A DNA stretch of 33,510 nt from an uncultured Candidatus Marinamargulisbacteria bacterium (lineage in GTDB: Bacteria > Margulisbacteria > Marinamargulisbacteria > GCA-2716485 > CALLLO01): the NCBI GenBank assembly GCA_938082985.1, contig CALLLO010000112.1, forward strand, positions 1 through 33,510, in the 5' to 3' direction. A program made the position numbers and the translations under genes. The notes under the pieces are model-generated. The model did no database searches, was not told the origin of the DNA, and was given only the letters and a program-made list of their open reading frames with translations. Position 1 is the stretch's first letter. Each line of letters begins with the position of its first letter. This document shows positions 1 to 33,510 of the stretch, piece after piece.

Positions 1-195
1 GATGAGAAGCTTTGTAAAGCTAAGGATTGTTAAAAACAAGATAGTATTAAGCCCTGAACAAAGAGATGCGTTTTTATCTTCACGTTCGTGGTTTTTGAAG
101 CTGTTTAAGCTTGTTTGATCTCTTAAGTAACTAATCTAGAGAGTAGCCTCCCACTGTTGCCTTCCCCTCTCAACAAAGGTAAGATTACGCTCACT

Positions 196-2268
196 ATGAC
201 AAAAACAAAACAAATTGAACAAACAAGAGAACGATGGCATTTGGCCTCTGTTGCTACAGACGACGTAAAAGCATTATCGGACGCACTTGGAATCGAATTT
301 TTATTAGCTAAAATATTACTCGCCCGTAATATTGGAAATGGAGACAGCGAAGCTGTAAATCTATTCCTAAATCCACCTGAAGAATTAATTTCTGACTATT
401 CGGGGGTCACATCAGCTGTCGAGCTTGAAAAAACGGTTGAACGTATCAGCCGTGCGATTAAAAAACGTGAGAAAATCGTGGTAAACGGTGACCCAGATGC
501 GGATGGTATTAGTGGGGCCTGTGTACTCGTATCTGGACTCGAATTTTTAGGTGCGGATGTAAGCTACAACTTCCCAGTAAGATGTAGAGAAGGCCATGGT
601 CTTCAAGTTCGTATTATCGACGAAGCTAAAGAAGCGGGCGCTACGCTTATTATTACTACCGATTGTGGGAGTAAAGATATCAGTGCCGCCGCTTATGCTA
701 AAACGCAAGGGTTGGACGTTATCGTTACAGACCATCATATTTTGGGTAAAGAACTTCCAGATGTGTATGCTTTCGTAAACCCCAATATGGTAGAAGGCGA
801 TACGTACTTCAAAACACTAGCTGGAGCCGGTGTTTCTTATAAAGTTATGCTCGCTGTTTTTGATGAAATGGGGCAAGAACTTCCTCAATCACTTAATGAG
901 TTTATGTTAGCCGTCTCTACACTTGGAACTTTGTCAGACAGAATGTCTCTGCTGAACCCGATGAACAGAGTGATGGTGTCTAAAGGTGTGGAGGCTATTA
1001 AAGGGACTCACTGGGAAGGTCTTAAAGCCATTAAGAAAGTATGCCGCGTCGACGACAAAAACCTGCGTCCTAGACAACTATCACGCTCTATCATCCCTCG
1101 CCTAAACGCGCCGGGACGTATTGGTGATCCTAGTAAGGGTATTCCGGATTCTACGCTTGTTGTGGATCTTCTTCTAACAGGTACAGGAGAAGCAAACGCA
1201 GCTAAAGCGGCGTCTTTATCTCAAATCTTCATGGATATTGTAAATCTCGAAAAAGAAAAGAAGAATGAACAAGAGAAAAGTGACCATGAGAAAAGTGAGA
1301 TGCAGCGTGAAGCGCTATCTAGTGCGGCTAGTGTTGATGATATTAACGAACAACGTAAGTTCATGACGAACAAAATCGAAGAAGAAATCGAAGCCTTGGT
1401 TGAAGAGCAAGTAGATCTTACTAAAGAACATATTGTGATTGTTCAAGGAAAAAACTGGAACTCGGGTGTTATCGGGATCGATACAGATAGACTAAAAGAA
1501 AGACATTTGAGACCTGCGATTATTATCACAAAATATGATAATAACGATTACGTTAGAGGCTCTGTTAGAAGTATTCCTAATATCAATATGTATGACATCG
1601 TGGATAAAGCCAACGACTTATTTGAAGCGAAACATGGATGTCAGTTGTTTAAGATGGAAGTGATGTCGTCAGACGGTGACGCTCAGCTTGTTAATGCTTT
1701 TGGTGGTCACGCACAAGCCTGTGGGTTTAGCATGCATTATAAAGACGTGCCTGAGTTTATCGAACTTGTTCGTGAACAAGAAAAATTAATCGCAGAAGAT
1801 AAATGGGGGTATCATTATGACATCATTGCTAAATTACCTATTTCACAAGTAGGACCCAAGCTTTTAAGTCAGTTAGATAAAATTGGTCCTTATGGCCAAC
1901 GTTTTGAATTCCCTACTTTTTATCTTCAAGGGTGCCTACTGAGTACGGGCACTGCATTTGGAAACAAGTATCAAGAGTTTCACAAACCTCATGTTAATTT
2001 CAGAGTTATTGAAAACCAGAAGAAACAAGTCAATGTAGCTCCAAAAGAGTTTGAAGCTGTTGGATTTGGATTATGGGAGAAGTTTTGTGCGATGCGCTCA
2101 AACTTGGATCCTAATATGAAGTTTGATGTTATCTTCACTATTGAGCAAGATCAAAAAAGACGAGGACAACAAAGGGGTGTTAACATCCGTCTCAACGTTT
2201 TAGATATTCGTCAGTCGGGTGATAACGTAGATTCCTTCATGGAACCTGCCCAGTCAGAAGAAGATTAA
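196..2268 (+). CDS. recJ: Single-stranded-DNA-specific exonuclease RecJ (DHH/DHHA1 phosphoesterase)
   Basis: The ORF is open from TTG 157, and the first ATG is at 196 (MTKTKQ). DHH-family motifs occur in the canonical order: NGDPDADGISG, ITTDCGS, VIVTDHH, and DHHA1 GGHAQACG. Length is typical of RecJ. Confidence 0.85.
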   Translation: MTKTKQIEQTRERWHLASVATDDVKALSDALGIEFLLAKILLARNIGNGDSEAVNLFLNPPEELISDYSGVTSAVELEKTVERISRAIKKREKIVVNGDPDADGISGACVLVSGLEFLGADVSYNFPVRCREGHGLQVRIIDEAKEAGATLIITTDCGSKDISAAAYAKTQGLDVIVTDHHILGKELPDVYAFVNPNMVEGDTYFKTLAGAGVSYKVMLAVFDEMGQELPQSLNEFMLAVSTLGTLSDRMSLLNPMNRVMVSKGVEAIKGTHWEGLKAIKKVCRVDDKNLRPRQLSRSIIPRLNAPGRIGDPSKGIPDSTLVVDLLLTGTGEANAAKAASLSQIFMDIVNLEKEKKNEQEKSDHEKSEMQREALSSAASVDDINEQRKFMTNKIEEEIEALVEEQVDLTKEHIVIVQGKNWNSGVIGIDTDRLKERHLRPAIIITKYDNNDYVRGSVRSIPNINMYDIVDKANDLFEAKHGCQLFKMEVMSSDGDAQLVNAFGGHAQACGFSMHYKDVPEFIELVREQEKLIAEDKWGYHYDIIAKLPISQVGPKLLSQLDKIGPYGQRFEFPTFYLQGCLLSTGTAFGNKYQEFHKPHVNFRVIENQKKQVNVAPKEFEAVGFGLWEKFCAMRSNLDPNMKFDVIFTIEQDQKRRGQQRGVNIRLNVLDIRQSGDNVDSFMEPAQSEED

Positions 2269-3300
2269 TTAAGGTTTAGATTGAACCTGTAAATGCTGGC
2301 GGTACGTTTCTGTAAAGATATGTCCGCCAGTTTTTTTATCTGCTACAAAGAAATAGTAAGGGGTAGTACTAGGGGCTAAAGACGCTTCAAAGGCCGCTTT
2401 GCCAGGGCTTGCGATAGACGATGGTGGGAAGCCTGAGTATTTATAGGTGTTGTAGGGGGAGTCAATTTTGAGATGTTTGTAGTACACACGTTTTTTGTGT
2501 ATTTCCCCATGAGCATAGACTATCGTAGGGTCTGAGCCTAGTGGCATACGTTTTTGTAAGCGATTGTAAAAGACAGAGGAAATGAGTGGCATTTCACCGT
2601 TATTACCGGCTTCTTTCTGAATCATAGAGGCGACGGTTAAGACACGATGAAAATCAAAACGCTGTTTGGGTGAGCCTAGCTCTCCTTTATTTTGAGACCA
2701 AATAGGCATCATTACGCGCTTAAATTGGGTGAGCATGCTTCTCGTAATGGTTTCTTTACTCGACTGTGCTGCGATATAATAAGTGTCTGGAAATAAATAG
2801 CCTTCTATCGTTTCTACTGGGATATCCGCTAAAAATGGAAACTCTTTTTTAAAATAAGATTTAGCCTCATGGTGAGCAAAATCTGTGAAATCCTTACTAT
2901 ATAAAATCCCTTTTGCCTCTAATACATCACCTATTTCCCATATGCTCAAGCCTTCTCTAATTGTAATGCGCATAAGATTGGCACGTCCATTGTCACTTTT
3001 TAAGTGACTAATAATTTGAACAAGAGACTGTGATGGCTTAATAAGAAACCCTCCTGCTCGTAAGTCTTGGCTGGCGCCTGTTATGCGAGAGTAGTAATAA
3101 AATATGTGAGGGCTTCGTATAAGACCTTTCTTTTTTAGAAGCTCTCCGATTGTATAGCTTGAGGCCCCCTTCGGAATGTCTACAAGGATTGAGTCTCCGG
3201 ATGATTGTGTTGGGATGCCAAGTTGATAGCTGACGAAAAGAACGCCTATTATCATGCTTGTAAGTAAACCAAATAGGCTCTGTTTTATCCATCTTTTCAT
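2269..3300 (-). CDS. mltG: Endolytic murein transglycosylase MltG (YceG-like)
   Basis: An N-terminal TM helix is followed by a YceG-like domain with VASMIQKEAG (catalytic Glu region) and SPYNTYKYSGFPPSSIASPG, which matches the conserved YNTY..G.PP.PI..PG motif. Confidence 0.85.
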   Translation of the reverse strand: MKRWIKQSLFGLLTSMIIGVLFVSYQLGIPTQSSGDSILVDIPKGASSYTIGELLKKKGLIRSPHIFYYYSRITGASQDLRAGGFLIKPSQSLVQIISHLKSDNGRANLMRITIREGLSIWEIGDVLEAKGILYSKDFTDFAHHEAKSYFKKEFPFLADIPVETIEGYLFPDTYYIAAQSSKETITRSMLTQFKRVMMPIWSQNKGELGSPKQRFDFHRVLTVASMIQKEAGNNGEMPLISSVFYNRLQKRMPLGSDPTIVYAHGEIHKKRVYYKHLKIDSPYNTYKYSGFPPSSIASPGKAAFEASLAPSTTPYYFFVADKKTGGHIFTETYRQHLQVQSKP

Positions 3301-3310
3301 AGTGGAAGGA

Positions 3311-3319
3311 AGTATAACA
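3311..3319 (-). promoter_or_regulatory. Extended -10 element (TGtTATACT) upstream of mltG
   Basis: The minus strand reads TTATGTTATACT and lies 10 nt from the mltG ATG. The same 12-mer precedes the csp gene at 12476-12487. No SD lies in between. Confidence 0.4.
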
Positions 3320-3322
3320 TAA

Positions 3323-3331
3323 TGCTACAAT
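3323..3331 (+). promoter_or_regulatory. Extended -10 element (TGcTACAAT) for tRNA-Val
   Basis: TGCTACAAT ends 17 nt before the mature tRNA 5' end. It sits back-to-back with the mltG -10. Confidence 0.35.
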
Positions 3332-3348
3332 ACGAGTCCAAATTGTAA

Positions 3349-3425
3349 GGACGATTAGCTCAGTTGGTTAGAGTGCTTGCTTGACATGCAAGAGGTCACA
3401 GGTTCGAATCCCGTATCGTCCACCA
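3349..3425 (+). tRNA. tRNA-Val (anticodon GAC), CCA encoded
   Basis: Cloverleaf read by hand. The acceptor is GGACGAT/ATCGTCC. The D arm is AGCTCAGTTGGTTAGAGT. The anticodon stem is CTTGC/GCAAG with loop TTGACAT. The T arm is CAGGTTCGAATCCCG. The discriminator is A, followed by CCA. Confidence 0.9.
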
Positions 3426-3452
3426 GTTTTTAAGAAGCCTCCTTGGGTCTCC

Positions 3453-5768
3453 CTAATATCCTTTTTCCCAGTTAATGAGTTGTTCTATCTTAAGTTCATA
3501 TTCAGCGGAATAGGCTAAGAACTCTGCTAGTTGGCTACGGCTGACGTAGCTATTTTCGTCTTCGCCACTATCTTGGTAGTTGATGATACCTGCGTTACTT
3601 AATAGGAAAATGGTTTCAGATAGTGTGAGGGCCTGCTCAGGCTTGAATGTGCCATCAGGGAATGCAAAGATAAGCCCTGACTCTACAGCTGTTTGAATAT
3701 AGGAGGCAAAGGGATGGTTGGCAGGGACGTCATTAAATAAATTAGTCGTCACTTCTGGGAGCGTGTCAGAATCACCTCCATTAGCGAGAACCATAAGTTT
3801 AGCTACATATTGTCTAGTAACAGGTTTGATGGGATAAAACTTCCCATCATCGTCACCGGTAAGGATACCTAATGTGGCTAGAAATTCGATTTCGCGTCGC
3901 CCTCGTACACGGTCATTAAGATCGGGGAATGTAGCGAGTCTTAAGATTCTCATAGAATAATCTACAATGGTTTCGTTTAAACCTTTGACGGAGAGGCGTA
4001 CATTGTTTTTCCCAGGATCTAGGTCTATGGGAATAGCGAACTGTTGTGAGTTGTCTATATAGACAGGGTTGTCATTTATACTGAGGTTCAGGATCATATC
4101 TGATACACGGCCTAAAAACCGAATACTTGGCTTATAGTGTACATATTTATCTTGCGGGAATTCGACTGATGCGAAGAAGGGGTATTCGATAAAATTGGTG
4201 TCGTTACCCGCTTCATCTACGACGCGTAATTGGAGGTTGAACATATCTTTGGGTAGACGATCGGGGCTTAACTCTTCCGGTGTTTTAATTTCTGCAATCC
4301 AATGAGTAGGTTCGTCATGGAGTTGTGCTGTTTCAGGGACGGAGTCTATTTCTGACATGGATTTAGGGGTATCTTTGTAAAAGGTAAGAGGGGTATTGAG
4401 GATGGATGCTTCTATGAGGTCTAAATTTTCATTAGATTTAATTTTAATAACTAAGTAGTCGTTATCTGGCAAGACTTGCACCTCTAATTTTGGGGCCTGA
4501 GTATCGGAATAGATAACGATAGGATAGGATTCTAGTGACGTATCTTTGTCCAAGCTATATGAGCGAAGATAAATAAGATTCCGCCCTTCTTTTAGTGGGA
4601 AGTCCTTAATAGCCCATTTTCCATATTTATCAGAGACAACAGTTCTGGATAAGGATTGATTATTATAGAATCTAATCGCTGTGTTTCTCGGTCCTACGCC
4701 TTTGAGATTCATGTTTTGTTTATATGTAATTAAAAATTCTTCAGGTGGAGATAATATTCTAGGTGCCTTGGGGCGTGATTCTCCTAGTATTGAAAAAGAG
4801 ACACTGTGGTTGGGCTCGGCTTCGAAGGGAGCGGCATTTTGGGAGTAATTATAATCTAAACGCAAACTAAAATCTCTATTTCCAAAGCCTATAGCGACAC
4901 GTTCGAAAATAATGCCGGTACCAAGGTTTAAGCGTGTGAAATCTGATGAGCCACGTAGTACTAATGAATCTTGTAGATAATATTCTGCACCAAGTGTGAG
5001 CCCGTCTATGCCGTTGTGCCCATATAATGACACTTTTTCGTCTAAAATATCTGCGCGCAGGCCGGCGTAAAATTCAAAGGGGAGTAATCCTTCATTTCCA
5101 GTCTCTGAATGTTTCATTGGGGGGGCGAGTATATTTTGTATAGCGATACCTGCGTGTAGTTTGTCTATCAGTCCGTATTCGATATAGTGGGTACCTATTG
5201 CGCCTAAATCTAGACTGAAGGTACTAGCTGAAGCGTTGAGGGTGTAAAATTGTGTCATTTTCATAGAGCTTCCGATTGAGAGTGCATCAAAGCCATATAA
5301 ATCATAAAACGTGGTGCCGGCACCTAAAGCTCCGACTCTATATCCACTGCTAAATGTGCTTATTGCTCTTGGGTTACCTTGTGCATCTAAGATTGTTTCG
5401 GGGATGCCGGATAAGCTTACTTCTCCGTATGAGAGTCCAAACATAATATGTTGCATCATAGTTTTGTTGTCCCGGATTGGGATACGAAGATCTAAGGGTA
5501 GTCCGATGTTGATGAGGGTGTAGTCAAATTCGTCAAGTAATTTCTTTGAACTCAGGGATAGGGGCATAGATTCCACATCGCCTAATGATGCTGGGTTTGC
5601 ATACATGGCACCTATATCGCCTGCTATCACTGGGTTTGTAATGCCTAATGATGAGATTCTTGAACTTACCATTTGTGTTTGGGGATTGCTGATTGTACGT
5701 GAAATGCCTTGGGAGATACTAGGGACACATAAAAGTAATAATATTGTGACGATGTATCTCATAGTCAA
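3453..5768 (-). CDS. Outer-membrane protein: signal peptide, PorV/FadL-like beta-barrel (aa ~22-330), Ig-like spacer modules (aa ~335-610) and C-terminal SLH repeats (aa ~613-755)
   Basis: The signal peptide is MTMRYIVTILLLLCVPSISQG. The motif SRISSLGITNPVIAGDIGAMYANPASLG resembles the N-terminal hatch motif of PorV/FadL-type barrels. Alternating amphipathic strands follow (FSLRLDYNYSQ, HSVSFSILG). SLH-like repeats are FPDLNDRVRGRREIEFLATLGILTGDDDGKFYPIKPVTRQYVAKL and FNDVPANHPFASYIQTAVESGLIFAFPDGTFKPEQALTLSE. The start overlaps the upstream stop (ATGA). Confidence 0.7.
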   Translation of the reverse strand: MTMRYIVTILLLLCVPSISQGISRTISNPQTQMVSSRISSLGITNPVIAGDIGAMYANPASLGDVESMPLSLSSKKLLDEFDYTLINIGLPLDLRIPIRDNKTMMQHIMFGLSYGEVSLSGIPETILDAQGNPRAISTFSSGYRVGALGAGTTFYDLYGFDALSIGSSMKMTQFYTLNASASTFSLDLGAIGTHYIEYGLIDKLHAGIAIQNILAPPMKHSETGNEGLLPFEFYAGLRADILDEKVSLYGHNGIDGLTLGAEYYLQDSLVLRGSSDFTRLNLGTGIIFERVAIGFGNRDFSLRLDYNYSQNAAPFEAEPNHSVSFSILGESRPKAPRILSPPEEFLITYKQNMNLKGVGPRNTAIRFYNNQSLSRTVVSDKYGKWAIKDFPLKEGRNLIYLRSYSLDKDTSLESYPIVIYSDTQAPKLEVQVLPDNDYLVIKIKSNENLDLIEASILNTPLTFYKDTPKSMSEIDSVPETAQLHDEPTHWIAEIKTPEELSPDRLPKDMFNLQLRVVDEAGNDTNFIEYPFFASVEFPQDKYVHYKPSIRFLGRVSDMILNLSINDNPVYIDNSQQFAIPIDLDPGKNNVRLSVKGLNETIVDYSMRILRLATFPDLNDRVRGRREIEFLATLGILTGDDDGKFYPIKPVTRQYVAKLMVLANGGDSDTLPEVTTNLFNDVPANHPFASYIQTAVESGLIFAFPDGTFKPEQALTLSETIFLLSNAGIINYQDSGEDENSYVSRSQLAEFLAYSAEYELKIEQLINWEKGY
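5119..5125. repeat. G7/C7 homopolymer inside the barrel-SLH gene (codons for A-P-P)
   Basis: Seven consecutive G on the plus strand, counted directly. G/C runs of 7 or more are otherwise absent from the window except at 24534-24541. Confidence 0.9.
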
Positions 5769-8700
5769 AAGATAGATAGCTTGGTTACTTTATAATACTC
5801 ATTACCGTTATTATCTTCAGCTATGACTTTGCATAGGTAGATGCCAGGCGCTAATGCACTGGTGTTAGCACCCAGTTCAAATTTATTAGAGCCGATAGTT
5901 GTTGCTTCTTGAGTATCTGTAAACACTTGTATTCCATTATGATCAAAAAGATACATGGTAACATTGCACGGTTGTGTGGTGAAGTAGCCTAAAATTAGTG
6001 CGCTCTCCCCCATTTTATATGGGTTTGGGTAAAATAAGACGTTGGAGAGTTCGACGCTGCTATTTATTTCGTAGGAAAACGTTGCTTGTGTGAGGGAGCT
6101 TACTCCATCATTAACATCGAGTTCTATTGTTCCATCTACAGCTCCGAGCTGTTCTATAGTTAAGATGCCGGTGGTTTCGTCGTAATAGTAGGTGCCTGAG
6201 GAGTTTTCATTGATGCTTGTACGTGTGAGGGTGTTTCCATTTAGACTAAGATACAAACTTGATTGGTTGATGTAACTCCCTTTATCTTTGAATGTAATAA
6301 TTAAAGAATCCCCAGCTTTAAGTGCCATGCCTTGACTAAATGTATCTGTAGCTGTTCGCTTATATTCTACGCTAGCTATATAAGACGGAAATACCCAAGA
6401 ATAATCATCATAAGCTGCCACAAGGCTGAGTTCGGGAGGATTTTTAACAGCGGAGGCATAACTTGTATTATTTCGATATCTAGATAATAAGATAGAGGCT
6501 GTTGCGGGGGTCATTTGGCCATCTACAGTATATTTAATAGAAGCGTCTAAATAACCAATACCTTCGGATTCTTGGCTTCTATGACGGATCTCAAATTCAA
6601 AGGTTTCACTGTTTCCTGCCGCAATATCATAGGGGTACTCAATCTCACTGCTGTCAGCGGGTTCAATATTAAATTCATAAGAGATATCACTCCCACCTAG
6701 GCTATCTAGATAGATACGTGGGTGGATACTTTCTATACTGAGAATTGAACTAGAATCGTTTGTAAACTCAAGGCTGACATTGAGAGTTGTTGTCGCTGCA
6801 TCGTCAGGATTTGAGATGGATATATCGATAGTGTCAAAAAAGGCTCTATAGACAGCTACATTTGCAGAATCAACAGGTAAAGGGAGTTGGCCAACTAGTA
6901 CGACTGATGTTGCTGCATCACTATCTGTTTCAATATCATTTATTTGAGCCTTTATGAGTTGGATACTAATTTGGTCCTCGTCAGTGAGATCTTCGTCTCG
7001 ACCTTCGTCATTTTGACCTATGTTGTAAAGAAGGAGGAGCCGGTTTATTCCTGAGTTTAGATCTATGCCAAATATATCTATGCTAGTTGTCTCTAAAAAA
7101 GAGTCTGTAGAATTAATGAATTCATCAGAAGATGAATCAAATTCTCCGTATGGGGGATTATCTCTGTAAATCCAAACCTTACTGACCCCGGTATTATCGT
7201 CCAAGAATGATCCCCCACTATTAAGAATACGTATGTTGGTTGAAGTAAAGGCTACTTTGGTTGCATCAAGTTCTAGACTTAGCATAGGGACCTGGAGTTG
7301 ACCCAAGTATACTGAGTCGGGGCTTATATCCAGGATATTTATTATAGATAGGTTACTTTCAACTAAGGTTACCTCAGCTTCTGGACTGGCATAGGCGCCA
7401 TTTGTGTTGTTGACACCGCTTAGCCCTAGGGCTGTTGATGTAACTTCGCCATCTATTGTGATACTAGCGGTTGCGAAGAGTTCCCCTAGACTAGAATCGG
7501 ACACAAAGGTTGTATTTCCTGAAGCGTTTACCCCTCCATTAATTGTTTTCCCGAAGGTATAGGTGACGAAAAATACTTCGTCGTTGTTACTTGGATAGCC
7601 TAATGCTTCACTGTCGTAGCTGGAAATGATTATACCTTGTTCTTCGGATGTGTTTAAAAAGGGTACGACGACGACGTCACTTTGATTGGTAATGCCTGTA
7701 ATGTCGTTAATCATTCCTAGATCCACATCAGCCACTTGTGTGTCAGCGTCTGAGTAGGATTTGTCTCCGTCAGAGTCTCTGTATACAGACACATTTATCA
7801 CATCTTCATCATCTGTGTTAATTCGAAAAGGAACGGTACCCTCATTAAAGAGTGTAATGGCATTGACCGTGATATCTGTGTGGTTGGATCGAAGGGTAAA
7901 GCTTAGCATGGGTACGGTTGTTCCGCTTCCAAAGCTATCCCCATCGGGCACAATACTTTCAATATCTTCTAGAGAGAGACCTGCTACTAGAGATTCTGCA
8001 GACGCTTCGCGTGTTTGACTGGACAAGGGCCATTCAATCGTTAATCCTGAATTTTCGCCATACCCTATAAAGGAATAAAGTTGTGCAGATATTGTCGTGT
8101 CTTCTGTTACAGATATGTCTTCTCCTACATCATAGACGATATAAAAGTTTTTGGTGGTGCCTGTTGAGATTCCTTGAAAGTCTGTAGGGTAACTTAATCC
8201 ATCTGTTCCAAATGAAAAATCAAAATTTGAGGCGCTTGGAAAATAATATTCGTCAGAATCGTCGATCGATATAGTGTGAATAGTATTGTCGCTTTCAAAC
8301 AATGTATCAAAAGGATAAAAATTAGCTAAAAGGAGACGCGCTTCAACGACGCCATCTGTTGCTGAGTCTGCTGTTGCGTAATTGTTAGACTCATTTTTAA
8401 GCGAAAATGTCATGGGGGATTCTGATAGTATAGATTCATCGGATAGGGATATAGACACATAGAGCATAGGTATATTAGTTTGTCCTGGGAGAACAACAGA
8501 TGGAGCTACATCCACAATAGTGATTTTTTTGATCCCTGTAACAATGACAGAATTACTTATGGGGATAGTTGTATCAGTATGAGCACTGAGGGATAAATCA
8601 TTTGTGCTGCTGGTACCCTTAATCTCCGTTAATGTTAAATTTGTTTCACCCCCTAGGGTAGCCGTTGCACCAAAATCGTATAGAATTATGAACGCTGTGG

Positions 8701-9130
8701 CATTGGCACTTGTTATAGTTTGACTTGTAAACTCAAACTGGCCTGATTGAATTGAACTTGCAGAGAAGGGTAGAGAATCCAAAAGAATATCATCACTATC
8801 TTTAATTCCGTCAAAGCCAGTATCTAAATAAAGATAGGCATTGGAAATGCCCTTTCCAAAATCAACATCGTCGGATTGGTTTTCAATGTTAATACCATTT
8901 ATAGAGATGTCATCATCTGTAGTTTCCAGTGTGAAATATATCATCACGACGGACGACTGCCCTTGAGGCGCGTGAGTACGGTCTGCCGATGATTCTGCAA
9001 TACTTAAAGCGGCTCCAATTGGAGTCGCGAGCATGAGCAAGAATAAAATAGAAAAAAGTTTTATATATCGCATTTTTTTTAAAAGAGTTCGCCGAAAATT
9101 TATAGTGAAATTACTCTTAAAGTGTAGCAT
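5765..9130 (-). CDS. Large secreted acidic repeat protein with a T9SS-type (Por secretion tail / FlgD-Ig-like) C-terminal domain
   Basis: The ORF is 1121 codons. The likely start is the ATG at 9073 (MRYIKLFSILFLLMLATPIGAA signal peptide) rather than 9130. The protein is D/E/S/T/N-rich with few K/R. It has four divergent internal modules (aa ~55-735). The C-terminal ~90 aa read LFYPNPYKMGESALILGYFTTQPCNVTMYLFDHNGIQVF...LAPGIYLCKVIAEDNNGNEYYKVTKLSIF, which fits the YPNP...I.y......v...i.d..G..v........G.......l..G.Y......... pattern of T9SS CTDs. Confidence 0.75.
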   Translation of the reverse strand: MLHFKSNFTINFRRTLLKKMRYIKLFSILFLLMLATPIGAALSIAESSADRTHAPQGQSSVVMIYFTLETTDDDISINGINIENQSDDVDFGKGISNAYLYLDTGFDGIKDSDDILLDSLPFSASSIQSGQFEFTSQTITSANATAFIILYDFGATATLGGETNLTLTEIKGTSSTNDLSLSAHTDTTIPISNSVIVTGIKKITIVDVAPSVVLPGQTNIPMLYVSISLSDESILSESPMTFSLKNESNNYATADSATDGVVEARLLLANFYPFDTLFESDNTIHTISIDDSDEYYFPSASNFDFSFGTDGLSYPTDFQGISTGTTKNFYIVYDVGEDISVTEDTTISAQLYSFIGYGENSGLTIEWPLSSQTREASAESLVAGLSLEDIESIVPDGDSFGSGTTVPMLSFTLRSNHTDITVNAITLFNEGTVPFRINTDDEDVINVSVYRDSDGDKSYSDADTQVADVDLGMINDITGITNQSDVVVVPFLNTSEEQGIIISSYDSEALGYPSNNDEVFFVTYTFGKTINGGVNASGNTTFVSDSSLGELFATASITIDGEVTSTALGLSGVNNTNGAYASPEAEVTLVESNLSIINILDISPDSVYLGQLQVPMLSLELDATKVAFTSTNIRILNSGGSFLDDNTGVSKVWIYRDNPPYGEFDSSSDEFINSTDSFLETTSIDIFGIDLNSGINRLLLLYNIGQNDEGRDEDLTDEDQISIQLIKAQINDIETDSDAATSVVLVGQLPLPVDSANVAVYRAFFDTIDISISNPDDAATTTLNVSLEFTNDSSSILSIESIHPRIYLDSLGGSDISYEFNIEPADSSEIEYPYDIAAGNSETFEFEIRHRSQESEGIGYLDASIKYTVDGQMTPATASILLSRYRNNTSYASAVKNPPELSLVAAYDDYSWVFPSYIASVEYKRTATDTFSQGMALKAGDSLIITFKDKGSYINQSSLYLSLNGNTLTRTSINENSSGTYYYDETTGILTIEQLGAVDGTIELDVNDGVSSLTQATFSYEINSSVELSNVLFYPNPYKMGESALILGYFTTQPCNVTMYLFDHNGIQVFTDTQEATTIGSNKFELGANTSALAPGIYLCKVIAEDNNGNEYYKVTKLSIF

Positions 9131-9141
9131 AGTTGGTAGAC

Positions 9142-9864
9142 TTAAGTAATCTCAAAATTTGAGTAGACTTCTTGAACATCGTCGTCATCGTCAAGCTTGT
9201 CTATAAGTGAGAGTATTTTTTCACCTTGTTCTTCAGTGAGAGTGACGGTGGTGGTGGGGATTTTTGTGACTGCTGCCGTATCATACTCTAGTTTAGCTTC
9301 GTCAAAGACGTCTCTTGCCGCGTCGAATGCCTCGGGAGCTGTAATCACTTCTATAGATCCATCCTCTTGGGTTTCAAGGTTTTCAGCGTCGGCGGACATG
9401 GCCGCTTCCATAAGGGTGTCTTCATCTGTCTCAGGTGAAAATAAGAAGTAGCCTTTGCTTGAAAATAAGTAGGCGACAGCTCCTTGTGTGGCGATAGACC
9501 CTCCGCCTCTACTTATGATGGCTTTTACATTTGCGATGGTTCTGTGTCTGTTGTCTGTGAGTGTGCTAATCATCATGGCGACACCATGTGACGCATAGGC
9601 TTCATAGGTTAACTCTTCTAGTTCAGCGTCGGCGCCTCCGCCTTCACCTTTCTGAATAGCACGTTTGATATTTTCGTTAGGCATATTACATGCTTTTGCT
9701 TTTTGTAGAGCTAAGCGAAGTCTGCCATTCATGAGACAGTCGTTGCCCCCAAGCTTTACAGCCATAAGGATTTCTCGTGCTACTTTAGAAAAAACTTTAC
9801 CCTTTTGGGCGTCTGTTTTTGCTTTTTTGTGTTTTATGGTGCTCCACTTACTATGTCCCGACAT
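9142..9864 (-). CDS. yebC: YebC/PmpR-family DNA-binding regulator
   Basis: The N-terminus MSGHSKWSTIKHKKAKTDAQKGKVFSK and the 240-aa length are diagnostic of the family. Confidence 0.9.
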   Translation of the reverse strand: MSGHSKWSTIKHKKAKTDAQKGKVFSKVAREILMAVKLGGNDCLMNGRLRLALQKAKACNMPNENIKRAIQKGEGGGADAELEELTYEAYASHGVAMMISTLTDNRHRTIANVKAIISRGGGSIATQGAVAYLFSSKGYFLFSPETDEDTLMEAAMSADAENLETQEDGSIEVITAPEAFDAARDVFDEAKLEYDTAAVTKIPTTTVTLTEEQGEKILSLIDKLDDDDDVQEVYSNFEIT

Positions 9865-9870
9865 ATCTAA

Positions 9871-9899
9871 AGTATATAAGGCTGACTAGGCTTTTTCAA
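9871..9899 (-). promoter_or_regulatory. Sigma70-like promoter of yebC: TTGAAA-17-TATACT, 6 nt before ATG
   Basis: The minus strand reads TTGAAA aagcctagtcagcctta TATACT ttagat ATG. No SD is present. The predicted TSS is at or next to the start codon. Confidence 0.5.
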
Positions 9900-9911
9900 C
9901 CAAGGGAGAAT

Positions 9912-12263
9912 TTATACCTGAGGTTTCTTCTCGATAGCGTGTTGGGAGATAAATCCGCTCTCATTGAGTTCGTCCATAATGCGGGCGGCTCTGTTGTAGC
10001 CGATACGTAATTTTCTTTGGAGATAAGAGGTGGAGGCGTATTGAGTACTCAGTATAAGTTTTTTTGCTTCTTCGAGAAGGGGGTCTTCATCAGATGTTTG
10101 TGTATTTCCTGCTGCACTTTCTTCATCGGGTTCAACGTTTAGAGCTTCAGAATCATAGTCTGGAGAGCCTTGTTTTTTGAGCCATTCTACGACATTTTTG
10201 ACTTCATTTTCAGTGACAAAAACACCTTGAGCACGTTTGGGTTTGAAGGCGCCAACGGGAGAATAGAGCATGTCTCCTTTTCCGAGGAGTTTTTCGGCTC
10301 CTGGCATATCGATAATGGTTCTGGAGTCTATTTGAGACTGTAAGAAAAAGGAGATTCTTGACGGTACATTGGCCTTGATAAGACCTGTTACAACGTTAAC
10401 GCTAGGGCGTTGTGTTGCGATAACGAGATGGATGCCTGTAGCACGTGCCATTTGTGCTAAGCGACATATTGTGTTTTCCACATCTTGGGACGCTACCATC
10501 ATAAGATCTGCCAACTCATCTATAACCACGACGATATAGGGGATTTTTTTTAATTTAGGCTGCTCGTCTATGTCTTCAGGGTTTTTTAAGCTTGATGCGA
10601 GAGCGGCTTTTTGGGCGGCTATTTTTTCGGCATGTTCAGCATGTTCTTTTTTTACGTAGGCGTTGTATCCAGCAATATCTTTAACCCCTACACGTGCAAA
10701 TTCTTCATAACGAGATTCCATTTCTAAGAGAGCCCATTTTTTGAGTGTGGCGGCGGCTTTGTGTGGGTCGGTTACAACGGGTGCGACAAGATGGGGGATA
10801 CCTTGATACAAGCTGAGCTCTACCTTTTTAGGATCAATCATTAAAAATTTCACATCTTCTGGCTTAGCTTTCATTAAAATGGAGAGGATAATAGCGTTTA
10901 TGCACACACTTTTTCCAGAACCTGTAGCCCCTGCGATCAAGACATGGGGCATTTTGCCTACATCCATAAGAATAGACTCTCCAGTGATGGTTAAGCCGAG
11001 AACAGTCTGAAGCAGAGAGTCGGATTCATAAAAGTCGGTACTTTCCATAATGGAGCGAATAGTTATGGTTTCAACGGAGGTATTTGGAACCTCAATTCCG
11101 ACGAGGGCTTTCCCCGGTATGGGGGCTTCTATACGAATGTCTGGCGCGGCTAATTTAAGGGCGATATCTTTGGCTAGGTTCGTGATTTTACTGATTTTGA
11201 CCCCGTCACCAGGCTTAAGTTCAAAGCGGGTGACAGAGGGACCCGCGGTGACATTGACGACTTTTGCTGAGACGTTAAAGCTGCTTAATGTCATTTCTAA
11301 AATGTCGGCTTGTTCTTTATGATTTTTAGTTTGTTCTTTAATGTTTGCTTTTTTGCGTCCCCCAGCTTTAAGTAGTGACAGAGGCGGGAGGACGAAGCTA
11401 TTTAAGTCGGTAGTCGACTCTATGGGCCTTTTTTTTATTATCTTTTTTATTTTTTCAGGCACAAGAGTTTCTTCTGGAGCCTCTTCAATAGAGTCTAGAA
11501 AAAAGTCTGTGTTTCCCCCTTCGGTTTTTAGGTAGGGGTCGGTCAGGGTGGGTGGTTTTGGGGAAGGGCTGTGCATGAGGTCATCAAAGGGAAGGTCTTT
11601 GCTGCCTTTTATTTTTTTGTAGCATAGATATTGTAGTATCGGATGCTTAAGCAGAGATCCAGCAGCCCCCTTTTTCTTCTTTTTACGGCGACCCATGGGG
11701 ATTATAATTTCTATGCTATCCAATACGGAGTTGAGGTAGATATACATACGTTTGATCGAAACGCCAAACATGAAGACGGCTGACGATAGAAATACGCCAA
11801 AAATAAGTAGGGTGGTACCGTACTTTCCTAGCAACTTAAATAATATAAAATGACCTAAAACGCCAATGTATCCACCGATGCTGGAGAGAGGTAGTGGCCA
11901 GCTTAAGAAAAGAAGGCTGTCTCTAAAGTGTCTTTCGATTAAGATAACAAAGCATATATAGCTTGCTAAGGCCGCTAATAATATCGTGGGGTGCTTGTTT
12001 TTTGTGCTTAAGAGGGAGATGCCTGGCAGGGCCAAAAAGAGAGGCATAAACATAAAACCCTTATATCCGAATAAGGCCGTAAAAGTAGTTATAAGGCCGT
12101 ACCCTATAAGGCCCGTTGCTTCAGGGAATTGATTACATATTAGGATGAAGAAGGCGGAGATGAAAAATAGAACTGACCATATTTCTCGATGGATATTTTT
12201 TTGACTGGAGGACGTGATACGGAGTCGTTTTTTTGTGGGTGTTTTACTTGTTTTTTTTTGCAT
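9912..12263 (-). CDS. ftsK: DNA translocase FtsK/SpoIIIE
   Basis: N-terminal polytopic membrane domain, a linker, then a motor domain with Walker A GATGSGKS and Walker B YIVVVIDELADL. The C-terminal gamma wHTH reads ASTSYLQRKLRIGYNRAARIMDEL. Confidence 0.9.
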   Translation of the reverse strand: MQKKTSKTPTKKRLRITSSSQKNIHREIWSVLFFISAFFILICNQFPEATGLIGYGLITTFTALFGYKGFMFMPLFLALPGISLLSTKNKHPTILLAALASYICFVILIERHFRDSLLFLSWPLPLSSIGGYIGVLGHFILFKLLGKYGTTLLIFGVFLSSAVFMFGVSIKRMYIYLNSVLDSIEIIIPMGRRKKKKKGAAGSLLKHPILQYLCYKKIKGSKDLPFDDLMHSPSPKPPTLTDPYLKTEGGNTDFFLDSIEEAPEETLVPEKIKKIIKKRPIESTTDLNSFVLPPLSLLKAGGRKKANIKEQTKNHKEQADILEMTLSSFNVSAKVVNVTAGPSVTRFELKPGDGVKISKITNLAKDIALKLAAPDIRIEAPIPGKALVGIEVPNTSVETITIRSIMESTDFYESDSLLQTVLGLTITGESILMDVGKMPHVLIAGATGSGKSVCINAIILSILMKAKPEDVKFLMIDPKKVELSLYQGIPHLVAPVVTDPHKAAATLKKWALLEMESRYEEFARVGVKDIAGYNAYVKKEHAEHAEKIAAQKAALASSLKNPEDIDEQPKLKKIPYIVVVIDELADLMMVASQDVENTICRLAQMARATGIHLVIATQRPSVNVVTGLIKANVPSRISFFLQSQIDSRTIIDMPGAEKLLGKGDMLYSPVGAFKPKRAQGVFVTENEVKNVVEWLKKQGSPDYDSEALNVEPDEESAAGNTQTSDEDPLLEEAKKLILSTQYASTSYLQRKLRIGYNRAARIMDELNESGFISQHAIEKKPQV

Positions 12264-12469
12264 TATACAACCTGGGCTTTTTTAGCTTCTAAGCCTTTTC
12301 CTCGTTTTTTACTTAAAAAAGATAATCGTTGTCCCTCATGAACATAACTATATCCTTTTGTGCTAATATCGGAGGCGTGTAAAAATAGCTCTTTGCCATC
12401 GTCTCGAAGGACAAAGCCATAGCCTCTTTCAATATCAAACCATTTTACAACACCGGATTCTTCTGACAC
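12263..12469 (-). CDS. Cold-shock protein (CspA family)
   Basis: 68 aa with GVVKWFDIERGYGFV (RNP1-like) and a GTG start. Its stop overlaps the ftsK start (TAATG). Confidence 0.85.
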   Translation of the reverse strand: MSEESGVVKWFDIERGYGFVLRDDGKELFLHASDISTKGYSYVHEGQRLSFLSKKRGKGLEAKKAQVV

Positions 12470-12475
12470 CAGCTT

Positions 12476-12484
12476 AGTATAACA
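12476..12484 (-). promoter_or_regulatory. Extended -10 element (TGtTATACT) 6 nt upstream of the csp GTG
   Basis: The minus strand reads ctttaTGTTATACTaagctgGTG. The motif is identical to the one upstream of mltG. Confidence 0.4.
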
Positions 12485-12494
12485 TAAAGGACGT

Positions 12495-12523
12495 TTGGCA
12501 ATAACTTAAAAGCCAGCTAGAAT
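12495..12523 (+). promoter_or_regulatory. Sigma70-like promoter of secA: TTGGCA-17-TAGAAT, 7 nt before ATG
   Basis: Each hexamer matches consensus at 5/6 positions and the spacer is 17 nt. No SD lies between the -10 and ATG 12531. Confidence 0.55.
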
Positions 12524-12530
12524 GTGACCT

Positions 12531-14909
12531 ATGTCACTACTAACAAAAATTAAACAACGTATTTTCGGAGATCCGAATAAAAAGATTCTCCAACATTATA
12601 ATCCTCGTGTAGAGGCTATTAATGCTTTGCAAGATGAAATGTCTGCACTGTCTGATGCCGAACTAAAGGCGAAGACCGGACTTTTTAAAGAGAGATTAAA
12701 GAAAAAAGAAGGCTTAGACGATATTCTTGTAGAAGCCTTTGCTGTTGTTAGAGAGACATCCGGTAGAGTACTTAATATGCGACATTTTGATGTTCAGTTA
12801 ATCGGAGGTATGGTCTTACATGAGGGGCTTATCGCTGAGATGAGAACGGGTGAAGGGAAGACGCTTATGTCTACTTTAGCCGCTTATTTGAACGCTCTCG
12901 AACAAAAGGGCGTTTATATTGTGACGGTAAACGATTATTTAGCGAAAAGAGATAGTGAGTGGATGGGGCAAATTTATTCCTTTTTAGGCGTAAGCGTTGG
13001 GGTTATTCAATCCGGTATTTCGCAACAGGAGCGTATTGAGGCCTATGGTGCGGATATTACGTATGGAACGAATAATGAATTTGGTTTTGATTACTTAAGA
13101 GATAACCTCGCTCATTCTCTAAAAGAGTGTTGCCAGGTGCGTCGTCATTTTGCGATTATTGATGAAGTAGACAGTATTTTAATTGACGAGGCGAGAACGC
13201 CTCTTATTATTTCTGGTCCGATTCAAGATTCCCCGGATAAATTTAAGAAGGCGGCTAAAATTGTCCGTGTATTAGAGATTGATAAAGATTTTACGGTGGA
13301 TGAAAAACATAAGAATGTCGTGTTAACCGATGATGGCATTGTAAAAATTGAAAAGTCTCTTGGATTGGATAATATTTATTCGGTTAAACATATGGATGCC
13401 GCTCATATGGTGGTGCAATGCTTGAAAGCGATGCATATTTTTAAACGAGATGTGGATTATGTTCTTAAAGATGGTGAGATTGTTATTGTGGATGAGTTTA
13501 CCGGCCGTCTTATGGACGGGCGTCGCTTTTCAGATGGGCTGCATCAGGCCATTGAAGCCATTGAAAAAGTGAAAATAAGAGAAGAAAGTCAAACTTTAGC
13601 GAGTGTGACCTTTCAAAATTATTTTAGAATGTTTCCCAAATTATCAGGTATGACAGGAACGGCCTTAACGGAAGCCGATGAGTTTGAAAATATTTATTCA
13701 TTAGCTGTCGTACCTATTCCTACAAACGTAGTTGTCACAAGAGAAGATTTATCAGATGTTGTTTACAATACAAAAGCTGAAAAATATAAAGCCATCGTAG
13801 AACAGATAGCGGAACTTAATAAAAAAGGGCAACCCGTTTTAGTCGGAACTATTGCGATTGAGACATCAGAACTGGTGTCTAAATTATTAAAATCTAAAAA
13901 GATAAAACATAATGTTCTAAACGCAAAGCAACATAAAAAAGAAGCTGAAGTTATTTCTAGTGCTGGAAAAAAAGGGTCCGTTACTATTGCGACAAATATG
14001 GCCGGTCGGGGAACAGATATTGTTTTAGGAGAAGGGGTTAAGGAGCTAGGTGGGCTGTGTGTATTAGGTACTGGGAGGCATGAGTCTCGTCGGATTGATA
14101 ATCAGTTGAGAGGCCGAGCAGGGAGGCAGGGAGATCCTGGTTTAACAAAGTTTTATGTTGCACTTGAAGATGATTTGATGCGGATGTTTGGCTCAGATAG
14201 GATCTCTAAAATTATGTCAGCGCTAAAAATGCCAGAAGATACGCCGATTGAGTCTCCCCTGATCTCAAAATCTATTGAGAAAGCGCAGACTAAAGTTGAG
14301 AAATATCATTTTTCAATGAGAAAGCAGATTTTAGAATATGATGATGTTATGAGTCAGCAACGAGAGACCATTTATGGTATTAGGCGCAGGATTTTGGAAA
14401 GAAAGGATATCGGGAGACTGGTTAAAGAAGGCGTTTCAGATTTGGTTAAGGGGCTGTTTATTGAACATGCGGGGCAAGAATTAAAAAATAAAGAGTCCAT
14501 AGAGGGGCTGTCAAAATCTCTAAGAGCTGTATATGGGGAGGGGAATTTTGATCCTATTTTGAACTCGGATAAAAAAAATGAAGAAAAAATAAAGGCAGTA
14601 GAGGGGTGTTTTTTTTCAGGATATGAATCTAAAAAGGCCGCGTATCCTCCAGGGCTTTTTGATGCCGTAGTATCCGCTCAAGTTCTTTTGGTTAACGTAG
14701 ATAGAAAGTGGATGGACCATCTAAATAATATGGATATTTTAAGAGAAGGTATTGGTTTGAGAGCGTGGGGACAGCGACATCCTTTAATCGAGTATAAGCG
14801 AGAAGCGTATGACATGTTTACGGAATTGAGGCTTAATATTTACGAAGAATCATTGTCTATGATTTACAGAGCTGAGCTTAGCGAAACACCTACTAAGGTA
14901 GTGGCCTGA
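12531..14909 (+). CDS. secA: Preprotein translocase ATPase SecA
   Basis: The N-terminus is MSLLTKIKQRIFGDPNKKIL. Motifs include Walker A MRTGEGKT, DEVDSILIDEARTPLIISG and ATNMAGRGTDI. The protein is 792 aa and lacks a Cys-rich C-terminal tail. Confidence 0.95.
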   Translation: MSLLTKIKQRIFGDPNKKILQHYNPRVEAINALQDEMSALSDAELKAKTGLFKERLKKKEGLDDILVEAFAVVRETSGRVLNMRHFDVQLIGGMVLHEGLIAEMRTGEGKTLMSTLAAYLNALEQKGVYIVTVNDYLAKRDSEWMGQIYSFLGVSVGVIQSGISQQERIEAYGADITYGTNNEFGFDYLRDNLAHSLKECCQVRRHFAIIDEVDSILIDEARTPLIISGPIQDSPDKFKKAAKIVRVLEIDKDFTVDEKHKNVVLTDDGIVKIEKSLGLDNIYSVKHMDAAHMVVQCLKAMHIFKRDVDYVLKDGEIVIVDEFTGRLMDGRRFSDGLHQAIEAIEKVKIREESQTLASVTFQNYFRMFPKLSGMTGTALTEADEFENIYSLAVVPIPTNVVVTREDLSDVVYNTKAEKYKAIVEQIAELNKKGQPVLVGTIAIETSELVSKLLKSKKIKHNVLNAKQHKKEAEVISSAGKKGSVTIATNMAGRGTDIVLGEGVKELGGLCVLGTGRHESRRIDNQLRGRAGRQGDPGLTKFYVALEDDLMRMFGSDRISKIMSALKMPEDTPIESPLISKSIEKAQTKVEKYHFSMRKQILEYDDVMSQQRETIYGIRRRILERKDIGRLVKEGVSDLVKGLFIEHAGQELKNKESIEGLSKSLRAVYGEGNFDPILNSDKKNEEKIKAVEGCFFSGYESKKAAYPPGLFDAVVSAQVLLVNVDRKWMDHLNNMDILREGIGLRAWGQRHPLIEYKREAYDMFTELRLNIYEESLSMIYRAELSETPTKVVA

Positions 14910-14910
14910 G

Positions 14911-16006
14911 GTGGATATACAGGAACTCAAGTATCAGGTAGCTGAGAGTTTGAAGTCTTTATATCACCTCGGAGACTATCTTTGACCTTGCTGAAAAACG
15001 GGAAGAAATACGACAAAAAGAAGTTGAGATAAGCGAAGATAGTTTTTGGAATGATAACCCGGACGCACAGCACATATTTTCACAGTTATCGAGTCTTAAG
15101 AAGACGGTGGCCAACTATGATGATTTAATCTCATTGAATGAAGATATTGAGGTGTATCTAGATCTTTTGCGCGAAGAAGAAGATGACAGAACGAAGGCGG
15201 AGCTCGATAATGCTGTAGCACTCTTTAAATCTAAGGTGGATGAGCTTGAAATCTTGGCTCTTTTATCTGGAAAATACGATACGTATAATTGTTTTTTTAG
15301 TATTAACGCTGGAGCAGGGGGGACGGATGCTCAGGATTGGGCGATGATGTTAATGCGTATGTATACGAGATGGTTTGAAAAACGAGGGTTTGAGGTAGCT
15401 CTTATCGAGCAATCTATGGGAGATGAGGCCGGGATTAAGTCCGTGCTTTTTTCGGTCAAAGGGAGCTTTGCTTATGGTTATATAAAAAATGAGATAGGTG
15501 TACATCGTTTGGTGAGACTGTCTCCGTTTAATTCTAATAATAAACGACAAACTTCCTTTGCAGCTGTCGACGTTGTCCCAGAAATTACACATGATTACGC
15601 CAATGTTCAGATTGAAAGCAAAGATTTAAAAATTGACACATATAGAGCTAGCGGGGCAGGGGGGCAGCATGTTAATAAAACGGATTCTGCTGTTAGGGTT
15701 ACGCATTTACCCACAGGACTTGTTGCGACATCTCAGAATAGCCGCTCGCAAACAGAGAACAAAGTAACGGCGATGTCTATTTTGAAATCAAGAATTGTAG
15801 CCTTGTTGGAGTCTGAGCATAAAGAGAAAATTGAGGATTTGAAAGGTAAGTCTGGGGACATTGCCTGGGGGAATCAAATTAGGTCCTATGTCTTTCATCC
15901 TTACAAGATGGTGAAAGACCTGAGAACGAATGAAGAAACGAGTAATGTTCAAAGAGTTATGGACGGGGACTTGGATGCTTTTGTGAACGCAAAGCTTAAG
16001 GCCTGA
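14911..16006 (+). CDS. prfB: Peptide chain release factor 2, expressed through a programmed +1 frameshift at 14980-14986
   Basis: Frame 0 runs from GTG 14911 (MDIQELKYQVAESLKSLYHLGDYL) to TGA at 14983. The +1 frame from GAC 14984 continues in frame with the track ORF 15107-16006. SPF (RLSPFNS) and GGQ (SGAGGQHVNK) motifs are present. Confidence 0.9.
14971..14986 (+). promoter_or_regulatory. RF2 autoregulatory +1 frameshift site (GGAG ac TAT CTT TGA C)
   Basis: The classic CUU UGA C slippery/stop context is preceded by an SD-like GGAG. Codon 25 is the in-frame UGA; in E. coli it is codon 26. Confidence 0.85.
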
Positions 16007-16012
16007 CACGTA

Positions 16013-16041
16013 TTGAGTCTAGGCAGCTTCTAAGCTAAACT
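16013..16041 (+). promoter_or_regulatory. Sigma70-like promoter TTGAGT-17-TAAACT, 6 nt before ATG 16048
   Basis: Read directly from the sequence. No SD is present. GCTAAACT followed by 6 nt and ATG recurs at 28469-28485. Confidence 0.4.
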
Positions 16042-16047
16042 CACAGA

Positions 16048-18048
16048 ATGGTTTTAGAAAATAAATTTATTAAAGTGGGTCTTTTCGCGGCACTATTTGT
16101 CTCGTTTCTTGTGAGCATTAATATTGGGGTTAGACGCTTTAATTTTGAAGAGCAGAACAATAAAGTGGAAGTAGCCGTGTCGTATAACGCTATTAAGAGA
16201 CTCTCTATTAGGGGAGGGAGTATTGAAACTAATACACTTCTTGAAAGATTAAAAAAAGAGAGTGGTATAACCTCCGTTGCACTAGAAGAAGATACCTTGG
16301 AGTATTTTGTTAATGAGGGAAAGGTTACTGTTTTAAAAGGGTCTGAGATCATGAACATGTATCGTGTGGGGCATGTGAATCGCTACTTGTTAACGCATTT
16401 ATATAAGCAAATAAAAGTAAAGCCGGATCGGTTTTATCTTATTATTGACGAGAAATCAGATTATGAACAAATTCGTGATTTTTTGAATGTAGAATTTGGG
16501 AAAGATAATGTGAGACGTGTTGGTAGTTTAAACATCTTAGAAGTGGTAGATGATAGAGATGATCTGATGCAGTTAGGTCTAGGCGTATCGAAACAGCATA
16601 TTAAGGATGTTTTGGCACTGGGATTGAGACCTATTATTCGCTTAAAAAATAGTAATAGGTTGAGCACGTCTGCCATTAAGCAAAAAATACTGAGTTTTGT
16701 GAGTGAGGTACCGGAAGCTACCATTATTTTTGAAGGGAAAACTGTCTTGGGCTATCCTAGTCAGATTGAGTATCTGCAGGAAAAGGTAAAGGATAATGAC
16801 CTGAAGATTGGGATTGTAGAATTTAGTAGTCAGTTAGGTGACCATAATTTGGCGAAGGGCTTACCCGAACATGTGTTGCGGGTACATAGTATTGGTGAGG
16901 ACGAACTCAGATACATGCCAGCTAAAAAAGCAAAGGCTCGCTATCTCAGGGCGGCCAAAGAACGTGGCATAAAAATTTTATTTGTTTATCCGTATTTCCA
17001 AGTATTTGAAGATACGCCTATTGTAGAGTTTAATATTGCCTTTATTAAAGACATTACGGAGGGCTTAGAGGTGTTTGGCTTTGAGGTAGCCCCAGTTTTG
17101 GAGTTGCCTGTAGACTCTTATCACTCTGCAAAAAAATGGGAGATTTTTCTATTAAGTTTAGGCGTCTTAACGACGATTTTATTTTTAATACATTATTATA
17201 TTCCTTTATCTTTATTACGTACGAGTATTATTTATATAGGGTTTATTTTATCTTTTTATGCCTGTCTAAAATTTAACCTCCTAACGTCGTGGAACCAGGC
17301 TATGGCCGTGATGGTAGCTGTTTTATTTCCTAGTTTGGCCGTGATATCACAATTTCCAACAGAGCAAGATCTGATTAGGAATAAAGGCCGGTTTTTATCG
17401 GCTATTTTATATTTTTTAAAGTTGTTGGGTATGTGTATGGTAGGGGCTTTTCTTATTGTTGGGTTTTTGTCGGATATTAAATTTGTTTTTGGAATTGAAC
17501 GCTTTGCAGGCGTGAAGATATCTTTTATTTTACCGCTCATTTTTGTGAGTATTTATTTTTACTTGAGACCGCATAGGATTACCTCGATGTTTTTTATTTT
17601 AAAACGCTTGTTTTATTCACCCGTACGCACTGTAGGTCTTCTAGCGATTACAGTATTTTTTGCCTCTGTTTTAGTGTTGGTTTTACGCAGTGGGAATTAC
17701 ATTCCTATGCCGTCTATCTTTTTGGAAGAGAGGTTTAGAGCCTGGTTAGAAGCTGTCTTGTTGGTACGGCCTCGAACAAAGGAATTTTTAATTGGCTATC
17801 CGTTTTTGTTGTTTGCGTATATGAAGATAGATAAAGAGCTATCAAGACAGTGGTTATGGTTTTTTAATGTAATCGGTACTGTAGCTTTAATTTCTGTTGT
17901 TAATTCATTTTGTCATGTTCATACCCCTTTAAGTATTTCTATCTATAGGACAGTCTTGGGGATGCTTCTTGGCTTTGTTATTGGGCATATTTATATTATT
18001 GTTTTTAATGGTCTGCAGCGTCTTTTTAAATCACGCACTCATGCTTAA
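16048..18048 (+). CDS. Uncharacterised polytopic membrane protein: N-terminal TM, ~340-aa extracytoplasmic domain, ~9 C-terminal TM helices
   Basis: The hydrophobicity pattern was read from the translation. No catalytic motif was recognised. From memory the architecture resembles DUF5693-type envelope proteins; this was not verified. Confidence 0.6.
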   Translation: MVLENKFIKVGLFAALFVSFLVSINIGVRRFNFEEQNNKVEVAVSYNAIKRLSIRGGSIETNTLLERLKKESGITSVALEEDTLEYFVNEGKVTVLKGSEIMNMYRVGHVNRYLLTHLYKQIKVKPDRFYLIIDEKSDYEQIRDFLNVEFGKDNVRRVGSLNILEVVDDRDDLMQLGLGVSKQHIKDVLALGLRPIIRLKNSNRLSTSAIKQKILSFVSEVPEATIIFEGKTVLGYPSQIEYLQEKVKDNDLKIGIVEFSSQLGDHNLAKGLPEHVLRVHSIGEDELRYMPAKKAKARYLRAAKERGIKILFVYPYFQVFEDTPIVEFNIAFIKDITEGLEVFGFEVAPVLELPVDSYHSAKKWEIFLLSLGVLTTILFLIHYYIPLSLLRTSIIYIGFILSFYACLKFNLLTSWNQAMAVMVAVLFPSLAVISQFPTEQDLIRNKGRFLSAILYFLKLLGMCMVGAFLIVGFLSDIKFVFGIERFAGVKISFILPLIFVSIYFYLRPHRITSMFFILKRLFYSPVRTVGLLAITVFFASVLVLVLRSGNYIPMPSIFLEERFRAWLEAVLLVRPRTKEFLIGYPFLLFAYMKIDKELSRQWLWFFNVIGTVALISVVNSFCHVHTPLSISIYRTVLGMLLGFVIGHIYIIVFNGLQRLFKSRTHA

Positions 18049-18733
18049 CCAACATCCACGCCCACTAAGAGTATTTGAAGAGACGGCTCATGTAAGTTTT
18101 ACAAACAAAGCCTTACTTTCTCAAGCTTTTACACATAGTTCTTACGCCAAAAGAGGCACCGATAATGAGAGGTTAGAATTTTTTGGGGATGCTGTTTTAA
18201 AGCTTATTGTTTCGGAGTATCTCTATTTTAAATACCCGCATTTGGATGAAGGTGATTTAACCAAAAAAAGAGCTCAGATTGTATCAGATCGCTTACTTTC
18301 AGGCTTGTCTAGTGCCTTGTCTATAGGTAGTTATATGTTGTTTTCTGCGGGTGAAGCTGGGACTGGCGGGGCGAAAAAACCATCTAATTTGGCCAACGCT
18401 TTTGAGGCCCTCCTGGGCGCTATATATTTGGATTCTGGTTATGATGAGGCAAAGAATTTTTTTGTTGCGAGATTTGATTTGGCGCCGTCAGAGTTGAAAG
18501 TGGAGCTGCAGGACAGTAAAACAGTGTTACAAGAGTGGTCTCAAAAGTTTTGTGGAGAGTTACCTCTTTATAAAAATCTAGAGGAGACGGGTCCTGAGCA
18601 TGAAAAATGCTTCTCGGTTAGAGTGTCTGTAACTAAAAAGGGTAAAGAACTTTTTGCAAAGGGACAAGGGGTGTCTAAAAAAAGAGCTGAGCAAGAGGCG
18701 GCTAGGTGCTTGTTGGCGGATTTGTTAGGCTAG
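18041..18733 (+). CDS. rnc: Ribonuclease III
   Basis: The RNase III signature ERLEFFGDAVLKL is present, along with NLANAFEALLGAIYLD and a C-terminal dsRBD (KTVLQEWSQ...KKRAEQEAA). The preferred start is ATG 18041 (MLNQHPRPL), which overlaps the upstream stop by 8 nt. The hydrophobic 24-codon extension from 17969 is rejected. Confidence 0.9.
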   Translation: MLNQHPRPLRVFEETAHVSFTNKALLSQAFTHSSYAKRGTDNERLEFFGDAVLKLIVSEYLYFKYPHLDEGDLTKKRAQIVSDRLLSGLSSALSIGSYMLFSAGEAGTGGAKKPSNLANAFEALLGAIYLDSGYDEAKNFFVARFDLAPSELKVELQDSKTVLQEWSQKFCGELPLYKNLEETGPEHEKCFSVRVSVTKKGKELFAKGQGVSKKRAEQEAARCLLADLLG

Positions 18734-19369
18734 ATGTCGATTAGACATTGTAAAAAATGTAATCGGAGCTTTAGTGATAGTACTCTGTGTCCTATTTGCT
18801 TAGAACAATTGGTATATTTTGGGAGAGAGGAATCGGTGTTATCTCCTTCTGATATATTGGCGGAGTATGATAGTAAGCATCCCTATAATCCGATTGCTGA
18901 TTACACCGGCGAGTATTATATAAATACCTTTCACCCAGCTCAAGAAGCGATGATGATGGAGTGTGAAGATACACTTAAGAGGCATCCTGAAGATTTGGAT
19001 GCGAGTTTTCATTTAGCTTTATGTTATATGACCAAGGGAAATATGGAGCAAGCACAGCGATATATAGAGCCAGTTATTGCCGCGGGGCCGGCGGATGTGG
19101 GGCCTTACAAAAAGGCTGTGAGTGTGTACATGGCGCTTAATAATCCGGAGAAGGCATATGGTGTTTTACTTGTCTTATCTCAACGAGAGCCGGAGAGCCT
19201 GTCTGTGTGGGAAAACCTTGGCAAAGTATGTGTGTCATTGAGCAAAACAAAGCGCGCGTATGCCGCATTTAAAGAAGCAGAAAAACTATGTAGAGATGAG
19301 AATAAAAAAGACAGCCTTGGGCAGATGATGTTAAAGCTACAGGTTTATATGGGGTCTGATCCTAAATAA
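18734..19369 (+). CDS. Zinc-ribbon plus TPR-repeat protein
   Basis: The N-terminus has CKKC...CPIC. TPR-like helical repeats follow (LALCYMTKGNMEQAQRYIEPVI..., AVSVYMALNNPEKAYGVL...). The ATG directly abuts the rnc TAG. Confidence 0.65.
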   Translation: MSIRHCKKCNRSFSDSTLCPICLEQLVYFGREESVLSPSDILAEYDSKHPYNPIADYTGEYYINTFHPAQEAMMMECEDTLKRHPEDLDASFHLALCYMTKGNMEQAQRYIEPVIAAGPADVGPYKKAVSVYMALNNPEKAYGVLLVLSQREPESLSVWENLGKVCVSLSKTKRAYAAFKEAEKLCRDENKKDSLGQMMLKLQVYMGSDPK

Positions 19370-19890
19370 TCAGCTTTACTTAGGGTAAATAAGAGTCCTT
19401 CCCGGCCTTCAATATGAATGGATTTGAGGACGGTGAAGTGTAGTTTTTTTAAGACAGCTTGTGACGCGTCATTGTTTGCGGCGGTTTTAGCGTAGAGGAT
19501 GTTTAGAGGCGTGTGGGTGAATGCCCAGTGAATTACAGATCTGGATATTTCAGTAGCATAGCCTTTTCCCCATGCAGATTCTTTAAGGACATAGCCGATT
19601 TCAACGAGGGTAGGATCTGCGATGAGTTTGGACTGGATGAGTGTGCCGATGTGGACGATACCCGCACGACCAATGAATCTGTCTGACTCTTTTTCAAAGA
19701 GTGCCCAGGCACTGTAGCCATGAGTATCTTGGTGGGTAATAATATTTTGGAGGTCTTGTATTGACTGATGTGACTGGCGTGGGCCTTGACCGACAAGAGT
19801 CATCACTGTCTTGTCTTCGTGTAGGTCACGAATGAGGGGAAGATCATCCTTATTAAATGGGCGTGTATATAGGCGCTTAGTCTCAATCAT
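19345..19890 (-). CDS. GNAT-family N-acetyltransferase (RimJ/RimL-like)
   Basis: 181 aa with the pattern typical of RimJ-like GNATs (FIGRAGIVHIG..., AWGKGYATE). Confidence 0.75.
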   Translation of the reverse strand: MIETKRLYTRPFNKDDLPLIRDLHEDKTVMTLVGQGPRQSHQSIQDLQNIITHQDTHGYSAWALFEKESDRFIGRAGIVHIGTLIQSKLIADPTLVEIGYVLKESAWGKGYATEISRSVIHWAFTHTPLNILYAKTAANNDASQAVLKKLHFTVLKSIHIEGREGLLFTLSKADYLGSDPI

Positions 19891-19896
19891 GAGACA

Positions 19897-19924
19897 ATTT
19901 TATCAATTTTTTGTAAAGGTGCAA
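19897..19924 (-). promoter_or_regulatory. Sigma70-like promoter TTGCAC-16-TAAAAT, 6 nt before the GNAT ATG
   Basis: The minus strand reads TTGCAC ctttacaaaaaattga TAAAAT tgtctc ATG. No SD is present. Confidence 0.4.
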
Positions 19925-20044
19925 GCTTTTCGTATAGTGAAGACTCTAATATTAGCCACGGAACTCTGTGGTAGTTGAATAGAAAATGGAGCAGGCTATG
20001 ATTGAAGGTATACGTGTAGTGTGTCTGTAGGTAGTGAGGATGGC

Positions 20045-20521
20045 TTATTCGAGAGGGAGTTTGTGGAGTAGTCCTTCACAAGCATCTTCTAGAAGATCGA
20101 GCACTTGTTCAAATCCAGCCTCTCCACCGAAGTACGGGTCGGGGATGTGCGTAGCGCTGTGATGTTGGAGAAAGTCGGTCATGAGATAGATTTTCTTTTT
20201 GTGTGACTCTGTTGGTGCGAGATCGTGTAAGGCTTCGATATTGTCAGCATCCATGCCGATGATAAGGTCGAAGGTCTCGAAGTCTTGGGGAGTCTGGATA
20301 GGTCGTGAGAGGCTTGTTAGTGTGTAACCACGGGTTTTTGCATGAGCATGCATCCGAGAGTCGGCTGGGTTTCCTTCGTGGTAGTTTGTGATACCAGCGG
20401 AGTCACAAGACACTCTGGTATTGAGGCTTTCTTTGTTTAGAAGGTCTTGAAACAGCGCTTCAGCACTTGGCGAGCGGCAGATGTTACCGAGACAGATAAA
20501 CAAGATCTTCAATGTGTGCAT
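20045..20521 (-). CDS. Low-molecular-weight protein tyrosine phosphatase
   Basis: P-loop CLGNICRS (CX5R-S) at the N-terminus and the DPYFG Asp loop; 158 aa. Confidence 0.85.
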   Translation of the reverse strand: MHTLKILFICLGNICRSPSAEALFQDLLNKESLNTRVSCDSAGITNYHEGNPADSRMHAHAKTRGYTLTSLSRPIQTPQDFETFDLIIGMDADNIEALHDLAPTESHKKKIYLMTDFLQHHSATHIPDPYFGGEAGFEQVLDLLEDACEGLLHKLPLE

Positions 20522-20527
20522 GTAATT

Positions 20528-20535
20528 ATTATACA
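20528..20535 (-). promoter_or_regulatory. -10 element (TG TATAAT) 6 nt upstream of the LMW-PTP ATG
   Basis: The minus strand reads ccTGTATAATaattacATG. The TATAAT is perfect. No SD and no good -35 are present. Confidence 0.35.
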
Positions 20536-20590
20536 GGATTTGGGAAAGGGGGCCTATATTGAATGACTAGATTTTTTTTGGGAGATTAGC

Positions 20591-20596
20591 TATAAT
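20591..20596 (+). promoter_or_regulatory. Candidate -10 (TATAAT) for tRNA-Gln
   Basis: A perfect TATAAT ends 18 nt before the tRNA 5' end. At 17-nt spacing only a weak -35 (TAGATT) is present. Confidence 0.3.
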
Positions 20597-20614
20597 TCTA
20601 ATCATCGATTTTAT

Positions 20615-20688
20615 TGGGGCGTAGCCAAGTGGCAAGGCAGCGGGTTTTGATCCCGTCATCGTTGGTTCGATCCCAGCCGTCCCAGCCA
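20615..20688 (+). tRNA. tRNA-Gln (anticodon TTG), CCA encoded
   Basis: The acceptor is TGGGGCG/CGTCCCA with the U1-A72 pair typical of bacterial tRNA-Gln. The anticodon stem is GCGGG/CCCGT with loop TTTTGAT. The T arm is TGGTTCGATCCCA. The discriminator is G, followed by CCA. Confidence 0.9.
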
Positions 20689-21054
20689 ATTTTCACTTTC
20701 GTTAGCAGCGACAATTAAGTCGAAGGGCTTTTTAAGCTCAAAATTAATTGAACTACATAAAACACGAAGCCTTCAGTGATGTTTTTGTTTTAATATAGCG
20801 GCAAATATCAGCAACGTCAGCTTTTCTTTATATACGCTATGCCTCTAATATTTAGATGCACCTCAATGTTAAGGGATACACGATATTTACTAAACCCATA
20901 AAGTCAAAGACCTCGTCATTTTGGATCATGAATGAAGCCGAATGATTCTAAATTAACGATGGGATCGACGCGGGATTGAATTCTGGAACCACATTAAAAG
21001 ACGCACAAAAAGTTACTCTGAACCCATTGAAAAGGAGGGGGCGTTGTTTTTACC

Positions 21055-22041
21055 TCAAAATTCTACGTTTCCTATCTCGTTTTCGCAGCCGTCCCAAAAT
21101 ACATTGAAATTATCTTGGGTAAGTAGGTCCTTTTCTGGCTCCAATTTATCTGGAAAACCGGTCCACTGCTTGGGGCCAAAAAAATCACCTGGATTCGCGT
21201 CCTTATCCATGATGGCTCGGAGTATGCCGGTTGCGCCGTCTTCTGCTGACTGAGCCTGCTTCATAAACTCGCTTTCAGCATCCATACCCCCTGATTTTTC
21301 GGTTGTTACCTGAAGATTCGTTTTTGACAAACCAGGGTGAGCAACTAACGACATGATATTTAGTAGTCCATGGTCAATGAGTTTTTGATTGAGCACATAG
21401 GTAAAAACAAAATTGGCTAGTTTGGTTTGATGGTATCGCTGCCATCGTCCGCCTGAAAACCCCGACATATCACCTTTATCCGCACTATCTCCTCCGAGAT
21501 TTCCTCCGTTTTTTTCAAAATATTCTGGTTTTAGGGGGCCACCCAGACGGGCCATAGAAGTGTGATTAACTATCCGGGCATCGTTGCTTTTTTTTAGAAG
21601 GGGCAAAAGACCTTTAAATAATTGAAAATGGGAAATGACATTGGTATGCATTTGAATGTCGTATCCATCATCGGTCGCTATATCCTCTAAGGCCATAACC
21701 CCCGCATTATTAACTAAGACATCTAAACGGTCATAGTTTGATTTTACCTCCACAATCGCAGCATCGACGCTATCGATATGTTGAAGGTCGCAATTAATTT
21801 TGACAAACGTCCCGGATGGTACGACGGTTGATAGCTGTTCAAAAGATGACTCAGCTCGTTGGCTAGGGCGATTTAAAAGCAGAACTTCAGCTCCCATTTT
21901 TGCTACTTCCCGTGCCGCAATATAGCCCGTTCCCGAGGTCGTTCCTGTAATAGCAACAACCTTGTCGCTCATGGTGTGTCCATATTTTTCTATAACACTT
22001 TGTAAATGGATGGTTTTAATTGTGTTTGGCATTGTGCACAT
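21055..22041 (-). CDS. Short-chain dehydrogenase/reductase (classical SDR)
   Basis: Motifs are ITGTTSGTGY (TGxxxGxG), LVNNAGV and YHQTK (YxxxK). The true start may be ATG 22032 (9 nt after GAGG) or ATG 21972 (MSDKVVAITG). Confidence 0.8.
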   Translation of the reverse strand: MCTMPNTIKTIHLQSVIEKYGHTMSDKVVAITGTTSGTGYIAAREVAKMGAEVLLLNRPSQRAESSFEQLSTVVPSGTFVKINCDLQHIDSVDAAIVEVKSNYDRLDVLVNNAGVMALEDIATDDGYDIQMHTNVISHFQLFKGLLPLLKKSNDARIVNHTSMARLGGPLKPEYFEKNGGNLGGDSADKGDMSGFSGGRWQRYHQTKLANFVFTYVLNQKLIDHGLLNIMSLVAHPGLSKTNLQVTTEKSGGMDAESEFMKQAQSAEDGATGILRAIMDKDANPGDFFGPKQWTGFPDKLEPEKDLLTQDNFNVFWDGCENEIGNVEF

Positions 22042-22306
22042 CCTCAGTTTAGTTTTGAATTATTGTATCATTAATCCAACGGCGATTTCTATGCAAGCGC
22101 TATCTCTAATAGAACATCAATAATCTAAAATTCATTTCTATTCTGAGAACTAGCATCAAAAAAGTTCGATAATCATAGAATAACACCAGCCAAAACTTCC
22201 CTTAACTCTCAATCGCACTCAAGCTGGCACTAGTCGGATAGCTGGGCTATATCGCCTTACGCCATTTTGGGACGATTGTGCGTTTATGACTGTTTTGGCT
22301 TGATGT

Positions 22307-22393
22307 ATGAAGGTAACTGAAACGTTTCAACCCTTAATCGCATCCTTTAAATTCAGGCTGCCTATCTTAAGGGTAAGCGGTAAACGAACCCAA
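22307..22393 (+). pseudogene. Orphan 5' fragment paralogous to the ABC exporter gene at 24461
   Basis: 22324-22356 matches 24469-24501 at 31 of 33 nt, with weaker similarity for about 35 nt more. The encoded peptides are TFQPLIASFKFRLPILRV versus LFQPLIASFKFSLPSLKL. Homology then stops and the rest of track ORF 22307-22531 is unrelated. Confidence 0.6.
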
Positions 22394-22449
22394 TACGTGA
22401 AAACTTATGACGTAGGCGATATGTTACTAAGAAAAGAAGGATCTATTTT

Positions 22450-22704
22450 CTATTTATTTCGCGAGGTACGTATAGAAAAAATTTTAGGATATTTTTTAAG
22501 AATCACTCCAATATGGGTCTCACCTTTGTAGTCAAAGGAGACCTGATCTCCAACGTTAAACAATGCACGTTGAGCCTCTAGCTGTGCCGCCTCACAGGCT
22601 TCAATTATAATGACAAGTTTAGCCTGTAGTTCATAGCGTTACTTATCAGATATTGCCCATAAAAAGTCATCTATATTATCTGGTAACTTATCTATTAGGT
22701 TCTC
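22450..22704 (-). pseudogene. Remnant of an unidentified gene with an in-frame TAA
   Basis: The minus-strand frame reads ENLIDKLPDNIDDFLWAISDK*RYELQAKLVIIIEACEAAQLEAQRALFNVGDQVSFDYKGETHIGVILKKYPKIFSIRTSRNK*. The TAA is at 22639-22641. There is no start codon. The peptide looks protein-like but I did not recognise the family. Confidence 0.3.
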
Positions 22705-22920
22705 CTATTTTAAGGCAATAAAGTATCATAATTTTCAATCGAACGACAGCGCGGAATCCGTTTTAGCGCCTCAGTATAATAGTCCATCGGATCTAAGGAA
22801 AGAAACTAGTAAACGTTATTCATCTTTAACCTGCCACCTACTCTTACAGAGGAACCGGGTACCGTCCCATCCTGCTTCTCTTTACAAGATTGGTATAAAA
22901 TTCGTATAGTATTTGCTTAT

Positions 22921-23289
22921 ATGAAAGAACAAAAAAATGTTTTGGGAAAGCCTTTACGAGCTTGTTGTATGAAACCTCTTACGGGATTTACTCGTACTGG
23001 TTTTTGTGAGCTACATGTAGAAGATTATGGGCTTCATACAGTTTGTATTGTCGCTACAGATGAGTTTTTAACGTTTTCAAAATCTATTGGGAATGATCTT
23101 TCAACACCCATGCCAGACTTTCAATTCCCTGGCTTAAAAGAAGGTGACAAGTGGTGCTTATGCGCCTTACGCTGGAAAGAAGCATACGATGCCGGTGTTG
23201 CACCAAAAATCGTAATATCCGCCACGCACGAGTTTGTTCTAGACATTGTGGAGCTAGATGTATTAAAAGAACATGCTATTGATATGTAA
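22921..23289 (+). CDS. DUF2237-family protein
   Basis: NVLGKPLRACC..PLTGFTRTGFC....DYGLHTVC...TDEFLTFSKSIGNDLSTPMPDFQFPGLKEGDKWCLCALRWKEA....ATH matches the conserved DUF2237 pattern. Confidence 0.8.
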   Translation: MKEQKNVLGKPLRACCMKPLTGFTRTGFCELHVEDYGLHTVCIVATDEFLTFSKSIGNDLSTPMPDFQFPGLKEGDKWCLCALRWKEAYDAGVAPKIVISATHEFVLDIVELDVLKEHAIDM

Positions 23290-23307
23290 ATACAGTGTCT
23301 ATAAGGG

Positions 23308-24435
23308 ATGAAAGTCATATCGATTGAATCTACCCCTAACCCAAGTACAATAAAATTATTGCTAGATGTTCGTTTAGAAAATGGGAAGAGTTATAGCGTT
23401 TCTTGTGGAGATGCTATTAAGAAAGAGTCGACTGAAATTATTCAACAACTTCTTGAAATAGAGGGCATAAAAAATATTTTATATTTTACCAATTTTATTG
23501 CGATAACAAAGTCATCACTAGGGGCTTCCTGGGAAGATATCCTCATCCAATCACAAGAGATTATTAATGGGCCCGGGGCGCCTATTATTAAAGACTTTAG
23601 AGGAACCTCGGATGGGACACTTTTATACGGAGAAGTACACCTTAGTATTCAATATTTTAGAGATATCCCCATGCAAATTAAATTAACCGACCATACAGGC
23701 TCCAAAAAAAAACCTTTATCAGACAAATTTATGGCAGCGATTAAAGAGGCCACAATATATAGTCAAAATATGTTGATGGAACGCCTTTGGAAAGATGGCG
23801 GGAGTCGATTTGGAGAATTGGCTGAAGTTGAAAAAACACTTTTGGATGAATTGGATGCTATTTATACTGAAGAAAAGCTTTTTGATTTGTCCAAGAAACC
23901 TGTTAAAGAGGCACGCACTAACAGCTTAGACTCGCCATTAAAAAAAAGAACCTCTCCTAATAAAATATCCGATTGGAAAAATCGATTTAAGTTAGTAGAT
24001 GATCTTGGAAAAGATATTGATCGGCATTTGGATGATATTTTGATCTTTTCGACAGACGAACATTCATCTGTGAGGCGACTGGCTATTGCCTTGTTAGGGC
24101 AGTCAACATCTACAAAAGCAGTCACTAAATTAATAGACGCATTGCAAGACCCATCTGTATCCATACGACGAACAGCCGGTGATTGTCTCTCCGATATCGG
24201 AAATAAGGCGGCCATTCCAGCTATGATTAAGTCTTTAAACGATAAAAGTCGCTTGGTTCGGTGGAGAGCTGCACGTTTTATATATGAGCAAGGGGATAGC
24301 TCTGCGCTATCTGCATTGAAGGCGGCAGAAGAGTCTCCCGAATTTGAAGTAGCACTTCAAGTTAAGCAAGCCATCCATCGGATTCAGACTGGAAAAAGTC
24401 ACATAGAGCCCATGTGGAAGCAGCTTTTATCTTAA
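23308..24435 (+). CDS. HEAT-repeat protein with an Nfu-N-like N-terminal region (YpgR/CvfC-type, called from memory)
   Basis: The C-terminal third has PBS-lyase/HEAT-like repeats (SSVRRLAIALLGQ..., PSVSIRRTAGDCLSDIG..., SRLVRWRAARFIYEQG). The ~375-aa size and layout match Bacillota YpgR/CvfC-like proteins. Confidence 0.55.
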   Translation: MKVISIESTPNPSTIKLLLDVRLENGKSYSVSCGDAIKKESTEIIQQLLEIEGIKNILYFTNFIAITKSSLGASWEDILIQSQEIINGPGAPIIKDFRGTSDGTLLYGEVHLSIQYFRDIPMQIKLTDHTGSKKKPLSDKFMAAIKEATIYSQNMLMERLWKDGGSRFGELAEVEKTLLDELDAIYTEEKLFDLSKKPVKEARTNSLDSPLKKRTSPNKISDWKNRFKLVDDLGKDIDRHLDDILIFSTDEHSSVRRLAIALLGQSTSTKAVTKLIDALQDPSVSIRRTAGDCLSDIGNKAAIPAMIKSLNDKSRLVRWRAARFIYEQGDSSALSALKAAEESPEFEVALQVKQAIHRIQTGKSHIEPMWKQLLS

Positions 24436-24460
24436 GGAAGGTAAAGGGCCCATTATTCAT

Positions 24461-26248
24461 ATGACACTGTTTCAACCTTTAATCGCATCTTTTAAATTCA
24501 GTTTACCCAGCTTAAAGCTAGCATGGAAAACGGCCCCCCCCTTGGTTTTACTTGTATTTGTACTCACTATTTTTTCTGCAATGTTACCTGTTGTTGTTGC
24601 CTATGTGGGTAAGGCCTTGATTGATGCGGTAGTGGATAAAAATGTTGAGCTCAGTGTTACTTTTGTTTTAATCGAAGGGGTCTTAGTTGTTGTGATGAAT
24701 GGGGTCAATAAGGGGTATAGCTCGACACAACAGTTGTTGGGCGTAAAGCTTGGCTATCATGTTAATACCATCATTTTAGAAAAAGCGGTGACCCTGGATT
24801 TACAACAATTTGAAAATCCTGATATTTATGACCAATTAGTGAAGGCGCGTCGGAATGCCTCTAGCCGTCCCGCGTCGATGCTTAATGACTCACTAAATGT
24901 CGTGAAGCATACGATTACATTTTTAAGCTATATTGGCGTGCTGGCAACGTATAGTGCATGGATGGTGGTCGGTTTAATGGTGGCGGCGATACCTGGCACT
25001 GTTTCTGAAATGAAATTCTCTAATATGGGATTCCGGCTTAGGAACTGGCGATCACAAGATAATCGAAAATTAAACTACCTTGAAGTTGTGCTTAGTAACG
25101 ATGAACATGCTAAAGAGGTGAAGATTTTAGGGGTATCGGATGTATTGCTGTCTCGGTATAAATCCCTTGCGTCTAGATTTTATAAGGAAGATAAGACCTT
25201 AGCTGTAAAAAAATCGCTGTGGGGATATGTATTAGCTCAGCTTTCGACTGCCTCATTTTATGGCTGTTACATTGTTTTGGTTAGTAGTGCCGCGATTGGA
25301 ACGATTAGCCTTGGGCTGCTTACCTTTTATTTAGCAGCATTTAGACAAGGACAGATGGCTTTTCAAAATACATTGATATCACTTGGAAGTATGTATGAAA
25401 ACAACCTTTATATGTCTAATTTGTTTGACTTTCTTAGTATCGAAACTAGTAAGTCGATACCTGTCCCAGCGTGTCCACACGTTCATTTTCAAGAAAAGGG
25501 GATACGATTTGAAAAGGTGGGCTTTCATTATCGAGATAAATCACAGTGGGCCTTGAGAGATATCTCCATGTTTGTTCCTGCGGGTGAAAAATTGGCTTTA
25601 GTTGGTCATAATGGGGCCGGGAAAAGTACCTTTATTAAACTTGTTTGCCGGCTTTATATACCTACAGAAGGCACTATTTATTTAGACGGAATTAATGTGC
25701 AAGAGTGGGAATATGCGTCTTTAACGAAGCGCTTAGGTATTGTATTCCAAGATTTTAATCGGTACCAATTTAGTGTCAGAGAAAATGTGGGGCTTGGTAA
25801 TATGGCTCGTATGAATGATGAGGCGTGTCTTCACAAGGCCATGAAGAATGGGGGTGCTGCTGAGCTACTCAATACCCTAACTAGGGGCTTAGATACACAG
25901 CTAGGGCGATGGTTTGATGATGGTGAAGAACTTTCAGGCGGACAGTGGCAAAAAATAGCCTTATCCCGAGGTTTTATGCGTGAAAATGCGGACATATTGA
26001 TTTTGGACGAGCCTACAGCGGCACTAGATGCTCAAGCTGAGCAAGATGTATTTGAACGATTCACACACTTAACAAAGGGCAAAACTAGTATCGTCATTTC
26101 ACACCGTTTCCCTACTGTACGAATGGCAGATCGGATTCTTGTCATAGAAAAAGGACGCATTGTGGAGCAAGGCTCACACACTGACTTATTAGGGCAAAAA
26201 GGTGTGTATGCACATCTTTTTAAGCTTCAAGCCAAAGGGTATGAGTAG
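24461..26248 (+). CDS. ABC exporter, fused permease-ATPase half-transporter (MsbA-like type I exporter)
   Basis: Six-TM N-terminal domain, Walker A GHNGAGKST, signature LSGGQWQK, Walker B ILILDEPT, and H-loop SHR. Confidence 0.9.
   Translation: MTLFQPLIASFKFSLPSLKLAWKTAPPLVLLVFVLTIFSAMLPVVVAYVGKALIDAVVDKNVELSVTFVLIEGVLVVVMNGVNKGYSSTQQLLGVKLGYHVNTIILEKAVTLDLQQFENPDIYDQLVKARRNASSRPASMLNDSLNVVKHTITFLSYIGVLATYSAWMVVGLMVAAIPGTVSEMKFSNMGFRLRNWRSQDNRKLNYLEVVLSNDEHAKEVKILGVSDVLLSRYKSLASRFYKEDKTLAVKKSLWGYVLAQLSTASFYGCYIVLVSSAAIGTISLGLLTFYLAAFRQGQMAFQNTLISLGSMYENNLYMSNLFDFLSIETSKSIPVPACPHVHFQEKGIRFEKVGFHYRDKSQWALRDISMFVPAGEKLALVGHNGAGKSTFIKLVCRLYIPTEGTIYLDGINVQEWEYASLTKRLGIVFQDFNRYQFSVRENVGLGNMARMNDEACLHKAMKNGGAAELLNTLTRGLDTQLGRWFDDGEELSGGQWQKIALSRGFMRENADILILDEPTAALDAQAEQDVFERFTHLTKGKTSIVISHRFPTVRMADRILVIEKGRIVEQGSHTDLLGQKGVYAHLFKLQAKGYE
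24534..24541. repeat. C8 homopolymer in codons 25-27 of the ABC exporter gene
   Basis: Eight consecutive C (ACG GCC CCC CCC TTG), counted directly. This is the longest G/C run in the window. Confidence 0.9.
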
Positions 26249-26249
26249 G

Positions 26250-26822
26250 CTATTTAGAAAGCGCATGATAAAGGCTAAACGATGCAACAGCATCACAGGC
26301 GGCATATGTAATTTGTGTTGGAGTGAGTGTCTGTCTGGCCCAGTTTGAGACTTGTGCATTTTTTGATAAGCGTTGCTTTAGAAAGAGTGCCGTAAGTCCC
26401 CTTAATCCAAGATTTAGAATGTTCTTTTCTTTGGCTATCTCAGACAGGTCAACAACATTGTGGGGAGTAAAGGGATGTCTTTTTTGTAATGCCTTGATAT
26501 CCTCTCTAACAGCTACGCCAGCCTTTACAATAGTTGGGTTGGCCAAAATATCAGCGAGTTCTTTCATCATAGGAAAGGTATTTAGTCTAAATAGGTAAGA
26601 GGTCGTGTGGGTGGCCAACTGCAAGAGTGCTACAGGGTAGCGTTCACCTTTCCTAAACGATGCTCGAGTCTCCGTGTCAAACCCTAAAACCGTTTCATTT
26701 TTTAAGTCGGCAATGGCAAGAAGGGCATCTTTTTCTGACTCGATGAGTATAATGGTTCCATTAAATACATATAGGGGTAGTGTATTGATGTCATCTTTTG
26801 AAATGGATAAAGGATAGGTCAT
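26250..26822 (-). CDS. DEDDy-type 3'-5' exonuclease domain protein (RNase D / WRN-exo like)
   Basis: ExoI is GFDTET and ExoIII is YAACDAV (Yx3D). The 190-aa protein is a single domain. Confidence 0.75.
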   Translation of the reverse strand: MTYPLSISKDDINTLPLYVFNGTIILIESEKDALLAIADLKNETVLGFDTETRASFRKGERYPVALLQLATHTTSYLFRLNTFPMMKELADILANPTIVKAGVAVREDIKALQKRHPFTPHNVVDLSEIAKEKNILNLGLRGLTALFLKQRLSKNAQVSNWARQTLTPTQITYAACDAVASFSLYHALSK

Positions 26823-26828
26823 TTTGAT

Positions 26829-27284
26829 TTATTCGAGGAGTTCTATTCCTTGAGGGGTCATTTTTATTTTCCCTTGTTTATAAAGTTTACCGAGAGTTCG
26901 CTTAAACACCATTTTGCTTATTTGAAATGCATGTTTAATATCTTCGGGAGAACTTTTATCGTTAAAGCTAGACTTTCCACCAGCGGATTTAAGATGTTCT
27001 AGAATTTTGTCAGTCGTTGAAAAAACGTGATTACTTTGATTGGGTTGCAAGGATATATCTATTTTTCCATCTTGTCTTACACATTGTATATAGGCTTTGA
27101 GTTTTTCGCCCCGTTGGTACTCGTTATATACCTGATTCTTATAAACTAAGCCTATATATTCATTGTTTATAGCTACGTTTATGCCTAAAGCAGTGTAGGC
27201 GATTATTTCCGCGTTTACTTCCTGCCATGGCGTAAAAATGCCTGCTTCAACGGTGTCTTTCAAATGATCAAAGTTATAGTCCAT
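26829..27284 (-). CDS. S1-like RNA-binding domain plus winged-helix protein (C-terminal half of the CvfB/YitL family)
   Basis: GLVYKNQV...GEKLKAYIQCVRQDGKIDISLQP is followed by ILEHLKSAGGKSSFNDKSSPEDIKHAFQISKMVFKRTLGKLYKQGKI. This matches the DGKIDLS...L...GG.....DKSSPE.I.....SK..FK.A.G.LYK pattern of CvfB/YitL. Confidence 0.65.
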   Translation of the reverse strand: MDYNFDHLKDTVEAGIFTPWQEVNAEIIAYTALGINVAINNEYIGLVYKNQVYNEYQRGEKLKAYIQCVRQDGKIDISLQPNQSNHVFSTTDKILEHLKSAGGKSSFNDKSSPEDIKHAFQISKMVFKRTLGKLYKQGKIKMTPQGIELLE

Positions 27285-27335
27285 ATTTTTCCTTTTTTAT
27301 TTGTTTGTATTTTATTTAGCATGTACTTACGTCTT

Positions 27336-28298
27336 CTACATCAAAGAATGAAAAAACTCAGAGAACCATACGTATATGGGAATGCCTAATACTATATTAA
27401 AGGGGAAGGTGATACCTAAGGAAGCAGATAGAGATAAAGTTGCGTTGGCTTTTGGGAGGGCCATCTTCATGGCGGCGGGAGCGGCTATATAGGACGCGCT
27501 TGCAGCCAATGTGGCTAGTACAGCAGTACCACCAATAGATAGGCCGCTTAGGGTGCCAAAAACGCTACCAAGAGCGCCACTTAAGATGGGCATACATATT
27601 CCAAATGCTAGGAGAAAGGGACCTGAGCTTTTGAGATCTGAGAATCGATGTGAGGTTACAATGCCCATTTCTAATAAAAATACAGCTAAGGCGCCTTTAA
27701 ATAAGTCGAAGAATAAGGGTGTGATAGATAGGATTCTTTCTGGTCCTGATAAATAACCTACAAATAAGCCTGCCACTAATAAATAAATACTTTTCCCTAA
27801 AAAGACCTCGTGTAGGATCGCACCCCAGGAATGACTTTCGTTGGACGGTGTCGACTTTTTTCTAGCTAAAATAATACCTACCGCGATCGCCGGGATTTCT
27901 AGAATAACAAGCAATACGGTGATAAATGTTTCAAACCCTATGCCTAAACGGGTTAAATACGTTAAGACTACCGCGTAAGTTACGGCACTGACTGAGCCGT
28001 AATGAGCGGCAATAGAGGCTGCGTTTATGGAATCAAATTTACCTAGACGTCTTAATATGAAATAGGCGAGTAATGGAATGATGATACCTAGAGAGACAGT
28101 GGCAACTGCGGGTAACAGGGCTTCAGGGATATTGGATTCAGCTAAAGAGACGCCACCCTTCATGCCTATTGTAAAGAGGAGGTAGATACTGAGAGCTTCA
28201 TATATCTGAGTCGGTATGCGTAAATCTGATTTAAATAAGCCAGCACCAAGCCCTACAATAAAACAAAGAATAACGGGGTCTAAGAAATTTTCAAACAT
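27336..28298 (-). CDS. Sodium-dependent bicarbonate transporter family permease (SbtA-like, short form)
   Basis: About 10 TM helices. The N-terminus is MFENFLDPVILCFIVGLGAG and the C-terminal region is AASASYIAAPAAMKMALPKANATLSLSASLGITFPFNIVLGIPIY, which parallels the SbtA AASSSDISGPPTLRAGIPSANPS... region. An SD (GAAGGA) is present. Confidence 0.7.
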   Translation of the reverse strand: MFENFLDPVILCFIVGLGAGLFKSDLRIPTQIYEALSIYLLFTIGMKGGVSLAESNIPEALLPAVATVSLGIIIPLLAYFILRRLGKFDSINAASIAAHYGSVSAVTYAVVLTYLTRLGIGFETFITVLLVILEIPAIAVGIILARKKSTPSNESHSWGAILHEVFLGKSIYLLVAGLFVGYLSGPERILSITPLFFDLFKGALAVFLLEMGIVTSHRFSDLKSSGPFLLAFGICMPILSGALGSVFGTLSGLSIGGTAVLATLAASASYIAAPAAMKMALPKANATLSLSASLGITFPFNIVLGIPIYVWFSEFFHSLM

Positions 28299-28467
28299 AT
28301 TTATCCTTCATATAGTTTAAATGATTGTTACGTGAATGGTTGTTGAAGTCAGTGTCACATCATTATTTAAAGACTAACTTTAAGCCATTTAGAACAGGAT
28401 ATCCAGACTTTCCTTTCCTTAATAGTCTTGTCATCGTTTCAGGTGAATATAATTTAAGGCTTAATTT

Positions 28468-28476
28468 TGCTAAACT
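28468..28476 (+). promoter_or_regulatory. Extended -10 element (TGcTAAACT) 6 nt upstream of the GT9 ATG
   Basis: The sequence reads ttTGCTAAACTagccttATG. No SD is present. Confidence 0.35.
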
Positions 28477-28482
28477 AGCCTT

Positions 28483-29880
28483 ATGAAAGTGTTTAAAACC
28501 CCCATTAAAAAAATTTTAGTCGTTCGCTCCGATGCTATTGGAGATATGGTACTCACGCTTCCGGCTATAAAAGCCATTAAAGAAAAATTTCCTGATGCTC
28601 AGCTAACTGTTCTAGCGTCACCGGCTAATGCTCAACTACTTCCTTATTGCCCCTTTGTGGATGCCGTCATACTCAAAAAAGAGGGTAGGGGGATTAAAAA
28701 GGTATGGGGGTATTTTAAATTATTTAGGCAGCATAGCTTTGATTTGGTCATTCATTATTCAGTAAGAGATTATATCGTGTGGCCAAGTTGGTTGACGTCT
28801 AAATATCATGTTGGGGACAAGGCTCATCTTATTTTTTGGCCTATTTTTAGAAAGCTAGGGGTTTTTTATCGTAATCATAATCGGACGAATCATGTTTTGG
28901 ATTATAACTTTGAGATACTCAAAAAATTAGGGATAAAAAAAGCTACAGATACTAAGCTTGAGTTGTCTGTTCCTCAAGATATTAAAGATGACGGTAAAGC
29001 TTTATTAAGGCAGGCTGGTGTGGATATACATAAGCCGGTGATAGGGATTCATTGTGGGGTGGGATTTGGGAATAAGGCGATTGAAGCGGGGAAATATGTG
29101 AGCTTTATTCAAGAAGCTCTTAATCAACATGATGTTCAGTTTGTGTTGACTGGCTATACCGAGAAAGAAAAAGAAGCTATTTCCTACATTCTTGAACACT
29201 GTTCAGAATCGGTAAGCTATGTGGAAACAAAAACGTTGGATGAATTGTTGGGTGTACTCTCACATTATTCTGTTTATATAAGCGTAGATACCGGGCCCTT
29301 TCATATCGCAGCTTCGCTAGGGATCCCTATGCTGGCTATCTTTCCTACGAAGCGGGTGAAGCCTGTAAGTTGGGGCCCCTTGGGCACGCGTCATTTTGTT
29401 GTTAGGGCAAATCGACGTTGTTTACATGATTGTCCTCATCAAGGATGTCCGTATACGGTTTGTTCCGATGATATTTCTGTTAGAGATATGCTTGAGAAGT
29501 TTAAGGCTTTGTTGGTGGGGCAAGGCGTGTCGGATGTTGGAGATCAGTTGGTGTATTGGTTTAAAGAATCTTTGCATACGCTCGTTGTGTATGACGATGA
29601 CACTAAAGAAGACGCGGATGTGCTGTGTAAGAGTCTTCATGAATGGGGGTTTTATGCGATAAAGACACGTAAGGTAGATCTGAAAATATTAAGAGAAAAT
29701 GATATTTCTATTATTAGGAACTTAACAATTAAGAAAAAGCTGAGGTTTTTTTATTTGGCACAACGGGCCAATAAATTTTTGCATCATCCTCCTTTATGTG
29801 ATCATAGCCGAGAGGGAGTGAGTTCGGAGGCTGAGTGGGTCAATAGGTATAAAAAAATGTTTCATTTGAGACTCTTTTAA
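28483..29880 (+). CDS. Glycosyltransferase family 9 (LPS heptosyltransferase-like) with a ~125-aa C-terminal extension
   Basis: KKILVVRSDAIGDMVLTLPAIKAIKEKFPDAQLTVLA is the typical GT9 N-terminus. VSVDTGPFHIAASLGIPMLAIF matches the D(T/S)GP.HlAaA.g.P motif. Residues after about 340 have no recognised domain. Confidence 0.8.
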   Translation: MKVFKTPIKKILVVRSDAIGDMVLTLPAIKAIKEKFPDAQLTVLASPANAQLLPYCPFVDAVILKKEGRGIKKVWGYFKLFRQHSFDLVIHYSVRDYIVWPSWLTSKYHVGDKAHLIFWPIFRKLGVFYRNHNRTNHVLDYNFEILKKLGIKKATDTKLELSVPQDIKDDGKALLRQAGVDIHKPVIGIHCGVGFGNKAIEAGKYVSFIQEALNQHDVQFVLTGYTEKEKEAISYILEHCSESVSYVETKTLDELLGVLSHYSVYISVDTGPFHIAASLGIPMLAIFPTKRVKPVSWGPLGTRHFVVRANRRCLHDCPHQGCPYTVCSDDISVRDMLEKFKALLVGQGVSDVGDQLVYWFKESLHTLVVYDDDTKEDADVLCKSLHEWGFYAIKTRKVDLKILRENDISIIRNLTIKKKLRFFYLAQRANKFLHHPPLCDHSREGVSSEAEWVNRYKKMFHLRLF

Positions 29881-29980
29881 GCTGCAATTTCCTTTCGGCC
29901 GTTGTTTCTTTATCAAATAAGTCGTAGTCTTAGAGAGAAGAAATCGCTTCGATTGTTCAGTGGCGATTAAGGAAAAAACT

Positions 29981-30175
29981 ATGAAAAAAAATTATATCGT
30001 TGTCTTGCAAAACCAATACTTATTATTTTTTGCAGATAAACCTAAGAAAAAAGGGAATTATTTGAGCAATGTAAGATTGTTTGAAATGAATGAAACGACT
30101 AAAACTAAAGATATTTGCGCGTGGAGCAAGAATTATGAAGGGTCTGGGTTTTCAGAAGTTGCGGATTGGGAATAA
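29981..30175 (+). CDS. Small hypothetical protein (64 aa)
   Basis: ATG 29981 is preceded by AAGGA at 8-nt spacing. The track ORF opens at GTG 29960. It is followed by an intrinsic terminator at 30222-30247. No homology was recognised. Confidence 0.4.
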   Translation: MKKNYIVVLQNQYLLFFADKPKKKGNYLSNVRLFEMNETTKTKDICAWSKNYEGSGFSEVADWE

Positions 30176-30221
30176 GCGTTAGGTCGTTAATTTAAGACAT
30201 AAACTTTTTTTTAACAAAACA

Positions 30222-30247
30222 AGGGTGCTTTCGGGCACTCTTTTTTT
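30222..30247 (+). terminator. Rho-independent terminator
   Basis: The stem is AGGGTGC / GCACTCT (7 bp, one G-U), the loop is TTTCGG, and a T-run follows. Confidence 0.6.
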
Positions 30248-30327
30248 GTAGGTGTCGCTAGAGTCACATTCTATTGAGATTGTCTCGGCGCCGAAACAAT
30301 TGAGACTCATCTTGGCCTATTTCAGGA

Positions 30328-31042
30328 CACTAGTATCCGGTAAAAATAAAATAACTTCAGCATAAAACAGGCAAAAAAAAACACGTCGCAGACGTGCATT
30401 TAAAAGATAAAATAGGCTATCCTCAGTATTCGACTAAAAACGCGGAGGAATAGCCTATGACTAAATTTAGCACAGTTTTAAATCAATTATTACAATTTTT
30501 GGCCCAACAAGAGTTTGAGAGGTCAATAAAACAGTTTAAATGAGACCGATATGTAAAATATTTCACCCGCTGACTCAGCACACGACATTTACATTTAAAA
30601 ACCCTAAACAAGGTAAAAAATTACCTGGAAAACTTCGCCTAATTGGCTATTATGACCATGAAAAAAAACGTATACTTTTTTAACCCATAATTTTAAATTA
30701 GCCGCCATTACCATTGCCAAGATTTATAATGCGCGTTGGATGATTGACTTGTTCTTCAAATGGATTAAGCAAAATCTTAAAATTAAGTCTTTTTTAGGCA
30801 GGTCCAAAAACGCCATACTTTCTCAAATTTGGGTCGCCATGATTTATATACTTTTGTTGGCTTATATTAAATTTCAATCCCGATTTTTCTTTCCTATTCT
30901 GAAATTAGCTCGTTTTATTGATGAAACTCTCTTTTTTTCGTCAACATCTTATTGAAATCATGGGGTTAGCTCCTCAAAAAATTCAGGATTTATCGCCGAT
31001 TGGGCAGCTTTTACTCTGCTGATTTTTTACTGGACACTAGTG
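30328..31042 (+). mobile_element. Internally deleted, non-autonomous IS4-family (DUF4372-type transposase) element, 715 bp
   Basis: The terminal inverted repeats CACTAGTATCCGGTAAAAA (30328-30346) and its counterpart at 31024-31042 match at 17/19 positions. An SD (GGAGGA) precedes ATG 30457, which encodes MTKFSTVLNQLLQFLAQQEFERSIKQFK*DRYVKYFTR*, the N-terminus typical of DUF4372/IS4 transposases. The C-terminal part (about 30612-30955) reads ...KLRLIGYYDHEKKRILF/FLTHNFKLAAITIAKIYNARWMIDLFFKWIKQNLKIKSFLG, with a frameshift in a T6 run at 30676-30681. The catalytic core is missing. Confidence 0.7.
30373..30396 (-). terminator. Minus-strand terminator-like hairpin inside the left end of the IS remnant
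   Basis: The minus strand reads CACGTC tgc GACGTG followed by T9. The stem is only 6 bp. Confidence 0.35.
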
Positions 31043-31220
31043 AAAACGAGTCAGTTATATAAGAAACATATTGAGATATCTATAGAGAACACCTTTGTTG
31101 TATTCGAGCCCTTAATTATTGTTATTAGGGGAGTCTTTGTGTTGATGCTTGTGTTAGGTATTTTTTATGGGTAGGATTAACTCATTCACAATAAAAAATT
31201 CAAATAAAAAGAGGGATAAT

Positions 31221-31622
31221 ATGATGAAGGAAAAGATTTAAAAAGGGTTTACGTTAGTAGAGCTCATTGTCGTTATTGCAATTTTAGGTATAGTAGCCGT
31301 TGTGGCCGTTCCTAAATATTACGATACGACTACAACAGCTAAGTTAAATACACTTCAAGGCCAACTAGGAACGATCCGTGGAGCACTCTCACTTTATTAT
31401 GCTGACCAAGCCTTATCAACAGGAACAGCAACATATCCTACAACGCTCTCTGCTAGTTTATTTAGTGATGGAACTATCCCAGTAGACCCCTATGATTCTG
31501 CTTCTACAGTAACGGTAACTGCGGAAGATCCTATTACAACCTTTTCGGGAGTAGGTGGCTGGGTTTATAACGCGGCGACAGGGGAAGTCAGAGCTAATGT
31601 TACGGGGCATACCGCCCTCTAA
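31221..31622 (+). pseudogene. Type IV pilin / pseudopilin gene with a nonsense codon in the leader peptide
   Basis: An SD (GAGGGA) precedes ATG 31221, which reads MMKEKI-TAA(31239)-KGFTLVELIVVIAILGIVAVVAVP. This is the prepilin cleavage/methylation motif G|FTLVE. No start codon is possible between the TAA and the cleavage-site Gly. Track ORF 31302-31622 is only the mature-domain part. Confidence 0.65.
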
Positions 31623-31809
31623 AAAGTGGCTCTCATCTCCACGGCTAAACAAGTCAAAAGCACCCTCAAACAACTACAATCGCAAGCTATTCGTACACAA
31701 AAAATGAAAAAATTAGTGTTTAGTCTCAGATTGGTATTACGACAATAATTTAGGCATACTGACACTCTCAGCCCAGTCACAGGTAGATGAGATTACGATT
31801 ACGTTTTAA
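31623..31809 (+). pseudogene. Remnant of a minor pilin (GspH/FimT-like), N-terminally truncated and frameshifted
   Basis: KVALISTAKQVKSTLKQLQSQAIRTQKMKKLVFS resembles the helix that follows the hydrophobic N-terminus in GspH/FimT-type pseudopilins. A second frame ends in GILTLSAQSQVDEITITF*. There is no start codon and no methylation motif. Confidence 0.3.
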
Positions 31810-31876
31810 TTTTGTTCAGAAACGAAAAAGTTAATAGGGCTGTTTAATTCGTTTAAAAAAAGGTATAGGTAGATGT

Positions 31877-33253
31877 ATGAGAACAAGTATTTTTGATTTA
31901 TTTTATATTGGCATTGGTCCGTCGAGCTCACACACCATTGGTCCTATGCGTGCAGCCAAGCGTTTTGTTGTAGATATAGAGACGTCCGGATTATTAGCCG
32001 AAGTGGCGACAGTTAATATTTTCTTATATGGTTCCTTAGCTTTAACGGGTATCGGACATCATACTGATAAGGCCCTACTTTTAGGGCTTTTGGGTGAAGA
32101 GCCTGAAACGGTAGATACGCTTACTATAAATAAGCGCGTAAAAACAATTACAGACAATGGGAGGCTTCTCCTTTTGGGTAAACAGGTGATATCTTTTTAT
32201 CCTTCTTCAGATATTTCCTTTTTAAAAAGAGAACGGATGATGCACCATTCAAATGGACTGTATTTTATAGCGAGAGACGATACTGGAGTCATTTTGAAAG
32301 AAGAAAAAATGTACTCGGTGGGGGGTGGTTTTGTTATGACGCAAGAAGAAATTTCTAAGAAGTTTATTTCTCATCTAGGTCACGATGCTAATGTGATTAA
32401 CCCCTTTCGTACGGGTAAAGACCTTTTAGATTTATGCATAAGTAAAAACAAGAGCATTGCCGATATTATGTTAGAAAATGAAATGCAAAGACATAGCAAA
32501 GAAGAGATCGAGGCGTACATAGATAGCTTATGGGCGGTTATGCAGGAGACGATAGACAGAGGGCTTAATACGACAGGTATATTACCTGGGGGGCTCAAAA
32601 TAGAAAGGCGCGCCCCAGATTTATTTAAGAAGCTTAAGACTAACTTTATGCCTGACGGAGGTGCCGAAGTTTTAGATTGGTTATCTGTATATTCTATAGC
32701 AACAAACGAAGAAAACGCCTGTGGGGGACGTGTCGTTACGGCCCCAACTAATGGATCTGCAGGAATCATTCCGGCTGTACTTAAATATTATGATAAGTTT
32801 TGTAAGCCATTAGATAAACAATCTTTATATACATTTTTTCTTACGGCAGGAGCGATAGGCTTTTTATATAAAGAAAATGCGTCGATATCTGGGGCTGAGA
32901 TGGGCTGCCAAGGTGAAGTCGGTGTAGCCTGTTCTATGGCAGCAGCGGGTCTCGCTGCTTTATTAGGTGGGTCTCCAGCGAATATTGAATGTGCGGCTGA
33001 GATTGGCATGGAGCATAACCTCGGTCTTACGTGTGACCCTATTAAAGGGCTTGTTCAAATCCCGTGCATAGAACGTAATAGTATGGGGGCTGTAAAAGCA
33101 GTAAATGCGGCTCGGTTAGCTTTAAAAAGAACGGATCAAAAAATTTCTTTGGACCGTGTCATTCAGACAATGAAAGAAACCGGTGAAGATATGAAAGCTA
33201 AATACAAAGAAACATCGAAGGGTGGTTTAGCCTTACATAAAGTCGCGTGTTAA
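31877..33253 (+). CDS. sdaA: L-serine ammonia-lyase (iron-sulfur-dependent L-serine dehydratase, single chain)
   Basis: The N-terminus is SIFDLFYIGIGPSSSHTIGPMRAA. The Cys-containing motifs SGAEMGCQGEVGVACSMAA and CDPIKGLVQIPCIERN are present. The protein is 458 aa. Confidence 0.9.
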   Translation: MRTSIFDLFYIGIGPSSSHTIGPMRAAKRFVVDIETSGLLAEVATVNIFLYGSLALTGIGHHTDKALLLGLLGEEPETVDTLTINKRVKTITDNGRLLLLGKQVISFYPSSDISFLKRERMMHHSNGLYFIARDDTGVILKEEKMYSVGGGFVMTQEEISKKFISHLGHDANVINPFRTGKDLLDLCISKNKSIADIMLENEMQRHSKEEIEAYIDSLWAVMQETIDRGLNTTGILPGGLKIERRAPDLFKKLKTNFMPDGGAEVLDWLSVYSIATNEENACGGRVVTAPTNGSAGIIPAVLKYYDKFCKPLDKQSLYTFFLTAGAIGFLYKENASISGAEMGCQGEVGVACSMAAAGLAALLGGSPANIECAAEIGMEHNLGLTCDPIKGLVQIPCIERNSMGAVKAVNAARLALKRTDQKISLDRVIQTMKETGEDMKAKYKETSKGGLALHKVAC

Positions 33254-33510
33254 TCGCACTCTAATACTTGTTGAATATAAAGGGTTTGGATACATATAAG
33301 TTGGCGCCTATTTGCATCGCAACTTGGATATCAGAATATTGAGATAGAGCACTGAACATAATAATGGGTATGTGAATAACAAGTTGCCACATGGTGTATA
33401 TGCGATGTACCACATCTAGGTTACTGGACGCGGAGGCCTTACTTACACATGTTTTAAAAAGATTGGGACGGTAGCCAGAGACTTATCGAATTTTAGTCAT
33501 CTTAATAAAA

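What the first reader, a model, noticed from the sequence alone, without database searches (positions are those of the whole stretch)
3453..9130. Translationally coupled pair: T9SS-type-CTD cargo plus a PorV-like barrel fused to SLH repeats, a candidate self-contained surface-display/tether module
The upstream gene encodes a 1121-aa, signal-peptide-bearing, strongly acidic repeat protein. Its last ~90 aa follow the T9SS type-A C-terminal sorting / FlgD-Ig-like pattern (LFYPNPY...ILGY...VTMYLFDHNGIQVF...PGIYLCKV...KLSIF). Its stop overlaps (ATGA at 5765-5768) the start of a 771-aa protein. That protein begins with a PorV/FadL-like beta-barrel (hatch-like ...GDIGAMYANPASLG motif, amphipathic strands), continues with Ig-like modules, and ends in SLH repeats. 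In T9SS organisms PorV is the outer-membrane shuttle that binds cargo CTDs. SLH tethering of the outer membrane to the wall is a trait of diderm Terrabacteria. I know of no described protein that joins a PorV-like barrel to SLH, and no other T9SS gene is in the window. The pair could be a minimal cargo-plus-receptor/anchor system that builds an S-layer-like coat tied to the cell wall.
Basis: partly seen in the sequence, partly recalled or inferred. Interest (0 to 1): 0.78.

Follow-up and report, generated by a model that had tools for sequence, protein, structure and literature searches.

The report
CTD surface protein with wall-tethered PorV-like anchor
In Margulisbacteria, a large acidic protein ending in a type IX secretion-style sorting domain is always encoded right before an outer-membrane PorV-like barrel that is fused to cell-wall-binding SLH repeats; this undescribed pairing probably pins a surface protein through the outer membrane to the wall, in a phylum where type IX secretion has not been reported.

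Summary
Two abutting minus-strand genes encode A (5765-9130) and B (3453-5768).

- **A:** acidic (pI 4.05), all-beta, with four homologous N-terminal modules. Its C-terminal domain matches the T9SS type A sorting domain: above the NCBIfam cutoff when scanned alone, below Pfam's.
- **B:** a confident 14-strand barrel with an N-terminal plug, three Ig-like domains and three SLH repeats. The best PDB match, by fold and by sequence, is F. johnsoniae PorV.
- **Junction:** TTGA, not ATGA. The likely ATG start of B lies 2 nt after A's stop.

The pair is adjacent in all 31 other distinct loci examined. These span Marinamargulisbacteria, Ca. Termititenax and other Margulisiibacteriota. One distant genome encodes the barrel and the Ig+SLH part as separate neighbouring genes, and further CTD/barrel pairs exist.

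Best reading: A's retained CTD docks on B's extracellular loops, while B's periplasmic Ig-SLH arm binds the wall. This works like PorE-PorP-PG1035 or PorU-PorV, merged into one SLH-based tether.

How A crosses the outer membrane is unknown. Whether the genome has core T9SS genes could not be tested here.

I rate it a new variant of a known kind, interest 0.68.

The parts
5765..9130 (-). Gene A: secreted, acidic, all-beta surface-protein candidate. The longest ORF is 1121 aa. The probable true start is ATG at 9073 (Met20), giving 1102 aa.
   Evidence: ORF. Orthologues start at the position of Met20, and the sequence is. pI 4.05. The model is all-beta with pLDDT 65. No Pfam family matches apart from the C-terminal domain.
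9002..9073 (-). Probable Sec signal peptide of A (MRYIKLFSILFLLMLATPIGAALS, residues 20-43).
   Evidence: Read directly from the sequence. This hydrophobic N-terminus is conserved in orthologues. No signal-peptide predictor was run.
6995..9007 (-). Four homologous beta-sandwich modules M1-M4 of A (residues ~42-712). They belong to no described family.
   Evidence: hhalign between the modules gives probability 98.4-99.4% and E 1e-15 to 6e-22. Strand pattern in the model.
6071..6955 (-). Non-repeat middle region of A (residues ~726-1020). All-beta, modelled with low confidence.
   Evidence: no similarity to M1-M4 or to the CTD.
5768..6043 (-). C-terminal sorting-type domain (CTD) of A, residues ~1030-1121, ending T-K-L-S-I-F. 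The stop codon is at 5765-5767.
   Evidence: - TIGR04183: 28.5 bits against a cutoff of 23 when scanned alone, and 22.2 bits in the full-length protein.
- PF18962: 25.3 bits against 27.
- All 9 orthologues tested match both models.
- It is the best-conserved part of A.
- A basic residue at -5 is present in 30 of 30 orthologues.
5759..5768 (-). A/B junction: ...TTT TGA CT ATG A... A TTG start would overlap A by 4 nt. The ATG start lies 2 nt after A's stop.
   Evidence: In orthologues the junction is mostly TAATG.
3453..5768 (-). Gene B: PorV-like barrel, three Ig-like domains and three SLH repeats. 771 aa from the TTG start, 769 aa from the ATG at 5762.
   Evidence: Model pLDDT 85.
5706..5768 (-). 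Probable signal peptide of B (MTMRYIVTILLLLCVPSISQG).
   Evidence: Read from the sequence. These residues have low pLDDT in the model (residues 1-21).
4764..5705 (-). PorV/PorQ-like outer-membrane domain of B (residues 22-335). It has an N-terminal plug segment with the invariant N58-P59 motif and 14 long beta strands (residues 70-330).
   Evidence: - NF033709 PorV_fam: E 1.1e-8, 35 bits, below the cutoff of 90.
- DSSP strand list of the model.
- Foldseek top hit 8gl6_F: E 8.5e-10, TM 0.59.
- The only PDB profile hit is PorV.
- Invariant columns.
3936..4763 (-). Three Ig-like beta-sandwich domains of B (residues ~337-421, 428-518 and 527-610). They are the inferred periplasmic spacer.
   Evidence: Model. 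Weak Pfam Big_3_2, Cadherin-like and Glucodextran_B hits. Foldseek Ig-string hits.
3456..3935 (-). Three SLH repeats of B (residues ~612-771), the inferred wall-binding end. The stop codon is at 3453-3455.
   Evidence: PF00395: E 2e-16, 60 bits against a cutoff of 20.8. PDB profile hits to Sap, SbsB, OmpM-type and SlpA SLH domains. Helical pattern in the model.
9142..9864 (-). yebC/TACO1-family gene, a conserved upstream neighbour of the pair. It is context only and has not been shown to be functionally linked.
   Evidence: The gene order yebC, A, B is seen.

Best explanation
A and B form a cognate pair: a surface protein and its anchor, which spans the envelope.

- **B in the outer membrane.** B inserts as a 14-strand barrel of the PorV/PorQ family. 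A barrel with an even number of strands has both ends in the periplasm. B's C-terminal arm of three Ig-like domains is therefore periplasmic and carries the SLH repeats to the peptidoglycan or its attached polymer. This tethers the outer membrane to the wall.
- **A at the surface.** A is exported by Sec. It is an acidic protein built of beta-sandwich modules. It ends up on the cell surface, held non-covalently because its uncleaved C-terminal sorting-type domain docks on the extracellular loops of B's barrel. PorU sits on PorV, PorZ on PorQ, PorA on PorV, and type-B CTD proteins on PorP/SprF in the same way.
- **Stoichiometry.** Tight stop/start coupling keeps the two made together.

**Shown:** the domain identities, the fold, the adjacency across the phylum, the split-gene variant and the paralogous pairs.

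**Inferred:** the topology, the CTD-barrel docking, the surface location of A and the SLH ligand.

**Unknown:** how A crosses the outer membrane.
For: **Domain identities**
- The CTD matches TIGR04183 in all 9 orthologues tested (28.5 bits against 23 for the window's copy). It also aligns to the CTD ends of the PorU and PorZ models.
- A basic residue at -5 is invariant in 30 of 30 orthologues. It sits where type A CTDs have a conserved Lys that contacts PorV (PMC10994853).
- The barrel's best fold match and its only PDB sequence match are both PorV. The model is confident: pLDDT 85, 14 strands plus a plug.
- SLH is well above threshold, and it matches periplasmic SLH domains of the OmpM and SlpA tethers.

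**Genomic linkage**
- The CTD gene abuts the barrel-SLH gene in all 31 other distinct loci, including Ca. Termititenax.
- In L030 the order is CTD protein, stand-alone barrel (PorV_fam 99.9 bits, above the cutoff of 90), then a separate Ig+3xSLH protein. The same functions are linked there without being fused.
- Further CTD/barrel pairs occur in L012 and L022.

**Co-variation**
- Across 23 genomes, both A's CTD (partial r 0.37-0.39) and A's body (partial r 0.67) co-vary with B's barrel. They do not co-vary with B's Ig or SLH domains, after controlling for YebC.

**Known precedent**
- A surface CTD protein, a cognate 14-strand barrel and a peptidoglycan binder form the PorE-PorP-PG1035 complex (PMC9143113).
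Against: - No direct evidence that the CTD binds B. A complex could not be modelled with these tools.
- B itself scores below the curated PorV/PorQ cutoff (35 bits against 90). The CTD is below Pfam's gathering score, and below the NCBIfam cutoff when the full-length protein is scanned.
- The CTD fold is shared with FlgD-Ig domains: 7 of 9 orthologues also hit FlgD_ig weakly.
- In known systems the CTD reaches PorV only through the SprA/Sov translocon. About half of the buried interface is with SprA. No translocon was seen here.
- The barrel is also fused to an SppA protease, with no CTD partner next to it. It can therefore act as a plain membrane anchor.
- The mirror-tree signal could reflect a shared fast rate of surface-exposed parts rather than contact.
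- The model of A is only moderate (pLDDT 65).
Confidence: 0.55

Rival explanations
1. This is ordinary T9SS cargo and a PorV variant. The genome encodes a full type IX secretion system elsewhere (Sov/SprA, PorK/L/M/N, PorU and others). A is exported through it, handed to B as a PorV shuttle, and then cleaved and attached or released.
For: The CTD and the barrel both match T9SS families. Several CTD proteins and several PorV/PorQ-like barrels occur per genome, as in T9SS organisms. Only about 20 kb per genome was seen.
Against: - T9SS is described as confined to the Fibrobacteres-Chlorobi-Bacteroidetes group (abstracts of PMC11205867 and PMC12398890).
- No paper links it to Margulisbacteria.
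- No T9SS family appears in the window or among the neighbours listed for five other contigs.
- A wall-tethered barrel cannot shuttle between a translocon and an attachment complex.
- Strict one-to-one gene pairing is not how type A cargo is organised.
Confidence: 0.12
2. B is simply this phylum's outer-membrane-to-wall tether, possibly doubling as a FadL-like uptake channel, as an analogue of OmpM. A is a co-transcribed envelope protein whose C-terminal Ig-like domain does not dock on B. A might, for example, be a periplasmic or secreted adhesin using another anchor.
For: SLH plus a barrel in one chain is the logic of OmpM, SlpA and Mep45. The same barrel serves as an anchor for an SppA protease with no CTD partner. 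The CTD also resembles FlgD-Ig domains.
Against: - 100% adjacency and stop/start coupling across a phylum, down to 26-40% identity.
- Independent CTD/barrel pairs with stand-alone barrels.
- The CTD is the most conserved part of A and keeps the PorV-contacting basic residue.
- A co-varies with the barrel specifically.
Confidence: 0.15
3. This is an autonomous two-gene secretion and display system. B's barrel, alone or with BAM, is itself the route by which A crosses the outer membrane, in the manner of two-partner secretion. The CTD is the recognition signal and then stays docked.
For: Cargo-transporter gene pairing with translational coupling resembles TpsA/TpsB operons. No other translocon was seen near any of the pairs.
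Against: From established knowledge, a plugged 14-strand FadL/PorV-type barrel has no known protein-conducting pore. In T9SS, PorV only receives the cargo from SprA. No POTRA or Omp85 features were found. There is no energy source.
Confidence: 0.1

Closest known systems
T9SS attachment-complex pairs PorU-PorV and PorZ-PorQ, and PorA-PorV (Porphyromonas gingivalis, Flavobacterium johnsoniae)
   Same: A type A-like C-terminal domain on a secreted protein, and a 14-strand barrel of the PorV/PorQ family. The CTD is proposed to stay docked on the barrel's outer face. The CTD of A aligns to the CTD ends of the PorU and PorZ models. The barrel's best PDB match is PorV.
   Different: The known barrels are stand-alone proteins of about 350-400 aa with no periplasmic arm. 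They act within a machine of 20 or more components and receive cargo from SprA/Sov. They are known only in the FCB group. B is fused to three Ig-like domains and SLH, and it occurs in a Terrabacteria phylum.
PorE-PorP-PG1035 complex and SprB-SprF (type B CTD cargo with cognate PorP-like barrels)
   Same: A surface CTD protein is held by its own 14-strand barrel. The gene for the barrel lies next to the cargo gene. The barrel is bridged to peptidoglycan by a periplasmic wall-binding module, and non-mobile cargo is thereby fixed to the wall (PMC9143113).
   Different: Those systems use type B CTDs, PorP/SprF-family barrels and a separate lipoprotein, PorE, with an OmpA_C-like domain. No PorP/SprF or type B CTD model appeared among the profile hits here. 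Here the barrel and the wall binder are one chain, and the wall binder is SLH.
OmpM / Mep45 / SlpA-type SLH-barrel tethers of diderm Terrabacteria
   Same: One polypeptide joins an outer-membrane barrel to a periplasmic SLH domain that holds the outer membrane to the wall. B's SLH matches the OmpM and SlpA SLH structures. Margulisbacteria are reported to have OmpM homologues.
   Different: The domain order is reversed, with SLH at the C-terminus rather than the N-terminus. The spacer is made of Ig-like domains instead of a coiled-coil stalk. The barrel is a plugged 14-strand PorV-type barrel rather than a porin. A dedicated CTD-bearing partner gene is present.
FadL/TodX-family hydrophobic-compound channels
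   Same: A 14-strand barrel with an N-terminal plug that carries an NPA-type motif. N58-P59 are invariant and A60 is present in at least 90% of orthologues. That the motif is typical of FadL is from my own knowledge.
   Different: No FadL profile hit was found. The closest profiles and the closest structure are PorV/PorQ. FadL proteins have no CTD partner and no SLH arm.

Membership tests
T9SS type A C-terminal sorting domain (TIGR04183 / PF18962) | Profile match at or above the curated cutoff | tested here: inconclusive
   - NCBIfam TIGR04183: 28.5 bits against 23 when the domain is scanned alone, but 22.2 bits in the full-length protein.
- Pfam PF18962: 25.3 and 18.2 bits against 27.
- All 9 orthologues match both models, with a best E of 1.4e-8.
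T9SS type A C-terminal sorting domain (TIGR04183 / PF18962) | Located at the extreme C-terminus of a protein with a Sec signal peptide | tested here: met
   The CTD ends at the last residue in every orthologue. A hydrophobic N-terminal signal is seen in the sequence.
T9SS type A C-terminal sorting domain (TIGR04183 / PF18962) | Conserved basic residue in the last strand, which contacts PorV | tested here: met
   K or R at position -5 in 30 of 30 orthologues. Its role in known CTDs is taken from PMC10994853. The structural equivalence of the two positions was not checked.
T9SS type A C-terminal sorting domain (TIGR04183 / PF18962) | Export depends on the T9SS translocon, and the CTD is removed by PorU | not testable with these tools
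   This needs the whole genome and experiments. No PorU-like catalytic region was seen: only the CTD end of the PorU model is matched.
PorV/PorQ family (NF033709) | Profile match at or above the curated cutoff | tested here: not met
   The window's B scores 35 bits against 90 (E 1.1e-8). Related barrels do pass: L012 at 103.2 bits and L030 at 99.9 bits. Both are hit by B-derived profiles.
PorV/PorQ family (NF033709) | 14-strand outer-membrane barrel with an N-terminal plug, closest in fold to PorV | tested here: met
   - The model has pLDDT 85, 14 long strands at residues 70-330 and a plug segment at residues 22-68.
- The Foldseek top hit is 8gl6_F: E 8.5e-10, TM 0.59.
- That chain is PorV, which is also the only PDB profile hit.
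PorV/PorQ family (NF033709) | Binds CTDs and works with SprA/Sov | not testable with these tools
   No multimer prediction was available and there are no experiments. The only indirect support is gene pairing and co-variation.
SLH domain (PF00395) | Profile match above the gathering score, in tandem repeats | tested here: met
   60 bits against 20.8, with two stretches scored by Pfam. The model shows three helical repeats. Profile hits to the Sap, SbsB, OmpM and SlpA SLH structures.
OmpM/SlpA-type tether | N-terminal SLH, a coiled-coil stalk and a C-terminal porin barrel | tested here: not met
   The order is barrel, Ig x3, SLH. There are no long helices outside the SLH region. The barrel is PorV-like.
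Type B CTD / PorP-SprF / PorE system | Type B CTD on the cargo, a PorP/SprF-family barrel, and an OmpA_C-like wall binder | tested here: not met
   No type B CTD, PorP/SprF or OmpA model appears among the Pfam or NCBIfam hits at E up to 1. Only the cognate adjacency and the overall logic are shared.
Complete type IX secretion system | Core genes present (porK/L/M/N, sov/sprA, porT, porU, porW, porZ) | not testable with these tools
   None lie in the 33.5-kb window or in the Pfam lists of neighbours on five other contigs. Whole genomes could not be screened.
Two-partner secretion (TpsA/TpsB) | Omp85-type 16-strand transporter with POTRA domains, and an N-terminal TPS domain on the cargo | tested here: not met
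   There are no such profile hits. The barrel has 14 strands and a plug. The recognition-type domain on the cargo is C-terminal.

The most novel reading that the evidence does not exclude
Margulisbacteria lack the T9SS translocon and motor. On this reading, the CTD/PorV-like barrel pair is an autonomous docking module for sorting domains, independent of T9SS and hard-wired to the cell wall through SLH. It would be either an ancestral module from which the T9SS attachment machinery was assembled, or a transferred piece rebuilt on the Terrabacteria-style SLH tether. In either case the cargo would cross the outer membrane by a route not yet described.
Probability: 0.2. Interest if true: 0.85.

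Novelty: new variant of a known kind. Interest (0 to 1): 0.68.

Why it matters
Two research threads meet here.

- **Outer-membrane tethering.** Diderm Terrabacteria are thought to hold their outer membrane to the wall with SLH-barrel proteins of the OmpM type.
- **CTD sorting.** The CTD/PorV sorting logic is regarded as a hallmark of type IX secretion in the FCB group.

A phylum-wide protein that fuses a PorV-type barrel to SLH, and is always paired with a CTD-bearing surface protein, has several consequences:

- The CTD-barrel docking module would have a wider distribution than the secretion system it is known from.
- It offers a one-chain equivalent of the PorP-PorE bridge.
- It suggests how an uncultured phylum, including the placozoan symbiont lineage, builds and anchors its surface.
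- It gives a simple two-protein system in which CTD recognition by a PorV-like barrel could be studied apart from the translocon.

Tried and rejected
1. **Small upstream ORFs as CTD proteins.** I tested whether every small ORF upstream of an extra PorV-like barrel is a CTD protein. This is rejected: in L011, L012 and L020 they are TsaB, and the long barrel proteins there are barrel-SppA fusions.
2. **Deeper homologue search for A.** The 30-sequence alignment returned only 7 proteins and no other CTD architectures. Whether the lineage has many CTD proteins remains open, apart from those seen in the loci.
3. **Fold search with the model of A.** It gave only generic strings of Ig/MG domains (complement, alpha-2-macroglobulin, mastigoneme, an archaeal S-layer protein) with TM about 0.1. 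This says nothing about function.
4. **PDB profile search with the CTD.** It gave no significant T9SS CTD hit. PorU scored E 0.6.
5. **Promoter and terminator scan around the pair.** Counts were no higher than in shuffled sequence, so the operon boundaries are not defined.
6. **Literature.** The Margulisbacteria genome papers say nothing on envelope or secretion beyond outer-membrane vesicles and fimbria-like structures in Ca. Ruthmannia. Nothing is published on DUF5693.
7. **Complex prediction and coordinate checks.** A CTD-barrel complex could not be predicted because the tool models single chains only. Model coordinates are not exposed, so the topology rests on the strand count.

Full report
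**What is in the sequence**

Two ORFs lie head to tail on the minus strand: A at 5765..9130 (1121 aa) and B at 3453..5768 (771 aa). The junction reads ...TTT TGA CT ATG AGA.... B starts either at that TTG, giving a 4-nt overlap, or more probably at the ATG 2 nt after A's stop. The ATG start gives the 769-aa product used by the public gene call. A probably starts at Met20 (ATG at 9073), where its orthologues start. Neither correction changes the picture of two tightly coupled genes. In orthologues the usual junction is TAATG, a 1-nt overlap. The window comes from Candidatus Marinamargulisbacteria, as the named homologues and genome records show.

**Protein B**

- A structure prediction from 33 orthologues is confident, with mean pLDDT 85. 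It shows a signal peptide, a plug-like segment (residues 22-68), 14 long beta strands (70-330), three beta-sandwich domains (337-421, 428-518, 527-610) and three helical SLH repeats (about 624-764).
- SLH is well above Pfam's threshold, at 60 bits against 20.8. It matches the solved SLH domains of Sap, SbsB, OmpM-type proteins and D. radiodurans SlpA.
- The barrel matches the NCBIfam PorV/PorQ model with E 1.1e-8, but at 35 bits it stays below the cutoff of 90.
- By fold, the best PDB match is chain F of the F. johnsoniae T9SS complex 8gl6 (E 8.5e-10, TM 0.59).
- A profile of the barrel alone finds one PDB sequence, PorV, which is that same chain.
- The barrel is therefore PorV-like by two independent routes, but it is a distant member.

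**Protein A**

- The mature protein is very acidic (pI 4.05, 157 D+E against 41 K+R) and rich in Ser and Thr.
- It has four homologous N-terminal modules of about 130-185 aa (hhalign probability 98-99%). These are followed by two unrelated beta regions and then the C-terminal domain.
- No Pfam family matches the body of the protein.
- The model is all-beta but only moderate (pLDDT 65). Its fold matches are generic strings of Ig-like domains.
- The last 90 or so residues are the best-conserved part.
- Scanned alone, the CTD matches the T9SS type A sorting domain in all 9 orthologues tested. The window's copy scores 28.5 bits against the NCBIfam cutoff of 23 and 25.3 bits against Pfam's 27.
- The same orthologues also align to the CTD ends of the PorU model (9 of 9) and the PorZ model (1 of 9). 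They match FlgD-Ig more weakly.
- All 30 orthologues end in T-[KR]-[LF]-x-[IV]-[YF]. In known type A CTDs, a conserved Lys in this region bonds to PorV loop backbone (PMC10994853).

**Conservation of the pair**

- A scan of one genome per species found 28 loci with a B relative, almost all from Marinamargulisbacteria.
- In all 27 Marinamargulisbacteria loci a CTD-ending ORF stops at B's start; where complete it is 1050-1320 aa. The distant L030 has the split layout described below.
- A search of 1.84 billion representative proteins with the barrel profile found 3,223 relatives at E up to 1e-3.
- Among the best 150, the barrel is fused to SLH in several layouts: 507 aa (barrel plus SLH), about 600 aa (one Ig), about 750 aa (three Ig), and 1030-1310 aa with further Ig and SLH blocks.
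- The named fusions belong to Ca. Termititenax persephonae and Ca. Margulisiibacteriota.
- In the two such loci fetched, a CTD-ending gene again lies directly upstream.
- The pairing is therefore a trait of the phylum and not an accident of this window.

**Split and paralogous versions**

- In L030 (26% identity) the gene order is as follows:
  1. a large protein with a weak CTD;
  2. a stand-alone 341-aa barrel that passes the PorV/PorQ cutoff (99.9 bits);
  3. a separate protein of Ig-like domains plus three SLH repeats;
  4. a 234-aa CTD protein;
  5. a 1139-aa protein with an N-terminal PorV-like barrel.
- The same parts are thus kept together whether or not they are fused. This is the classic sign of a functional link.
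- L012 has a 313-aa barrel (103 bits, above the cutoff) that overlaps by 4 nt a 1922-aa protein ending in a CTD.
- L022 has a 205-aa CTD protein followed by a 316-aa barrel.
- The barrel is not always paired with a CTD. In L011, L020 and L021 it is fused to an SppA signal-peptide peptidase and sits next to tsaB.
- In this phylum the barrel is therefore a reusable outer-membrane anchor for periplasmic domains, and a subset of the barrels have CTD partners.

**Co-variation**

I compared pairwise distances of the domains across 23 genomes that have A, B and the neighbouring YebC. YebC and the other B domains were controlled for.

| Comparison | Partial r | Permutation p |
|---|---|---|
| A's CTD vs B's barrel | 0.37-0.39 | 0.0005 |
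| A's body vs B's barrel | 0.67 | 0.0005 |
| A's CTD or body vs B's Ig or SLH | -0.13 to 0.11 | not significant |

This fits A and the barrel sharing the cell surface, with the Ig-SLH arm in a different compartment. It is weak evidence, because similar evolutionary rates alone could produce it.

**How it most likely works**

- A barrel with an even number of strands has both termini in the periplasm. This is established knowledge for outer-membrane barrels, and the plug of PorV/FadL barrels enters from that side.
- B's Ig-SLH arm should therefore be periplasmic.
- Three Ig domains would span roughly the distance from the outer membrane to the wall (inference).
- SLH would bind peptidoglycan or a wall polymer, as it does in OmpM, Mep45 and SlpA.
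- A, after Sec export, would sit on the surface with its retained CTD docked on B's extracellular loops.
- The result is a continuous chain from surface protein to outer membrane to wall.
- The domain identities and the gene linkage are shown. The docking, the topology, the ligand and A's location are inferred.
- The step with no support at all is how A crosses the outer membrane.

**Comparison with what is known**

- The closest working analogue is the PorE-PorP-PG1035 complex of P. gingivalis, together with the PorP-like/PorE-like gene neighbours of F. johnsoniae.
  - There, a surface CTD protein is held by its cognate 14-strand barrel, which a peptidoglycan-binding periplasmic protein ties to the wall (PMC9143113).
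  - Those systems use type B CTDs, PorP/SprF barrels and an OmpA_C-like domain. None of these is matched here.
- By family, the parts are nearest to PorU-PorV, PorZ-PorQ and PorA-PorV. Those barrels have no periplasmic arm.
- By tether logic B resembles OmpM and SlpA, but its domain order is reversed, its spacer is made of Ig domains, and its barrel belongs to a different family.
- I therefore do not file B as a PorV or an OmpM, or A as proven T9SS cargo. The pair works like a fused PorP-PorE-cargo chain built from PorV-type and SLH parts.

**Novelty and limits**

- No paper in the library joins PorV with SLH, or Margulisbacteria with type IX secretion.
- Public names for these proteins are 'hypothetical' or 'SLH domain-containing'.
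- T9SS is described as specific to the FCB group.
- I could not screen whole Margulisbacteria genomes for the core genes. I can only say that none is in this window or among the listed neighbours on five other contigs.
- If a full T9SS is present, this is an unusual wall-tethered PorV with cognate cargo.
- If it is absent, the CTD/PorV docking module exists apart from the secretion system it is known from. That would bear on the origin of T9SS.
- I rate it a new variant of a known kind, interest 0.68.

Noticed in passing
L011 1413-3797 (-); L020 2164-4575 (-); L021 2160-4628 (-): Proteins of about 794-831 aa join an N-terminal PorV-like barrel to a C-terminal SppA (S49) signal-peptide peptidase. 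They are encoded next to tsaB. An outer-membrane barrel fused to SppA appears undescribed. A similar 832-aa Peptidase_S49 gene lies next to a TsaD-family gene on the P0016 contig.
   Followed up: partly
L030 4291-17540 (+): A distant relative of unknown phylum has a five-gene cluster: a 1862-aa Ig-rich protein with a weak CTD, a stand-alone PorV/PorQ barrel, an Ig+3xSLH protein, a 234-aa CTD protein whose last 150 residues align to the C-terminal end of PorU, and a 1139-aa protein with an N-terminal PorV-like barrel.
   Followed up: partly
L012 14253-20959 (-); L022 4157-5721 (-): These are second CTD/barrel pairs near the main pair. One is a 313-aa PorV/PorQ barrel (103 bits) overlapping a 1922-aa CTD protein. 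The other is a 205-aa CTD protein followed by a 316-aa barrel. The small CTD proteins recall PorA, which stays bound to PorV.
   Followed up: partly
L005, L007, L017, L019 (record titles): Contigs that carry the Marinamargulisbacteria-type gene pair are deposited as Rickettsiales or Actinomycetota MAGs. These are probably mislabelled or mis-binned.
   Followed up: no
window 16048-18048 (+): A 666-aa multi-pass membrane protein of family DUF5693 (437 bits). Its end overlaps the longest ORF of the RNase III gene (17969-18733). No paper in the library mentions this family.
   Followed up: partly
window 29900-31650: An ORF-poor stretch with low G+C (0.34). It contains a 71-aa ORF that looks like the tail of a transposase, and a 106-aa ORF (31302-31622) that begins like the middle of a type IV pilin (AVPKYY...) but lacks the N-terminal helix. 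These may be gene remnants.
   Followed up: no
window 28483-29880 (+): A family 9 glycosyltransferase (heptosyltransferase type) with a C-terminal extension of about 140 aa. It fits an LPS-bearing outer membrane.
   Followed up: no
window 3349-3425 (+) and 20615-20688 (+): tRNA-Val (GAC) lies 27 nt beyond the end of gene B on the opposite strand, so B and the tRNA converge. tRNA-Gln (TTG) lies further on.
   Followed up: no
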